Part shown: piece after piece, positions 1 through 64,000 of the stretch
How positions within the stretch are numbered: the first letter of the stretch is position 1
How the letters are laid out: each line of letters opens with the position of its first letter
The notes under the pieces: generated by a model
Database searches by the model: none
What the model saw: only the letters and a program-made list of their open reading frames with translations
What the model was told of the DNA's origin: nothing
Translations under genes and position numbers: made by a program
NCBI GenBank assembly: GCA_965205485.1
Contig: OZ242180.1
Span: 257,449 to 321,448, forward strand
Reading direction: 5' to 3'
DNA length: 64,000 nt
Origin: Candidatus Latescibacterota bacterium
Lineage (GTDB): Bacteria; Latescibacterota; UBA2968; GCA-2709665

Positions 1-416
1 TCGCCGTACGGCCCAATCAGCGGATACAGGTGCGGGCGCACGAGATCCTTCCCGAAGCAATAGCTCGTAAAATCGGTACCGTCGATCCGCACCTGAATTC
101 TGCTTTCGGCCTCCGACAGTTCCACCCCGCCGCCGGACGATGTCGACCCCCCGGAATCCAGCTCATAGTCCGCTGTCTCTCCCGCCGGCATATCGTCCAC
201 AATCCAGCTTACGCGAACGCCATCGTCTTCGCTTTGTATCTGGCATGGCGTTGCGCCGCGCGGACCAGCCAGACCGACATTCCCTTCCCCGGTCCCGAGT
301 CGTTCCAGGAGGTCGACGTTCCGTTGCATCGTGCCCGGCCTCTTCACGAATACGGAGACCGGACAGTTGACTCGCCGGTGAGGTCCGGCCTGAACCTTGA
401 ACTTTAGATCCGACAC
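1..416 (-). CDS. DUF6807/PmoA-like family protein, N-terminal part (gene runs off the left edge)
   Basis: Absent from the ORF track because it has no stop in the window. The minus-strand frame opens at GTG 416, with AAGGGGG 4 nt upstream. It reads VSDLKFKVQAGPHRRVNCPVSV...RIQVRIDGTDFTSYCFGKDLVRPHLYPLIGPYG. The family call is from memory of proteins commonly found next to Gfo/Idh/MocA genes. Confidence 0.4.
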   Translation of the reverse strand, partial: MSDLKFKVQAGPHRRVNCPVSVFVKRPGTMQRNVDLLERLGTGEGNVGLAGPRGATPCQIQSEDDGVRVSWIVDDMPAGETADYELDSGGSTSSGGGVELSEAESRIQVRIDGTDFTSYCFGKDLVRPHLYPLIGPYG

Positions 417-541
417 ATTACCCCCTTAAAGAAGGAAGAAGGAAAAAAGAAGAAAGAAAAATTCGCTCCCGTCTTACGTCTCACCTCCTACGTCTCACCG
501 TCTTTAATAATCAATCGACCATCGATGTCAAGCGGATTCGC

Positions 542-570
542 TTGACGGAGCCCGGCCGAACCGCTATCTT
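542..570 (+). promoter_or_regulatory. candidate sigma70-type promoter of the thi operon
   Basis: TTGACG (542-547), a 17-nt spacer, then TATCTT (565-570). This places a start site about 7-10 nt before the riboswitch. Confidence 0.4.
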
Positions 571-579
571 TGTCCCTAT

Positions 580-662
580 AAAACGCAGGGGTGCTCGCCC
601 GCCGAGCTGAGAACATACCCTTTGAACCTGATCCGGATTATGCCGGCGCAGGGAGTCGAGGA
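580..662 (+). promoter_or_regulatory. TPP (THI-box) riboswitch aptamer
   Basis: Contains GGGGTGC...CTGAGA (608-613)...ACCCTTTGAACCTGATCCGGATTATGCCGGCGCAGGGA, matching the conserved THI element core. It lies directly upstream of thiamine biosynthesis genes. Confidence 0.85.
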
Positions 663-672
663 ACCGCACCCC

Positions 673-710
673 AGCCGCTTTTCGACCAGATCGAGGGCGG
701 CGGCTTTTTT
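673..710 (+). terminator. riboswitch expression-platform terminator
   Basis: AGCCGC (673-678) pairs with GCGGCT (700-705). An inner TCGA/TCGA stem with T-G wobbles sits inside, and the T6 run 705-710 overlaps the last stem base. Confidence 0.55.
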
Positions 711-834
711 AGAAGCTGTTTTCAAATTACCGGCGAGTTCCCGAGCGCGAGCGAAAAAGTGGCGGTTAAGAGGCACGAGGGGCGCGTAGTGCCGAGGCGC
801 GAGGGGCGCGCAGCGCCGACGGGAAAATCCGGCT

Positions 835-2097
835 ATGAGAGGCGAGCAAGCGCAGCCTCGATCTCGTACGACGGGTGGGTTTGACCAACGCCGACCGGCG
901 CTTTTGCAGCCGCGCGAAGACCGCTGGGAATTTCAAGACAGCTTCTTAGGACTGTATCAGTTGACATCGGACCGGATCATTATCGTCGGCGCCGGCATCA
1001 TCGGACTCGCCATCGGCTGGCGACTTGCCCGCGCGGGGCGGGACGTCCTGATCTTTGACCGGGACCGTGCGGGCCGGGCCGCCAGCCGGGCCTCGGCGGG
1101 TATGCTCTCGCCCCTTGCGGAGGTGCATCACGAAGAGGAAGCACTGCTGCGGCTTGGCCTGAAGAGCCTCGAGCAATTCCCGAGTTTTGTTACGGAACTC
1201 CAATCCGAGAGCGGATTGTCCGTCGGCTATCGCCCCGACGGCGTCCTTCTGGTGGGTGTCACACGAGACGATATCGAATATCTTCGTTTTCGCTACGACT
1301 ACCAGCGGCACCTCGGCCTTCCGGTGGAATGGATGAGCGGCGCCCAGGCGCGCGAGCGGGAGCCGCAGCTCTCGCCCCAGGTCGGCGCCGCGGTATGGTG
1401 CCCGGGAGACCACCAGGTGGACAATCGCCTCATGGTAAATGCCCTGCGGGAGGCCTTCCTGAAGGCCGATGGATCCCTCATGGAGTCCACGCCGGTCGAA
1501 ACCATCGACATTGCTCAGGAGCAGGTCCGCGGCATTGTCGCAGGAGACAGAGCGTACCAGGCGGCCACGATCATCCTCGCCGCTGGATGCTGGTCGCGTC
1601 TCATACCGGGCCTGCCCGGTGCCGCAAGACCGCCGGTCCGCCCCGTCCGCGGGCAGATTCTCCGCCTGCAAATGACCGGCGACTGCACCCTTAAGTCCAT
1701 TGTATGGTACAACCGGGCCGCGTCATCGACGGTCGCATACCTGTGTCCAAAGGACGGAGGACGTCTGGTGCTTGGGGCGACTTCCGAAGAAATGGGTTTC
1801 GACGACAACCTGACGGCAGGCGGTATCTTCGAACTCCTGCGCGCCGCGTGGGAAGTGGTTCCGGGAATCTACGACCTTCCCATCGTTGAATCCGCCGCCG
1901 GTCTTCGCCCGGGGAGCAGGGACGATGCGCCCATCCTCGGCAAAACCCCCATTCAAGGCCTCATTATGGCCACGGGCCATTACCGCAAGGGTGTCCTGCT
2001 TACCCCCGTCACCGCGTATTCCATTGCGGAACTGGTGCTGACCGGCAACACGCCCGAAGACATCCGGCCCTTCAACATCGACCGCTTCGCCGCCTGA
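835..2097 (+). CDS. thiO: glycine oxidase ThiO (FAD-dependent)
   Basis: Has the IIIVGAGIIGLAIGWRLARAG dinucleotide-binding motif and lies in a thiS/thiG context. 835 is the longest ATG start. An in-frame TTG at 961 would put GxGxxG at residues about 10-15, as in characterised ThiO, so the true start may be 961. Confidence 0.8.
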   Translation: MRGEQAQPRSRTTGGFDQRRPALLQPREDRWEFQDSFLGLYQLTSDRIIIVGAGIIGLAIGWRLARAGRDVLIFDRDRAGRAASRASAGMLSPLAEVHHEEEALLRLGLKSLEQFPSFVTELQSESGLSVGYRPDGVLLVGVTRDDIEYLRFRYDYQRHLGLPVEWMSGAQAREREPQLSPQVGAAVWCPGDHQVDNRLMVNALREAFLKADGSLMESTPVETIDIAQEQVRGIVAGDRAYQAATIILAAGCWSRLIPGLPGAARPPVRPVRGQILRLQMTGDCTLKSIVWYNRAASSTVAYLCPKDGGRLVLGATSEEMGFDDNLTAGGIFELLRAAWEVVPGIYDLPIVESAAGLRPGSRDDAPILGKTPIQGLIMATGHYRKGVLLTPVTAYSIAELVLTGNTPEDIRPFNIDRFAA

Positions 2098-2108
2098 GTC
2101 CTGACGCC

Positions 2109-2315
2109 ATGCAGATCACTTTGAACGGAGAAGACAAAAACGTCGAGAGTGGCATCTCCATCCGGGATCTGCTGATCGACCTTGCGCACGATCCGGACCG
2201 CAGGGGCATCGCGGTTGCGGTCAATGCCGAAATCGTTGTCAGGGCGAATTGGTCTTCAACGCGGCTCGGCAGCGGGGACCGGGTGGACATCATTGCCGCG
2301 GTCCAGGGTGGATAG
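2109..2315 (+). CDS. thiS: sulfur carrier protein ThiS
   Basis: 68 aa ending in GG: MQITLNGE...AAVQGG. Confidence 0.9.
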   Translation: MQITLNGEDKNVESGISIRDLLIDLAHDPDRRGIAVAVNAEIVVRANWSSTRLGSGDRVDIIAAVQGG

Positions 2316-2384
2316 TGTTCTGCCCACGGCGGGCGTCCGCTTCAGGTGGACCGTGTTTGCAAACTGTTGTCGCAAGAGGGACAT

Positions 2385-3164
2385 ATGTCTGATGGCCTGA
2401 CGATTGCCGGTACGACCTACGGCTCCCGGCTCATCATCGGGACCGCCCGGTATCCCAACATGCAGGTGATGCTGGACGCGATCCGGGCAAGCGGCGCGGA
2501 AATCGTCACTGTGGGCATCCGTCGAATCAACCTGGAGGATCCCTCCGGCGAGAGCCTGATCGATCTGATCGACCGGGAAAAGTACGAACTGTTGCCGAAC
2601 ACCGCCGGATGTTTTACCGCCCGGGACGCCGTGCTTACGGCCAGGCTCGCGCGCGAAGCCCTGGAAACCGACCTGATCAAACTGGAGGTGATCGGAGACG
2701 AGGACACCCTCTTCCCCGACGTCGCGGGGCTGCTGGAGGCGACGGACGAACTGATCCGGGACGGCTTTACGGTGTTGCCCTACTGCAACGACGACCCTGT
2801 GACCTGCAAGAAACTGGAAGACGCCGGCTGCGCGGCGGTGATGCCGCTCGGCGCGCCCATCGGTTCGGGAATGGGCATTCGCAACCCCTACAATCTCCGC
2901 ATTATCCTCGACACGGTCAACGTCCCAGTGATCGTCGACGCGGGGGTGGGAACCGCGTCCGACGCCGCCGTGGCGATGGAACTGGGATGCCACGGCGTGA
3001 TGCTGAATACGGCCGTGTCAGGCGCCCGCCATCCCGTCCTTATGGCTGAAGCCATGGGTCAGGCCGTTCGTGCAGGCCGGCTCGCGTACGAGGCCGGACG
3101 CATCCCGAAAAAGCTGTACGCCACGGCCTCCACCCCGATGGAAGGCACGGTCACCCATGAATGA
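2385..3164 (+). CDS. thiG: thiazole synthase ThiG
   Basis: [25 protein letters not shown]...KLEVIGD...[14 protein letters not shown] 2385 is preceded by AAGAGGGA; the track start at 2346 is a longer alternative. Confidence 0.9.
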
Positions 3165-3822
3165 GCCAGAGGATGTACAGAGCCTGCCGCCCGTCTATCT
3201 GATTGCGGATCGGGCGACGTGCGCGCCCCGCAACCTGGAAGACGTCCTCGCGGAGGCGCTGGACGCGGGTGTCCGCCTCGTCCAGTTGCGTGAAAAACAC
3301 CTCGAAATGCGAGAGCTCCGCCATCTTGCGGCGCGTCTCCGGAGGCGGGCCTCGAACTACGAAGCGCACCTGCTCGTCAACACGCATGCCGGGCTCGCGC
3401 GTGATATCGGCGCCGCGGGCGTCCACCTCCCCTCATCGGGGCCGGCGCCGTGGACAATCCGGAGACAATACGGGGACCGCATGCTCATTGGCCGCTCAAC
3501 CCACAACCGTAAGGAATGTGGAGAGGCCGACGGCGCGAATTTCGTGACGTTCAGCCCGATCTACAGTCCGAACTCCAAACCCGGATACGGTCACGGGGCG
3601 GGACCCCTGGCCCTTCGCCCCGTCACAGAGGGTTCGTCCCTCCCTGTATACGCACTGGGCGGCATCACGCCCCGGCGGGTTGCGGCATGCAAGAGAAACG
3701 GCGCCGCGGGCATTGCGGTGATGTCGGGAATTCTCGCCGCCGGGCACGTCGGGTCCGCGGCGAGGGCCTATCTCGAGGCCTGGGCGTCCGCACCCGGCCC
3801 GCGCCACCCAAAGTTGTCATGA
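3157..3822 (+). CDS. ThiE-fold paralog lacking the ThiE metal-binding Asp motif; TenI-like (thiazole tautomerase) candidate
   Basis: Has VQLREK, but [13 protein letters not shown] replaces the ThiE motif NDRxD. VHLPSSG, GRSTH and VMSGIL resemble B. subtilis TenI. ATG 3157 overlaps the thiG stop (ATGAATGA). Confidence 0.6.
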
Positions 3823-4616
3823 AACAGGTCCTCACCATTGCCGGGTCCGACTCCGGCGGGGGTGCCGGTGTTCAGGCCGACCTAAAGTCCTTTCACGCCA
3901 ACGGCGTCTACGGCCTCTCGGTCGTCGCGGCCGTGACGGCGCAGAACACGAGGGAGGTCATAGAATCGTTCGAACTGCCCGCGGACGTCGTCGAATCGCA
4001 GATCGACGCGGTTTTCGATGACTTCGAAGTCTCAGCGGTCAAGACCGGGATGCTGTCTTCGAAGCGGGTTGTCGACGTCGTCGCCGGGAGACTCGCCGAA
4101 CGCGGCGCACCCAACCTCGTCGTCGATCCGGTGATGATCTCTTCCAGCGGCTTCGACCTGCTTGAACCTGAAGCCGTTGCAAGCGTCAAGGAACGCCTTC
4201 TTCCCCTGGCCTCGCTCGTCACGCCCAACCTGCGCGAGGCTCAGGCGCTGGCGGGCATGCCAGTCGACAATCTGGACAGCGCGAAGCAGGCGGCGCGCAC
4301 CATATTCGAATCGGGTTGCGGGGCAGTGCTGGTTAAAGGCGGCCATCTTTGCGATCCCCGTTCCGCGGTTGACGTTTTGTTCGACGGGACCGGCGAAACC
4401 ATTTTCTCCGGGGCACGGATTCCCGGCGCGAGCACGCATGGTACGGGTTGTACCCTGTCCGCCGCGATCGCGGCGAATCTCGCCACGGGCCAACGTCTGG
4501 TACCTGCAATCGAAAACGCGAAGGCCTACGTCACCGAAGCCATTCGCCACGGACTTTCCATTGGCAGGGGACGCGGCCCCACTCATCACTTTTTCTTCCT
4601 CGACCGCGAACCATGA
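3819..4616 (+). CDS. thiD: hydroxymethylpyrimidine/phosphomethylpyrimidine kinase ThiD
   Basis: [25 protein letters not shown]...THGTGCTLSAAIAA. ATGA overlap with the upstream stop. Confidence 0.9.
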   Translation: MKQVLTIAGSDSGGGAGVQADLKSFHANGVYGLSVVAAVTAQNTREVIESFELPADVVESQIDAVFDDFEVSAVKTGMLSSKRVVDVVAGRLAERGAPNLVVDPVMISSSGFDLLEPEAVASVKERLLPLASLVTPNLREAQALAGMPVDNLDSAKQAARTIFESGCGAVLVKGGHLCDPRSAVDVLFDGTGETIFSGARIPGASTHGTGCTLSAAIAANLATGQRLVPAIENAKAYVTEAIRHGLSIGRGRGPTHHFFFLDREP

Positions 4617-5293
4617 AGAAGATCGGCGCCCTCCACGTTCTCACCGACACCGTTCTGCAGTCCCGCCACACCCACGCCGAACTGGCACGGATGGCCGTCG
4701 CCGGCGGCGCGGACGCCGTGCAGTACCGCCAGAAAGGCGGAGAAACCCGCGGGATGATCGAGACCGCGCGGGCGATGTGCGACATCTGCGCGGCGTCGGG
4801 TGTCCCCCTCATCGTCAACGACAGGGTCGACGTGGCCCTCGCCGCTGAAGCCGACGGCGTTCACCTGGGCCAGGAGGATTTCCCGGTTGCGCTGGCCAGA
4901 AATCTGCTTGGGGCCGGGCGGATCATCGGCGTGTCCGCCGGGAATCCGGATGAAGCGCGGAAAGGCATCGCGGACGGCGCGGATTACGTGGGTTTCGGAC
5001 CCATCTTTCCAACCGGCTCAAAAAGCGACGCAGGAGAAGCACAGGGACTCAGAAAGCTGGCCGATTTCACCCGCGCCGTCCGGGCGCCCGTCATTGCCAT
5101 CGGCGGTATCGGTGCAGGAAACGCGGCAGGTGTGTTGCGATCGGGCGCCGACGGCTTCGCGGTCATATCGGCCGTCTGCTGTCAGGCCGACCCGGAAACC
5201 GCAACCCGAAATCTGGGCGTACTCATCAGGGAATCAGGAATTCGGGACCGTGACGACCAACATCTTCGACCTCCCGACCGCTCTCGGGGCTGA
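4613..5293 (+). CDS. thiE: thiamine-phosphate synthase ThiE
   Basis: VQYRQK, LIVNDRVDVALA, GVHLGQED and GPIFPTGSK motifs. ATGA overlap with the thiD stop. Confidence 0.85.
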   Translation: MKKIGALHVLTDTVLQSRHTHAELARMAVAGGADAVQYRQKGGETRGMIETARAMCDICAASGVPLIVNDRVDVALAAEADGVHLGQEDFPVALARNLLGAGRIIGVSAGNPDEARKGIADGADYVGFGPIFPTGSKSDAGEAQGLRKLADFTRAVRAPVIAIGGIGAGNAAGVLRSGADGFAVISAVCCQADPETATRNLGVLIRESGIRDRDDQHLRPPDRSRG

Positions 5294-5547
5294 TCCGCCC
5301 TGTTTATGGATTGCTGTACACGGGAAGTTGACATGAGGGCAAACCGGCCACCACGCAGCGTCAGATGGACGGGCCTTTTCCCGTTGACATCTCGTCCACA
5401 CGGTTCTATCTTTTTGCGCAAGCCATTGCCCAGGCACCAGAGGTAGCCAACCTTCAGCGGCACCTGAAAATCGTTCAGTCGATCGTCAGCCCGCGTACAC
5501 CACTACCTTGGGGCCTCTGGTAATGGCCTTTTTTTGCGAGTTGATGT

Positions 5548-8500
5548 TTATGGTATGATCCTGTGGGCCGATCGCATGACCGTGAACCGGTCGCCCGCAT
5601 TCAGATCGCATGCCATGAACCTGTCTCCGACGTTCAGGCCGGCAACCGAACATTGGTCGTTGAACCGGAAATAAGTCAACGTATCGCTCGCCGGCGCTCC
5701 TTCGCCCGACGTTGTCGCAAACCGGCGTTCTTCCGGCTTCAGGATATTGGGACCGGCCGTCTCGATCGCCCCAACGGCTCTTCCTCCCGCACGGATCGCC
5801 TTGCCGTCAAACAGTCCCGGGCACGCTTTCAGCTTGGTCATACACGTGTCCGTCGCGAACAGGCCTTTCGCCCGGTCCACGGACTGCACCACGCCCTCCG
5901 ACAGATTGAACGACATGTGCAATCCCAACCTGTAACGGTTCCCGTCCACCGCTTCAGCGGTGAGGACCTCGTAGCTGGAATTACAGGTGTACGCGGGATT
6001 CCTGAAGACGACCATATCCCCTTCCGCGATCCTGTTCCCCGAATCCAGAGCGACAATGACGGACCGGTCTTTCGGAGCGATTGACTCGATCCGTCCGGCC
6101 GGTATCGCGCCGCACTCGAGGACGTCGTCTCCAAATCGCAGCCGGATACCCTGCACGATCTGCAGGTCGCGCCGGCCCGACTCGTGTATGGCAATCCTCG
6201 CCACCTCCCCGTCGAAGGCCACGGGAATCCCGTCGATCTCCGCCGTGCAGACCGCCCCGTTCTCCATCCCGCGAAACACGCAATCGACTCGTCCGTCCAC
6301 ACGGATCTTTACGCCGATGCCGCCGGAGACTTCCAACGCTTCCACCGACCTGACGAACGGTTCGCTCTGGAAGGGCTCCAGCACGCCAGTGAAGACCGAC
6401 TCGCCACCGCCCGATTGTCTGACCGCCACGCTGGCGTCCCATGGGCTCTGACCGAAAAACCCGAATCCTTCTCCCTTGCCGTTTACAATTTCTCTTTCGG
6501 CCTGCCCGGCCATCGTCAGCCGGAACCCCGTATTCTCCTCGTCCCCCGCACGCCACGTGGCAGACCATTCGCGATCGCACAGCGTCCGGCTCACATCCTT
6601 GATGTATCCCAGGCCCGGCAAGGTCGCGAATGCCACGTCTTCCCCCGCTGCGGTGCCCCGGGCCTGGCGCACCGTGTCAGTATCCGCCGGGAATTCCATC
6701 CTGAAATTCTCACCGTCATCCCCGCTCAGGCTTCGGAACATGTAGTCGTGCGTGGATCCACCTTTTACACGGAATAGGTCGACGATATAGGCGTCCGAGC
6801 CGGGCGCGTCCACCATCACAAGCGTCCGTTCGTATACCTCAGCGCATCCAGGATACGCCGCTTCTCCCGATGCGCAGACGGCCTGCATTCCCGGAGTACG
6901 CCCGTAGAACCGCAGGCTGCCCGTGGCGATCTCCTGAGCCTGCCCGTCGATGCAGACGGTGGCATGGCTGGCGGTATGCTTCTCCCAGCCGTCCACCTTG
7001 TCGTGGGTAAAGGTCGTCGGATACCCCAGATCGCAAGCGAGATCGTACCCGAAGGTGATCAGGTTGATCCCCAGCTTGTCCCGGTGTCCGTGCCCGCTGC
7101 TGCCCTTGCCGTAGTTCAAAACGAGGTGCTTCCTCGTCGCAACGTCGCATCCCGTTCTCAGGATCGCGATACCCGAATCGTGAAAGAGGGTCGTACGCGG
7201 AACGTACGGCGCGGTTGTTCCCCGGATCGACTCCGCGTGGAACAGCAGATTGGCATCGGCGTACCGCTCTCTGATCCCGTCCACGTCCCCATCGGACATG
7301 GCGAGCAGACGGTTCCGATATTCGTCATCCCCTGTGTGGATATATGCCAGTTCTTCAACATCGCAATTCGCGAGCGGATCCAGCACCTTGATCCTCAAAT
7401 CGCCGCCGCCCGTATCGCCGATCGAGGGAATCCTGCCGTCACAGTAAATGTCCCGGGCGAATTCTATGGACTCCCGGATTCGTAGGCGGGAATCCAGATG
7501 CCGGTCCGTGCCCTTCATCGAAAACAGGCGATCCAGAATCGTCCGCGTAATCGAACTCACCGAGTACCCGGGCGCATCGTACCACCATTTGCCGTCCCTG
7601 AACGTGTTGTTGGTCAGATTGACGGCCAGTCCGTACCGGCCTTCGATGGCCTCCTCGACCATCTCCTCGTTGCCGAGCATGGTTCCAAGCGCCCAGAGTA
7701 CCAATCCCTCCCGAATGATGTAGTCTCCCGTCTGGATCGCCATCGCCCGGTGCAGCCACTCGTACATGTAGCCGAACAGATTGTGACGGATATTGTAGCG
7801 GATGTCCTCGAAATCCACGCGCCCGTCCCCGTTGTAGTCGCAGTCGCCCTTTGACTTGAAGAATTCCAGTAGCGCTTCGTCACGCAACATTGAGTCCGTC
7901 ACCAGGCCGTAAGCCGTCATACAATTGTATATCGGCATTTCCTCCCAGCTCACCTGCACGAGGTAGCCGCGTGTTAGCGGACGTTGTTCGTCAACCGTGC
8001 CATTGTAGGACCGGTAGACCTCCGCCAGCCTGTTCAGCATGACACCGGCTATATGAGCGTACCGGTCGTCGCTCGTGATCGCGAAGGCGCGCGACAACTG
8101 AAGCAGGGCCGTGCCGCCGGTATAGGCCTCGGGAGAAGCGATCGTCAACTCATAGGGATGAAAGAACAGTTTCGAGAGAACGTAGTATCGCCACGCGGAA
8201 TTGAAGTGGTAGATGGTCCCCGGATTGGCGAAACCCTCCGGCGCGATCCAGCCGTCATCGTCGTCCCAAACCTCCACGGGCTTGCCCGTGGCCGGATTGT
8301 GTACGACTGCCCCGTTGTGCCACCACTCGCCTCCGATGACGCACTGCCAGCGGTACTCCAGCGCCGTATTCGTCCGCATGCACTTGCGTCCGCCTCCGTG
8401 GATCGGACAGCCCCGCTCGTAGCTGGGCGAGATCGCGCGCGGATTCTGCGTGGGTATCATCCTGTAGATGAACTCATCGTCCTTGTCCAGCCACCACGAC

Positions 8501-9186
8501 GCGTCCTTCAGGATTTCCTCCGCCTGCGCCCTGCCCCACTTCGAGGAAGCACGGTTCCGCCTGGCTCTCGCGATTTCCGGGGCACCGACCGGTCCGACTG
8601 TCGGACGCTCGACTGGCGACCGGTCAATCCGATCCAGCACCTCCAGGGTGATCTCACGCCTTGACCTTCGAAAATTGTCCTCCCATTCCACGCGGAGCGA
8701 GTCCCGGATCTTCAGATAGTCCACCGCCCGACCTTCCACGAATTCGCCGTATACCTCAAACTGCGCCACGTGCATCCGGCCCGGCGTGGATTCCGGTCCT
8801 CCATCGGCGTCCTGCCATACGCGTACCGCCTCCACCTGAACGGGTTCGAATGACAACACGGTCTTTGGCTCCGGCTCCGGTATCCGCGCAGTCGCGATGG
8901 TAATCCAGGCGCCTTCAACCCATCCCTGAACCAAGACCGTACGTGAGGACTCGGGGATACGCCCCCTCCCCCAGTAGATCTCAACACGCTCAACGCGGCC
9001 GACCCTGGGAAACACGATCGCCGCCCACTGCGGCAGTTGTTCCGCCGCCGAGACCCAGGCCGTGTCGCTCGTGGCGGCTGCTTCACCCGGCCTGATTCCA
9101 TCGTTGATCCTGGAGGCGTGGTGGTTGTACGCGATGCTGCTCACGTACGGCCTGCTGCCATTACTCAACAGTGCCAGATTCGACAT
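5548..9186 (-). CDS. heparinase II/III-like protein with an N-terminal discoidin-like domain
   Basis: The C-terminal part has SSGHGHRDKLGINLITFGYDLACDLGYP...HATVCIDGQAQ, a Hepar_II_III-like motif. The N-terminus (ASRINDG...WVSAAEQLPQWAAIVFP...VERVEIYWG) resembles F5/8 type C. ATG 9186 has GGAG upstream; the track start 9276 is the longest alternative. No obvious signal peptide. Confidence 0.6.
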   Translation of the reverse strand: MSNLALLSNGSRPYVSSIAYNHHASRINDGIRPGEAAATSDTAWVSAAEQLPQWAAIVFPRVGRVERVEIYWGRGRIPESSRTVLVQGWVEGAWITIATARIPEPEPKTVLSFEPVQVEAVRVWQDADGGPESTPGRMHVAQFEVYGEFVEGRAVDYLKIRDSLRVEWEDNFRRSRREITLEVLDRIDRSPVERPTVGPVGAPEIARARRNRASSKWGRAQAEEILKDASWWLDKDDEFIYRMIPTQNPRAISPSYERGCPIHGGGRKCMRTNTALEYRWQCVIGGEWWHNGAVVHNPATGKPVEVWDDDDGWIAPEGFANPGTIYHFNSAWRYYVLSKLFFHPYELTIASPEAYTGGTALLQLSRAFAITSDDRYAHIAGVMLNRLAEVYRSYNGTVDEQRPLTRGYLVQVSWEEMPIYNCMTAYGLVTDSMLRDEALLEFFKSKGDCDYNGDGRVDFEDIRYNIRHNLFGYMYEWLHRAMAIQTGDYIIREGLVLWALGTMLGNEEMVEEAIEGRYGLAVNLTNNTFRDGKWWYDAPGYSVSSITRTILDRLFSMKGTDRHLDSRLRIRESIEFARDIYCDGRIPSIGDTGGGDLRIKVLDPLANCDVEELAYIHTGDDEYRNRLLAMSDGDVDGIRERYADANLLFHAESIRGTTAPYVPRTTLFHDSGIAILRTGCDVATRKHLVLNYGKGSSGHGHRDKLGINLITFGYDLACDLGYPTTFTHDKVDGWEKHTASHATVCIDGQAQEIATGSLRFYGRTPGMQAVCASGEAAYPGCAEVYERTLVMVDAPGSDAYIVDLFRVKGGSTHDYMFRSLSGDDGENFRMEFPADTDTVRQARGTAAGEDVAFATLPGLGYIKDVSRTLCDREWSATWRAGDEENTGFRLTMAGQAEREIVNGKGEGFGFFGQSPWDASVAVRQSGGGESVFTGVLEPFQSEPFVRSVEALEVSGGIGVKIRVDGRVDCVFRGMENGAVCTAEIDGIPVAFDGEVARIAIHESGRRDLQIVQGIRLRFGDDVLECGAIPAGRIESIAPKDRSVIVALDSGNRIAEGDMVVFRNPAYTCNSSYEVLTAEAVDGNRYRLGLHMSFNLSEGVVQSVDRAKGLFATDTCMTKLKACPGLFDGKAIRAGGRAVGAIETAGPNILKPEERRFATTSGEGAPASDTLTYFRFNDQCSVAGLNVGDRFMACDLNAGDRFTVMRSAHRIIP

Positions 9187-9324
9187 GACTCGACTCCATA
9201 CGAGAAATATCAGGTTCGATGCGCCGAAAAATCGCAAGAAAGTGGATTCCAGACCAAGTTTTGTACCGGAGGACAAGCCTTCTGACTTGACATCATGGGC
9301 GTTTCTGTATGATTCTATTGCAGA

Positions 9325-9561
9325 TCACGGCTGTCCAGGAACAAAGTGGCCTTCCCAGCGACCAAGATTGTGCTCATTCGGTCCCGAGGTAGTCACGAAT
9401 GCCTTTCCCGGGAGCGAGGGCATCCTGCCCTCGACGGCCAATTCACGAGGCTCTCGCGGCGTCATCTTCAATATTGTATCGGATACAAAGGAAACAAAAT
9501 GCCCTTGAAGGGGGTACTGATCGGTCACGAAGAGTCCGAGGGCAGGATGCCCTCGCTCCGG
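9325..9561. repeat. REP-like composite element, copy A
   Basis: Structure: TCACGGCTGTCCAGGA ... CCCGGGAGCGAGGGCATCCTGCCCTCGACG ... CCGAGGGCAGGATGCCCTCGCTCCGG. The same architecture occurs inverted at 45313-45516. Confidence 0.75.
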
Positions 9562-9678
9562 AAACGGACGTTAGATCGTCCCGTCGGTACCGCGATGTGT
9601 AAACTATACTGCAACCGAAACGATCTGCTGCATGGACTCATTTGATGCCAAGGGAAATCGCACGAGGTGAATTGCAGA

Positions 9679-11892
9679 ATGACCCGGAGACCGTTTTTCA
9701 ATAGCCTTCTAATCTTGTGTTGGGCGCTTCCCATGTTCGACGCGCTTCCCTCGTTCGCGGAGCAGAGGCCGAAGGTCGCGCTTGTACTCAGCGGGGGCGG
9801 CGCCCGGGGAGGCGCCCACATCGGCGTGCTGCGCGTACTGGAACGCGAAGGCGTACCCATCGACATGATTGTCGGGGTGAGCTATGGCGCGCTGGTCGGG
9901 GGACTGTACGCCGCGGGATATTCCGTTGACGATCTCCAGCGGGTGATCCTGGAAACAGACTGGTGGGAGATTACAAGCAACAGCCCGGACCGGCGTCTGT
10001 CGAACATGAACCGCAAAGCGATGGCCGACCGTCAGATGCTTGCATTGCACCTTGAGGAGCTGAAACTGAAATTGCCTTATGGGATTTTTGCCGGACAGAA
10101 GATCCATCAATTCCTCAATCAACTCACGCTTGGCGCAACCTACAGGGCGCGCAACGACTTTGATCGACTTCCAACGCCTTTCCGGGCAATCGCAACAGAC
10201 ATTCTGTCCGGAGAACAGGTCGTGATCGACAACGGCTCTCTCGGCGCTGCAATCAGAGCGAGCATTTCAGTTCCAGGGGTATTCGCGCCGCTGAGTACTG
10301 AACATACCCATCTGGTTGATGGCGGCATCGTCAATAATCTGCCGGTGGACGTCGCATTGGACGCCGGCGCCGATTTTGTCATTGCCGTGGATTGCGCCAC
10401 GCCCCTGCGTACCTTAAAAGAAGAAATTCAGGACATCATCGACGTTATCGATCAGGCCGTCAGTTTTCGAATAGAAGAAAGAAAGATCGCGAACCGGAAA
10501 CGCTCCCACGTGTTGATATTGCCCAAACTGGATGATTTCGACGGTGGCGATTTCAATCGTTCGTATACCCTGATTCCGATTGGCGAGACTGCAGCCCAGG
10601 AACAAATGGATGCGATACGTAATGCGTTGCGGACGCTTGGCGTACCAAAACGTGTCGGAGAACCGAGAACGTCCAGATTGCCCGTTGAGTTCGACGTCCA
10701 TACGTGGGCGGATATACCGCCGGATGTCGTGGTTGACAGAGTTCGGATTGAAGGCGTAAAGCGTTATTCGGAGGGTCAGTTCAAGGTGCGGCTGGAGAAG
10801 TTCGTCAATAAGCCAATATCGTTCCTGGAACTGGAACGCGAGTGCGGCCGGTTGCACGCGACCGGACTGTTTCAGACGGTCGATTTCCATGTTGTCTATT
10901 ATGAAGGACAGACAGAGCTGGTCTTTCACGTGCTCGAAAACCCCCCGAGCGAGCTGAAAGTGGGGATTCATTACAACAACGATTACCGGGTTTCGGTGCT
11001 GGGCGAGATTGCGCATCAAAGTACACTTGGCCGCATATCGGAACTCCATCTTCGCGGCCTGCTGGGCAATTTGAATTTCGCGGAAATGGTCATGATTTTC
11101 CGGACCTCCGGGCGTCTCGGTCTGCTCGGGGAGGTCCAGGCGTGGGACCAGGACCGTTTGTACTTTCGAAATCGGCAACGAGACGGCGGGTACGAGGAAA
11201 GGCGTTTTCGCTCCCGACTTGGATTACAGAGATTGTTCCACAGCTGGGGTAGCTTCCAGGCAGGATACCAGTTGGAGCATGCCCGAGTCCGCTATGCCGC
11301 CCGTTCGATTGGCGATGCATCCGAATTCCTGCCCGGATTGTGGTTATCCGCGGGCATCGACACGCGAGACGACTCGATGGTGCCAACTAAGGGCGTCTAC
11401 TTTCAGACCCGTGCAAAATGGATCGATCGGACGTTTTCACACAAGCAGATTCAATCCCAACTCGCGTTCTTCGCCAGTCCGCGGTCACGATGGAGCGTTG
11501 GCCTGTGGTCCTACGGCGGTTATGTGACGCAGCCCGCCCCGGTATTTGATTTCTTCCCGTTGGGCGGTGCTGGACATTTCAGCAGCGCGGCGTTGCCGGT
11601 CGTTGGACTCAAACGGGATGAATTGAGGGTTCCCAGATTCGCATCGGTAGGCCTATCCGTATGGAGACACGTCAAATTCTGGGAATCCCTGCCGCGCAGC
11701 GGGATCGGGATCTTCTATCAGGGCGGAATCTATGATATGAGTTCTAATCCGGAAGAGGATTTCACGCCCATCCACGGTTTCGGTGTCGGGGGCTATGTCA
11801 ATACAACGCTCCTGGGGCCCATTCGCATTGAAATTGTGAGCACGCAGGAAAAGGACGTCAAGTTCAATGCGGCAATCGGTTTCGGGTTTTAG
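9679..11892 (+). CDS. patatin-like phospholipase fused to POTRA and an Omp85-type barrel (PlpD-like, type Vd autotransporter architecture)
   Basis: Patatin motifs GGGARGGAHIG, GVSYG (GxSxG) and DGGIVNN. A POTRA-like VDRVRIEGVKRYSEGQ follows. The C-terminus ends ...AAIGFGF. Hydrophobic N-terminal signal present. Confidence 0.75.
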   Translation: MTRRPFFNSLLILCWALPMFDALPSFAEQRPKVALVLSGGGARGGAHIGVLRVLEREGVPIDMIVGVSYGALVGGLYAAGYSVDDLQRVILETDWWEITSNSPDRRLSNMNRKAMADRQMLALHLEELKLKLPYGIFAGQKIHQFLNQLTLGATYRARNDFDRLPTPFRAIATDILSGEQVVIDNGSLGAAIRASISVPGVFAPLSTEHTHLVDGGIVNNLPVDVALDAGADFVIAVDCATPLRTLKEEIQDIIDVIDQAVSFRIEERKIANRKRSHVLILPKLDDFDGGDFNRSYTLIPIGETAAQEQMDAIRNALRTLGVPKRVGEPRTSRLPVEFDVHTWADIPPDVVVDRVRIEGVKRYSEGQFKVRLEKFVNKPISFLELERECGRLHATGLFQTVDFHVVYYEGQTELVFHVLENPPSELKVGIHYNNDYRVSVLGEIAHQSTLGRISELHLRGLLGNLNFAEMVMIFRTSGRLGLLGEVQAWDQDRLYFRNRQRDGGYEERRFRSRLGLQRLFHSWGSFQAGYQLEHARVRYAARSIGDASEFLPGLWLSAGIDTRDDSMVPTKGVYFQTRAKWIDRTFSHKQIQSQLAFFASPRSRWSVGLWSYGGYVTQPAPVFDFFPLGGAGHFSSAALPVVGLKRDELRVPRFASVGLSVWRHVKFWESLPRSGIGIFYQGGIYDMSSNPEEDFTPIHGFGVGGYVNTTLLGPIRIEIVSTQEKDVKFNAAIGFGF

Positions 11893-12083
11893 TGCGAAGG
11901 ATCGCTTGTTCCCGGGTGCGGACGAGATATTGTTAAATATCGACGTATTTCTTTTGCCGAAGGCTTGCACGTTTAAGCATTGAGAGTTTCCGGCTCGGAG
12001 AGAATGCCTTGGAATTCAAAGGCTCCCTGTTATATATTTGCAACTAAATATTAGAATTTACACATATTATAGTACCGATATTA

Positions 12084-12092
12084 TGATATAAT
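12084..12092 (+). promoter_or_regulatory. extended -10 promoter element (TGATATAAT) inside an AT-rich tract
   Basis: TGnTATAAT is matched exactly at 12084-12092, about 150 nt upstream of the ATG at 12246. Confidence 0.35.
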
Positions 12093-12245
12093 CGTGATAT
12101 TTAGATCGTTTTTAGTGATAATTTTGTGATAGTTCTCACAGTACGGCATCTTTGATTGGTACCGGCGGGAGTTCCGGCTCCGCCTGGCCGGCTGCCGAGA
12201 CAAGCTTCAGGTTGCCTGAACCACCCTGAAACGCAAAGGACAGGA

Positions 12246-14916
12246 ATGGTACTTTCCAGGTGGAACCCCCTTTATATCCTGCTCGCGCTCGCCTTCTCCG
12301 TTCCGGCAGCATCCGCATCTCAGAAGGAATCACAGGCTCCAGGGTCCAGGATTCACCGGTCCGTTCCTCCGCCCGGTGCAAGTACCCATAAGGTGATTCC
12401 TGGGGAGAGATTTCGCGCCGCCGGATTCAAACGCTGGTTCTACGGCAACAATTACAGGGACCTCTGGAATACCCCGATCGAGGTCGCGGTTCTTGACCTC
12501 GACGGCGTGGGGGGAGGTCTGACGCCCCTTCGCACCGGCGGATTCGGACAATCCATCTCCTTACACTTTACCGGCCGTGACGGCCGCAGATACACCGTGC
12601 GCTCGCTGGATAAGGATGCGACCAGAAGGGTCCCCGACGAAATCGCGAATACGGTCGTGGGCGAGGTCCTCCAGGATCTGATCTGCGCGATGCTGCCAAC
12701 CGGCGCGCTTGTGGTCGATCCGCTGATGGAGGCCGCCGGTATCCTGCATTCCAGGCATAAGCTCGTGGTCATTCCCGATGATCCCAGATTGATGGAGTAT
12801 CGCGGACGCTTCGCCGGACTTATAGGAATGCTGCAGGAACACCCGTCTGAAGGGGTGGACGACACGCCCGGGTTCGCGGGATCCCGTAAGGTCAGTGGAA
12901 CGGACAAACTGCTGAAACACCTGGAAAGAAGCCCCTGCGACCGTGTGGATGCCCGCACTTTTCTGAAGGCGCGACTGATGGATTTCCTCGTCAACGACAA
13001 GGACCGCCACTACGGCCAGTGGAGATGGGCGCGGTTTCCCGATGGCGACTGTTACACCTGGCTTCCGATTCCGGAGGATCGCGACCAGGCCTTCATCCAT
13101 TTCGAAGGGGCCGCCATGGCGATCGCGCGGCGGCGCTTTCCAATTCAGATCAAGTTCAGGGAGACGTTTCCCAATCTGATCGGCCTGACGATGACCGGAT
13201 GGGAAATTGATCGTGAATTCCTGGCCGAACTCGATAAGGCCGCGTGGGACGCGGTGGTGTCGACCCTTCGCGAGGAACTGCCTGACCCGGTCATCGAGGA
13301 CGCTGTGCGGAGGCTCCCGCCGCCGTATTACGCGATGGTCGGCGAGTCTCTCACCCGGGCGCTGAAGTCGAGGCGCGACGCGTTGCCTGAATTCGCCGGA
13401 AGGTACTATCAGCTGATAAACCGCGAGGCCGAAATCAAGACAACCGACAAGGACGAGTACGTCCACTGCGAACACCTGCCCAATGGTGATCTCCGGGTAC
13501 GTGTGGGTCTGGTGAAAAATGCAGGTTCAGAAGAGAAAAAGCCGTATTTCCAGCGGACCTTCCGGCCAGGTGAGACCCGGGAAGTGCGGATTTTCCTCCG
13601 GGGGGGAGACGACCGCGCGGAAATATCGGGAACCAGGGGGCGGATTGTCGTTCACATCGACGGAGGCGGCGGGGACGACACGCTGAAGAATCTCTCCGCT
13701 GCCGGCGCCTCAAAGACCAGGCTATACGATTCACGTGGAACGAACAGGTTCGCGCCAGGCCAGGGAGCCGGGATCGACGAGCGAGCTTACAAGCGGCCGC
13801 ATGGGACCCATACGCCGAATGCCAGGTACGCGCTGGACTGGGGCATGCGGACCGGGAATCTGCCAATATTCATGGTTGATCCTGACCTGACCGTGTACGT
13901 GGGCGCACTCCATAGCCGGCAGTATTTCGGCTATCGGAAAGACCCTTTCTCTTCACAACACACCTATATTGCCGGGCTGGCGGGGGTGAACGGCTTCGAG
14001 AGTCTCAGACCCTTTTTTTCCTATACCGGCCACTTTCGCAAACCCTTGCGCGACTTCGATGCCAACGTCCAATTCGATTTCTCAGGAATCCGGTCGCTGC
14101 GGTTCCACGGACTCGGCAACAAGACGGAAATTCGACGACCATCGTCCTTTTATAAGGTGACGCGATATTCTCTCGATATCGCACCGGCGCTTGAGTATCG
14201 AGGCGCGGACTACGTGGGAGAAATGTCCGGTTTCACACTGGCTTCGCTCCGGTCGAGACTGAACATCCAGTTCGGACCGGTCATCAAGTATTCCAACACG
14301 CCATCCGGTTCCAACAAGGGGACGCTTATTGGCTCGCTCGATGACCGGCTGTACGGTATGGGCGCTTTCGGCCAGATCGGCGCGCAGGGCGAAGTCACGT
14401 TCGACACGCGAGACAACCCGGGGTATCCCACTCGTGGGGTCAGGATCAGAATTGGTGGCGCGATCTACCCCGAATTCTGGAGCGTGGATTCCTCATTTGG
14501 CAGCATTAGAGGAGAGGCCAGCACTTACCTGACTGCACCTGTTGCGACCCATCCTACACTCGCCCTGAGAGGCGGCGCCAGGAAGGTCTGGGGAACCTAT
14601 CCGTTCTTTGAAAGCGCCTTTCTCGGCGGGACCGGCGTTATCGGCTCCGGAATTTCCGGTGGCAATCTGCGAGGATTCCAGAAGAACCGGTTCGCCGGAG
14701 ATACCGCGCTGTATGGAAACTCCGGGGCTTTTCGGCATCGCCGATGCCGGACGGGTGTTTTATAAGGGAGATCCTGCAAGCGCAGACAGGTGGCACACCA
14801 GTATCGGGGGTGGATTCTGGGTGTCCTTTCTGCAGCGCAGGCACACGTTGAGCGCGGCTGTTGTAAAGGGCGACGATTTGACGGGTGTGTATCTGCGTAG
14901 CGGTTTCATGTTCTAG
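12246..14916 (+). pseudogene. outer-membrane barrel protein (Omp85/surface-antigen-like C-terminus, unrecognised N-terminal domain), frameshifted in a G4 run
   Basis: Signal peptide MVLSRWNPLYILLALAFSVPAASA. The first frame stops at 14765. A +1 frame (track ORF 14608..14916) carries the typical barrel end GLFGIADAGRVFYKGDP...GVYLRSGFMF. Removing one G from GGGG 14724-14727 joins the frames as ...LYGNSGLFGIADAG... Confidence 0.6.
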
Positions 14917-15077
14917 TTCCTGCGCCGAACCGCAATCTTACCCGAATGCCATTCGATTTTGTCGGTAAACATCCAGTGAGAACAGCGTATATTGTCTCCA
15001 TGCTGTCCCTCCCGTATTTCGATTGTATGTGTTAATCTCTGTGTCGCATATCCGACTTGCCAGTGAAGGAGTATACT

Positions 15078-16016
15078 GTGCCTAACAACATCATCGTACG
15101 GCTGGTCATTTATTATATTACCTGGATAGTGGTTCTCAATACGGTTTTTCATATTTTCCCGGAAATCCTCTATTACGTCGCCCAGGAACGTGAACGCATA
15201 TTCGTGGGAAAATCGCTCGGGTCCGGCGCCGATTCCGCCATTCCTCTGGGAAACATCAAGGAAGGCGTCAACCGCCTGCTCGATCCCGCGCACACAATTC
15301 CCGTGGTGGTCGCTCTGGTACTTGCCTTCGCAGTCACGCTCCCGATCACATGGGTTTATGCCTGGACGCGGCCACTCAAGAAATACAGCCAATCCTTCGC
15401 GCACACGCTGCTCGTGATGCCCGTCGCCATCGCGCTGGTGGTCTTCCTGGTCAAGGGCAGCCTCGCGCTTGCGTTCAGCCTGGCGGGCATCGTGGCCGCC
15501 GTCAGTTTCCGGATATCGCTCAAGGAAACGATGGATGCCGTCTACATGTTTATGGTTATAGGAATCGGGCTGGCCGCCGGCACCCAGCTCACGACAGTCG
15601 CTTATATCGCATCGTTGGCTTTCGTAACCATTACACTGAGCGTGTGGAAGACCAACTATGCAGCACGTCCTCCAGTCCTTTCCGGCTGGAGAATCGTCTC
15701 ACCCACAAAGCCGGCGGGGTCCTCCGCAACCGGGGACACGGCCAGTGGAGATACCCGTGAATCCCGAATTGCCGTGCACGCTACGAACGTCAATGCGGCG
15801 CAAAAGGCAGCAGCCCCTATCCTTGATTACAGCGCGATCAAGTGGAATTTGTCCGAGGTAATCGAGAATGAAGATGGGACAGTCGTCGTTGTGTACGAGG
15901 TTACTTCAAGTCAATCCGTCGACATTTCTTCACTAATCAGGGACCTGGGCAAGAGAGGGAAAAAGCAAATAAAAGACGTGGAATTAATGGAAGATGAGAC
16001 AGACCAGAGCCTGTAA
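15078..16016 (+). CDS. DUF4956-like membrane protein
   Basis: SLAGIVAAVSFRISLKETMDAVYMFMVIGIGLAAGTQ resembles the DUF4956 core. GTG 15078 is preceded by GAAGGAG; the track start is TTG 15057. Confidence 0.5.
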   Translation: MPNNIIVRLVIYYITWIVVLNTVFHIFPEILYYVAQERERIFVGKSLGSGADSAIPLGNIKEGVNRLLDPAHTIPVVVALVLAFAVTLPITWVYAWTRPLKKYSQSFAHTLLVMPVAIALVVFLVKGSLALAFSLAGIVAAVSFRISLKETMDAVYMFMVIGIGLAAGTQLTTVAYIASLAFVTITLSVWKTNYAARPPVLSGWRIVSPTKPAGSSATGDTASGDTRESRIAVHATNVNAAQKAAAPILDYSAIKWNLSEVIENEDGTVVVVYEVTSSQSVDISSLIRDLGKRGKKQIKDVELMEDETDQSL

Positions 16017-16088
16017 CCACTGAATCAGATCGCGATCAGGTAGCGCGAATTGCCAATTCGCGGCCCCTGCGAAACGGCGCAATCGGAT

Positions 16089-17060
16089 ATGAAAAACATC
16101 GAAGCCGAATTTCCGCGTAACTTTCTTGGTCCCTGTATTCTTCTCTGCATGCTGTCGATGGGATCAGGAGGGGATGCATCCGCACAATTTATCGAAGGAC
16201 AGTCCGGCACAGTTGCGGGCATTTCAGGCGTCAGCCCTCTGGCGGATGCATCGGCCGCGTCGAAGAAGAAGGTATCTCTCGAAAACTATACCCTGGATCC
16301 TGACAGCGCGACCCACTGGAAGCTTCCCAGGGAGCTTGAAGAAGTCTCCGGTCTGGCGATGACGGGAGACAATCGTCTCCTTGCGCACAACGACGAACGA
16401 GCGATCATATACGAGATTGACTACCGGAAAGGATCGATCGTAAAGGCATTTCAGCTTTCGGACACGAATTACCCTGCAGCCGGTGATTTCGAGGGCATCG
16501 CCGCAACAGACGACGGGATTTTTCTTGTCACAAGCAACGGGCGGCTGTTCCAGTGCCAAGAGGGTAATGCAGGTGAGTCCGTACTCTTCAATGTCTATAC
16601 GACGGGGGTGGGCAGAGATTGCGAAATCGAGGGACTCGCGTACGATCATTTCCGCCGGGAACTCATACTGATTTGCAAGGAGGCCCGCAGTCTGGAAATG
16701 GAAGGTCTGTTGGCACTATGCCGTTGGTCAATCGAGAATAAACAGCTCGACAAAGACGGACAGACCGTAATTCCGGTGGATGAATTCTCTCGACACATCA
16801 AGGGAAAAAAGTTCAATCCCTCGGGAATCGAGCGGCATCCGGAGTCGGGGAATTACTATGTTGTCGCAGCTCGTCAGGAGTCTATAGCGGAGATTACGCC
16901 GGGCGGGAAGGTGGTTGCCGTCAGGAAGTTTCCTGCAAAGTGGCATCGTCAGGTCGAAGGCATTGCCTTTGCCGCGGACGGCACGCTGATCGTCGCCGAT
17001 GAAGGTGCGGGAAGGAAGGGAAGGCTGACTCTATACCCGGTTTCGGATCCTTCGAACTAG
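16089..17060 (+). CDS. SdiA-regulated-like beta-propeller protein (secreted)
   Basis: EEVSGLAMTGDNRLLAHNDERAIIYEIDYRKG..FEGIAATDDG..EIEGLAYD..VEGIAFAADGTLIVADEG. N-terminal hydrophobic signal present. Confidence 0.5.
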   Translation: MKNIEAEFPRNFLGPCILLCMLSMGSGGDASAQFIEGQSGTVAGISGVSPLADASAASKKKVSLENYTLDPDSATHWKLPRELEEVSGLAMTGDNRLLAHNDERAIIYEIDYRKGSIVKAFQLSDTNYPAAGDFEGIAATDDGIFLVTSNGRLFQCQEGNAGESVLFNVYTTGVGRDCEIEGLAYDHFRRELILICKEARSLEMEGLLALCRWSIENKQLDKDGQTVIPVDEFSRHIKGKKFNPSGIERHPESGNYYVVAARQESIAEITPGGKVVAVRKFPAKWHRQVEGIAFAADGTLIVADEGAGRKGRLTLYPVSDPSN

Positions 17061-17170
17061 TGTCCTGTCCCGAAAATTCCTCACCATTCGGCCGCCGATT
17101 CAGGCAACTTATTTCTGGGACAGAACACTAGCAGAAAACTTGTCCGTTCTGATTCTTACGAATAAAAGAA

Positions 17171-17204
17171 AGCCCGGGGAATTTCCCGGGCTGATTTGTT
17201 TGTT
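17171..17204. terminator. bidirectional hairpin terminator
   Basis: AGCCCGGG-GAATT-TCCCGGGCT followed by GATTTGTTTGTT and preceded by AAAAGAAA. It lies 30 nt beyond the TAG at 17221 on the minus strand. Confidence 0.55.
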
Positions 17205-17220
17205 CGCTGGAGTCCCGCGC

Positions 17221-18312
17221 CTATGATGATATCGCCCTGCGCTCCATGTATGATCGTGTAACGTCGATAATCAGCCTGATATCGTCCCGCGCCTCCGCCA
17301 CAGGCGTCCGGCATGCCTCCTGTCCGGTAATACACGCGTGAAAATGACGCAGTTCGCGCACGAAGGGGCTCTCCCACGCCAACGCCGGCTGCCGGGTGGA
17401 CGTCTCCCCGCCTCGTTGATCTCATGCAGCAGCAACCGTGGACAGGATGCCGCGCGCGAATCCGGTCGGATACGAAACCAGTACCCTCCGGTCGCCGCCG
17501 TACACTTCCAGCGTTTCCTTGAAATCCCATAGCTCCGGCAGGTCGACCCAGGATGCGACGCAGCGCGCGCCGTTGCTGTACGACAATACGGTTGAAATCG
17601 CCCGTCCCTCGTTCCACACCTCCGTACTGACGACCGACTCCGGTATCCCCAACAACGCCCGAAGACAGTAGAGATCGTGGATCATGCTTCCCGAAAGCGT
17701 ATGAAAAGCGCGGACCGCATCGTCGGGCGCCTCGCCGATCGCATCCAGTACCGCCGCCTTCCTGGCTGCTTGTGTTTCCGCCACGGGACCCGACGGCAGA
17801 TCGTCGAACCGCTTCAGCCTGAACTGGCGCAGATGAAGCCGGTTGTCCGGATGCAGATGATTCACCTGGACGAAACGAACGTCAGTCATCCGGTCCACTT
17901 CGGCCTTTGCTGTCTCGAATGCCGGATCGTACACCTTCATGTATCCGGCCTGGGCAACCACTCCCGCCCGCTCGGCGGCGCCGGCGATCGCATCCGCCTC
18001 CCTGAGGGAATAGCAGACCGGTTTTTCGATGAGCACGTGTTTGCCCGCGTCCAGCGCGGCCACGGCAGCATCGGTCTTCGGGTCTGAATGGCAGAGGAGC
18101 ACCGCCTCCACGTCGTCCGACCTGACGAGCCGGCGAAAATCCGTCATCGCAGCGGGCACGTGAAACGTCTTCGCGGCCCAATCTGCCAGTCGGGACGAAA
18201 GGTCGCATACGGTCGTGACCTCGAACTCCTCAGTCAGCCCCGCCAGATTCGGCAGGTGCTGTACCTGTGCTATCGCTCCGCATCCGACCACACCCAGCTT
18301 GACGGGAGCCAT
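17221..18312 (-). pseudogene. Gfo/Idh/MocA oxidoreductase interrupted by an in-frame TGA at 17422-17424
   Basis: N-terminus MAPVKLGVVGCGAIAQ...HVLIEKP. After ...GILSTVAAA-TGA the same frame continues DQRGGETSTRQPALAWESPFVRELRHFHACITGQEACRTPVAEARDDIRLIIDVTRSYMERRAISS-TAG. That continuation is a typical family C-terminus. Confidence 0.7.
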
Positions 18313-18326
18313 CGAGTTTATCCTTT

Positions 18327-18959
18327 CTAACCGTTGGGCATCCGTTCGACCCGGTCCGCCAGCCCGTTCCAACCGTCCGCAAGATCGTACACCTGCCGGA
18401 ACACCCTGTAAAGCGCGCCCCATACAGCCTCACGGGCCTCGACGGCGTCCTCCCTGCTGCGGCCACGAAGTTGAACTGCTGCTTCCTCCTGTGCCCTCGT
18501 GAGAGCCGCCGCATCCCGCTCCAGCGCCCGACCGGCTTCCAGGCATGTGTCGACGACCTCACCCATCGACGCCGTATCGTCGGGCTCCACGTCGTACGAA
18601 CGCGATGGTGAGAAGCGCGTCGGCATCCGCTCGCCATCCGCGGTCCTCCCGGTATGCGTGGGCTGGATGTGCGGGGTGACGGACAGGTACATCGTCATCG
18701 GTTCATCCCCCACGGTCCGCACCGAATGGATCTCATCCGCCAGCGCAACGCAGAGTTGCCCGGGGCCCACCTCCCGAACACCGCCATCGATCGTAAACTC
18801 GGCCCGGCCGGCCAGCACGAGAAAGATCTCGTGGCCCAGATCGTGGCTGTGCAGGGCTGCGGACTCACCCGGCTCCATCCGCAGGAATCGAGACCGGATC
18901 CAGGGGGTAACGAGCAAGTTACAAATGTCGTTGCGATAGTCATACACCTGAAAACTCAC
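18327..18959 (-). CDS. cupin domain protein
   Basis: RMEPGESAALHSHDLGHEIFLVLAGRAEFTIDG...GQLCVALADEIHSVR. GTG start with AAGGAGGA upstream. Confidence 0.7.
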   Translation of the reverse strand: MSFQVYDYRNDICNLLVTPWIRSRFLRMEPGESAALHSHDLGHEIFLVLAGRAEFTIDGGVREVGPGQLCVALADEIHSVRTVGDEPMTMYLSVTPHIQPTHTGRTADGERMPTRFSPSRSYDVEPDDTASMGEVVDTCLEAGRALERDAAALTRAQEEAAVQLRGRSREDAVEAREAVWGALYRVFRQVYDLADGWNGLADRVERMPNG

Positions 18960-18983
18960 AACTTCCTCCTTGCGATCCCGCGT

Positions 18984-19271
18984 TCATCCCACTGTTCTAA
19001 GTTTACGGATTTTCCTGTCTGGTCGGCTTCTGGCCAGGTCATGATTTCGCTGAAGGTTCAACCATAACTCCGGCGTTGTGCCCAGCGCTTGCGAAAACAG
19101 CCACGCGGTTTCGGGGGTTACCCCACGCTTTCCATTCACGATTTCGTTAACCCTCTGAAGCGGTACCTGAATGTGACTGGCGAACGCCACCTGGGTCATA
19201 TCCATGGGTTTCAGGAATTCTTCCAGGAGGACCTCCCCTGGATGCGTTGGAATGCGATTTTCCGGTAGCAT
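18984..19271 (-). CDS. higA: HigA-family antitoxin (XRE-type HTH)
   Basis: MLPENRIPTHPGEVLLEEFLKPMDMTQVAFASHIQVPLQRVNEIVNGKRGVTPETAWLFSQALGTTPELWLNLQ. AGGAGG lies 5 nt upstream of ATG 19271. Confidence 0.85.
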   Translation of the reverse strand: MLPENRIPTHPGEVLLEEFLKPMDMTQVAFASHIQVPLQRVNEIVNGKRGVTPETAWLFSQALGTTPELWLNLQRNHDLARSRPDRKIRKLRTVG

Positions 19272-19288
19272 GGTTGCCTCCTGATCTG

Positions 19289-19387
19289 CTAATGATAGTC
19301 TGTAAGAGTTACTTGATGTGCGGAACTTTCGGTCCATCGAAAGATGATCCGCCATTGTTCATTGACCCGGATACTGGTACAGAAGCT
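19289..19387 (-). pseudogene. higB: 5-prime-truncated higB toxin remnant (last ~32 codons only)
   Basis: The minus-strand frame directly after the upstream gene stop reads SFCTSIRVNEQWRIIFRWTESSAHQVTLTDYH-TAG. This is the conserved HigB (killer protein) C-terminus, 17 nt upstream of the higA ATG. Confidence 0.75.
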
Positions 19388-20398
19388 TCACACAGGTCCG
19401 ATCGTCCCGTCTTCCAGCATGGTCAGCAGCGCCGAGTCGTCGACGTCCAGGGGCAGGTCCACCCGTCCGCGGCGGCGGCTGGACTCATAGGTCGCAAAGA
19501 TCAGCTCCGTCGCCTGCAGCGCTTTCCGGCCGCTCAACACCGGTTCCCCCCCGGTTTTGACGCAGTCTATGAGATCCAGCACCGACAACACGGTTGGATT
19601 CACCTGGGGCCCCGGCAGTTCCGGGACCTCCCAGTCCGAGCCGGAACGCATGATCCGGATCGGCGGCCTGTCGCGCCCGCCAATCACCTCGATGACGCCG
19701 TCCGTGCCGATCAGCCGGTTCGCTACGCCGCTCAGGGCCGCGTCGCCCGTCGCGAGCAATCCTTCCAGCCCATTGCGCCAGCGCACCCACGAAATACCGC
19801 CCGCCTCCAGTTCAACACCGAATACCTCCCGCTTCTCCGACGCATCGATCTGCCCGAGCACCCATTCGGCGGGCGCGTCGTCATTGTAGAAGAAGAACAT
19901 GTCGAACCAGTGCGTCCCCCAATCGAGCAAATTGGGACACGCGCCCTCCACCCGCACCAGCCGCCCGATCGCCCCTTCCCGTGCGAGGGATCTTGCCATT
20001 TTGAACGATTCCTCGAATCGCCTCTGGTGACAGAACGTAATCGTGACGTCGCGATCGACGCACGCCCGGTACATCGCCTTTGCATCGCCCCAGGTGGGGG
20101 CCATCGGCTTCTCCGCGTGGATGGCCCGCGCGCCGCTTTCGGCCGCCGCCACGACCATCTCCCGATGCATCCCGATCCAGGTACACACGCTGACGAAATC
20201 GAGGTCCTCCCGGTCCAGCATTTCCCGGTAGTCCCCGTAGGTCCGCGATACGTCGAACTGCTCCGCCAGGTTCGCCCTTGCCTCCTCCACCGGATCCGCG
20301 CACGCTGCGATTTCGACTTCGGGCGATGCGGCATACCCCTGCGCATGCCCGCGGCCCCTGCCCCCGCATCCGATGATGCCCGCCTTGAACTTCGCCAT
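19388..20398 (-). CDS. Gfo/Idh/MocA family oxidoreductase
   Basis: MAKFKAGIIGCGGRGRGHAQGY...AIHAEKPMA. Confidence 0.85.
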   Translation of the reverse strand: MAKFKAGIIGCGGRGRGHAQGYAASPEVEIAACADPVEEARANLAEQFDVSRTYGDYREMLDREDLDFVSVCTWIGMHREMVVAAAESGARAIHAEKPMAPTWGDAKAMYRACVDRDVTITFCHQRRFEESFKMARSLAREGAIGRLVRVEGACPNLLDWGTHWFDMFFFYNDDAPAEWVLGQIDASEKREVFGVELEAGGISWVRWRNGLEGLLATGDAALSGVANRLIGTDGVIEVIGGRDRPPIRIMRSGSDWEVPELPGPQVNPTVLSVLDLIDCVKTGGEPVLSGRKALQATELIFATYESSRRRGRVDLPLDVDDSALLTMLEDGTIGPV

Positions 20399-20580
20399 AG
20401 ACCTTTCAACCCTCCTGTTTCGATTCAGCTTGAAAAGCCGTCACGCAATGTCAACACATCGGGAAATGGATATCTTGCCGAAGTGCCTCGCGCTCCGTTC
20501 CCCTCCCGAAATCGAACAACGCCGCGTCATTCGACACGGCGTGCTCGGCGAAACTCAATCCATCTGTTGAATCCGTCCGT

Positions 20581-21078
20581 TTACGCGGCGGCCCGTTTCC
20601 CGCCCTTCTTTTCAGCCATTCGCTTCGCGGCCTCCTGCACGGCCTCCACGATCTTCGTATACCCCGTACAGCGACAGAGATTGCCGGCCAGCGCGCGCCG
20701 GATATCCTCCTCCGAAGGTTCGGCGTTCTTCTGGAGAAGGCCGTAGGACGAGACGATGAACCCCGGCGTGCAGAAACCGCACTGCAGCCCGCCCATACTG
20801 ACCATGGCCTCCTGAACCGGATGAAGCGCGTCAACATCCGCGACGCCCTCCACGGTCGTCACTTCGCGTCCCTCGGCGGCAACCGCAAGCACCAGGCACG
20901 ACGTGACGGGCTCGCCGTCAATTAACACCGTACACGCGCCGCAGTCGCCGGTGGAGCATCCCTCCTTGGTGCCGGTGAGCCCAAGGCGGTCCCGCAAAAC
21001 GGCCAGCAGGGTCTTGCGCGGCTCCAGTGAGAGGTCATAAACCGTGCCGTTGACGTTCAATTCGATCTGATGGTTCAC
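20581..21078 (-). CDS. (2Fe-2S)-binding small subunit of a xanthine dehydrogenase/CO dehydrogenase-family molybdoenzyme
   Basis: CSTGDCGACTVLIDG, CGFCTPGF and NLCRCTGY motifs. GTGA start/stop overlap with the upstream subunit. Confidence 0.9.
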   Translation of the reverse strand: MNHQIELNVNGTVYDLSLEPRKTLLAVLRDRLGLTGTKEGCSTGDCGACTVLIDGEPVTSCLVLAVAAEGREVTTVEGVADVDALHPVQEAMVSMGGLQCGFCTPGFIVSSYGLLQKNAEPSEEDIRRALAGNLCRCTGYTKIVEAVQEAAKRMAEKKGGKRAAA

Positions 21079-21971
21079 GTCGCCCTCCTCTTGTTGCCCG
21101 ACCGTTCCCGCGCGTTCCCGAATGCCGCGCTCACCATCCGCGCCGTCAGCACCCGAACCATCTCGCGCCGGAAATCCGCCGAGCCTCGAACGTCGCTGAT
21201 GGGCCGGGCTTCCTCCGCTGCCGTCTCCGCCGCCTTATCGATCAACGCCCCGGTCAGCCGCTGTCCCTTCAGCATTCGCTCGGCGGCCTTCGCCCGAAGC
21301 GGCGTGGGCGCTACGGCGCCAAGCACGATGCGCACATCCTGGCAGGCGTGGGTACGAGGCGCCAGCGTCACGGCCGCACCCACACCCACCATCGCGATAT
21401 CCATTGCGCCCCGGGGCGTATGCCGAACGTAGGCGGACCCGGTTCGCGGAGGCGGAGCAGGAACGTGAATGCCAACCACGAACTCGCCCGTGCCGAGTGT
21501 GGTCCGGCCGGGGCCGGTCATGAAATTCTCCACGAGCATCGTGCGCCGTCCGTCCGGACCGGCGATCTTCACTTTCGCGCCATGCACGATCAATCCCGGC
21601 GCCGCATCCGCGGAGGGCGCCGCATTGCAGATATTGCCAACGATCGTGGCGAGATTCCTGATCTGGAAGGAACCCACCACCCGGGCGCCCTCGGCGAGTC
21701 CGGTGTAGTGCGACTGCGCGGCCGGCATGAGTTCCACCTGCCGCATGGTCACGGCCGCCCCGATCGTCAGCCCGGTCTTCCTGTCGAAACGGAGCTCGTC
21801 CACGCCCGGAATCCTCCTGACGTCCACCAGCGTGTCGGGAGTCCGCGCCCGTTCCTTCATTTGCACAAGCAGGTCGGTCCCTCCGGCCAGCACCCTTGCA
21901 CCGGGGTGGGCCTGCAGCACCTCCGCCGCCTCCCGGACGGTTTCAGGCGCGAAATATTCGAAGCGATTCAC
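21075..21971 (-). CDS. FAD-binding medium subunit (CoxM/XdhB-like)
   Basis: NRFEYFAPETVREAAEVLQAHPGARVLAGGTDLLVQMK. GTG start with AAGGAGG upstream. Confidence 0.85.
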   Translation of the reverse strand: MNRFEYFAPETVREAAEVLQAHPGARVLAGGTDLLVQMKERARTPDTLVDVRRIPGVDELRFDRKTGLTIGAAVTMRQVELMPAAQSHYTGLAEGARVVGSFQIRNLATIVGNICNAAPSADAAPGLIVHGAKVKIAGPDGRRTMLVENFMTGPGRTTLGTGEFVVGIHVPAPPPRTGSAYVRHTPRGAMDIAMVGVGAAVTLAPRTHACQDVRIVLGAVAPTPLRAKAAERMLKGQRLTGALIDKAAETAAEEARPISDVRGSADFRREMVRVLTARMVSAAFGNARERSGNKRRAT

Positions 21972-21992
21972 AACTTCAACCTCCTTTAACGG

Positions 21993-24179
21993 TCAATTGC
22001 CGGCTTCCCGCAACGCCGCCACCACGCGCTCCGGCGTCATGGGCAGTTCCCGGACCCTGGCGCCCACCGCGTCGTAGATCGCGTTTGCGACCGCGGCGCC
22101 ACCGGGAATGATGGGCGGTTCACCCACGCCCTTCCCCCCATAAGGTCCGTGCTCGCAGGGGTCCTCGACCATAACCGTCTGAATGTTCGGCACATCCAGC
22201 GCCGTCGGGATCGCGTAGTCCAGCAGATTGGGATTCAACATCCCGCCCTTCCCATCGTACCGATACCCCTCCATGAGTCCAAAACCGATGGACTGAATGG
22301 CGCCGCCCTGCATCTGACCCTCCACGAGCAGCGGATTGAGCGCGCGGCCCACGTCCTGGCCTGCTACCAGATCGAGCAGCCGCACCTGCCCCGTGCCCGG
22401 ATCCACCTCAACGGTGGCGACGTTTACCGAATATGAGGGATAGGTGGGAACGCTGCTCAGCACGCACCGCCCGTTGACCGCGCCGCTGGACTCGATCGCT
22501 TCGGCGGCCAGTTCGCCAAGGCCGATGGCATGGTCCGGAGAACCCACGAATTGCACCTGCTGGTCGGCGATGACAAGGTCGTCCACGGCGGCCTCCAGCT
22601 TTTCCGATGCCATCCGCAACAACTGATTCCTGGCTTCGCGGGCAGCCTCGCGAGCAGCCGTACCCGCGGAATAGGCCGCCTTGCTTCCCGCGCTCAACGA
22701 CGCATAGGGCACCGTGTCCGTGTCTCCCAGCCGCACCGTCACCTGCTCCACGGGCACGCCCAGTTCCTCGGCCACAACCTGCGCCATCACGGTATGCAGG
22801 CCGGTGATGTCCACCTGGCCGGTCACGAGGGCCACGGATCCATCCGCCGACATCGTCACGAACGCGTTGGTCGGGCCTGCGGCGTTGTGCCAGTCTCCCA
22901 CGGCGATACCCATGCCCTGGTTGGGTTTCAGTTCACGGCGGCCCCATCCCGCGGTCTCCGCGGTTTTCCGGATGGTGTCTTTCAGCCAGTCGTGCTGTAT
23001 GAGCGGCTGATCGCCCTTGCCAAGCCCGTTCTTCAGACGGATCTCCACCGGGTCGACCCCCAGCTTACGGGCGACCATGTCCAGGTTCGACTCCCTGGCG
23101 AGCGCCGTCTGCGGTCCACCGGGCGCCCGATACGCTCCCGGGCCCGGTTTGTTCGTGCGCACGGCCATGCCTTCCAGCCTGAAGTTCGGAATCCTGTAGG
23201 GTCCCAACAGGCGATTGGCGGCCCCGCCGCTGCCCGCAACGCCGCCGTCCCACACAATTCGCCCTTCAACGGCCGTTATCGTTCCGTCCTTGCTCGCGCC
23301 CGTTTTCAAGCGTACCCAACAACCCGGTCCCGGGCGGCTGTCGCGAAAGTCCTCCCCGCGGTTTATCGTCAACCTCACGGGGCGGCCCGTGCGCATGGCC
23401 AGCAGTGCCGTATGCGCTTCGATATTGATCCGGTTCTTCCCGCCGAAGCTGCCGCCGGTTTCGGTCATGATGACGCGTATGCGCCCCTCGGGAATGTTCA
23501 GCGCCTCAGCGAGGCCTTCGCGCTTGGTGAACGTGCCCTGACCGGCGGCCCAGACAGTCAGCCGTCCGTCCGCCTCCACGCGCGCCGTAGCCGCATTCGG
23601 CTCCATGTACGTCTGATTGAAAAAGGGTACCTGGTACTCCGCCTCGACGATCGCGTCGGCCTCCGCGAATCCCTGCTCGACGTCACCCTCTTCCATGACG
23701 TTGTAGGCCGTCACATTCCGCAATCTGCGTCCGTCCGGCGCCCTTACGTCCTCCGTCGGCGCGCCCAGGACGGCCTCTGGAGCGTCCGGATCCAGGGCGT
23801 CCACCGGATCCACGACCGCGGGCAAAACTTCGTAGTCCACCTCGATCAACGCAAGGGCGTCCTCCGCGATATCCGGGTCCACGGCAGCCACGGCGGCCAC
23901 CTTCTGACCCTGATAGCAGACCTCTTTGGACTCGAAAATCGACAGTTCCGGCACGTCTCGGCCGCACACCACGTCCACCACCCCGGGCAGCGCTTTGGCT
24001 TTGGAGGTATCGATCTTTCGAATGCGCGCGTGGCCGTGCGGGCTGCGCAGAATGCGGCCGTATAACATACCGGGAAGCTGGATATCGTCGGCGTACTGAA
24101 TCCTGCCGGTTACGATATCCGGCCCGTTCAGCCTGGCCACCCGCTGCCCTACGGATTTCAACTCGCCTGGGGCCTGCAT
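21993..24179 (-). CDS. molybdopterin-binding large subunit (xanthine dehydrogenase family)
   Basis: About 728 aa with an a/b-hammerhead-like N-terminus (GRIQYADDIQLPGMLYGRILRSPHGHARI). ATG 24179 has GGAGGG upstream. The substrate cannot be assigned from the sequence. Confidence 0.85.
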   Translation of the reverse strand: MQAPGELKSVGQRVARLNGPDIVTGRIQYADDIQLPGMLYGRILRSPHGHARIRKIDTSKAKALPGVVDVVCGRDVPELSIFESKEVCYQGQKVAAVAAVDPDIAEDALALIEVDYEVLPAVVDPVDALDPDAPEAVLGAPTEDVRAPDGRRLRNVTAYNVMEEGDVEQGFAEADAIVEAEYQVPFFNQTYMEPNAATARVEADGRLTVWAAGQGTFTKREGLAEALNIPEGRIRVIMTETGGSFGGKNRINIEAHTALLAMRTGRPVRLTINRGEDFRDSRPGPGCWVRLKTGASKDGTITAVEGRIVWDGGVAGSGGAANRLLGPYRIPNFRLEGMAVRTNKPGPGAYRAPGGPQTALARESNLDMVARKLGVDPVEIRLKNGLGKGDQPLIQHDWLKDTIRKTAETAGWGRRELKPNQGMGIAVGDWHNAAGPTNAFVTMSADGSVALVTGQVDITGLHTVMAQVVAEELGVPVEQVTVRLGDTDTVPYASLSAGSKAAYSAGTAAREAAREARNQLLRMASEKLEAAVDDLVIADQQVQFVGSPDHAIGLGELAAEAIESSGAVNGRCVLSSVPTYPSYSVNVATVEVDPGTGQVRLLDLVAGQDVGRALNPLLVEGQMQGGAIQSIGFGLMEGYRYDGKGGMLNPNLLDYAIPTALDVPNIQTVMVEDPCEHGPYGGKGVGEPPIIPGGAAVANAIYDAVGARVRELPMTPERVVAALREAGN

Positions 24180-24281
24180 GTCCCGCCCTCCTCGTTCTCG
24201 AATGTCGCAATTTGACAAGGTATCAGGAATCCAATATCAAAAGTTAATACTCGCTGAGTAAAAGTCAATGAACAACATGAA

Positions 24282-24411
24282 GCGGTGAGACGTTAGACGG
24301 TAGACGGTAGAAGACGTCCTTGCCCTATTGGTAATTCCTTTATGCCTACGGCAAGTGATGATACCGTACGGGGCAGACAATCTCTCACGTCTCACGTCTT
24401 ACGTCTACCCG
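24282..24411. repeat. heptamer-array element (family H2): inverted 4 x 7-bp arrays flanking a ~67-bp core
   Basis: Left arm GTGAGAC GTTAGAC GGTAGAC GGTAGAA. Right arm CTCACGT CTCACGT CTTACGT CTACCCG. Related copies at 29476-29680 and 466-506. Confidence 0.7.
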
Positions 24412-26577
24412 TTCTTTCACTTCCCTCCGCCGCTGATGCAGCACCCGTTCGGTGTAGCCGTTCGGCTCTGCCGCGCCCTCGAATACCAGGTCCAGCGCGG
24501 CCTGGAACGCGACGCTTTTTTCGAAGTCCGGCGCCATATTCCGGTAGTCCGGATCTCCGCCGTTCTGCGCGTCCACCAGTGCCGCCATTTTCTCGAACGT
24601 CGCACGCACCTGCGCCCGGCTCACGATTCCGTGTTGCAGCCAGTTGGCGATGTGCTGGCTGGAAATCCGCAACGTCGCCCGGTCCTCCATCAGTCCCACG
24701 TCGTGGATATCCGGCACCTTCGAGCAACCCACGCCCTGGTCCACCCACCGCACCACGTAACCCAGAATACCCTGGGCATTGTTGTCCAGCTCCCGCTGGA
24801 TCTCGTCCTCCGTCAGGTCCCGGTCCAACAGAGGCGGCGTCAGGATTTCGTCCAGGCTCGCCCGCGCCCGCCTGGCAAGCTCCGCCTGCCTTGCCGCAAC
24901 GTCCACCCGGTGATAGTGCATGGCGTGCAGCACCGCCGCCGTGGGAGACGGCACCCACGCCGTGCTGGCCCCCGATTCCGGATGTCCGATCTTGGTCTCC
25001 ACCATATCGCGCATCTCGTCCGGCATCGTCCACATCCCTTTCCCGATCTGCCCACGGCCGCTGAAACCGGTCTCCACACCCACGTCTACGTTCCAGTCCT
25101 CGTACGCCGCAAGCCAGGGTTGCGCCCTGATGTCCGCCTTCGGGTGCATCGGACCGGCTACCATGCTCGAATGGATCTCGTCTCCGGTACGGTCCAGAAA
25201 ACCTGTATTGATGAACACCACGCGATCCCTCGCCACCCGGATCGCCGCCTTCAGATTCACCGTGGTTCGTCGCTCTTCATCCATAATGCCGATCTTGATC
25301 GTGTTGCGCTCCAGACCCAGCGCCGTCTCCACGCGTTCGAACAGGTCGATCGTGGCCGCGACCTCCTCCGGGCCGTGCAGTTTCGGCTTCACGATGTAGA
25401 TGCTGCCGGCGCCGCTGTTGACGAATTCCCCCTGCCGCTTCAGATCGTGTTTGGCCGCGAGCGCGGTCACCATCGCATCCAGGAATCCTTCGGGGATTTC
25501 CTCTCCGTCGGCAGTCGTCACGCTATCGGTGTACATATGGATGCCGACGTTCCGCACCAGCAGAAGACTGCGTCCCGGCAGGGTGAGTCTCCCTCCATCC
25601 GGAGCCGTAAACTCCAGGTCCGGACTCAACCGGCGCGTCATCTGGCGGCCGCCCTTTTCGAAGGTCGTCTCCAGCGTGCCCCGCATGATGCCGTTCCAGT
25701 TTCCGTATACCAGCGCCTTGTCCGCGGCATCCACCGCCGACACCGAATCCTCGCAGTCCTGGATCGTCGTCACCGCCGCCTCCAGAAGGACGTCCCTGAC
25801 CCCCGCCGGATGGGCGGCGCCCACAGGATGGCTCGGGTCGATCCGGACCTCGATATGCAGTCCGTTGTTCACGAGCAATACCGCGGTGAGCTCGCCCTCC
25901 TCCGAGCGATATCCGCGGAACTGATCCGGATCCGCCAGGCCGACGTCCCTGCCGTCCCGGAGCGTCACCACGAGTCGACCGACACCGTCTTCTTCCTCAA
26001 CCGCAAATCGCGCGACCTCCGAGTAGCGGCCCGATGCCAGACCCGCCGCGTCGTCCAGAAACGCCTCTGCCGCGTCGATCACCTTTGCGCCGCGGACCGG
26101 GTTGTACGCTTCTCCCTTTTCCGCCCCGGGCTCCTCCGGAATCACGTTCGTTCCGTACAGGGCGTCGTAAAGACTGCCCCACCGCGCATTGGCCGCATTC
26201 AGCGCATACCGGGCATTGTCCACGGGAACCACCAGTTGCGGGCCGGCCACCGTCGCGATTTCGGGGTCAACCCGGGCGGTGGTTAGCTCGAAATGGTCGC
26301 CCTCCGGCACCAGGTAGCCGATATCGGCCAGGAACGCGCGGTACTCCTCCCCGTCAATCCGCTGACCCTTCCTCTCGCGATACCAACTGTCCATCTTCTC
26401 CTGGATCCGGTCGCGCATGTCCAGCAACTCCCGGTTTCCCGGACCGAGGTCCCGGACGATCTCTCCCAACGCCGACCAGAAGGCCTCCGGTTCCACGTCC
26501 GTGCCGGGCGCAATCTCGTCTCTCACCAGGCTGTAAAGGACTTCGTTGATTCTCAGGCCGCCAATCTCAACCGCCAT
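24385..26577 (-). CDS. glcB: malate synthase G
   Basis: 731 aa: [26 protein letters not shown]... with a C-terminus [12 protein letters not shown] typical of MSG. ATG 26577 has AAGGAGAGGA upstream. Confidence 0.9.
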
Positions 26578-26693
26578 CGTTCCTCTCCTTTGTGCTCTCC
26601 TGGAAAATGGGTTCCCGCCGTCAAGATAATCAGAACAAAATGGCGGCACAACAGGAAGCCCCAACCCGGTTCCTTACAACCGGCGCCGCGGGC

Positions 26694-28136
26694 TCACCTC
26701 GTGGATTTCATCTGAGCCGCCAGATCGCGCGTTCGCTCTTTGTAGCCCTCCACACCGTCCTGCGAGTAGGTGAGATCGGCGGCCGGGTCCACCTCCCCCG
26801 CGTCGTTCACGTGCTGGCCTTGCAGTCTTCCCTTCACCGCAACGGTATCCATCAGCACCCGCATCAGTGCGCCAAGGTGCCTCTCGTCCCGCCTGGCCAC
26901 GTGCAGCGTCGCGTTCGGAATCCCGCGCGCGGAAAAGTCCCGGGCGGTGCCAAGGTACGAAGCAGACTGCGCCTCGCACATACGCAGCCCGCCGAACGCG
27001 GCCATCTCGCCTCCGATCTCCGTACCGTCCGGAATCCGCAGATCCCGGCCCAGGTTCTCCCAGTGTATGAAGAGAACCACCCTGTCCGCACGCCCGCCGG
27101 CAATCCCGTTCAGGATGGAGTGGTTGGCCGCGGGCCCGACGGCGGGAACGACGTGGAGGCCGCCTCCCCGCTCCTGCAGCGATTCGTCGTAGAGCTGCTG
27201 GAACCAGTCTCCCAGGCTGCGGTTGTCCGCGTAGTTGTAGAATACCAGCGCCCGTTTCCGCACGTACCGTTCCTGTATATGCAACCACCGGGCGAGGCGG
27301 CAGGCGATGTTTCGCTCGTCCCGCCAGGACAGGCGCCAGCGCTCCTCCGCCCACCGCACCCCGTCGAGCATCTCCCGAACGCGAGAACCGGGTGACGTCC
27401 CCGGCCCGGCTGTCATCGCCAGAAAGAACGTCCCCACCGGTGAAAATGCCGAAAACCTGCCGCCAACGCCTTCCGGTACGGGCAGCAGCGCGTCACCATA
27501 GAACGGATGCTTCCGGTGCAATTCAGACAGCGCGCTCCCGGCATCCGGGGCGGTTGTAGCTACAATATGGCTATCCCAGTGACTTTCGCCGCCTGGCGCG
27601 TGTCTGACCAGCCAGTCCCGCACCACCATCAGCGCACTGACGGTCTCGCCCGTGCGCCCGGATTTGCTGATCACGTTGAACAGCGTGCGATGCTGCATCC
27701 CGCGCCGGGTCAGCATGTCCAGCAGCGCCCCCAGCCGGCGGGGGTCGAACGTATCGCCAGCGAAATAGACTTCCGGCGCGCCGCCCCGTTCGTCCGCCGG
27801 CAGGAGGTTGTGGTAAGCCGGATCCAGCACATCGTGAAAGACGCGCGCACTCAGGTCTGATCCCCCGATGCCTAGAGTGACCAGCGCGGCGAATTCGTCC
27901 CGCGCGCGATTTGCCAGGTCGGCCACCTGTCTGATATCCCTATCCTGCAGATGGCTGCGCGTCCAGGCCCGCCCGTACCGCGCGAGGACGTCCGGCGCGA
28001 GCGACGCCTCCAACGCAAACAGATCGTGGATTGCGCCCAGGCTCCTGTCGACTTCCCGAATGTCTGATGACTGGACGGTAGGCGGCAGCGCGACGTCAGC
28101 CAGTTCCAGCCGGATCCCGTTTTCACCTTCGGTCAT
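26694..28136 (-). CDS. pgi: glucose-6-phosphate isomerase family protein
   Basis: LVTLGIGGSDL and FNVISKSGRTGET motifs (SIS/PGI). Confidence 0.75.
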   Translation of the reverse strand: MTEGENGIRLELADVALPPTVQSSDIREVDRSLGAIHDLFALEASLAPDVLARYGRAWTRSHLQDRDIRQVADLANRARDEFAALVTLGIGGSDLSARVFHDVLDPAYHNLLPADERGGAPEVYFAGDTFDPRRLGALLDMLTRRGMQHRTLFNVISKSGRTGETVSALMVVRDWLVRHAPGGESHWDSHIVATTAPDAGSALSELHRKHPFYGDALLPVPEGVGGRFSAFSPVGTFFLAMTAGPGTSPGSRVREMLDGVRWAEERWRLSWRDERNIACRLARWLHIQERYVRKRALVFYNYADNRSLGDWFQQLYDESLQERGGGLHVVPAVGPAANHSILNGIAGGRADRVVLFIHWENLGRDLRIPDGTEIGGEMAAFGGLRMCEAQSASYLGTARDFSARGIPNATLHVARRDERHLGALMRVLMDTVAVKGRLQGQHVNDAGEVDPAADLTYSQDGVEGYKERTRDLAAQMKSTR

Positions 28137-28253
28137 TCAGCCTCCCGATTTCGTTCGTCTGGTGCGATTTTCCTTGATTCTGCGCGCGTCGTGGGCCCTA
28201 CGCGCCAGCCCCGAACGGCGCCCCTCCCAAACCGTGTTCGCGAACGATTGCGC

Positions 28254-28282
28254 TTGACATTGACACCGATATTGCCATAAAT
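28254..28282 (+). promoter_or_regulatory. candidate sigma70 promoter
   Basis: TTGACA (28254-28259), a 17-nt spacer, then ATAAAT (28277-28282). It lies about 100 nt upstream of the ATG at 28389. Confidence 0.45.
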
Positions 28283-28388
28283 ACCCAACCGCGGACACCG
28301 TGCGGGGTGTGGGCCGGAAACCGGATGCACCGAGCGACGATCCAACGGACCGATTTCGTTCGTCACCAGTCACCGAGGAATTGAAGCC

Positions 28389-29453
28389 ATGTCGCTGAAA
28401 GCGGGCGTGTGCGGCGTCGGTTCGTACTATTCCAATGCGTTTGCCCGGTCCGCAATCCGTAACCCGGACATCGAACTGGTCGCGTACGCGCACCTGGATC
28501 AGAGCGACGAAACGCTCGACAGACTCGGCATGAAGTCCAGGGAGGCGTTCGGCGCCCAATACGGAATCCGGGCGTACGCCACGGTGCCGGAGATGGTCCG
28601 CGCCGAGTCCCTCGACCTTGTCTTCGTCACCTGTCCGGATAACCTTAAACCGGAGCAGGCCGCCGGCGCGATGGACGCGGGCGCTCACGCCTATATCAGC
28701 AAGCCCATGTGTATGACCCTGACCGGCGCGGATGAAATGATCGACGCGTCCCGTCGCAACAACGTACTGCTTTCAGCCCTCCTGCCCGGACGGGAAGACG
28801 GCGCCATCCGCGCGATGGGAACACGGGTGCAGAACGGGGCGGTCGGGCGCGTCATCACGTCCAGGGCGTGGATTCAGCACGGTTGTTTCGGCCCTGGAAC
28901 CGTCTTCGACGGCAGCGGTGAGTTCGGCCCCGGTCAGGGCGGCATCGGGCTTTCGCTGGGCGTCTACGCGGCGGACCTGCTGCTCTGGCTCATCGATTCA
29001 TCCGCGGTGCGCGCGTTTGCCGAATACGACAACCTGGCGACGCCGCACAGCATCTGGATGGATTCCGGCAAGGGCACCGTCCGGTTCGAAGACGGCCGCA
29101 TGGGTTCCATGGACATCATTTTCAACGTCAACTGCGGCGCCCCGGCCTGGGAAATGGAAGTCGTCGGCACCGAAGGTATTGCCCGCGCGCACCTGGACGT
29201 CATGGAAGGCATCGTCTGGCGCAAGGACGACGATGGCGCGCCCCGCGTTTTCTACCGCGCGCAGAACGACACGATCGACGCCGCGGTGGAACGGTTCGTC
29301 CGGAGTGTCCGGGACGGCCATCCGCTTGACGTCACGCCTGAGCACGCGCGAAACGTGCTGGAGCTCTGCCTGGCCTGGAACCGCGCCGCGGCCGAACACC
29401 GCGTGGTCGATCTCCCATTGGCGGACGGCGGCCTGAATATTCGCTACTTCTAA
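28389..29453 (+). CDS. Gfo/Idh/MocA family oxidoreductase
   Basis: MSLKAGVCGVGSYYSNAFA...HAYISKPMCMT. Confidence 0.8.
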   Translation: MSLKAGVCGVGSYYSNAFARSAIRNPDIELVAYAHLDQSDETLDRLGMKSREAFGAQYGIRAYATVPEMVRAESLDLVFVTCPDNLKPEQAAGAMDAGAHAYISKPMCMTLTGADEMIDASRRNNVLLSALLPGREDGAIRAMGTRVQNGAVGRVITSRAWIQHGCFGPGTVFDGSGEFGPGQGGIGLSLGVYAADLLLWLIDSSAVRAFAEYDNLATPHSIWMDSGKGTVRFEDGRMGSMDIIFNVNCGAPAWEMEVVGTEGIARAHLDVMEGIVWRKDDDGAPRVFYRAQNDTIDAAVERFVRSVRDGHPLDVTPEHARNVLELCLAWNRAAAEHRVVDLPLADGGLNIRYF

Positions 29454-29475
29454 CCCTGTCCCCTCGGCCGCCCTA

Positions 29476-29680
29476 CCACCGGGTGAGACGTAAGACGGGA
29501 GAGGGTAGAGGACCACACCACACCGCACCACCGGGTGAGAGGGGAGACGGTAGACGGGAGAAATTACCTGCCTTGTGACGATTCTTCTCGTGCCAAAGGC
29601 AATGAGGAATATCTCATCTGGCAAGGATTTCATCTACCGTCTTACGTCTTGCGTCTACCGGATTTTCTCGCCTCTACCCG
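29476..29680. repeat. heptamer-array element (family H2), second full copy, inverted relative to 24282-24411
   Basis: GGTGAGA CGTAAGA CGGGAGA GGGTAGA ... GGTGAGA GGGGAGA CGGTAGA, then the core, then TCTACCG TCTTACG TCTTGCG TCTACCG. The core shares blocks TCCTTGCC, ATTCCT, TGCCT, GGCA and GGCAG with the 24.3 kb copy. Confidence 0.7.
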
Positions 29681-29731
29681 CATTCAGGCTCTTTGTGGCC
29701 AATTTGACTGTTGTCTTTGAGAGGAGTCGAT

Positions 29732-30655
29732 ATGCTTATTGCGACCCGAGACACGGTATACGCCCTGAATGGCGACCCGACCTCACCGCGAAACGTCCTG
29801 GCAGACGGTGAAGTCCAGGCGATTGCGGAAGGCCGGTCCATCCGCCTCGCGGCGCTCGATGGAGGCGACGTCGCTGTTCTGTCGCAAAACGGAAGGCGGT
29901 CGCTCGCCACCGGCATCGAAGAACCCATAGAGTGCCTTCTCATCCTGGATGAAGATCCCCTGCGGTTCCTCGTAGGCGTGGAAGCGCCGCACGTTTATGC
30001 CGTGACGGAGGACGGGACCCGGCGCCTGGATTCTTTCGACGCGCTCGAATGCCGCGGGGACTGGTACACGCCCTGGGGAGGACCCGCGGCCGTCCGGAGC
30101 ATGGCCCGCACACGTGACGGCTGGGTGTATGCAGATATCCACGTGGGCAGCATCATGCGGTCCCCCGACCGGGGCCGCAGCTGGGAACCCGTCACCCCGG
30201 ACCTGCACCAGGACGTCCACCAGGTGGCCACCTCGCCCCGGGAAGACGACCGGGTCTACGCGAACACGGCACACGCCGTGTTCGTCAGCGGCGACCGCGG
30301 CGCATCCTGGCAGCACCGCTCCGACGGTTTTCCCTACTACTACGGCCGGGCCATCGCCGTGCACCCGGAAGAACCGGACTGCCTGCTCGCCTCGGTCAGC
30401 ACCGGACCCCACGGCGACGCTCAGGGGCAGCTCTACCGGACCGATAACGCCGGCCGCGACTGGTCGCACGTGACAGACGGCTTCCCCGACACCACGGCAG
30501 GCAACATCGACACCTTTCACATTGGCTTTACGCCCGACGGCCGCGCCTGGTCGGTCGCGGACGACACCCTCTACGTCAGCCGGGACCGGGGCCTCACCTG
30601 GGCACCCGCGTGGAAAGCGTCCTCGAAAATCCGCATGATCGCGGTGCAGCAGTAA
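29732..30655 (+). CDS. BNR/Asp-box repeat beta-propeller protein
   Basis: Four SxDxGxxW boxes: SPDRGRSW, SGDRGASW, TDNAGRDW, SRDRGLTW. ATG 29732 has GAGAGGAG upstream. Confidence 0.7.
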   Translation: MLIATRDTVYALNGDPTSPRNVLADGEVQAIAEGRSIRLAALDGGDVAVLSQNGRRSLATGIEEPIECLLILDEDPLRFLVGVEAPHVYAVTEDGTRRLDSFDALECRGDWYTPWGGPAAVRSMARTRDGWVYADIHVGSIMRSPDRGRSWEPVTPDLHQDVHQVATSPREDDRVYANTAHAVFVSGDRGASWQHRSDGFPYYYGRAIAVHPEEPDCLLASVSTGPHGDAQGQLYRTDNAGRDWSHVTDGFPDTTAGNIDTFHIGFTPDGRAWSVADDTLYVSRDRGLTWAPAWKASSKIRMIAVQQ

Positions 30656-30747
30656 CGAACCTGCCGTAGCCGGACGTCCGGACGAGGATCCCTTCTTCAA
30701 CCGATCGCCCGGCCGCCCCACCCGCACCCTCTCAAACAGGAGTATCC

Positions 30748-31683
30748 ATGGCTCACCATCACTTCGTCCCTGAAACCTACCACACGGCTATCGGCGCACA
30801 CGACCCGGTGCTGAGCGTCGCCAGCGGAGACACCATCTCAACCACCACGGTTGACGCGGGCGGAAGCGATGCCACGGGCAAGCCGATCACACCCGCCGGC
30901 AATCCCCAGACGGGACCCTTCTACCTGGAAGGCGCCGAGCCCGGCGATACGCTGGCCGTTACCTTCGACAAACTGGCGCCCAACCGGAAGATCGGGTACA
31001 CGTCGGGCGTTGTCGCCGCCAACGTCCTGGATTTCGGTTACATACCCGAATTCGACGACAACCTCGGCCGCCTCCTGGATTGGGAAATTGACTACGAAAA
31101 CAATACGGCCACGCCCGTCGGCTTCGATGAACTGCCCATCGGCAGGCTCCGGATCCCGCTGAAACCCATGGTGGGCTGCTTCGGGGTGGCGCCGCCACGC
31201 GGCCAGGCCATTTCCACCGCCACCTCCGATACCCACGGCGGCAACATGGACTACAGGGAATTTGTCCAGGGCGTAACCGTGTGCTTCCCCGTTTTCGTCG
31301 AGGGCGGCCTGTTCCACATCGGCGACGGCCACGCCGTGCAGGGCGACGGGGAAATCGCGGGCACGGGCATCGAAATCTCCTTCGACGTGACCTTCACGCT
31401 GCGCCTCATCAAGGGAAAGACAATTCAGTGGCCCCGCGCAATTAACGACACCCACGTGATGGCGGTGGGCAACGCCCGCCCGCTGGACCAGGCGACGCAG
31501 CACGCCACCACCGAGCTGATCCGGTTCCTCCAGGAAGACTTCGGCCTGGATGCCCGGTCCATTCACATCCTCATGGGCCAGGCCGTGGAATACGACGTGG
31601 GCAACGTCTACGACCCCGCGTACACCATGGTCTGCAAAATGCCCCTGGACATCCTCGAAAGCATCGGTGCAAGCAGGCAATAG
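30748..31683 (+). CDS. acetamidase/formamidase family protein
   Basis: GPFYLEGAEPGDTLAV...DTHGGNMDYREF...GDGHAVQGDGEI. Confidence 0.75.
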   Translation: MAHHHFVPETYHTAIGAHDPVLSVASGDTISTTTVDAGGSDATGKPITPAGNPQTGPFYLEGAEPGDTLAVTFDKLAPNRKIGYTSGVVAANVLDFGYIPEFDDNLGRLLDWEIDYENNTATPVGFDELPIGRLRIPLKPMVGCFGVAPPRGQAISTATSDTHGGNMDYREFVQGVTVCFPVFVEGGLFHIGDGHAVQGDGEIAGTGIEISFDVTFTLRLIKGKTIQWPRAINDTHVMAVGNARPLDQATQHATTELIRFLQEDFGLDARSIHILMGQAVEYDVGNVYDPAYTMVCKMPLDILESIGASRQ

Positions 31684-31879
31684 CCAAAAAAGCCACGGGG
31701 GGAATCCTGCCTGGTGGAGGACCCTGGCGCCGCACCCAGGGTACCAGTCTTGCAGACCCCCGGCGCCTGCTGCCATTGAGACGGGGATGGCGGCATTCCC
31801 TGGCCCGGAGCAGTCGACGAACTCCGGAATTCCGCATTCTTCCACCGCGTACCCTCCAACCACCCCATAGTCAGGTATC

Positions 31880-33247
31880 ATGTCTCCGGACGAGAAGGCC
31901 CGCCTGAAAGACCTCGACCGCCGGCTGGTGTGGCATCCGTTCACCCAGATGCAAACCTACGCGCGTGAGGACCCCATTGTCATCGCGCGCGCGGACGGCG
32001 TCCGCCTGGAGGATATCGACGGCAACAGGTACCTCGACGGTTACTCGTCAATGTGGTGCAACGTGTACGGTCACCGCGTCAAGGAAATCGACGACGCCGT
32101 TCGCGGACAACTGGACCAGGTCGCGCACAGCACTCTATTGGGTCTTTCCAACGTCCCCGCGATCCGGCTGGCCGAAAAACTCGTGGAAATTACGCCCCGC
32201 GGCCTCAACCACGTGTTCTACTCGGACACCGGCGCGTGCGCCGTGGAAATCGCCCTTAAGATCGCCTTCCAGTACTGGCGGCAGAAACCGGATCCAAAAC
32301 CGGAGAAGACGAGCTTTCTCAGCCTCGAGAAGAGCTATCACGGCGACACCGTCGGCGCCATGAGCGTGGGGAATATCGACCTCTTCCGCGAGGCGTACGG
32401 ACCACTCCTCTTTCCGACGCAGAACGCGCCGTCGCCCCATCCGTACCGCTGCACGTTCTGCGCAGGTGATCGCGGGTGCAACCAGGGTTGTCTGCGAGCA
32501 GTCGAAGAAATCCTGGAACGGGACGCCCACCGTATCGCCGCCTTCATTGTCGAACCGCTCATTCAGGGCGCGGGCGGGATGCTGGTCCATCCGGAGGGCT
32601 ATCTGAAGGACATCGCCGACCTATGCAGGGCCCACGACGTCCTGCTCATCGCCGATGAAATCGCCACCGGCTTCGGCCGCACGGGCGCCATGTTCGCATG
32701 CGGGAAAGAAGGCGTCGCGCCGGACATTCTCTGCCTGGGCAAGGGCATCACCGGCGGATACCTGCCCGTGGCCGCCACACTCGCCACCAGCGAGATCTTC
32801 GATGCGTTTCTGGGCGAAGACATCGATGGCCGGACGTTTTTTCACGGCCACACGTATACGGGCAATCCGCTCGGCTGCGCGGCGGCGCTGGCGGCCATCG
32901 AACGCTTTGAAACCCACGACGTACTGGCGTCTATGCGCCCCAAAATCGAGCAACTCACGCGCCGGCTCGGCCGCTTCAGGTCCCTTGCCCACGTGGGCGA
33001 CGTTCGCCAGTGCGGCTTCATCGCAGGCGTCGAACTGGTTGCCGACAGATCCGCCGGACGGCCGTATCCCCCCGCGGAGAGGATCGGCGCCAGCGTCTGC
33101 GGCGAAGCCCGAAAACGGGGTCTTCTCATCCGCCCGCTGGGCGACACCATCGTCCTCATGCCGCCCCTGGCCATTTCCGACCGCGATCTTGAAACGCTGC
33201 TGGATATCGTCTACGAGTCCATCAGCGTCGTGACGAACCCGGCCTGA
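31880..33247 (+). CDS. bioA: adenosylmethionine-8-amino-7-oxononanoate aminotransferase
   Basis: LVWHPFTQM...YLDGYSSMWCNVYGH...LIADEIATGFGRTG; followed by bioD. Confidence 0.85.
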   Translation: MSPDEKARLKDLDRRLVWHPFTQMQTYAREDPIVIARADGVRLEDIDGNRYLDGYSSMWCNVYGHRVKEIDDAVRGQLDQVAHSTLLGLSNVPAIRLAEKLVEITPRGLNHVFYSDTGACAVEIALKIAFQYWRQKPDPKPEKTSFLSLEKSYHGDTVGAMSVGNIDLFREAYGPLLFPTQNAPSPHPYRCTFCAGDRGCNQGCLRAVEEILERDAHRIAAFIVEPLIQGAGGMLVHPEGYLKDIADLCRAHDVLLIADEIATGFGRTGAMFACGKEGVAPDILCLGKGITGGYLPVAATLATSEIFDAFLGEDIDGRTFFHGHTYTGNPLGCAAALAAIERFETHDVLASMRPKIEQLTRRLGRFRSLAHVGDVRQCGFIAGVELVADRSAGRPYPPAERIGASVCGEARKRGLLIRPLGDTIVLMPPLAISDRDLETLLDIVYESISVVTNPA

Positions 33248-33360
33248 CCCGGCCCGCGCCAACTCGCGCAAGGCTGTCGAACGGCCGCCTTACGGCGGCC
33301 TGATGCATACTCTCGGCATACCAGCGCGGACTGGTCCGAATCTGCGGGAAAAACACGATT

Positions 33361-34050
33361 ATGGGATCCAGGGGAGTCTTCGTTACCGCCACGGACACCG
33401 GCGCGGGCAAAACAGCCGTAACCGCCGGGATCGCGGCGTTGTTGCGCAGACGCGGCGTCGACGTGGGCGTTTTCAAGCCCGTCTCCTCGGGCGGAACGGC
33501 CGACGCGCGATTCCTGGCGAAAGCCGCGGACGTGGCCGATGCGCTCGAACTCGTCAATCCCGTCCGCCTCGCGGCGCCGCTATCGCCCAACGTTGCGGCC
33601 GAACTGGAAGGCCGCAAGGTCCCCCTGGAACCCATCGATGATGCCTACAGCCGCCTGACACGCCTTCACGATATCGTCCTGGTGGAGGGCGTGGGCGGCC
33701 TGCTGGTTCCCATTCGGGACGACTTTCTGGTCGCGGACCTTGCGCGCCGCCTGGATCTGCCCCTGCTGGTGGTCGCCCGCGCCGCGTTGGGCACGATCAA
33801 CCACACTCTGCTGACGCTCGAAGCCGCCCACCGGCGCAACCAGCAGGTTATCGGCGTCGTCTACAACACGACCGGCCCCGGAGATCCGCGAGCCGCCCGC
33901 ACCAGCCCGGAAGTGATATCCCGACTGTCCGGCGTCCGCTCCCTGGGCATCGTTCCCCATGATCCCGGCCTGGACGTGGATGCCGGAAACCCGGGATGCC
34001 TGCCCGACCTCATCGATCAACACGTGAACCTGGATGGCGTCTTCTTCTGA
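33361..34050 (+). CDS. bioD: dethiobiotin synthase
   Basis: GVFVTATDTGAGKTAVTAG...VLVEGVGGLLVP. Confidence 0.85.
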   Translation: MGSRGVFVTATDTGAGKTAVTAGIAALLRRRGVDVGVFKPVSSGGTADARFLAKAADVADALELVNPVRLAAPLSPNVAAELEGRKVPLEPIDDAYSRLTRLHDIVLVEGVGGLLVPIRDDFLVADLARRLDLPLLVVARAALGTINHTLLTLEAAHRRNQQVIGVVYNTTGPGDPRAARTSPEVISRLSGVRSLGIVPHDPGLDVDAGNPGCLPDLIDQHVNLDGVFF

Positions 34051-34085
34051 GTCCTGTCCAGGTCTTCCGCCTTCAGTTCACCGGC

Positions 34086-34892
34086 CTATCCTTTCTCCTG
34101 CTTCGCCACGCCGCGCGTTACCAGGTATTCGACAATCTTCGGGTTGATCAGATGCAGCCAGGGCAGAAATCTGAGCTTGAAAGGAATGATCAGTTCCCGC
34201 TTCCTTTTCTTCATGGCTTCGATGATGGCCTGGCTGGCGTCGTCCAGAGAAATGGACTCCTTGCTGTGCTTGCGGCTGGACGCGCCTAAAGAGCCGCCGT
34301 GCTTGCCGAAGGCCGCTTTGCGCAGATTCGTGCCCCGCAGCCAGTGGGGCAGCACCGTCAGGACGTCCACGCCGGTGTCGAGCAACTCCGTCCGCAGCGA
34401 CTCGAAGAATCCCTGTACGGCGTGCTTGGATGCCACGTACCCGGTATGCATGGGGACGCCGATCTTTCCCTGGATGGAAGAGATCGCCACCACCATCCCG
34501 TCGCGCGCCTTCAGATGCGGGAGCGCGTAATACACGCAGTGCACGATGCCCAGGTAGTTCGTTTCCATCAACTTGCGAAAAATGGCCAGGTCTTCCACCT
34601 CGTCAAACCGCGCCCACATGCTGATGCCCGCACACGCAACCAGGTAGTCCACGCCCCCGAACTCGGCAACCGCCGCGTCGATCCAGGCCTCGCAGTCCCC
34701 GGGTTTTCCGACGTCGCCCGTGGCCGTAACCGCGCGTCTGCCCCGCGCTCGACACGCTTCCGCGGTATCCTGTACACCCTCGTCCAGGGCGAACAGGGCC
34801 AGGTCCGCGCCCTCGTCGGCGAACGCCAGCGCCAGAGTTGCCCCCAGGCCCGATGAAGCGCCGGTTATCGCGACGATCTTTCCGTTGAACAT
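34086..34892 (-). CDS. SDR family oxidoreductase
   Basis: ITGASSGLG, the NYLG region and YVASKHAV (YxxxK). Has a C-terminal extension after the Rossmann core. Confidence 0.8.
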   Translation of the reverse strand: MFNGKIVAITGASSGLGATLALAFADEGADLALFALDEGVQDTAEACRARGRRAVTATGDVGKPGDCEAWIDAAVAEFGGVDYLVACAGISMWARFDEVEDLAIFRKLMETNYLGIVHCVYYALPHLKARDGMVVAISSIQGKIGVPMHTGYVASKHAVQGFFESLRTELLDTGVDVLTVLPHWLRGTNLRKAAFGKHGGSLGASSRKHSKESISLDDASQAIIEAMKKRKRELIIPFKLRFLPWLHLINPKIVEYLVTRGVAKQEKG

Positions 34893-34995
34893 TAGGAAAC
34901 CCAATCTCCAAACAGCCGTCAGTTATCAGACGTCAGCTAAGAACAAAAACAAAACGAAAAAACCCCTTTTCCCAAAATTCCCTGCCTACGGCGTG

Positions 34996-35489
34996 TTCCT
35001 TTTGAAGCGACCAAAAGGAACCAAAAAGTCGCCGCTGGGCGCGGGGCCTGCCTTATGCAGAGCGCGAATTTCCTTACTGGATCCGCATAGCACGTTGCCC
35101 TGCCAGCCACAGAAGAAGACCCATTTTCAGTGTGGGACGGAACCACGCGCTCTGCTCTGGAAGCACTCTGGAATGCAGTCGCGTTAGAAATCTGACTGGC
35201 CTGCCGAGTAAGAGCAGCAATCAGCCGCCAACTTAAGGCGAAAGGCGGCACCAACGCAAAACCGAGCGGTGGACATTCTCTCTCAGTAAAACCACCGACC
35301 GCACGGTCGTGGTGAGGGGGGTTTTTCCGTGCAAATCCGTCCCGCACCCGTCGTATTGGGACACGGGGCGCTCAGGCCACCCAATTTCCATTTTCGCCAC
35401 TGAGGTGATTCACGGAAAAACCGGCCCCGCGCCGAGCGGCGCCGTTCTTTTTGGCCCTTTTTCTTTGGCGAGAAAGAAAAAGGGCGTAA
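34996..35489 (-). repeat. structured intergenic element, copy R (module 1 at 35400-35489, module 2 at 35299-35342, diverged inverted module-1 copy at 34996-35050)
   Basis: The minus-strand reading is near-identical over ~90 nt to 49090-49180 and similar to 49239-49282. See findings. Confidence 0.7.
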
Positions 35490-35559
35490 AAAATTAATAA
35501 TAAATGATTTAGGATATAAATCACGTGGTCTAAAAGCGAGACTATTTAATCCTGATGCC

Positions 35560-37407
35560 TTAGCCTGTTTCTCCGAAAACGCCGTTCCGTATTCCAAATA
35601 TATTTTTCGGATCCATCGCGTTTTTCGCCTGGCGCATGACCTGCATGCTGTTATCGGTCTGGATCTGAGGCAGGAAGTCCCGCCGAACCTTGCCGACGCC
35701 ATGGTGGTGCGACAACGACCCCCCGTTGTCAAGTATCACCTGCCGCAACTGGTGTTCGATCGCGTGAAACGTCCGGCCGGGTTGTTCCAGGCCCTTGCCG
35801 TAGATGCCCATGGTAAAATAGATGCAGACGCCCGTATGGTAGGTCTGCGTCACCCTGTACGAGAGATAGGGTTTGCCGGGTACGTCGTGCTTGTCTGCCT
35901 GGGCGACCAGTTCGCCGGATACCGCATCGCACACCTGGTGAATCCGGTCCCAGGGCACGGACGTTTCGAAGGTTTCCCCGAGAATTCCGTACTGGTTCAG
36001 GAAGTCCCGGATATAGGCGATGCCGAACGTCAGCGAGTACCCCCTCTTGCCGTTGCTCGCGCCCGCGCTCTTTGCGCCGTATTTTTTCGCCAGGCTGAAA
36101 ATCGTGCGTTCCTGCTGACCGACCTCGTCGTGCGTTCCCTCCATCACGATGGTACATGCCGCCATCTTCATGGGATCGAAACCCAGCAGCTTCAGCAGGA
36201 CGAACTTCTGAATCCGGTCCTTGACGCTTTTAAGAAACGTCGGCGCCGGTTTCAGCGCCTGGCCGAACCGGAATTCGTTGTTGTTGACCAGGCGGATACT
36301 GGCGGGCAGCATACCGGTCTGCCGGAGCGCCTTCAGGTACGCGACGCCCTTCTCGAATGCCGGAAACACAAGCGCGCCGTACCTGCGAGTCTCCGGGATC
36401 GGATGGATCTTGATCACCGCCGTGGTGATGATTCCGAAATTGCCTTCGCTGCCGAAAAGCAGACCCCTGGGCTGAACGCCCGTGGAATTCCTGGGCGTCA
36501 CAGCTCGTGTGGCAATCTCCCCGGTGGGCGTCACCAGCGTCGCCTCGAGTACGATGTCTTCGATATTGCCGTAACGGTTCTTCTTCATCCCGCTCGCGTT
36601 GGTGGAGATCCACCCGCCCATCGTGGAGAGTTCCACGCTGTCGGGATCATGCCCCGACGTATACCCGCGCTCCCCCAGCGCCCGCTCCATCGCCTTCCCC
36701 GAAATGCCCGATTCGACGCAGGCCTGAAGATTGTCCTCGTCAATCCACACCACCCGGTCCATGCGACGCATATCCACGGAAACGATCGTGCGCCGCTCAT
36801 CGGGCGGACACGCCAGCGCCCCGCTCACGTTCGTCCCTCCGCCATAGGGCACCAGGCAGACGTCGTGCGCATTCGCCAGGTCGATGATGGCCTTGACATC
36901 GGCCTCTTCCTTCGGATAGAACACCATATCGACCAGGCGCGGCAGCGAATCCCCGTACATCACCCGATACACTTCCTCAACGCTCAGTTGTCCGTGGCTG
37001 TGTACCAGCCTCGTTTTGGGATCGAACGAAACCTGTCCCTCGCCAAACTGCTCGTTCACCGCGTCGCCGAAGGCGTCGTCCACGTTCGGCTCGGGCGCTT
37101 CGACGTCCCCGCGTTCCGCGTACGAGTCTTCCCGCCGGATTGTAATCCCCAACACGTCCTCCACAAAGTCCAGCAGAAACGGCATCCGATACCCCGAAAT
37201 CGGGTACCTGCTCCCGGTTACCTTCACCGTCCGATCGCCTACGAACTCGAAGCGCGTATCCGTGTATCCCCACTTGTGGGGGAACCGTTCCCCCTCGGAG
37301 TGATCGAAAAAATCGTCCGTTTCGTTTCCGGATCGCCTCCGGTTCGACAGGTGCGCAAATATCAGGACAACGGCTACGGCAACCGCTGCTGCTCCCCAGT
37401 CAGGCAT
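35560..37407 (-). CDS. FAD-linked oxidase, alkyl-dihydroxyacetonephosphate synthase (AGPS)-like
   Basis: N-terminal TM segment, then HKWGYTDTRFEFVGDRTVKVTGSRYPISG and an FAD-binding PCMH-type core (VPYGGGTNVSG). The length and N-terminal domain match AGPS rather than plain glycolate or lactate oxidases. Confidence 0.7.
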   Translation of the reverse strand: MPDWGAAAVAVAVVLIFAHLSNRRRSGNETDDFFDHSEGERFPHKWGYTDTRFEFVGDRTVKVTGSRYPISGYRMPFLLDFVEDVLGITIRREDSYAERGDVEAPEPNVDDAFGDAVNEQFGEGQVSFDPKTRLVHSHGQLSVEEVYRVMYGDSLPRLVDMVFYPKEEADVKAIIDLANAHDVCLVPYGGGTNVSGALACPPDERRTIVSVDMRRMDRVVWIDEDNLQACVESGISGKAMERALGERGYTSGHDPDSVELSTMGGWISTNASGMKKNRYGNIEDIVLEATLVTPTGEIATRAVTPRNSTGVQPRGLLFGSEGNFGIITTAVIKIHPIPETRRYGALVFPAFEKGVAYLKALRQTGMLPASIRLVNNNEFRFGQALKPAPTFLKSVKDRIQKFVLLKLLGFDPMKMAACTIVMEGTHDEVGQQERTIFSLAKKYGAKSAGASNGKRGYSLTFGIAYIRDFLNQYGILGETFETSVPWDRIHQVCDAVSGELVAQADKHDVPGKPYLSYRVTQTYHTGVCIYFTMGIYGKGLEQPGRTFHAIEHQLRQVILDNGGSLSHHHGVGKVRRDFLPQIQTDNSMQVMRQAKNAMDPKNIFGIRNGVFGETG

Positions 37408-37493
37408 AACGGACTCCAGACGACCGCAAGCGGCCGTACCATACGTTTGCGACAGCGCAATTCAATGACGGTTGTTCGGTACGTCCCGACGCA

Positions 37494-39434
37494 TCACCGG
37501 GAGGGCTCCGGATTCAGCAGGTTGGAAATATGCACCGCCTGAAGCAGATTGGCGGCTTCCAGCTGGATTCGCAGCGAGCGGCGACGCGGCAGCAACGTGG
37601 TTTCGCCCGGCATAGGGGGCAGGATCACCGCCTCGATCACACCCGGATTGATATTCAGATTGCGCGCCGGGCACTTCGGCCATAGCGCATGGCTGCCGCG
37701 AAATACGATGGGAATCATCACCACGTCCGCGGGGAGTTTCGCGAACAGCGCGTGCTGGAGCGGGAACAGCTGTACGTCGAACGAAGCCGTTGTGCCCATC
37801 GGATAGATCACCCCGGGGCGGTGTTCCATCTCCTGCAGGATGCGTGGAATCGTATGGGACGAGATATCCACGCTGTCTCTGGTGATGAAGCCGTCGACGG
37901 TTTCGAACATTCTGTCGAATTTGTCAGGGGACATTCCGAAGATGCTGATCTCGCGGGATCCGATCTTCACCGACGTCGACTTCGCCAGTCCCGTGCGGGC
38001 CAGTTGGACCACCGGACGGGAATGGTCCCACCCCATCGCATCCAGAAACACCGGGTCGTTGAAAACCGAAAACACAACGAAGTGCTCCAGCATGCTCTGG
38101 TGGGAAGGCAGGAACAGAATCCTCTGGCCGCCGCGGGAAAGTTCCATTTCCCGGACCAGTGTCCGGAACATCGGATCAATCGTCACTTCCAGCCGGATGC
38201 CGAAGGCATTCATCGTGTCGCGGGACCAATCCAGCCAGACTTCCCACGCGCGTTCGTGCCTTTGTGACGGCGTGAGGTCCTCTTCAGCGATCCGTTTCCG
38301 GCGCCGCCCAACCCGCCAGCAGCGCCTCGCCCACCGCACCATCCTCATTTTGCGCTGGAGGGACGTCAATTCCTCCGTGACGCCCACATGAGCATAGTCC
38401 AGAAATCGACCCGTATGAGAACCTGCCAGCAGCGGAGGGAGCGCCGTTTCAGTCAATCCGTCCCCGTCTCGAACCGCGGAATTCACCGCATCCACAATCC
38501 GGACGCTCAGATCGACCATATCCCGTGTCAGATAACTGTACGGCTGCCCGTACCAGTAGTTCTCGGGCCGCAGACGGGCGGGGTCCTCCCGGTGCGCCGC
38601 GAGAAACTCCACGAGCATACTCCGGCACAGGTCCACGTCCGCCTTCAGGGACGCCATGCGCTCCGCGTCCGAATCCTCCATCTGATACAGCCGTACGTCG
38701 GCGTCCGCGACCACCTTCCAGACCGAACTGCCGAACCATCCCAGGTTATTGTACGTGTTGTAGCGCGTGGCAAGCAGTTCGCCGGCGGCAATCAGGTGCA
38801 AGGTCCGCTGCGCCACGTCTTCCAGGAGTTCACGGAGGGACCCGTTCCATGTATCGCCATTCACCTCGCAGGCGTATTCGACCAGCCATCGCGGGTCCTC
38901 GTCCGTGGCAACGCTGGGCAGGGCTTCCGCAACGGCCCTGGCGTGGGACAGCGGCACCCTCGAGATCCTGGCCTGTGCCAACGCTGTCTCGGCCAGGTCG
39001 GGCGAGAAATCGTCCCCTTTTGCGAGCGCCTCAACGTATAGCGACTGGTACAGTTTCAGGAAATCCTGTCCCGTTCCGGCGCCGCTGCCGACGAATTCGT
39101 CCCGCAGCCGCAGGTAAATCCGGTTTCCCTCGTGGTAGGCCGGCGTCAGTTCGACGAAGTGGTCGTGCGCCTCCTTCAGCCTCCGGTCCCTCAGCGCCGG
39201 AACACCGACATAAATCGCGTCCACGATTCGCGCGCGCTTTCGCAGCCCTTCCAGGCCGACCTTATCCGCGCCGCCGGCCGGCCACGTCAGCTCCCCGGCC
39301 GTCCAGCCCTCGAAATAACCCTCGGGCTGAACCGCTTCGATCAACTCCGACGCGGCCTGATCGTACGCCGCACGCAGCCTGTCCGGATCCTGCAACAGCA
39401 TCCGGTGCACCGGGACCGTCTTGTTTCGATCCAT
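37494..39434 (-). CDS. glycerol-3-phosphate/DHAP acyltransferase-like protein (LPLAT superfamily) with a long N-terminal extension
   Basis: ILFLPSHQSMLEHFVVFSV (HxxxxD/E box) and IYPMGTTAS in the C-terminal half. The N-terminal ~350 aa were not recognised. Confidence 0.55.
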   Translation of the reverse strand: MDRNKTVPVHRMLLQDPDRLRAAYDQAASELIEAVQPEGYFEGWTAGELTWPAGGADKVGLEGLRKRARIVDAIYVGVPALRDRRLKEAHDHFVELTPAYHEGNRIYLRLRDEFVGSGAGTGQDFLKLYQSLYVEALAKGDDFSPDLAETALAQARISRVPLSHARAVAEALPSVATDEDPRWLVEYACEVNGDTWNGSLRELLEDVAQRTLHLIAAGELLATRYNTYNNLGWFGSSVWKVVADADVRLYQMEDSDAERMASLKADVDLCRSMLVEFLAAHREDPARLRPENYWYGQPYSYLTRDMVDLSVRIVDAVNSAVRDGDGLTETALPPLLAGSHTGRFLDYAHVGVTEELTSLQRKMRMVRWARRCWRVGRRRKRIAEEDLTPSQRHERAWEVWLDWSRDTMNAFGIRLEVTIDPMFRTLVREMELSRGGQRILFLPSHQSMLEHFVVFSVFNDPVFLDAMGWDHSRPVVQLARTGLAKSTSVKIGSREISIFGMSPDKFDRMFETVDGFITRDSVDISSHTIPRILQEMEHRPGVIYPMGTTASFDVQLFPLQHALFAKLPADVVMIPIVFRGSHALWPKCPARNLNINPGVIEAVILPPMPGETTLLPRRRSLRIQLEAANLLQAVHISNLLNPEPSR

Positions 39435-39559
39435 TTGTTGTCACTTCGGAAAAAAGCCGACAGACCGTCAATACATGATTCGGATTCGCCCTGTTCGCAT
39501 CCCCGTCGCGTGAACATACGAGCGATGACGATTCTGAACCTCGAACCCCTCCATCGCCG

Positions 39560-41194
39560 TCAATCGGCCTCGGCGGAAACCACTGAAACCGCCCCGTCCC
39601 CCTCTTTCAATACGTGGTGTTTCAATCCCGGAATGTGGATCTCCTGGATATATTCCCGCCAGTCGATGCGCGTCACGTCAAAGTTGAATTCCCTCTGATC
39701 TTCGGGATTCAGCGCCTCGAACAGCCGGCGGGTATTCTCCGTTTCGAACTCGCAATCGAGATGGGTGTACCCGCAATAGGTATCGACCAGGGACTCGAGC
39801 CGCTCAAGCACGGCTTCCATACCGGACACCCGGCGCCTGTAGCGGGAAACCCATCGGGCGGGCAGATAGTCCACGGCCGCCTTCAACAGGCTCAGGGGAA
39901 GCTTGTACTTCAGGGCGACCAGACAACGGAACCGCCGCTGGCTGATGAACTTCCAGGGCCGGACGTCGATGGGCCGCCCGGCTCGGTCCTGCATCGGCGA
40001 AGATTTGAAATACCCGTATACCAGTTCGACCATTTCGCTGGCCCGAACCGGGTTCTGTGAGCCCGAGGCCACGTGGTAGACCTTCATCTCCCCGGACCCG
40101 TGTACCTGCGGAAGAACCGCGGTGACGGCGTTGCTCAGGACGTCCACGGGTATGATATCCAGCACAATCCCGGGATCGATCGGGAAATTTGAAAGCCGGC
40201 CCTTGCCGTAGTGGACGATCAGCGGATCGGCGACTTTCAGGTCCTCCACCCAGCCGGGTTCCGGGTCCTCCAGGCTGCTCTCCACGATCGCCGGCCGGAC
40301 GATGACCGTCGGAAGGTCTCCCCGCAGTTTCACGACCAACTGTTCGCCCATCGCCTTGGTGAGGGTGTAGCTGTCGTTCCAGCCGTGACGCCTCGCACGC
40401 CGCATCCCTTCGTCCACCATCTGCTTCCGGATCCATCGCTGGCGAAGGGCTTCTACCTGGTGTGCCTTCCGGTAGTCGGTCACGCGTTTTCCGCGGTCCT
40501 GCCGCCGGAGCTGCTTCAGGAACGCCGCCTCGAGGCCGGGTTCCCTGGATGCCTCCTCGACTTCCCGTGTAAAGGCCCGGATAGCGTCAATCTCGTCCTG
40601 CAGGTCGAACCCGGCGGCCCTTCCGTTGATAAGGTCCGAAACGCTCTTGTTTTGGGGAAACGGCACTTCGGGTATCCGGCCGGTGCGCTTTCCGCTCACG
40701 TACGCGGTTGATACATGAACGAGCGCAGCTTTCCGGCAGGCTTTCGCGAAGGCGACGACGCGGGCGGCGCCCATCGCATTCTGTTCGAGGGCGCTGTCGA
40801 TGGGCTCGTCGAAGACCACGGTCCCGGCGTAATTGACGACAAAATCGACGTCTTCGGCGAGTCGCTCGCGTTGTTCGGTGGAAATCCCCAGTCCGTCTTC
40901 GGTCAGATCGCCGGCCACTGCCACGACCTTCTCGGACATCACCGATGGAAATGCCGCGCCCCACTTCGCTCGCAACCTTTCGAACGCGCGGGACTGAAGG
41001 ATTTCGGACTCCAGGCGTTCCGCATCCGAGACGATCTGGCCGTTGGAACGCGACCGGGGACGGATCAGGAGATAGATCCGCGCCACCTCGGGCGCGGAAA
41101 ACAGGACCTTCTCCACGAACCCCTTCGCCAGGAACCCCGTCGCGCCGGTTACAAAAAGCGTCTTGCCGCTCAGAAACTCTGCAATGGACTGCAT
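39560..41194 (-). CDS. fatty acyl-CoA reductase (FAR, NAD_binding_4 plus Sterile-like C-terminal domain)
   Basis: GKTLFVTGATGFLAKGFVEKVL...IYLLIRP...VHVSTAYV. The C-terminal FNFDVTRIDWREYIQEIHIPGLKHHVLK resembles the FAR C-terminal domain. Confidence 0.75.
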   Translation of the reverse strand: MQSIAEFLSGKTLFVTGATGFLAKGFVEKVLFSAPEVARIYLLIRPRSRSNGQIVSDAERLESEILQSRAFERLRAKWGAAFPSVMSEKVVAVAGDLTEDGLGISTEQRERLAEDVDFVVNYAGTVVFDEPIDSALEQNAMGAARVVAFAKACRKAALVHVSTAYVSGKRTGRIPEVPFPQNKSVSDLINGRAAGFDLQDEIDAIRAFTREVEEASREPGLEAAFLKQLRRQDRGKRVTDYRKAHQVEALRQRWIRKQMVDEGMRRARRHGWNDSYTLTKAMGEQLVVKLRGDLPTVIVRPAIVESSLEDPEPGWVEDLKVADPLIVHYGKGRLSNFPIDPGIVLDIIPVDVLSNAVTAVLPQVHGSGEMKVYHVASGSQNPVRASEMVELVYGYFKSSPMQDRAGRPIDVRPWKFISQRRFRCLVALKYKLPLSLLKAAVDYLPARWVSRYRRRVSGMEAVLERLESLVDTYCGYTHLDCEFETENTRRLFEALNPEDQREFNFDVTRIDWREYIQEIHIPGLKHHVLKEGDGAVSVVSAEAD

Positions 41195-41493
41195 AACTTC
41201 CCGAATTGGACAAAAAACCCGTTTCCCCTACCTCATTAGTCAGCCGCAACAATCCGGAAGAATCTCCGTCGTTGTTCTTCCGTCATCGCGCCGCGAGGTC
41301 GAGTGAACGGGACGTCATAAAATCGCTGAATCGCAATAACCAATGGCAACCGTAAACCATACCACCGGTGTTCGTTTACCAGATAAGGAAGGAAAGCCAA
41401 GATCCGCTTGGAGTCAAGGGAAATCTGGTTACGGACACTTTTGATTTGTCCTTTGGATTCTTTCCTCGTATATTTGGTATAAATGAGGAAGTG

Positions 41494-41802
41494 ATGTCTA
41501 TGAAATGGCTAAGAGAAAATGCAGCAGCAATTATGGCTATAATGGCTATTCTGACTCCTTTGCTGCTTTATGCTTCAAGCATAGATGGACGACTTGATAG
41601 CATAGAAAAGGATGTTTTGGTCATAAAGAAGGATCTTTCAGCGTTGAAGGGAGATCTTTCGGCGTTGAGGGGAGATTTCTCAGTGTTGAAGGGAGATCTT
41701 TCAGCGTTGAAAGGAGATTTTTCGGCGTTAAGAAAGGATCTTTCAGCCATTAAGCGTCATATAGGAGTTTCGTCGGCTTCAATTGCAACCAGCGAAAATT
41801 AG
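41494..41802 (+). CDS. small membrane-anchored coiled-coil protein built from six heptads
   Basis: 102 aa. An N-terminal TM segment (AAIMAIMAILTPLLLYA) is followed by KKDLSAL KGDLSAL RGDFSVL KGDLSAL KGDFSAL RKDLSAI. GAGGA lies upstream of ATG 41494. The sequence is low-GC. Confidence 0.6.
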   Translation: MSMKWLRENAAAIMAIMAILTPLLLYASSIDGRLDSIEKDVLVIKKDLSALKGDLSALRGDFSVLKGDLSALKGDFSALRKDLSAIKRHIGVSSASIATSEN

Positions 41803-41857
41803 ACTCAATCAAACCCACTAAATGGAAACTTCATCCAGTGGGTTTTAATCATTCTGG

Positions 41858-41905
41858 CAAAACAAACCGCTCAGTCACTCAATTGTGACTGAGCGGTTTG
41901 TTTTG
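41858..41905. terminator. bidirectional terminator (perfect 21-bp stem)
   Basis: CAAAACAAACCGCTCAGTCAC-TCAATT-GTGACTGAGCGGTTTGTTTTG, located between convergent genes. Confidence 0.75.
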
Positions 41906-41947
41906 CTGACCGGGAAGTTCATTACTCAATACAGGATGTCGGGATTT

Positions 41948-42130
41948 TTAGGTCGTTTTTGGACATTTCGAGACTTTTTCGGGATTTCCCATCAGTGTCT
42001 TGCCTGAATCCTCCCATACCGCTTCATCTTCCGCCGTTGCTTCGTATTCTGTCTGTGATTCGTAATGTCCCAGAAGGCGTCGGACACGGTCCTCGTCCCA
42101 ACCATCCGGAAATCTGGTCGCGTTCTTCAT
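41948..42130 (-). CDS. small acidic antitoxin-like protein
   Basis: MKNATRFPDGWDEDRVRRLLGHYESQTEYEATAEDEAVWED... I recall this WxEExV..HYE.Q.E.E motif from small proteins paired with toxins, but I cannot name the family. Its ATG overlaps the upstream frame stop (ATGA). Confidence 0.45.
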   Translation of the reverse strand: MKNATRFPDGWDEDRVRRLLGHYESQTEYEATAEDEAVWEDSGKTLMGNPEKVSKCPKTT

Positions 42131-42347
42131 CTTCCTCTCCTTCTCATCCGCCTGCGATACGCAATTGGCGATTTACCGTTCAGTTCGTAGGCGGTAATGA
42201 CAAATGCACAGTTCGGTTCGGGATCCGGTACATAGATTGGTCGGAGATATCAACCTCCTCGAATCCGTCCAATTGCAACACGCGATCCTTCTCGACTTGG
42301 TCCGTTTTTGACCGGCACAGAGGATACCGTCTCGGCTGGATGATCAC
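42127..42347 (-). pseudogene. small ORF split between two frames (possible frameshifted toxin-like gene)
   Basis: Frame A (GTG 42347, directly after the TAA of the 367-aa gene) reads VIIQPRRYPLCRSKTDQVEKDRVLQLDGFEEVDISDQS.. and stops at 42180. Frame B is open 42249-42127 and reads ..IYVPDPEPNCAFVITAYELNGKSPIAYRRRMRRRGR, ending in an ATGA overlap with the next gene. Confidence 0.4.
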
Positions 42348-43451
42348 TTAAAAATACTTTCTGCGAATCAACTCGTTTACTGTTCGCTGCAGATCTGCCA
42401 GAAATTTTCCATCAATATTGGCCGTCCACCAATGTGCAATATCATTCCTGTATTCCGTCAACTCCTGTAGGGTCTTTTTGCCGGCCACAACTACATTGTC
42501 ATTCCTGATATTTCCCCCATAGCCTAGGTACTTCGCTCCAGCCTCTACCAACGACTGCCACAACCGCAAGTATTGGAGGCGCTTGTAAGAGTCGTCTTTT
42601 TGCTCATCGCAATACATTGAGTTAATTAGAAGTGACACGTGCGGAGTCTCAACGTCCTGCTTCATAGCAACAATCGCTTTCCCAATCTCTGCCACCCTGC
42701 AGCCGAACGACTCGGCATCCATCATCTTCACTGTTTCCACCTGTACTGACGCCATAGTTTGCTTCATGACGACGAAACGGCCGTCGTCGGTTACCAGACA
42801 GCGCTGATCCACATATCTCTTTATTGGATCCGGTGTCCTCTGTGCTACCCGGATTCCTGCAAGTATCAGATTCACCGTCTGCTGGCTGTTGGGAAGTTTC
42901 GGCCACGCACCGTCACTTGTAGCCCACGCGGAAATGTACTTCCTATTCTCCCTACCTCCAATCAACGCAGGTATCTTCTCGCCATTTCGGACGAATACTT
43001 CGTCCGAAATGCTACATTCACCCTTAATCATCTCAACCGGCTCCAAAGCACGATTCTCCTCAATCACCAAAAACACAGGTACGCGACCCTTTTGTTGGGA
43101 TCTGACATTTTCGTTCGTCTGGCCAACAACGTGTCGCAAGCAAGGACTGATAGAGTAATGCCTACCACGTGTCCACTTTGCAAAGTAGTCGATCAAATTT
43201 GACGTGACACCCGCTTTAACAGACGACGAGTCATAAATCTTGTAATGATGTTCGCTTGAAGCTGGATGCAGATTGATCCTTGGAAACTCGAAAATCTGGG
43301 TTCGGCAATACCCTGTGATTGTACAACAGAACTTCGTTTCTCCTGTGTTCGCATACCCTCTCTGCACCCATGCTAGCGTAGTGCTCGCCTCCTGAGAGAC
43401 CGTTTGGAGCGACTTCTCACGATCCGCTACTGTTCGGTTATTTCTAGACAT
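42348..43451 (-). CDS. hypothetical protein with a C-terminal HEPN-like domain (Rx4H: RNDIAH)
   Basis: 367 aa, low-GC. The C-terminal ~80 aa read RLQYLRLWQSLVEAGAKYLGY...LQELTEYRNDIAHWW...FLADLQRTVNELIRR. The RNDIAH motif is encoded at 42432-42449. The N-terminal ~280 aa were not recognised. AAGGGGA lies upstream of ATG 43451. Confidence 0.6.
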   Translation of the reverse strand: MSRNNRTVADREKSLQTVSQEASTTLAWVQRGYANTGETKFCCTITGYCRTQIFEFPRINLHPASSEHHYKIYDSSSVKAGVTSNLIDYFAKWTRGRHYSISPCLRHVVGQTNENVRSQQKGRVPVFLVIEENRALEPVEMIKGECSISDEVFVRNGEKIPALIGGRENRKYISAWATSDGAWPKLPNSQQTVNLILAGIRVAQRTPDPIKRYVDQRCLVTDDGRFVVMKQTMASVQVETVKMMDAESFGCRVAEIGKAIVAMKQDVETPHVSLLINSMYCDEQKDDSYKRLQYLRLWQSLVEAGAKYLGYGGNIRNDNVVVAGKKTLQELTEYRNDIAHWWTANIDGKFLADLQRTVNELIRRKYF

Positions 43452-43571
43452 AATGGATTTTTCCCCTTGGATGCTAAGATTCGAGTTCAGCCACCATCAC
43501 TTCGCCACCCGAATTGTCCCTCGATTTTTCGTAAGGTAATATCGCGTAATATGGGACGTATAGGGTAAAGA

Positions 43572-44336
43572 TTAGACGTACCCGCCCCGCCTCACAAACT
43601 CCAGCCAGTTTCTGAACTCGATCTTCCTGAAGTTATTATCTTCCCTCTCTTTCTTCTTCAAGCTCTCCAGCAGATTCCGGAAGTCATCCTCCGTGAACAT
43701 CGACGTATAATTCGACGTCCAGTGCAGCATCAGCTTACCGATGTAGTCGTAGGGCAGTTCGGGATGGTATTGCGTGCAGGTGATGCGCCGGTCCCTTGAT
43801 ACGACGGCCTGCAGCGTTGTCGCATTTTCTGCGACAATCTCGAACTCCCGCGGCAGCCGGGCAGTCTCGTCGAAGTGATGGGCCGGCGCATCGAACGTGT
43901 GCGGTTTGCCACGATACAGGGTCCTGGAAAAGTCCAGCGATCGTACCGTGATGTCTCGTGCGATGCCGATTTCCGGACGGCGCGCCGGCGCCACCTCCCC
44001 GCCGCAAACGGTCGTGATGACCTGAAATCCCCAGCAGCTTCCCCAGACGTGGGGTACATCCGTGAGTACCCGCTCGCCCAACTCCAACTGACGCCTATTG
44101 AATGGATTGTCTTCGTAGATGTTGCCGCCCCCGCCGGTCCAGACCACGCCATCGTACCTGCTGAAGTCCAGGTCTGACGTTCCGGCGTCGCCATACGTGT
44201 GGACAATCCGAACTTCGGTTTCAGGCTGGTTTTCCCGAACGAGCGCCTCGAACACGCGTGCCTGCTCCTCCACCCCCGCACGCGCGTGCGACCGATTCCC
44301 TTCCCGGGTCCAGCCGTCGACGATCAGGATCCGCAT
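43572..44336 (-). CDS. class I glutamine amidotransferase-like protein
   Basis: MRILIVDG...GVVWTGGGGNIY...VWGSCWGFQVI (nucleophile elbow). Confidence 0.65.
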   Translation of the reverse strand: MRILIVDGWTREGNRSHARAGVEEQARVFEALVRENQPETEVRIVHTYGDAGTSDLDFSRYDGVVWTGGGGNIYEDNPFNRRQLELGERVLTDVPHVWGSCWGFQVITTVCGGEVAPARRPEIGIARDITVRSLDFSRTLYRGKPHTFDAPAHHFDETARLPREFEIVAENATTLQAVVSRDRRITCTQYHPELPYDYIGKLMLHWTSNYTSMFTEDDFRNLLESLKKKEREDNNFRKIEFRNWLEFVRRGGYV

Positions 44337-44343
44337 CTCCCCG

Positions 44344-45249
44344 TCACCTCTCTGCAAGAAGCCATTCGTCACCGATCTCGATCTCTCCGGTTGCAGTCAA
44401 GACGGCAGGGCCGCCCACGTCCACGGAAACGACCTTTCCGTTGCGCAGATGAGCCGCCGCGTCCATTCTGCTGGGGCGGCCGATTTTCACGCCCTGCGTT
44501 ACCGACAGCTCCAGTACGCCCGATTGGATGCCGCTTCTCAGTCCGGCGACGCGGACAAGCGCGGCGACTGCGCTGCCCGTGGCAGGGTCTTCGTCAATGC
44601 CGTGTGAGGGCGCCGACATCCTCGCGTAGATCTCCGCTCCGGATTTCAGCTCGCCCGCGAAGAAAAAGATATCCGACGACCGTGCATCGGAAAGCGTTCT
44701 GCCCCACGCCTGCTTGTCCACGGATGCTCGGTCCACGGCCTTTCTCGACACCAGATGCGCGAAACAGAAGTTCAGTCCCACGCCTGCGAAGAACCCGTCA
44801 AGGACGTCGCCCGCGTCGAGGGACAGGACTTCCGCAAGGGACGCAGTCGAGGGTCCTTCCGCCGCGTAATCCAATGGCGCATCGCTGGTCAATGTACCGT
44901 ACAATACGCCGTCCTGATTTGAGATCCTCACAGGAATCCGGCCGACATTCTCTTCGAGAATAACGCAATCCGAATCCGCATGTCCGCTATAGCGAAGAGC
45001 GCATGCCGTACCGACCGTGGGATGACCCGCAAAGTCCACCTCGGCTGCAGGCGTGAAAATTCGCACCCGGGCCGCCGCGAAATCATTTTCGTGCGGAAAC
45101 ACGAACGTGGTTTCGGAAAAATTGAATTCGCGGGCGACCTTCTGCATGCCATCCGCGCTGAGACCCCTCGCATCGGGCAGGACAGCCAGCTGGTTTCCCC
45201 CGAATCCCGTCCGGGTGAAGACATCCAGGATGTAGAATCGATATTTCAA
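44344..45249 (-). CDS. PhzF family isomerase
   Basis: YRFYILDVFTRTGFGGNQLAVL...FNFSETTFV...FAGHPTVGTA. The start is uncertain (TTG 45249 or GTG 45306). The longer track ORF runs into the REP element and is unlikely. Confidence 0.75.
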   Translation of the reverse strand: MKYRFYILDVFTRTGFGGNQLAVLPDARGLSADGMQKVAREFNFSETTFVFPHENDFAAARVRIFTPAAEVDFAGHPTVGTACALRYSGHADSDCVILEENVGRIPVRISNQDGVLYGTLTSDAPLDYAAEGPSTASLAEVLSLDAGDVLDGFFAGVGLNFCFAHLVSRKAVDRASVDKQAWGRTLSDARSSDIFFFAGELKSGAEIYARMSAPSHGIDEDPATGSAVAALVRVAGLRSGIQSGVLELSVTQGVKIGRPSRMDAAAHLRNGKVVSVDVGGPAVLTATGEIEIGDEWLLAER

Positions 45250-45312
45250 GGGTGTCCACACCTGTTCAAAATCGTCTATTTCAACCGCTATCACGACATG
45301 ATCCACCTGTAA

Positions 45313-45516
45313 CCGGAGCGAGGGCATCCTGCCCTCGAACATCGCGGCACCGACCCCTACTCGCGTGGAGAGACTGACGCGTCCATTCAATCCGACACCG
45401 GTTCGCGGAAAACACCGTGTGCGACGAGTTATCCGACGTCGAGGGCAGGATGCCCTCGCTCCCGGGAACGCCAACCAAACCGGTCCCAAATCGGCTTCTG
45501 TCCTGGACAGCCGTGA
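45313..45516. repeat. REP-like composite element, copy B (inverted relative to copy A)
   Basis: CCGGAGCGAGGGCATCCTGCCCTCGAAC ... CGTCGAGGGCAGGATGCCCTCGCTCCCGGGAA ... TCCTGGACAGCCGTGA. Confidence 0.75.
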
Positions 45517-45918
45517 CTAAAAGAGGGGCACTGCATTGACGCATCGAAGCGACTTTCAACAAAACCAGGTGCTTACGCATCCAGGATCGTCTCTTCCAAA
45601 CTATCTTGGACAGCATGGATGTGCGTCATTTCAGATTGTTCGTGGCCTGGTATTGGGGGTCGTTTCGCGGTCCCACAATATACGCACGAAGAGATTCCAG
45701 AGAAAGACAACTCGTCCAACGCAGACTCCTGGGCGGCAGCCGCTGAATCTTTGGTTCTCCCTTTGTGGACTACGGGCTTATATTATCCGGTAGATCGCAG
45801 CTGGTGTGTCCGGGCTGAACCAGCCTTAGCTCTGGTCATCCAGCGGATCGGCATCTTATCACGCCTGGACGCACGTGGTCAATACGCGACTTTGCAAACA
45901 ATAAAGGGAGACGAATCC

Positions 45919-46407
45919 ATGGCAGAACGGAATTTCGACATTACTGAAGCCACGGAGAACCCGATTTTCGACCTTACGGTACCTGTGACCCGACCATTTC
46001 GCGGAATCTGGACCGGTTTGGGGATCATATGGGTTGTTCTTGGCTTCTTGAATTTGGAGGACAACACCATTCTTGGCGCCATCCAACTGGCGTTGGGACT
46101 GCTCGTCTTACCCTTTGTTGGTCTCGCGCAGCGTCTGAACAGGTACATCATCGCGTTCAAAGATGGCAATCTTGAGATTGACGAAGGACTCTTCATACGC
46201 CGAAGGATTCCATGGACGTCGATCTCCGAAATTCGCATTGAATTGATGAGATTGGAATTTGTAGTCGACACAGGGAAGCGCCGGAAGATCGACTTCACTG
46301 CATTGAGCTATAACGACAACCAGACTATCAAACCGCGGATCATCGATGCGGCCACGGCATTCGCGGAAGAGAAGGGGATCCCGGTTCAGGACGGCCGATC
46401 CGGGTAA
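45919..46407 (+). CDS. hypothetical membrane protein (TM hairpin plus small C-terminal domain)
   Basis: AAGGGAG lies upstream of ATG 45919. MAERNFDITEA...GIWTGLGIIWVVLGFLNL...LALGLLVLPFVGLA. The 5-prime extension in the track ORF has no support. Confidence 0.5.
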   Translation: MAERNFDITEATENPIFDLTVPVTRPFRGIWTGLGIIWVVLGFLNLEDNTILGAIQLALGLLVLPFVGLAQRLNRYIIAFKDGNLEIDEGLFIRRRIPWTSISEIRIELMRLEFVVDTGKRRKIDFTALSYNDNQTIKPRIIDAATAFAEEKGIPVQDGRSG

Positions 46408-46438
46408 GCTATCATCCTGCGCGAAGGAAGTCTGGCAT

Positions 46439-46563
46439 GCGGGCGACCACAAGGGTCGCCCCTACAATTCCAACACAGGCAAGGATATAGTTGATTGATA
46501 TTGCGTGTCCGTATCGCTGACCGGTTCAAGCTGATCGCTGACGGTTGACCGCTGATAGCTGCC
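46439..46563 (+). repeat. hairpin plus GCTGAYR heptamer-array element (family H1), copy 1
   Basis: GGGCGACC-ACAA-GGGTCGCCC CTACA ... GTATCGCTGACCGGTTCAAGCTGATCGCTGACGGTTGACCGCTGATAGCT. It ends 3 nt before ATG 46566. Confidence 0.7.
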
Positions 46564-46565
46564 TT

Positions 46566-48983
46566 ATGCCTTTAATCAAATTCATCGCTTCCACTGTCGT
46601 CACCGTGATCGTCGTTCTGGCTCTGGATACCCGGATGGGCGGGTTTCCCGCAGCGGGAAGATTCCTGAGTCCGTTCCACGGTTTCTGGCAGAACGCCGAG
46701 ACGCAGGACCCGCCGGCGGAAGGCGAATTGCGGCTCGCCGGACTGATCGAACCCGTATCGGTCCTCTATGACGAACGCAGGGTGCCGCATATCTTCGCGA
46801 AGAATGACCGGGACCTGTTTTTCGCGCAGGGATATATTACAGCGAAGGACCGCCTGTGGCAGATGGAGTTTCAGACGATGGCCGCGGCAGGGCGGCTTGC
46901 GGAGGTCCTCGGAACCAGCGCACTGGAGCGCGACCGGTACCAGCGGCGGGTCGGCCTGGTTTACGGCGCACGGAATACGCTCAAGGAAATCATGGCCGAG
47001 CCGGAAACCCGGCTTTCCGTCTCCGCGTACACAGACGGCGTCAATGAATACATCGGCAGCCTGCGCGTGCGAGACTACCCCATTGAGTACAAACTGCTGG
47101 GCTACGCCCCCGAGCCCTGGACGCCATCGAAATGCGCGATCCTGATCAAGTCCATGGCGTGGACACTGCGCGGCGGGAACGCGGAACTCAGGATGACCAA
47201 CACGCTCGACCGGTTCGGCGAGGAGGTTGTACGGGACCTGTTCTCAAACCCATCCGGAGACGACACGATAATCCCGAGGGCAACGCCGTGGGACTTCGAG
47301 CCCCGAAAAGTCATCCGGCCGGACACGCGTTTCATCAGAGGGTCGATCGGCGCGGAAAACGGTAGCGGAATCGGAAGCAACAACTGGGCGGTCTCCGGAT
47401 CCAGGACCGCCAGCGGGTATCCTATATTGGCGAACGACCCGCACCTGAGCCTTTCCCTGCCGTCGCTGTGGTACGAGATTCAACTCGCCGGACCCACCGT
47501 CAACGTGTATGGCGTATCCCTTCCGGGCGGACCGGGCGTGGTTATCGGATTCAACCGGCAAATCGCCTGGGGGTTCACGAACGCGGGAACGGACGTAACG
47601 GATTGGTACAAGATCGCCTTCAAGGATGACACACTCCAGGAATACCGCCACGGCGGCCGGTGGCGTCCGGTGGAAACTGTCGTCGAAGAATTCAGCGTGC
47701 GGGGCGGCGAGACCTTTCGCGACACCGTGCGCTACACGCATCACGGCCCGGTCGTATGGGATTCCAGCTACAGGCCATCCGACTCGCGGGTGCCGGAACG
47801 CCATGCGTTCCGCTGGACGGCTCACGACGGCGGAAACGAGTGGCTGGCCTGCCACCGCCTCAATTCAGCGCGCGGCTACGACGATTTCGTCGCGGCGCTC
47901 CCCCACCTCACCGCTCCCGGGCAGAACTTCGCCTACGCAGACGTTGACGGGAATATCGCAATCTGGCATAACGGCCGATTCCCGGTAAGGTGGGAGGGCC
48001 AGGGCGCCTTCATCGCCGACGGCTCGGACCCCCTCCACGACTGGCAGGACTGGATACCAAACGCCCACAAGCCCCACGTCAAGAATCCGGATCGCGGGTT
48101 TGTGAGTTCCGCCAACCAGCGCCCGGCGGATGAATCCTATCCGTATTGGCTGGCCAACGGCTATTCCTCACCGGTTCGCGCGCGTCGAATCAACGAACGT
48201 CTGGCCGAATTGAAGGACATCACGCCGGACGACTTCCGGAAACTGCAGCTCGACACAAAGCACCTCCGCGCCCAGGCCGTCCTGCCCGTCCTGCTGGCGT
48301 TTATCGAACCTGAGTCCCTCGGTCCCGATATGGCGGCGGTCTACCAGGAACTTCAGAACTGGGACTACTTCGCCGATGCCGCCAGGATCGCCCCCACCGT
48401 TTTCCAAACCTGGTGGGGAAAGCTCTACCGGGCAATCTGGGACGATGAATTCAGCGGATCGGGCCCCGGTCTGCAACGCCCTTCCGCGGATCGAACGGTG
48501 AGCTTGATCCTCGACGAGCCGGACGCCAGATGGTTTGACGACACGCGGACCGAACCTGTGGAGTCGCTGGCCGACCTTGCCCGCGGCACGTTTGCGGCAT
48601 CTTGCATTGAATTGACGAAAAGGCTCGGTCCGGCGGGCGAAGCCTGGCAATGGGGACGCTTCAAAGGCGCGGATATCAGGCATCTGTTGAGGATACCTGA
48701 ATTTTCGCATCTGGATCTGTTCGTACACGGCGGCCGCGACATCGTCAATGCGACCCGGGGGGGGCATGGCCCATGCTGGCGAATGGTCGTGTCCCTCGGT
48801 CCTGACGTACGAGCATGGGGAATCTATCCCGGCGGGCAATCCGGCAACCCGGGCAGCAGGCACTACGACGACTTTGTCGACACCTGGGTCAATGGCGAAC
48901 TGGATGAACTTCTGTTCATGAAAACGCCGGAAGACGGCCAAGGGCGTATCGAGGAACGGTTGACGCTGGTCACAAGACCGTAA
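46566..48983 (+). CDS. penicillin acylase family (Ntn hydrolase, S45) protein
   Basis: GSNNWAVSGSRTASGYPILANDPHL (Ser nucleophile context), with an N-terminal TM or signal segment. Confidence 0.85.
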   Translation: MPLIKFIASTVVTVIVVLALDTRMGGFPAAGRFLSPFHGFWQNAETQDPPAEGELRLAGLIEPVSVLYDERRVPHIFAKNDRDLFFAQGYITAKDRLWQMEFQTMAAAGRLAEVLGTSALERDRYQRRVGLVYGARNTLKEIMAEPETRLSVSAYTDGVNEYIGSLRVRDYPIEYKLLGYAPEPWTPSKCAILIKSMAWTLRGGNAELRMTNTLDRFGEEVVRDLFSNPSGDDTIIPRATPWDFEPRKVIRPDTRFIRGSIGAENGSGIGSNNWAVSGSRTASGYPILANDPHLSLSLPSLWYEIQLAGPTVNVYGVSLPGGPGVVIGFNRQIAWGFTNAGTDVTDWYKIAFKDDTLQEYRHGGRWRPVETVVEEFSVRGGETFRDTVRYTHHGPVVWDSSYRPSDSRVPERHAFRWTAHDGGNEWLACHRLNSARGYDDFVAALPHLTAPGQNFAYADVDGNIAIWHNGRFPVRWEGQGAFIADGSDPLHDWQDWIPNAHKPHVKNPDRGFVSSANQRPADESYPYWLANGYSSPVRARRINERLAELKDITPDDFRKLQLDTKHLRAQAVLPVLLAFIEPESLGPDMAAVYQELQNWDYFADAARIAPTVFQTWWGKLYRAIWDDEFSGSGPGLQRPSADRTVSLILDEPDARWFDDTRTEPVESLADLARGTFAASCIELTKRLGPAGEAWQWGRFKGADIRHLLRIPEFSHLDLFVHGGRDIVNATRGGHGPCWRMVVSLGPDVRAWGIYPGGQSGNPGSRHYDDFVDTWVNGELDELLFMKTPEDGQGRIEERLTLVTRP

Positions 48984-49089
48984 GACGGAAAATCGCGGGC
49001 GAATTTACAAAAAATGCCGAGACCCCAGTGACGGATCGCGCACCGGTGCCACGACTTCATTTTACTCCCATCATATTGTTATTTATTTC

Positions 49090-49282
49090 TTTACGCCCTT
49101 TTTCTTTCTCGCCAAAGAAAAAGGGCCAAAAAGAACGGCGCCGCTCGGCGCGGAGCCGGTTTTTCCGTGAATCACCTCAGAGGTAAGAAAGAAATGAGTG
49201 CCCTACATGCCCCTGAAGCATATCAATATTAAGGTGCTGGACGGATTAACACGGAAAAACCCCCCACGCCACAACCGAGCGG
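49090..49282 (+). repeat. structured intergenic element, copy S (module 1 at 49090-49180, module 2 at 49239-49282)
   Basis: Module 1 is near-identical to the reverse complement of 35400-35489. Module 2 (GGACGGATTAACACGGAAAAACCCCCC...) matches the reverse complement of 35299-35342. Confidence 0.7.
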
Positions 49283-49345
49283 CAAGGAGTTAGACTGGTA
49301 GGGACAGCCGCGTGGTGTTGCGGTTCTGCCGCTGGCTCCTGCGAC

Positions 49346-49372
49346 TCCGGAATCGAGGGCATCCTGCCCTCG
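49346..49372. repeat. solitary REP hairpin (CGAGGGCATCCTGCCCTCG)
   Basis: Same 7-bp stem and 3-nt loop as in the elements at 9.4 and 45.4 kb. Confidence 0.7.
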
Positions 49373-49467
49373 TTGGGCCTCTTCGGGTCCTGCCTAATCG
49401 TGACGCTGACATCGACAGGTTTGTTTTTGATTCAAGCTGATTGCTGACGGCTGATAGCTTTCTCTAT

Positions 49468-49812
49468 ATGATCTCAACCGCTCTATACGTCCTTGTATTC
49501 GGCCTGATCGCCGGCCTTACGCTACCGTGGTGGGGCATCGGCGTGGCAGGATTCACAGCCGGGTTCTGGAAGTCGCCAACCGCGTGGAAAGCGCTGGGCG
49601 CGGGTTTCAGCGGCGCAGCGATCCTGTGGCTGGCGGCCGCTGGCTATATCCACCTTAAATCCGGCGGCATTCTCACGGCGAAGATCGCCGGCATTGCAGG
49701 CCTTTCGGATCCATCCCTGCTGGTCGTAACAACGGCGCTGATCGGGGGCCTTGTCGCGGCGCTCGCCGCGGCGACGGGATACCATCTGAGATCGCTGCTG
49801 AAGAAATCCTGA
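49468..49812 (+). CDS. small polytopic membrane protein
   Basis: 114 aa, almost entirely hydrophobic or Gly/Ala-rich (MISTALYVLVFGLIAGLTLPWWGIGVAGF...). Confidence 0.5.
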   Translation: MISTALYVLVFGLIAGLTLPWWGIGVAGFTAGFWKSPTAWKALGAGFSGAAILWLAAAGYIHLKSGGILTAKIAGIAGLSDPSLLVVTTALIGGLVAALAAATGYHLRSLLKKS

Positions 49813-49825
49813 CATCGGGAATCGC

Positions 49826-50045
49826 GAGGGCGACCACAAGAGTCGCCCTTACATTTGAGACACAAGCGTCAGGATCAACTGACCCATGTGGCGCAACCCG
49901 TAGTTTTCCACCCTCTCTCCCGCGGGAGAGAGGTCGCCATTTGCGGTCGCACCATTCTGGCACTGACATCAATAATTGGCATCGCGCATCCGTTTCGCTA
50001 ACCGGTTTGGCTGAAAGCTGATGGCTGATGGCTGACAGCTTGTTT
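49826..50045 (+). repeat. family H1 element, copy 2
   Basis: GGGCGACCACAAGAGTCGCCC TTACA ... CGCTAACCGGTTTGGCTGAAAGCTGATGGCTGATGGCTGACAGCT. Contains an internal palindrome CCTCTCTCCCGCGGGAGAGAGG. Confidence 0.7.
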
Positions 50046-50133
50046 CCTGGCCGCTGACCGCTGGCCTCTGCCTTTCCCTTTGTGTCTTTGTTTCTTTGTG
50101 CCTATGTGTGAGCCGATTCTTGCGTGCAGAACG

Positions 50134-50256
50134 ACGGGCGACCGGCCGGTCGCCCCTACAAATCCGATACGGGCGCGGATATCACCGGTGAACGTTGCTG
50201 AACCGTATCGTTAACCGGTTTTGGCTGACGGCTGATAGCTGACGGCTGACAGCTTA
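50134..50256 (+). repeat. family H1 element, copy 3
   Basis: GGGCGACCGGCCGGTCGCCC CTACA ... GTATCGTTAACCGGTTTTGGCTGACGGCTGATAGCTGACGGCTGACAGCT. Confidence 0.7.
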
Positions 50257-50364
50257 AAAACGAAGTTTGATATTGACAAATCCCCGGAGAAAATCTATCT
50301 TCTTCATCTTCAGCGTGATACGCGAACTTGACTCCTCGAACCCGGATGGAAAGCGCGGGCGTCG

Positions 50365-50775
50365 ATGCCTGAAAACACATTGCTGATCATCAAACCGGAC
50401 GCGGTTTCCCGGAATGCCATCGGCGCCATCGTCAAACGCGTGGAAGACAAAGGGTTCAGGATTCGACAGTTGAGAATGACGCGATTCACCCGCGAGGAGG
50501 CCACCCGGTTCTACGCCGTACACGAGGGACAACCATTTTTTGACGGCCTGATCGATTTCATGTCTTCGGGTCCCATCGTGCCGCTGGCGCTGGAGCGGGA
50601 AGACGCGGTGTCGATCCTGCGCGAAATCATTGGCGTAACCGATTCGGCGAAAGCCGCTGAAGGCACCATTCGCAGGGATTTCGGCACAACCGTACAGCGC
50701 AACGCCGTGCACGCGTCGGACTCGCCGGAAACAGCGACATGGGAGATTGCCTTTTTCTTCGGAGAAGACGCTTAG
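50365..50775 (+). CDS. ndk: nucleoside-diphosphate kinase
   Basis: TLLIIKPDAV...NAVHASDS. Confidence 0.9.
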   Translation: MPENTLLIIKPDAVSRNAIGAIVKRVEDKGFRIRQLRMTRFTREEATRFYAVHEGQPFFDGLIDFMSSGPIVPLALEREDAVSILREIIGVTDSAKAAEGTIRRDFGTTVQRNAVHASDSPETATWEIAFFFGEDA

Positions 50776-50808
50776 CCTTAATTCCGCAAAAACAGCAACG
50801 CGGCGACG

Positions 50809-50985
50809 CGATAAAACCCTCCGAAACAGGGCGATATCGACGTTTAGAAGGACGTTTTTTCCGTTCACGTCCAGTGACTTGGTGTATCCTGGAAATCCGC
50901 CGTCTAATCGCCTTTATTTACAAGCACATATTCGAATTAACGTCCCCGAAGACTTAGGAATCAAGGTTAGAACGGACACGCGTAA
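50809..50985 (+). repeat. ~175-bp intergenic repeat (family P), copy 1, with a promoter-like core
   Basis: Shares GATAAAACCCTCCGAAACAGGG and TCCAGTGACTTGGTGTATCCTGG blocks with 62839-63012, at about 75% identity by eye. Confidence 0.65.
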
Positions 50986-51004
50986 TCCAAATGGACACCT
51001 TTCG

Positions 51005-51517
51005 ATGATTGTCGCACTCAACGAACTCGAAGAAGGCACGGCCAGTCTGGACTGGGAAGAAACTCCCGAAGAGTTGCACATCCAGGATGAAGATCTGCAA
51101 TTTGTGGGTCCCATCAAGACGCGTATCAAGTTCGTCAAGATAGGCGAATCCATATCTGCAAGCGGCCGGACGAATGCCGACCTTCGGCTCGAGTGCGTGC
51201 GATGCCTGGAACCCGTTTCGTTCTCCCTCTCCTCCGATTTCAAATTCGTCTTCCAGAAAAACCGTCCGGAATCCATGGCAGATGATGAAGACGAAACGAT
51301 GATCTGGCTGGACGAATCCGGAGACAAAGTCGACCTCGGCGAAGAAATCAAGGACTACATACTGCTGGAAATGCCGTTGAATCCCCTGTGCAAGACGTCC
51401 TGCGAGGGGCTTTGCTCAATTTGCGGTGAGAACCTCAACCTGACGCAGTGCAACTGTTCGTCAACTCAGATCGACCCCCGTTGGGAAGCCCTGCGAGCGT
51501 TGAAAGAACAATCCTGA
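51005..51517 (+). CDS. yceD: YceD/DUF177 family protein
   Basis: [10 protein letters not shown]...[26 protein letters not shown]; precedes rpmF as usual. ATG 51005 gives 170 aa. The longer track ORF covers the repeat and is unlikely. Confidence 0.75.
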
Positions 51518-51531
51518 AGGAGCATTTCAAA

Positions 51532-51714
51532 ATGGCACACCCGAAACGCAGGAGTTCCAATTCCAGAACCGGCAAGCGACGGACCCACTGGAAGCTTTCG
51601 AGACCCGCTTTCTCTGAATGTCCCAACTGCGGCCAGCCTCGCAGGCCTCACCGGGTCTGCTCGAACTGCGGCCAATACAACGGACGTGAAGTAACCGAAG
51701 GCGAAAGCGTCTGA
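51532..51714 (+). CDS. rpmF: 50S ribosomal protein L32
   Basis: [22 protein letters not shown]...[18 protein letters not shown]; GAAGGAG upstream. Confidence 0.9.
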
Positions 51715-51770
51715 TCTCCGGAACGAGCGGCGTAACCCGATAACGAATCCCCCAATCGTCACCCTTGCCT

Positions 51771-52766
51771 ATGAAAAAAAAAGTCAATGCTTCCGTCACC
51801 GGCGTCTCCCGCTTTCTCCCCGAACGCCGGCTGACGAATGCCGACCTTGAACACATGGTGGATACTTCGGACGAATGGATTCGATCACGAACGGGTATTG
51901 CAGAACGCCGTATTCTCGACGACGGCCTGGGCGCCTCTCACATGGCCGCCCGGGCGATGGAGTCCCTGCTCGAACAAAAGGGTCTGGATGCGAATGAAAT
52001 CGATCTGATTATCGTTGCAACGGTCACGCCTGACATGGTCTATCCCGCCACCGCGTGCCTGGTGCAGCACGAGGTGGGGGCCGGGAACGCGTGGGGGTTC
52101 GACCTCTCCGCGGCATGCTGCGGGTTCCTGTACGCGCTGGTCGTAGGCGGACAGTTTGTGGAAAGCGGAGCGCACAGGAGAGTGGTGGTCATCGGCTCCG
52201 ACAAAATGAGCTCCGTTGTCGACTACACCAACCGTGAGACCTGCGTCTTGTTCGGGGACGGCGCGGGGGCTGTCCTCCTGGAACCCGACGAGACCGGCGC
52301 CGGCATCCAGGACTTCATCCTGAACGTGGACGGATCCGGCGGCCAGTATCTGTGCCAACCGGCCGGCGGCAGTCTGCATCCCGCAAGCCACGAAACCGTT
52401 GACAAGAAAATGCACTACGTTCACCAGGACGGGCCTCGCGTCCTCAAGTTCGCCAGCAGCAGCATGGCCGCGGTTTCAGCGGAACTGCTGGAACGAAACG
52501 GACTCAGCGGCGACGATATCGCACTGCTGGTACCGCACCAGGCGAATAAACGCATCATCGACGCGACGGCGCGCCGAATGAAGCTGGCGCCGGAACGCGT
52601 ACTGGTCAACATCGACAGATACGCGAACACGACCTGCGGCACAATCCCAATCGCCCTATCCGAAGCGGTCGAACAGGAACGTGTGAAGCGGGGCGACTAC
52701 ATTGTCGTGTCAAGCGCCGGAGCCGGCTATACCTGGGGAAGCGCCCTGCTGAAGTGGGCGTATTGA
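51771..52766 (+). CDS. fabH: 3-oxoacyl-ACP synthase III
   Basis: DTSDEWIRSRTGI...DLSAACCGF...VPHQANKRI...ANTTCGTIP. Confidence 0.9.
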   Translation: MKKKVNASVTGVSRFLPERRLTNADLEHMVDTSDEWIRSRTGIAERRILDDGLGASHMAARAMESLLEQKGLDANEIDLIIVATVTPDMVYPATACLVQHEVGAGNAWGFDLSAACCGFLYALVVGGQFVESGAHRRVVVIGSDKMSSVVDYTNRETCVLFGDGAGAVLLEPDETGAGIQDFILNVDGSGGQYLCQPAGGSLHPASHETVDKKMHYVHQDGPRVLKFASSSMAAVSAELLERNGLSGDDIALLVPHQANKRIIDATARRMKLAPERVLVNIDRYANTTCGTIPIALSEAVEQERVKRGDYIVVSSAGAGYTWGSALLKWAY

Positions 52767-52814
52767 TCGGAGTCGATGGTTGGAATCCACAAGCAGGTAC
52801 GTTTTTGGACCGTC

Positions 52815-53735
52815 ATGTCCCTAGCATTCTTATTTCCCGGCCAGGGCGCGCAATACGTGGGGATGGCCAGCGATCTTTACAGCGCCTCACCGATCGCACA
52901 GTACGTATTCAATCTGACCGACCGCATCTCCGAGACCGGTCTCAAGACATTCTGTTTCGACGGTCCGGAAGAATCCCTGAAACAGACGGCCATCACGCAG
53001 CCGGCCATCTTCGCGCACAGCATTTCGGTATTTGAAATCCTGAGAGACAGGGGCATCAACCCGGATTTCGTGGCCGGACACAGCGTGGGAGAACTGGCGG
53101 CCCTTGTCGCCGCCGGGGTCATGTCCCTGGAAGACGGTGTGCGCATCGTGGGAATACGCGGGCGGGCCATGCACGCGGCGGGGAAAATGCACCCCGGCAC
53201 GATGGCGGCCATCATAGGCCTGGAAGACAGTGCGGTCGTGGACATCTGTGAATCGCCTGGGACGGGTGTGGTGGTCGTGCCCGCAAACTTCAACTGCCCC
53301 GGCCAGGTCGTCATTTCGGGTGAGCCGACGGCCGTGAAACGGGCCATGATCAAGGCATCGGATGAGGGCGCCAGGAGGGTTGTCGAACTCCAGGTCAGCG
53401 GCGCCTTTCACTCGGGCCTTATGCAATCCGCCCTGGGCACGCTTGAAGGCGCCCTCGCGAACGTTCCATTCTCACCGGCGCGCATTCCGGTGGTGCCGAA
53501 TACGACGGCGGAACCCACGACCGATCCGGACGTACTCAAAGACCTTCTCATCAAACAGGTTGTCTCCCCCGTCCGATGGACGGATTCAATGGCGCGGCTC
53601 GTTTCGGAAGGTGTTGACCGCGCGATCGAAGCTGGCCCCGGAAGTACGTTGAAAGCCCTGATGCGGCGCATCGAAAAGGGGGTCGCCGTAACGTCCGTCG
53701 GAACCCTCGAGGACCTGGACAGTCTTACGGTATGA
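52815..53735 (+). CDS. fabD: malonyl CoA-ACP transacylase
   Basis: LAFLFPGQGAQYVGM...VAGHSVGELAA. Confidence 0.9.
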   Translation: MSLAFLFPGQGAQYVGMASDLYSASPIAQYVFNLTDRISETGLKTFCFDGPEESLKQTAITQPAIFAHSISVFEILRDRGINPDFVAGHSVGELAALVAAGVMSLEDGVRIVGIRGRAMHAAGKMHPGTMAAIIGLEDSAVVDICESPGTGVVVVPANFNCPGQVVISGEPTAVKRAMIKASDEGARRVVELQVSGAFHSGLMQSALGTLEGALANVPFSPARIPVVPNTTAEPTTDPDVLKDLLIKQVVSPVRWTDSMARLVSEGVDRAIEAGPGSTLKALMRRIEKGVAVTSVGTLEDLDSLTV

Positions 53736-54478
53736 ATCGACTCAAGGACAAGACCGCGATCGTCACGGGCGGGTCCCGCGGCATCGGCGAGGCCATCGCC
53801 GGCCGCCTGGCCGAAGAAGGCGCAAGGGTGGCGGTGTGCGCCAGCCGGACCCTCGAAAGCGCACTGGCGGTGGCGGAAGCCATCGAGAGCCGCGGCGGGA
53901 GCGCGTTCGCGCTGAAGGCGGACGTTTCGAACGCCACCGACGTCGCCGAGCTTTTCAAGTCCGTCCTGGACCGCTGGGGCGGGGTGGACGTTCTGGTCAA
54001 CAATGCCGGAATTACGCGCGACGGTTTACTGATGCGACTGAAGCCGGGGGACTGGGACGACGTTCTCAACGTCAACCTCAAGGGCGCATTTCTGTGTACA
54101 CAGGCCGCCGTAAGACCGATGATGAGGGCGCGGTCCGGTCGGATCATCAATATCTCATCCGTAACGGGGTTGATGGGAAACCCGGGACAGGCCGGGTACA
54201 CCGCCGCGAAATCCGGGCTTATCGGCCTGACAAAAACCACCGCGAAAGAACTGGCGAGCAGGGGCATCACTGCCAACGTGGTGGCGCCCGGATATATCCC
54301 CACCGAAATGACGGAAAAGCTCCCTGAACAACTCAAAGAGAAGATTCTCGAACAGGTCCCCCTGGGCACACCGGGAACACCCGAAGATGTCGCGGCGGCG
54401 GTCGCGTTTCTGGCCTCCGGCGACGCTGCATATATCACCGGGCAGGTCCTGGTCGTGGACGGCGGGATGGTCATGTAA
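53732..54478 (+). CDS. fabG: 3-oxoacyl-ACP reductase
   Basis: [11 protein letters not shown]...NNAGITRD...YTAAKSG. ATGA overlap with fabD. Confidence 0.9.
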
Positions 54479-54561
54479 GCCGAACTGAACCGTCTGGCGA
54501 CAGACGCGAACGGAGAGTCGCGCCGGGGTGTACAGTGCGACAAAAAAGGGAGACAGTTGCC

Positions 54562-54804
54562 ATGGCTGAAGATATTCAGCAGAAAGTCGTCGATCTCATC
54601 GTTGATCAGTTGGGCGTGGATGCCGACAGCGTAACACCGGAAGCCCATTTCATAGATGATCTTGGCGCAGATTCCCTCGACACGGTCGAACTGGTGATGG
54701 CCTTCGAAGAGGAATTCGATATGGAAGTTCCGGATGAAGACGCCGAGAAGCTGGAGACCGTCAGCGACGTCACGGTTTATCTCAAGCAACGCCTGAACGA
54801 ATAG
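54562..54804 (+). CDS. acpP: acyl carrier protein
   Basis: [21 protein letters not shown]. Confidence 0.9.
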
Positions 54805-54957
54805 CCGGCCGCAGACGGGACGGGCAGTTTCAACGGCTGGCGGCGCCCGTGAAGCGACGTCTCGACGTCAGGACTTGAGCGCAAGACACACGGTGGGCGT
54901 GGATTGTTCGACGATGCCGAAGTTCCGTGCCGATGCAAACACGATACCAGGGAGAAG

Positions 54958-56217
54958 GTGCCCTTGAACGGAAACCGAAGGGTTGTGGTGACAGGCCTCG
55001 GCGTCCTCGCGCCGAACGGATTGAACACCGAAGCCTACTGGGAGGCGTTGCTCAATGGAGAGAGCGGCGTCGATCACATCGGCAGATTCGATACGACGGG
55101 ATTCAGGGTTACGTTCGGCGCCGAATTGAAGGATTTCGACGCCCAACGGTTCGGTCTCGACCGTAGACTGGCCAGGCGCAACGATCTGTGCACCCAGTAT
55201 GCCATCTGTTGCGCGCAAATGGCTGTAACGGACGCCGACCTGGACGTGGACGCCGGAAACCCCGACCGGATGGGCGTGGTTTTCGGCTCGGGCATCGGAG
55301 GTATCTGGACCTTCGAAGATCAACACACCGTCCTCCTCGAGAAAGGCGCCCGGCGGATCAGCCCGTTCTTCATCCCCATGATGATTCCGGACATGACGTC
55401 GGGGCAGGTTTCCATCCTGCTCGGCGCCAGAGGGCCGAACTATACCACCGTGTCCGCCTGTTCCTCGGCCGCCCACGCCATCGGATGCGCCTTCAGGGAA
55501 ATCCGCCACGACGAAGCCGACGTCATGGTTACCGGCGGCGCCGAAGCGGCCGTCAGCGCCATGTCGCTGGGGGGTTTCGCTTCGATGAAGGCGCTTTCCA
55601 CGCGCAACGAGGACCCGCAAGCGGCCAGCCGTCCTTTCGACCTGGAGCGTGACGGATTCGTGCTTGGCGAGGGGTCCGGCGCGCTCATACTCGAAGAACT
55701 GCAACACGCGCGGCGGCGGGGCGCACGAATCTACGCAGAGATTTCAGGAGCGGGTTTCACTGCCGATGCGTATCACGTCACCGACATGGCCCCGGGCGGC
55801 GAGGGCGGCGCACGGGCGATGAGAATCGCACTGAACCAGGCAGGGCTGAACCCGGAGGACGTGGACTACATCAATGCCCACGGCACGTCGACCCCGATCG
55901 GCGACCGGACCGAAACCGCGGCCATTAAATCCGTCCTGGGAGATCACGCGCGACAAGCTGCGGTCAGCTCCACCAAATCCATGACGGGCCATCTGCTGGG
56001 CGCCTCCGGCGCGATCGAGAGCATCGCCTGCCTCCTGGCCATCCATCACGGCCGCGTGCCACCCACCATCAACTACGAACATCCCGATCCGGAGTGCGAC
56101 CTGGACTACGTGCCCAACACGGCACGGGAAATGCCGGTCCGCGTGGCCATGAACAACTCCTTCGGGTTCGGCGGGCACAACGCCGTGCTCGCGATGCGCA
56201 GCTACGACGGCCGATAA
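54958..56217 (+). CDS. fabF: 3-oxoacyl-ACP synthase II
   Basis: RRVVVTGLGVLAPNG...TVSACSSAAHAIG...NAHGTSTP...NSFGFGGHN. GTG 54958 has GGGAGAAG upstream. Confidence 0.9.
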   Translation: MPLNGNRRVVVTGLGVLAPNGLNTEAYWEALLNGESGVDHIGRFDTTGFRVTFGAELKDFDAQRFGLDRRLARRNDLCTQYAICCAQMAVTDADLDVDAGNPDRMGVVFGSGIGGIWTFEDQHTVLLEKGARRISPFFIPMMIPDMTSGQVSILLGARGPNYTTVSACSSAAHAIGCAFREIRHDEADVMVTGGAEAAVSAMSLGGFASMKALSTRNEDPQAASRPFDLERDGFVLGEGSGALILEELQHARRRGARIYAEISGAGFTADAYHVTDMAPGGEGGARAMRIALNQAGLNPEDVDYINAHGTSTPIGDRTETAAIKSVLGDHARQAAVSSTKSMTGHLLGASGAIESIACLLAIHHGRVPPTINYEHPDPECDLDYVPNTAREMPVRVAMNNSFGFGGHNAVLAMRSYDGR

Positions 56218-56985
56218 TCCCCGCAGGTAAAGCTCATCGGACTTGTTAAAATCAGACATACGGTTGCACGCTGGCTCGGGCGCGACCGGGTAGCGCACAC
56301 ACCGGAAAGTCTCCAGGAAAAACTCGGCTATCGTTTTTCGGATCCCGATCTCCTGGTCCAGGCGATCAAACACCGCTCCTACGTCTACGCCGTTGACGAA
56401 GGGAGCATCGCTTCGAACGAACGGCTCGAGTTTCTCGGCGACGCCGTACTGGACCTGCTGGTCACGGAAAACCTCTATCGGAAGTTTCAGAACAAACGTG
56501 AGGGCGACCTCACGCAGATCAAATCCGTACTCGTCAGCAAAGTCATTCTCGCGCAACGGGGCCGCGCAATCGGACTCGGTCACCACATCCTGCTCAGCAG
56601 GGAAGAAGACCTGGCGGGAGGAAGAGACCGGACGTCGATCATCGGAGATGCTTTCGAGGCAATTCTGGGCGCCGTCTATCTCGACGGCGGCCTCAAGGCC
56701 GCGGACGCCTTCGTTCAGCGCCACCTCCTGAGCAACATCGAGGGAATTGTCGCCAATAGCAGCTTTCTCAACTTCAAGAGCGTCCTTCTGGAGCATACGC
56801 AGGGGGAAGGCCGGGGACACCCCCGCTACCTGGTCAGCTCGGAAGAGGGTCCGGACCACCACAAGACGTTCAGTGTCGAGGTGTTGATCGCCGGCGAACG
56901 AATGGGCTTCGGAAAGGGACGAAGCAAGAAGGAGGCGCAACAGATGGCGGCGAAAGAGGCGTTGCAGAAGCTGGGAGTCTCCTGA
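56218..56985 (+). CDS. rnc: ribonuclease III (start codon unresolved)
   Basis: Absent from the ORF track. The frame reads ...LQEKLGYRFSDPDLLVQAIKHRSY...NERLEFLGDAVLDLLV...GDAFEAILGAVYLDGG...DHHKTFSVEV...GRSKKEAQQMAAKEAL. It is open from directly after the fabF TAA. No in-frame ATG/GTG/TTG occurs before the catalytic motif. Confidence 0.8.
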   Translation, partial: SPQVKLIGLVKIRHTVARWLGRDRVAHTPESLQEKLGYRFSDPDLLVQAIKHRSYVYAVDEGSIASNERLEFLGDAVLDLLVTENLYRKFQNKREGDLTQIKSVLVSKVILAQRGRAIGLGHHILLSREEDLAGGRDRTSIIGDAFEAILGAVYLDGGLKAADAFVQRHLLSNIEGIVANSSFLNFKSVLLEHTQGEGRGHPRYLVSSEEGPDHHKTFSVEVLIAGERMGFGKGRSKKEAQQMAAKEALQKLGVS

Positions 56986-56988
56986 TTC

Positions 56989-57864
56989 ATGCAGGAAACC
57001 GGATCGCGTTCATGGCGTTTCCTGAACACCGGGTCGGGGAACGCCTTTTTCAATATGGCCGTGGACGAAGCCATCGTGCGCGGCGTTGAGGCGGATACGT
57101 CGCCGCCCACGGTACGGACGTTCGGCTGGACGCCGCCCGCGGTCTCTTTCGGATACGCCCAGAGGATCGGCCGCGAAGTCGACGCGGACCGATGCCGGCA
57201 GCGCGGCATCCACCTGGTCCGCCGGCCGAGCGGTGGGCGCGCCGTCCTCCACTGGAACGAACTCACGTACAGCGTCACCTGCCGCGCCGACGACCCGCTG
57301 CTGGGCGGCTCCATTCAGGAGTCCTACCGGAAAATCAGCGCCTGCCTGGTTGCAAGCCTGCGACTTCTGGGCGTGGACGCCCGATTCGAGCCGCGACGCA
57401 ATCCGGTTTCGTCTCCCCGCGGAGAAGGCCTCACTTCGCCCTGTTTTTCGAGTACCACGCAATACGAGGTTACGATTCACGACCGGAAGATCATAGGCAG
57501 CGCCCAGCGGCGTCTGGGCGGCGTGCTGCTTCAACACGGCTCGCTGCTTCTGGGTCCGGAACACAAGCGTCTCATCGAACTCATGCCGGACCGTCGCGAG
57601 CCCCTGAAGGAACGCTTTCGTCGGGAACTGGACCGGCACACCGTCTCCCTTGCGGAAGTGGGCCGCCCCTCGGACTTCAACACCGTGGCGCGCGCACTGC
57701 GGGACGGTTTTGTAGAGACCCTGGGCATCTGCCTGACAGGAGCGACGTTGTCTCCCGAGGAAACCGCAGACGCCGAACATCTCGTTGAAACCAGGTACGG
57801 CACGGAATCCTGGAACCTGGGCGACGGCCTGCGCCAACCCCGCATCGTCCGCCGCATCATATAG
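56989..57864 (+). CDS. lipoate-protein ligase / octanoyltransferase family protein (BPL_LplA_LipB)
   Basis: NMAVDEAI...RRPSGGRAVLH...RKIIGSAQRRLGGVLLQHGSLLL. Confidence 0.75.
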   Translation: MQETGSRSWRFLNTGSGNAFFNMAVDEAIVRGVEADTSPPTVRTFGWTPPAVSFGYAQRIGREVDADRCRQRGIHLVRRPSGGRAVLHWNELTYSVTCRADDPLLGGSIQESYRKISACLVASLRLLGVDARFEPRRNPVSSPRGEGLTSPCFSSTTQYEVTIHDRKIIGSAQRRLGGVLLQHGSLLLGPEHKRLIELMPDRREPLKERFRRELDRHTVSLAEVGRPSDFNTVARALRDGFVETLGICLTGATLSPEETADAEHLVETRYGTESWNLGDGLRQPRIVRRII

Positions 57865-57912
57865 CGTCAATTCGAAGAATCAGCCTGGCCGTCTCCTTGC
57901 CGACTCCCATAA

Positions 57913-58072
57913 CAGCCCGTTGAAAAAGTCCATCCGGGCTACGGCCGGCCCTTGCGGTCGAAATACGGCGTTGCGCTCCCTCGCCGAATCGAGGGATGGG
58001 ACTCGGTCGCGCGCCTTGTCTTCGACCACAATGACTCGGCCTCGCCTGCAGAGCGACTTTATCAACGGACTG
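57913..58072 (+). mobile_element. MITE-like element, short copy (18-bp terminal inverted repeats)
   Basis: Left end CAGCCCGTTGAAAAAGTC (57913-57930); right end GACTTTATCAACGGACTG (58055-58072). ATAA occurs on both flanks. The interior matches the ends of the 60.6 kb copy. Confidence 0.7.
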
Positions 58073-58079
58073 ATAAAGC

Positions 58080-58520
58080 ATGGACAAACCGAAGACGTCC
58101 GAATCGGCACCTGAACTCCGCTGGTCGGTCCATCCCCTCCTCGAAGAACCGCCCGCGAAAACCGGCCTGCTCATCCTGGTCATCCTGGCGCTGTCGGTTC
58201 TGATTGCCATTGAATTCGGCGTGCCGGCGTACGGTTTTCTTTCGACGGCGCTGCTCACGGCATCCATGTCCCGTTACTTTCTCCCCACGCGATACGCGCT
58301 CCTGGAGAGGCATATCCTTATAGCGCACCTTGGCGCGCGGCGGACCATTCCGTGGAACCGGATTCGCCGGCATACCGTCGTCCCGGACGGCGTCCTTCTC
58401 AGCCCGTTCGCCCGTCCAAACAGGCTCGATCCGTTTCGAGGCTGTTTCCTGCGCGTTCGTGACAATCGGGAGAAAATCATCGAGTATGTCCAGACCCGCC
58501 TCGCGGATGCAGCGCCTTAG
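58080..58520 (+). CDS. hypothetical membrane protein (TM hairpin plus small soluble domain)
   Basis: GLLILVILALSVLIAIEFGVPAYGFLSTALLTA, then RYFLPTRYALLERHILIAHLG... The ATG lies 8 nt after the MITE end. Confidence 0.5.
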   Translation: MDKPKTSESAPELRWSVHPLLEEPPAKTGLLILVILALSVLIAIEFGVPAYGFLSTALLTASMSRYFLPTRYALLERHILIAHLGARRTIPWNRIRRHTVVPDGVLLSPFARPNRLDPFRGCFLRVRDNREKIIEYVQTRLADAAP

Positions 58521-58833
58521 AACCTGGTGCGAACACGCTTTCGCTGTCAACCCTCCGGAGAGCCGAATCACGGAGGAAGAACGCGCTCTGGCTGCCAAAA
58601 TGGCGGAATTCGTCGTTCGCCGGCAGATGACCACACCCGCGTTGATGGTTCTGGAAGCCGGCAGGCCGTTCAACTTTATAGGCAGTCAGTTTTTGGCTTT
58701 TCTTTCCCCCTTTGTCACACTTATCTTCTCAGGCGCGGAATACGGTCGATTCGTGCGTTTTCTGGAGAAACGACAGAGCGTCCAGACACTGATCGATACC
58801 CTTGTGGAGACGGAAAACAGACGGAATGGATAG
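58507..58833 (+). CDS. hypothetical small protein
   Basis: 108 aa from ATG 58507: MQRLRTWCEHAFAVNPPESRITEEERALAAKMAEFVVRR...FIGSQFLAFLSPFVTLIF. It overlaps both neighbours, consistent with an operon. Confidence 0.45.
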   Translation: MQRLRTWCEHAFAVNPPESRITEEERALAAKMAEFVVRRQMTTPALMVLEAGRPFNFIGSQFLAFLSPFVTLIFSGAEYGRFVRFLEKRQSVQTLIDTLVETENRRNG

Positions 58834-60610
58834 ACCGGACGTCATCATCGCCACGGACTGCGGCAGCACGACCACCAAGGCCATTCTTATCGAGAAAAAG
58901 GAGGAATGCTACAGGCAGACCTTTCGCGGCGAGGCGCCCACCACGGTCGAGGCGCCGTTTGAAGATGTCACGCGGGGCGTCCTCAACGCCATCCAGGAAG
59001 TCGAGGAACTCTCCGGGCGCGCCATCCTGGACGGCGAACGCATCATCACGCCCGCGGCAGACGGCCGCGGCGTTGACATTTATGTGTCCACCAGCAGCGC
59101 CGGGGGCGGCCTGCAGATGATGGTGGGCGGCGTTGTCCAGGCGATGACGGGCGAGAGCGCCCAGCGTGCGGCCCTGGGCGCCGGCGCCATCGTCATGGAC
59201 GTGCTCGCTTCCAACGACGGCCGCCTGCCCCACCAGAAAATCGAGCGCATCCGCCATTTGCGTCCCGACATGGTACTCCTGTCCGGAGGAACGGACGGCG
59301 GTACCGTGAGCCACGTGGTGGAACTGGCGGAGTTCATCGCCGCGGCGGACCCGAGGCCGCGGTTCGGCGCCGGCTTCCGGCTCCCGGTCATCTATGCCGG
59401 AAACAGGGACGCGCGGGAGGACGTTCAACGGGTTCTGGGCGAAAAAACCGCGCTGAAGACCACGGACAATATCCGCCCTCAACTCGAACGCGAGAACCTG
59501 GGACCCGCGCGCCAGGTAATCCACGACCTCTTCCTCGAACACGTGATGGCGCAGGCGCCCGGGTACCGTAAACTGATGGAATGGACGGGCGCGCCCATTA
59601 TGCCAACGCCCGGCGCGGTGGGCCTGCTCATTCAGACCGTCGCCCGGCGCCGGAACATCAACGTCGTGGGCGTCGACATCGGCGGGGCGACCACCGATGT
59701 CTTCAGCGTTTTCGGCGATCCATTCAACCGTACCGTTAGCGCCAACCTGGGCATGTCCTACAGCATCTCGAACGTACTGGCCGAGGCAGGCCTGTCGAAC
59801 GTCATGCGCTGGGTCCCATTTGAAATCGAAGAGGCCGACCTCAGAGACCGCGTCAAGAACAAGATGATCCGGCCGACCACCGTGCCGCAGACGCTGGAGG
59901 AGCTGCAGCTCGAGCAGGCCATCGCCCGCGAGGCATTGCGCCTGGCGTTCGAGCAGCACCGTGCACTGGCCGTAGGACTGAAGGGGGTGCAGACGGAACG
60001 CACCCTTTCCGACGCTTTCGATCAGACCGCCGCGGGCGAGAGCCTGATTCACATGCCGGACCTGGACCTCCTGGTGGGCAGCGGCGGGGTTCTTTCCCAT
60101 GCGCCCCGGCGCGCGCAGTCGGCGGCCATGCTCATCGACGCCTTCCAGCCCCGGGGATTCACGAGGCTGGCCGTCGACAGCATTTTCATGATGCCCCACC
60201 TGGGCGTCCTGACAAGCGTCAATGAACAGGCCGCCGCCGAAGTGTTCGAACGGGACTGCCTGGTCGATCTGGGCACCTGTATTGCGCCTTCCGGGCAGGG
60301 AAAACCGGGCGAAGTCTGCGCCACGTACGAGATCTCGCTCGATGACAGCACAGAGTCCGGCGACCTGAAAGTCGGCGCCCTCCATATGTTCCAAGGGGAC
60401 CCCGACCAGGAGGTCGACGTCAGCCTGCATCCCGAATCGGGTTGGGACGCCGGGGCGGGGGCCGGTCAGTCGATCCGACGCACGGTGAAGGGCGGCGTGG
60501 CCGGTCTGATCCTGGATGGGCGCGGACGGCCGCTTCCGTTTTCGGACGGGGACGGGGTGGAGCGGGTTGCCGCCTGGAACAGGGCGTTGGACCTCTATCC
60601 CCGTCAATAG
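58826..60610 (+). CDS. GlmL/MutL-like (glutamate mutase L family) ASKHA-fold ATPase
   Basis: VIIATDCGSTTTKAILIEK...VSTSSAGGGLQM...VLLSGGTDGG...VGVDIGGATTDVFSVF. Confidence 0.7.
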   Translation: MDRPDVIIATDCGSTTTKAILIEKKEECYRQTFRGEAPTTVEAPFEDVTRGVLNAIQEVEELSGRAILDGERIITPAADGRGVDIYVSTSSAGGGLQMMVGGVVQAMTGESAQRAALGAGAIVMDVLASNDGRLPHQKIERIRHLRPDMVLLSGGTDGGTVSHVVELAEFIAAADPRPRFGAGFRLPVIYAGNRDAREDVQRVLGEKTALKTTDNIRPQLERENLGPARQVIHDLFLEHVMAQAPGYRKLMEWTGAPIMPTPGAVGLLIQTVARRRNINVVGVDIGGATTDVFSVFGDPFNRTVSANLGMSYSISNVLAEAGLSNVMRWVPFEIEEADLRDRVKNKMIRPTTVPQTLEELQLEQAIAREALRLAFEQHRALAVGLKGVQTERTLSDAFDQTAAGESLIHMPDLDLLVGSGGVLSHAPRRAQSAAMLIDAFQPRGFTRLAVDSIFMMPHLGVLTSVNEQAAAEVFERDCLVDLGTCIAPSGQGKPGEVCATYEISLDDSTESGDLKVGALHMFQGDPDQEVDVSLHPESGWDAGAGAGQSIRRTVKGGVAGLILDGRGRPLPFSDGDGVERVAAWNRALDLYPRQ

Positions 60611-60934
60611 CAGTCCGTTGACAAAGTCGCTCTGCAGGCGAGGCTTGGTGTCCCGTCCCGGAAATATGTCACCATTGGTCCGCCGATTCATCCCGTCTGG
60701 CGGCGTTGCCTTCGCTCGGTGACCTTGCGCAGGTCGCCTCGCTCAGGCGCCTTGCCAGCCGGGCGACTCGGCGTCCGAATTTCGGCAATCTATTTCCGGG
60801 TCGGAACACTTGCCATTGTGGTCGAATGCAAGGCGCGCAACCGAGTCCCATCCTGCGATTCGGCGAGGGAGCGCAACGCAGTATTTCGACCGCAAGGGCC
60901 GGCTGTAGCCCGGATGGACTTTTTCAACGGGCTG
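60611..60934 (-). mobile_element. MITE-like element, long copy, inverted relative to 57913-58072
   Basis: Ends CAGTCCGTTGACAAAGTC (60611-60628) and GACTTTTTCAACGGGCTG (60917-60934). The reverse complement matches the short copy except for about 165 extra internal bp. It starts immediately after the TAG at 60608-60610. Confidence 0.7.
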
Positions 60935-60959
60935 ACAAGCGTTGCAAGGGAGGCAAGAG

Positions 60960-62801
60960 ATGGCTAGAGTGTGCGGATTGGTAATCCTTGGATTGTTTTT
61001 CGTCTCTGCAGCCGCAGGCGAAGACGAAACCCCCTGGGAGAAAGTTCAGAGAACGCTATTGGATACGAAGGAAGCTCCCGCTATCGTACTGGACGGAACG
61101 GAACGGGTACCCGCCAGGTACGCCGGCGATATCCAACCGGAATACGGAGACTGGATGGTTCGCCACTTCCTTTCCGATCCGGAGAATTTCAACCCGTACG
61201 TCTCAAACGACAGAGGCGCTTCCATCGTACACCAATACATCTTCGAATCACTCCTCGAGATTGAGAACGAATCGCCTTACAATCTCAGAGGGTTGGTTGC
61301 GAAGGGGCCCCCCGAGGTGTCCGAAGACAAGCTCACCTACACCTTCGACCTGCGCGAGAACGTCCATTTCGCGGACGGCAAGCCCCTCTCGGCGGACGAC
61401 GTCCACTTCAGCATCAAAGTCATCAAGAACCCGAAAGTCCTGGCTGCCTCGCTTCGGAACTATTACGCGGCCATCAGCGACGTCGAGCAGGAGGGCAAAT
61501 ACAGAATCAGTTTCGTCTGCCGGGAACCCTATTTCAGGAACAACATCTCACTGGGTTCCATGGAGATTCTGCCGAAACATTTCTACGACCCCGACGGCCT
61601 GCTGGACCCCGTTGACATTGGAAGTCTCATCGACGGGTCCTGGGAAAACGGGCCGCACGCGGAGCGGGTGGAGCAGTTCGCCGAGACATTCAACACCGGC
61701 TACCATCGGAAAATGCTCGGCTCCGGGCCCTATCTCGTGGCAGACTGGGACGCAGACGTGATCACAGGGCAAAAGGTGATACTTACCCGCAATCCCAACT
61801 ACTGGGGAGGGGGCCGGACCGATCTGATGCCCAAGGGATACGTGGAAAAGGTCGTCTTCAAAATCGTGAACGACCCTGAAGCCGCGTTCATAGAGCACAC
61901 CAACGGAAATATAGACTACTTCGGGCTCAGGCCGCTTCAGTTCAAGGACAAGAGCTGGTCTCCGGATTTTATCGAGCGATTCAAGAAGAGCGTGATCTAT
62001 TCTTCGGGATACGTGTACATCGGCTGGAACAACGCGCACCCCATCTTTCGCGACCGACGCGTACGCAAGGCCATGACCTACCTCACCGACCGTGAAAGCA
62101 TGGTGGTGAACCTCATGTTCGGTCTGGCGGAAACCGTTGAGAGCCCCATCCACAAGTTCCGCCCGGAATACAACCACAGCCTGGAGCCCCACCCTTACGA
62201 TCCCGACAGGGCGCTTGACATTCTGGATGAGGCCGGATGGACGGACAGCGATAACGACGGCATCCTGGACAAGGTCATCGACGGAACGATACACCCGTTT
62301 AAATTCGAGTTCCTGGTCAACTCAGGGAACCAGCTCCGCAAAGACATCGCCCTGGCGCTGCAGTATGAACTGCAGGACATCGGAATCGTCTGCGAGGTGC
62401 GCGAACTGGACTGGACCATCTTTCTGGACCGGGTGGTTCGCAAGAAAGACTTCGCCGCCTGTACGCTGGGGTGGACCGGCAGCCTGATCATCCCCCCGGA
62501 CTCCTATCAGATCTGGCATTCCTCACAGTCCGAGGGACAGGGGTCGAACTATATCGGCTTCAGGAACGAGGAGGTTGACCGCATCCTGGAATCCTATCGA
62601 CGGGAGTTCGATATGGACGAGAGAATCCGGCTCTACCGGCGTTTCCAGGAAATCCTGTACAACGAGCAACCCTATACGTTTCTCTGGAAATCACGCGCCG
62701 CCACTTCCTACAGCAGGCGCTTTGCGGGGGACAGCTGGTACGCCGGTGGCCCGGATACCCAGGAATGGTGGGTAGGCGCTTCCAACCGGTTGTATCAATA
62801 G
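60960..62801 (+). CDS. ABC transporter substrate-binding protein, family 5 (peptide/nickel type)
   Basis: Signal peptide MARVCGLVILGLFFVSAAAG. Length and motifs (FHFADGKPLSADDV, GSGPY, NPNYWGG) fit OppA/DppA-like proteins. Confidence 0.8.
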   Translation: MARVCGLVILGLFFVSAAAGEDETPWEKVQRTLLDTKEAPAIVLDGTERVPARYAGDIQPEYGDWMVRHFLSDPENFNPYVSNDRGASIVHQYIFESLLEIENESPYNLRGLVAKGPPEVSEDKLTYTFDLRENVHFADGKPLSADDVHFSIKVIKNPKVLAASLRNYYAAISDVEQEGKYRISFVCREPYFRNNISLGSMEILPKHFYDPDGLLDPVDIGSLIDGSWENGPHAERVEQFAETFNTGYHRKMLGSGPYLVADWDADVITGQKVILTRNPNYWGGGRTDLMPKGYVEKVVFKIVNDPEAAFIEHTNGNIDYFGLRPLQFKDKSWSPDFIERFKKSVIYSSGYVYIGWNNAHPIFRDRRVRKAMTYLTDRESMVVNLMFGLAETVESPIHKFRPEYNHSLEPHPYDPDRALDILDEAGWTDSDNDGILDKVIDGTIHPFKFEFLVNSGNQLRKDIALALQYELQDIGIVCEVRELDWTIFLDRVVRKKDFAACTLGWTGSLIIPPDSYQIWHSSQSEGQGSNYIGFRNEEVDRILESYRREFDMDERIRLYRRFQEILYNEQPYTFLWKSRAATSYSRRFAGDSWYAGGPDTQEWWVGASNRLYQ

Positions 62802-62838
62802 AGTTGGCCCCAATAGGAAAAAACGGCATCCGGGCGTC

Positions 62839-63012
62839 GTGATAAAACCCTCCGAAACAGGGAGTTAACGTCGTATGGAAGGACATCCTTTCAGTTGACG
62901 TCCAGTGACTTGGTGTATCCTGGTAATCCGCAGTTTAATCGCCTTTATCAACTTTCACACATTCGGTTTAACGTCCACGAAAACATACGAATCCTGGTTA
63001 ACGGACGCCGGC
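62839..63012 (+). repeat. family P intergenic repeat, copy 2
   Basis: See 50809-50985. Here the core reads TTGACGTCCAGTGACTTGGTGTATCCTGG. Confidence 0.65.
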
Positions 63013-63032
63013 ACGGAGAGGCCTGAAGGCAG

Positions 63033-64000
63033 ATGATCCAGTACATCCTGCAGCGCAGCCTGCTGATGATCCCGACGATGATCGGTATCACCCTGATCTC
63101 GTTCCTGGTCATGCATCTCGCTCCCGGAGACCCCGTGGACTTCTTTCTCGGCGGCATGGCGGGGGAGGAGGGCATCTCGACAGAAGGGCAGTCCGATTTC
63201 GAAAAAACGCGCGAGGACCTTCGGCGGCAACTCGGCCTGGACCGGCCGGTTCACATCCAATACCTGAACTGGCTGTCCAGCCTGGTTCTGCACGTGGAGC
63301 CGCTCAACAACTTCGAACGCATGGGCCGCCGCGTCGACGTCTATCTCTCGAAACTGGACAGCGGGGAAAGAAGCGAGTTGGCAGCGCTTGAGAATAAGGC
63401 GCGTAAGGCCCGGTTTCTCAGGAGTTTCGAGAAACATCACCCGGACGAGGCGGAAGCGCTCGTCCTTTCCTCTTTCTGGGAGAGCAAGACGGTCAAACTC
63501 GAGAAAAACTATGAGTACACCGGCGCCGGCCTGCTCCTCTTCCACCTCTTCGACCGGCGCTTTATCACGCTCAATTTCGGCCGCTCCTTCAAGGATCAGC
63601 AGCCGGTCATCTCCCATATCCTCGCACGCGTGCCTATCACCATCGAAATCAACGTCATCAGTCTGATCGTGGCTTACATCATCGGTCTGCCGCTGGGTAT
63701 ATGGCTGGCCGTGAAACAGGACACCCGGACCGACCGCGCGCTGACCACGGGAACCTTCATCCTGTGGTCCATGCCTTCATTCTGGGTGGGCATGCTGCTC
63801 ATCGTGTTTTTCTGCAACAAGGAATTCTTCTACTGGTTTCCGGCCTCCGGCATCCAGTCGCTGGACGCCTCTTCCGAATGGGGATTCTGGCGGCTGTTGA
63901 CGGACCACGCCCATCACATGGCCATGCCGGTCCTGGCCTCGAGCTACGCCAGCTTCGCGGGTCTTTCCCGGTTCATGCGGACCAGTATGCTGGAGAACAT
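63033..64000 (+). CDS. ABC transporter permease (DppB/OppB-like), partial, runs off the right edge
   Basis: Absent from the track because there is no stop. MIQYILQRSLLMIPTMIGITLISFLVMHLAPGDPV...LGLDRPVHIQYLNWL...RVPITIEINVISLIVAYIIGLPLGIW. Confidence 0.8.
   Translation, partial: MIQYILQRSLLMIPTMIGITLISFLVMHLAPGDPVDFFLGGMAGEEGISTEGQSDFEKTREDLRRQLGLDRPVHIQYLNWLSSLVLHVEPLNNFERMGRRVDVYLSKLDSGERSELAALENKARKARFLRSFEKHHPDEAEALVLSSFWESKTVKLEKNYEYTGAGLLLFHLFDRRFITLNFGRSFKDQQPVISHILARVPITIEINVISLIVAYIIGLPLGIWLAVKQDTRTDRALTTGTFILWSMPSFWVGMLLIVFFCNKEFFYWFPASGIQSLDASSEWGFWRLLTDHAHHMAMPVLASSYASFAGLSRFMRTSMLEN

Follow-up and report, generated by a model that had tools for sequence, protein, structure and literature searches.

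The question raised by this locus is what a stretch of low-GC DNA encodes between two ordinary genes of a Candidatus Latescibacterota bacterium, and whether its genes act together as the defence or addiction module proposed by a sequence-only reading. The window, that is, the whole 64-kb stretch of DNA that was analysed, has a GC content of 60.2%; in 300-nt windows this content falls to 41-52% over about 41200-43650, against 58-65% on either side, bearing out the sharp drop described in that reading. The measurement supports a compositionally foreign region, and the low-GC 367-aa gene within it is horizontally acquired. The features of this island are directly present in the sequence and are not a chance pattern. 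Both flanks, the end of the FAR gene and the start of the amidotransferase gene, lie where they had been placed, and the borders do lack tRNA genes (a tRNA scan found 0 in the 64-kb window) and obvious direct repeats (a repeat search showed none flanking the island). Moreover, an Rfam scan of the island returned nothing real. The features discussed here are the following:

Ending at 41194: FAR gene (PF07993 and PF03015), one flank of the island.
41494-41802, plus strand: convergent ORF for a membrane-anchored coiled-coil protein of 102 aa, the lowest-GC piece of the island.
41857-41878 and 41885-41906, no strand: perfect inverted repeat with 22-nt arms, between the convergent genes.
41948-42130, minus strand: orphan acidic ORF of 60 aa, an antitoxin-like partner, decaying.
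42127-42300, minus strand: remnant of a DUF4258-type toxin (C-terminal 57 codons), with an in-frame TGA at 42250-42252.
42180-42347, minus strand: GTG-initiated ORF of 55 aa, starting on the TAA stop of the 367-aa gene.
42348-43451, minus strand: ORF of 367 aa, the core of the finding, with a novel N-terminal domain and a C-terminal HEPN-like domain.
42351-42725, minus strand: helical domain at the C-terminus (aa 243-367), probably a HEPN RNase.
42432-42449, minus strand: codons of R335-N-D-I-A-H340 (Rx4H motif), placed by ORF mapping.
42726-43451, minus strand: N-terminal alpha/beta domain (aa 1-242), with no match in the structure searches, a proposed sensor or regulatory domain.
43452-43571, minus strand: presumed promoter and RBS region of the 367-aa gene.
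Starting at 43572: class-I glutamine amidotransferase (GATase) gene, the other flank.

The 367-aa ORF was found as claimed. It has 438 close relatives of equal length, all devoid of a Pfam domain or a name, and an exhaustive search of 1.84 billion proteins yielded 216 representatives, with a full-length identity of 60-78% within the family. This shows a compact unnamed family whose members always pair an N-terminal alpha/beta domain of ~240 aa with a C-terminal helical domain of ~125 aa. Searches of Pfam, PADLOC, NCBIfam and PHROG gave 0 matches to the 367-aa protein, no Pfam HEPN match was found for the window protein itself at E<=1, and profile searches against PDB sequences retrieved only spurious matches, to FAF1 and ribosomal protein L20. 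A shallow alignment led to a useless AF2 model (pLDDT 36), which was cured by using a diverse alignment (pLDDT 86.5). Foldseek searches with this full-length model against PDB and BFVD gave no significant match, HEPN or other, and neither did the low-confidence model against PDB. Upstream of the gene, 120 nt separate it from the GATase gene; this gap is conserved only with the syntenic relative L008, and a promoter scan found no site above chance level.

A HEPN domain very probably makes up the C-terminal ~125 residues. The sequence-only reading had assigned the last ~80 residues to such a domain; conserved Rx4H residues, helix order and consensus profile matches support the assignment over the larger extent, and the codons of the motif sit exactly at the position given. 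H340 is invariant and R335 is present in at least 90% of 38 sequences, with identities down to 17%, both residues being invariant in 27 close homologues; the conservation of these two residues of RNDIAH, a motif whose lack of conservation had been named among the refuting signs, is in agreement with the assignment. The residue that follows the arginine is N, D or H in nearly all members (RT, RG or RK in a few), and a polar residue directly after the conserved R, mostly N, D or H, is what the HEPN survey describes (PMC3710099). The published HEPN definition also places the motif where the third core helix ends (PMC3710099). In the AF2 model, a helix at 287-309 is followed by an insert (310-327), a helix at 328-338 that ends in R335..H340, and a last helix at 348-366; judged from the order of secondary structure elements only, the predicted motif position and helix order match the published topology (PMC3710099).

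Family consensus sequences match five HEPN Pfam families as their top matches. The best one, PF18737 (HEPN_MAE_28990), reaches an E-value of 5.3e-8 and 33.7 bits over 116 residues, vs a cut-off of 26.8 bits, the query being the consensus of a distant subgroup and not the window protein; the others are PF18735, PF12358, PF18730 and PF18731 (the RiboL-PSP-HEPN, DUF3644, Cthe_2314 and Swt1 HEPN families). Weak HEPN matches are also seen in 12 of the 38 individual members, reversed and shuffled consensus controls give no HEPN match, and a consensus with the R->A and H->A replacements retains 17 bits. The gathering threshold of PF18737 is passed only by distant-subgroup consensus sequences and failed by the window protein, which is therefore a distant relative and no member by Pfam's rule. 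A search of a large database with the C-terminal profile returned only 7 fragments, all from the family itself, and thus no bridge to annotated HEPN proteins. Of the checks suggested for this domain, the Pfam comparison turned out favourably by way of the consensus, and the Foldseek comparison retrieved no HEPN structure.

The N-terminal region had been described as unrecognisable, and every library and structure search bears this out, for an extent of ~240 residues and not the claimed ~280. Its consensus sequences have zero Pfam matches at E<=10, and the search with the full-length model found no Foldseek counterpart of the domain in PDB or BFVD. The domain is confidently modelled by AF2 as long beta-hairpins and helices, and contains two residues, C146 and P184, that are nearly invariant in the family. 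Two candidate identities were discarded. A RiboL-PSP-like domain was rejected because the PF18735 matches span the HEPN part only, and the consensus of the N-terminal domain matches nothing. A hypervariable sensor, prompted by the difference in this domain between the window and L040, was rejected because both domains are equally conserved family-wide; for the same reason this difference is explained as a recombination tract. A recombination breakpoint is in fact seen inside the 367-aa gene between close relatives.

The small ORFs downstream had been read as forming, with the 367-aa gene, a tightly packed trio with an antitoxin-like member. The TAAGTG start and the ATGA overlap are both present, but the overlap joins the 60-aa ORF to the stop-containing frame at 42127-42300 and not, as claimed, to the 55-aa GTG ORF. 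The latter is a spurious frame, interrupted in the close relative L040 by an indel of 1 nt. L061 has an intact toxin of 94 aa, and the stop-containing frame matches its residues 38-94 at 75% identity, the first 37 codons having been lost from the frame; the DUF4258 match of this frame is weak, and so is the DUF4258 annotation of the intact gene. The 60-aa ORF belongs to a family of 65-66-aa proteins and is 70% identical over 50 residues to the partner in L061, then diverges, its C-terminus being frameshifted; moreover, it shows an 8-nt indel relative to L040 and is degraded in L008. In L062, an intact DUF4258 gene is joined to a 66-aa partner by the same ATGA junction, and both L061 and L062 carry the intact toxin and 66-aa pair without the HEPN gene. 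From these sequence comparisons, the 60-aa ORF and the stop-containing frame are a decaying DUF4258-type toxin-antitoxin pair unrelated to the 367-aa gene: the homology to such pairs is clear, and those in the window are pseudogenes that form no working module. Outside this lineage the small ORFs are absent beside the 367-aa gene, so the trio does not hold as one module.

On the opposite side of the small ORFs, the perfect hairpin was confirmed, with arms of 22 nt and not the 21 previously given. It is conserved in L040 and is likely a bidirectional terminator; it escaped a simple terminator scan, the T-runs being inside the extended stem. The convergent 102-aa membrane-anchored coiled-coil ORF was also found as described. 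It contains 5.5 copies of a 21-bp tandem repeat, has a weak DUF2730 match (E 2.3e-4, below the cut-off) and is 95-98% identical in L040 except for an indel of one repeat unit. Rather than belonging to the system, it is separate cargo of the same variable site.

How the 367-aa gene is distributed and what surrounds it were examined across its homologous loci. At most 4 of about 45 loci share any one neighbour, any one Pfam family turns up in 4 or fewer of 142 flanking ORFs, and a nucleotidyltransferase (MNT) is found neither in any locus nor among the top flanking families. In this comparison, for which neighbours were picked with a codon-position GC filter and clustering covered ORFs of 50 aa or more, no conserved adjacent antitoxin gene was found in the about 45 loci; in addition, DNA homology between loci reaches no more than about 17 nt beyond the ORF at either end. 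Neither tandem repeats, Rfam matches nor conserved DNA flank the gene. This shows that the 367-aa gene travels alone, and an addiction module with an antitoxin is therefore unlikely. In a minority of loci, the neighbours include integrases, transposases, HTH-M78 regulators, N6-methyltransferases, and PIN, Fic or HicB genes. Of the neighbourhood checks proposed with the sequence-only reading, the one for conserved partners thus came out negative, and enrichment in defence islands, judged from raw neighbour counts, appears modest because many homologues sit between plain housekeeping genes, these being the only neighbours in many loci.

The gene is rare and scattered: only 51 loci were found among 185,579 species genomes, with identities of 50-70% across Chloroflexota, Gemmatimonadota, Acidobacteriota, Latescibacterota, Thermodesulfobacteriota, Binatia and Proteobacteria. 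Its GC content is 52±3% against 60±5% for the flanks, being lower in 40 of 41 loci. At least 14 of the 51 loci (about 27%) hold disrupted copies, one genome holds two copies (L017 and L029), and the site varies between close relatives. No relatives were detected in viral contigs, phage records or plasmid records. These data support a family that behaves like a mobile accessory gene, and the source lineages may be marine-sponge symbionts, as the MAG names suggest.

Taking these data with the domain evidence, we give somewhat better than even chances to the 367-aa gene being a conflict gene, self-contained and horizontally transferred, whose product is a two-domain ribonuclease. By analogy, its product would most likely be a single-protein abortive-infection RNase similar to ApeA. 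The stronger proposition, namely that this is a previously undescribed single-gene abortive-infection system in which the new N-terminal fold is a new infection sensor, and that it is laterally transferred among unrelated bacteria of the same habitat, is tentative, and we would place it below even chances. Following established HEPN biology, two copies would dimerise through their HEPN domains, bringing the two Rx4H motifs together in a single RNase site that needs no metal. The N-terminal domain may keep the enzyme inactive until an infection cue appears, which could be a ligand, a nucleic acid or a phage protein. Once activated, the enzyme would cut cellular RNA and abort the infection, the usual targets of such enzymes being tRNA anticodon loops or mRNA. 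This proposed switch-and-cut logic is that of the single-protein HEPN systems ApeA, AbiJ and DARNA.

A comparison with ApeA (bioRxiv 10.64898/2026.01.26.701840) reveals the same layout, in which an N-terminal region that resembles nothing recognised precedes a HEPN domain at the C-terminus. ApeA is a partner-free abortive-infection protein whose RNase is turned on once a cue has been sensed at a place other than the active site (bioRxiv 10.64898/2026.01.26.701840). However, it has about 583 aa, is mostly alpha-helical, with N-terminal, Mid and split-HEPN parts, and assembles into decamers or dodecamers, whereas the protein reported here has 367 aa and a beta-rich N-terminal domain; the ApeA models of PADLOC and Pfam (HEPN or N-terminal) do not match it. 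DARNA, or PD-T7-3 (bioRxiv 10.64898/2026.02.22.705581), is a HEPN tRNA nuclease that stands alone, as does the 367-aa gene, and its non-catalytic domain senses ssDNA presented by the phage SSB (bioRxiv 10.64898/2026.02.22.705581). In this case, the order is reversed relative to the 367-aa protein, with an N-terminal HEPN and an all-helical C-terminal sensor in 456 aa, and no sequence similarity between the two was detected.

Among HEPN families defined by sequence, the best profile match of the C-terminal domain is to the MAE_28990/MAE_18760-like family, PF18737 (Anantharaman et al. 2013, PMC3710099), which shares with the 367-aa family the Rx4H motif, with the N or D that follows. MAE_18760 proteins carry N-terminal fusions of various kinds, one of them to a beta-rich domain (PMC3710099). 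Nonetheless, the partners of that family (a ParB nuclease plus a methylase, or an operon with a ParA/Soj ATPase) are absent at these loci, the window protein does not match the Pfam model, and its N-terminal domain matches no Pfam model at all. In AbiJ, AbiD, AbiF, AbiU2 and AbiV, the HEPN domain is fused to diverse family-specific N-terminal domains, as here (PMC3710099), and these lactococcal proteins, often encoded by solo genes, have been linked to abortive infection (PMC3710099); no profile match to the AbiD, AbiF, AbiJ, AbiU2 or AbiV families was obtained. AbiF-type systems have RNA antitoxins; here the flanks contain neither a conserved RNA nor a conserved repeat, and the conserved tandem RNA repeats of type III RNA-antitoxin systems (AbiF, ToxIN) were not found beside the 367-aa gene. 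HEPN-MNT (HepT/MntA) is a minimal HEPN RNase toxin that shares the Rx4H motif with the 367-aa protein, but it requires an adjacent nucleotidyltransferase antitoxin, which no locus here contains, and HepT has no large N-terminal domain.

Four other explanations of the locus have to be weighed against this one. A three-gene TA or addiction operon, with the 367-aa HEPN protein as the toxin and the two small downstream ORFs as antitoxin or adaptor, would account for the tight packing on one strand, the TAAGTG and ATGA junctions and the acidic 60-aa ORF, an arrangement that is kept in L040 and partly in L008. However, the small ORFs are missing beside the gene in all other lineages, the 55-aa frame is broken in L040, the conserved frame is instead the stop-containing end of a 94-aa DUF4258-type toxin whose intact pair occurs without the HEPN gene, and the partner ORF is frameshifted at its C-terminus; this operon is largely refuted and, to our judgment, extremely improbable. 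That the C-terminal domain is no HEPN RNase, its Rx4H-like motif serving, for example, ligand or nucleotide binding in a non-nuclease function, is compatible with the lack of a Foldseek match to HEPN structures and of a HEPN Pfam match for the window protein alone, with the dependence of the profile matches on artificial consensus sequences, and with the fact that some HEPN domains are non-catalytic. Nonetheless, non-catalytic HEPN domains usually lose the motif (PMC3710099), whereas here R and H are conserved family-wide with the typical polar residue after R, at a position that agrees with the HEPN definition, and five HEPN families are the top consensus matches, one above the Pfam cut-off, with negative controls. 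We consider this alternative improbable.

The remaining two concern the role of the gene. A function in housekeeping or niche adaptation, for example in RNA processing or in growth control induced by stress, would fit the many homologues that lie between ordinary metabolic genes without mobile or defence neighbours, the lack of a PADLOC match, the 60-78% identity over the full length and the absence from phages and plasmids. Yet a gene present in 51 of 185,579 species genomes, patchy across phyla, consistently below its host in GC, disrupted in about 27% of loci, present twice in one genome, at a site that changes between close relatives and, in several loci, close to integrases, transposases and TA genes, hardly resembles a housekeeping one, and this role is unlikely. 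Finally, the gene could be selfish or belong to a selfish element: a mobile unit the size of a gene, spread by recombination, that persists by post-segregational or competitor killing and not by protecting its host. The homology between loci that is almost exactly limited to the ORF, the unrelated insertion sites, the coincidence of the gene's arrival with the truncation of the resident toxin gene, and the intragenic recombination and frequent decay all point in that direction; but the gene is accompanied by neither a transposase or integrase nor terminal repeats or target-site duplications, and at an identity of 60-70% flank homology would also be lost simply because non-coding DNA diverges faster. 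This possibility is quite improbable.

Returning to the two-domain conflict ribonuclease, the novelty of the locus would lie, as far as the sequence comparisons go, in an unnamed family and an N-terminal domain that matches nothing, the HEPN domain type being known. A HEPN RNase coupled to a family-specific sensor is a recurring design in prokaryotic immunity, and the sensors newly solved, those of ApeA and DARNA, have each revealed a new way of recognising infection. The 367-aa protein is compact, well conserved and partner-free, with an N-terminal domain that has no detectable relative, and is therefore a tractable candidate for another trigger mechanism. The locus also illustrates how one chromosomal site between two housekeeping genes gains, exchanges and erodes conflict genes. 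Moreover, the family is confined to uncultivated lineages beyond the standard defence catalogues such as PADLOC, which shows how much these catalogues miss outside model organisms.

The interval between the fatty-acyl-CoA reductase gene (FAR) and the class-I glutamine amidotransferase gene (GATase) has a GC content of 41-52% from ~41250 to 43650, against 58-65% in the flanks on both sides and a window mean of 60.2% (300-nt windows), so that the sharp drop proposed in the sequence-only reading is borne out. The features of this island and its borders are the following:

39560-41194, minus strand: FAR (PF07993 and PF03015), one border of the island
41494-41802, plus strand: 102-aa ORF, N-terminal helix hydrophobic, 21-bp repeat present in 5.5 copies
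41857-41878 and 41885-41906: perfect inverted repeat, arms of 22 nt each
41948-42130, minus strand: 60-aa ORF, matched by its counterpart in the comparison locus L061 over the first 50 residues only
42127-42300, minus strand: toxin relic frame, 75% identical to residues 38-94 of the 94-aa L061 toxin
42348-43451, minus strand: 367-aa ORF, codons of R335 and H340 at 42432-42449
43572-44372, minus strand: GATase, class I, the other border
Next after GATase: PhzF-like gene

The Rx4H codons thus lie where they had been placed. The perfect hairpin reported between the minus-strand genes and the convergent 102-aa gene is also present, but its arms measure 22 nt and not 21. In the 102-aa gene, the tandem repeat (41632-41747) encodes a DLSALKG heptad array in a coiled-coil membrane protein with weak, sub-threshold matches to DUF2730 and the PADLOC 2TM 'Effector' model; its copy number varies, because the gene in the comparison locus L040 differs by one 21-nt unit. 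A weak 25-nt inverted repeat (41195-41219/41895-41919, 72% complementary) encloses the coiled-coil gene and the hairpin, and may delimit a small inserted unit, unless it is due to chance. In agreement with the initial description of the borders, a tRNA scan found no tRNA gene in the 64-kb window and no direct repeats bracket the island. Also, no Rfam family matches within it.

The 367-aa protein is recognized by none of Pfam, PADLOC, NCBIfam or PHROGs, the Pfam profile search being one of the checks initially proposed. A search of 5.8 billion clustered proteins returned 438 relatives, nearly all of 366-370 aa and with 60-78% identity, none bearing a Pfam domain or name. In the source genome the annotated protein (P0032) has only 232 aa, 63% of ORF 42348-43451; the full reading frame is the right gene, because homologues align from residue 1. 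Moreover, when 1.84 billion representatives were searched exhaustively with a HMMER profile, 216 proteins and no more were found at E≤0.001; every full-length match covers both halves, and therefore the family is small and architecturally fixed.

The HEPN fold is defined by a core of four helices, a variable insert separating the second from the third, and by an arginine directly followed by a polar residue, N, D or H (PMC3710099). In a diverse alignment of 38 sequences, with identities down to 17%, H340 alone is invariant apart from the start Met, R335 and A339 persist in 90% of them or more, and the position after R335 is N, D or H in nearly all; conservation of the motif among homologues is thus confirmed. 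The AlphaFold2 model built from this alignment is confident (pLDDT 86.5, pTM 0.86), and its predicted C-terminal domain presents a helix (287-309), a loop (310-327), a helix with the motif at its end (328-338) and a last helix (348-366), which in the model is the order expected for HEPN. Distant members weakly match the HEPN families RiboL-PSP-HEPN (7/38), MAE_28990 (3/38) and Cthe_2314 (2/38), no other Pfam family recurring in more than two of the 38. Much stronger matches than those of individual members are obtained with the HMM consensus sequences of the domain, the best being PF18737 (MAE_28990/MAE_18760-like HEPN; E 5.3e-8 over 116 residues), whose cut-off of 26.8 bits is exceeded by the score of 33.7 bits. 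Further consensus matches are PF18735, PF18730, PF18731 and DUF3644, the last tied to a HEPN family by the HEPN survey (PMC3710099). Reversed and shuffled consensus controls gave no significant HEPN match; with R→A and H→A, the consensus continued to match PF18737 along an unchanged span with 17 bits, so the similarity extends beyond the two catalytic residues.

On the other side, Foldseek searches of the full-length model against PDB and BFVD, and of an earlier low-confidence model, retrieved nothing significant. Also, the C-domain profile brought back family fragments alone from a large database. The invariant H340, the model topology and the consensus matches support the proposed HEPN-like C-terminus, and the domain is very probably homologous to HEPN. 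The MAE_28990/MAE_18760 clade is the closest to the family, yet the Pfam threshold for membership is not reached.

AlphaFold2 confidently models residues 1-242 as an alpha/beta domain, which contains, besides two long beta-hairpins (39-61 and 124-150), additional strands and the helices 86-119 and 190-204. Its description as matching nothing recognized holds: its consensus sequences have no Pfam match even at E≤10, and structure searches in PDB and BFVD gave none. Across the whole family, near-invariance is limited to C146 and P184, and because of this no obvious catalytic constellation is present. By comparison with other HEPN fusions, we infer that this domain would be regulatory or sensing.

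The minus-strand genes had been read as a tightly packed trio in a candidate defence or addiction module, with an antitoxin-like 60-aa ORF. Neither the three-gene module nor the antitoxin is supported by comparison with other loci, among them two relatives, L040, whose FAR gene has 95-98% nucleotide identity, and L008. The 55-aa GTG ORF is not conserved, because L040 carries a 1-nt indel within it. The conserved frame is a different one, ...REGSRVAIGR.RGG(stop)YLRPIYVPDPEPN..FVITAYEL.GK..AYRRRMRRRG(stop), and its terminal TGA is the one that overlaps the 60-aa ORF's start codon as ATGA; the overlap previously noted therefore exists, but with another partner. The 60/66-aa protein is a member of a genuine family whose proteins have 65-66 aa, and in L062 (Desulfatiglans) a 94-aa gene annotated DUF4258 (weak) precedes the 66-aa partner with the same 4-nt overlap. 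An intact 94-aa and 66-aa pair also adjoins FAR in L061, at the same chromosomal site as in the window. The intact pairs, a DUF4258-type toxin and a 66-aa acidic partner with ATGA overlap, are located as follows:

L061, 2220-2701
L062, 2220-2701

An in-frame TGA (42250-42252) interrupts the relic frame, and the opening 37 codons of the toxin are missing from it, exactly where the 367-aa gene now ends. This arrangement suggests that the toxin was truncated by the arrival of the 367-aa gene. The small ORFs are a pseudogene pair, a dead DUF4258-type toxin and its decaying partner; from the intact pairs and the relic matches, they were resident at the site and are unrelated to the 367-aa gene.

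No substitute partner emerges elsewhere. When every ORF of 50 aa or more lying up to 3.5 kb from the gene was clustered (~45 loci), no neighbour family was shared by more than four loci, those four being syntenic Dehalococcoidia; the neighbourhood check thus finds no conserved partner gene among ORFs of this size. Likewise, no Pfam family recurs more than four times among 142 filtered flanking ORFs from 38 loci, the commonest being HTH_3/HTH_31, N6_Mtase, Peptidase_M78, DDE transposases and integrases, intermixed with transporters, aminotransferases and other housekeeping genes. Representative contexts are:

L001: prophage integrase and terminase
L002: HTH-M78 regulator and HicB
L005: sugar metabolism only
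L006: integrase and AlpA
L007: Fic, PIN-FitA and methyltransferase
L008: transposases

An HTH_3/HTH_31 plus Peptidase_M78 regulator (ImmA/IrrE, CapP-like) lies immediately upstream in 3/38 loci (L012, L013, which is L002, and one more); it is the most frequent neighbour type, yet too rare for a partner. Moreover, DNA homology between the window and nearly all loci starts within ~17 nt of the ATG and stops within ~15 nt of the stop codon. The 367-aa gene travels alone.

The GATase-FAR interval (~41195-43571) is a variable hotspot in the lineage. L008 has PhzF, GATase and the gene in common with the window at ~81% nucleotide identity, followed downstream by IS elements and then by 206 nt left over from the toxin region. 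In L040 the gene is present together with the toxin-antitoxin relic, hairpin, coiled-coil gene and FAR, but the upstream genes differ, and in L061 a 401-aa ORF unrelated to the HEPN family occupies the place of the HEPN-like gene, together with methyltransferase-like ORFs and the intact toxin-antitoxin pair. Separately, a 67-nt segment (window 49076-49142) matches two places in L008 (97% and 88%) and weakly a third in inverted orientation, and looks like a short dispersed repeat common to related genomes.

The gene itself is a mosaic. Compared with L040, the window shows nucleotide identities of 95-98% in FAR and the coiled-coil gene, ~85% in the relic, 88-95% in the gene's last 300 nt, 61-81% in its first 800 nt and zero upstream. 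For the proteins (L040 6001-7101), residues 1-266 are 58-71% and residues 267-367 91% identical, placing the breakpoint near residue 267, at the junction of the two domains. N- and C-domains are equally conserved across the family (69% and 71% in a close set, 29% and 31% in a diverse set), so that the mosaic is not a sign of general N-domain hypervariability but a recombination tract with its end close to the domain junction.

Among 185,579 species genomes of the GTDB species collection, 51 loci were found, most with 50-70% identity to the window protein, in MAGs labelled Dehalococcoidia, Caldilineaceae, Longimicrobiales/Gemmatimonadota, Acidobacteriota, Latescibacterota, Thermodesulfobacteriota, Binatia, and Alpha- and Gammaproteobacteria. 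The gene averages 52±3% GC against 60±5% in its flanks (41 loci) and is below them in 40/41, with extremes of 44% vs 71% and 47% vs 69%. One Dehalococcoidia genome (OZ240229.1) carries two diverged copies, L017 and L029, with 62% and 55% identity to the window protein. Disruptions affect no fewer than 14 of these 51 loci:

L036, L041, L049: gene split by 1-4 kb insertions
L047: internal deletion
L037, L039: frameshifted gene
L048, L051, L054-L058, L060: gene fragments

The three insertions, in unrelated genomes, fall between residues ~200 and ~290, near the recombination junction of the window gene. No relatives were found in IMG/VR viral contigs, GenBank phages or PLSDB plasmids. The gene behaves as accessory, laterally moving and often lost. 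Several MAG names (RHO2, COS1, SB0675) resemble marine-sponge microbiome bins, and to judge from these names the family may be linked to sponge symbionts, among which enrichment of defence genes and lateral transfer are reported (PMC8163846).

The 367-aa protein thus stands alone and has two domains, the C-terminal one of HEPN type with its Rx4H motif conserved, and its gene has the population behaviour of a conflict gene. The combined reading, a HEPN RNase that serves as a stand-alone gene of defence or conflict, is somewhat favoured. Based on established HEPN biology, the HEPN domains would dimerise into a composite, metal-independent RNase site, the N-domain would hold the enzyme off until an infection cue is sensed, and the activated enzyme would cut tRNA anticodon loops or mRNA, aborting the infection. 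Working precedents for this mechanism are ApeA, with a C-terminal HEPN and an unrecognized N-terminal region, activated by deoxydinucleotides (bioRxiv 10.64898/2026.01.26.701840), and DARNA, a HEPN plus sensor domain activated by SSB-bound ssDNA (bioRxiv 10.64898/2026.02.22.705581), although in size, fold and domain order both are unlike this family. Among HEPN fusion proteins, a well-known class, the family represents a new domain architecture; it is a clean and testable candidate for a new immunity protein encoded by a single gene, with a putative sensor domain.
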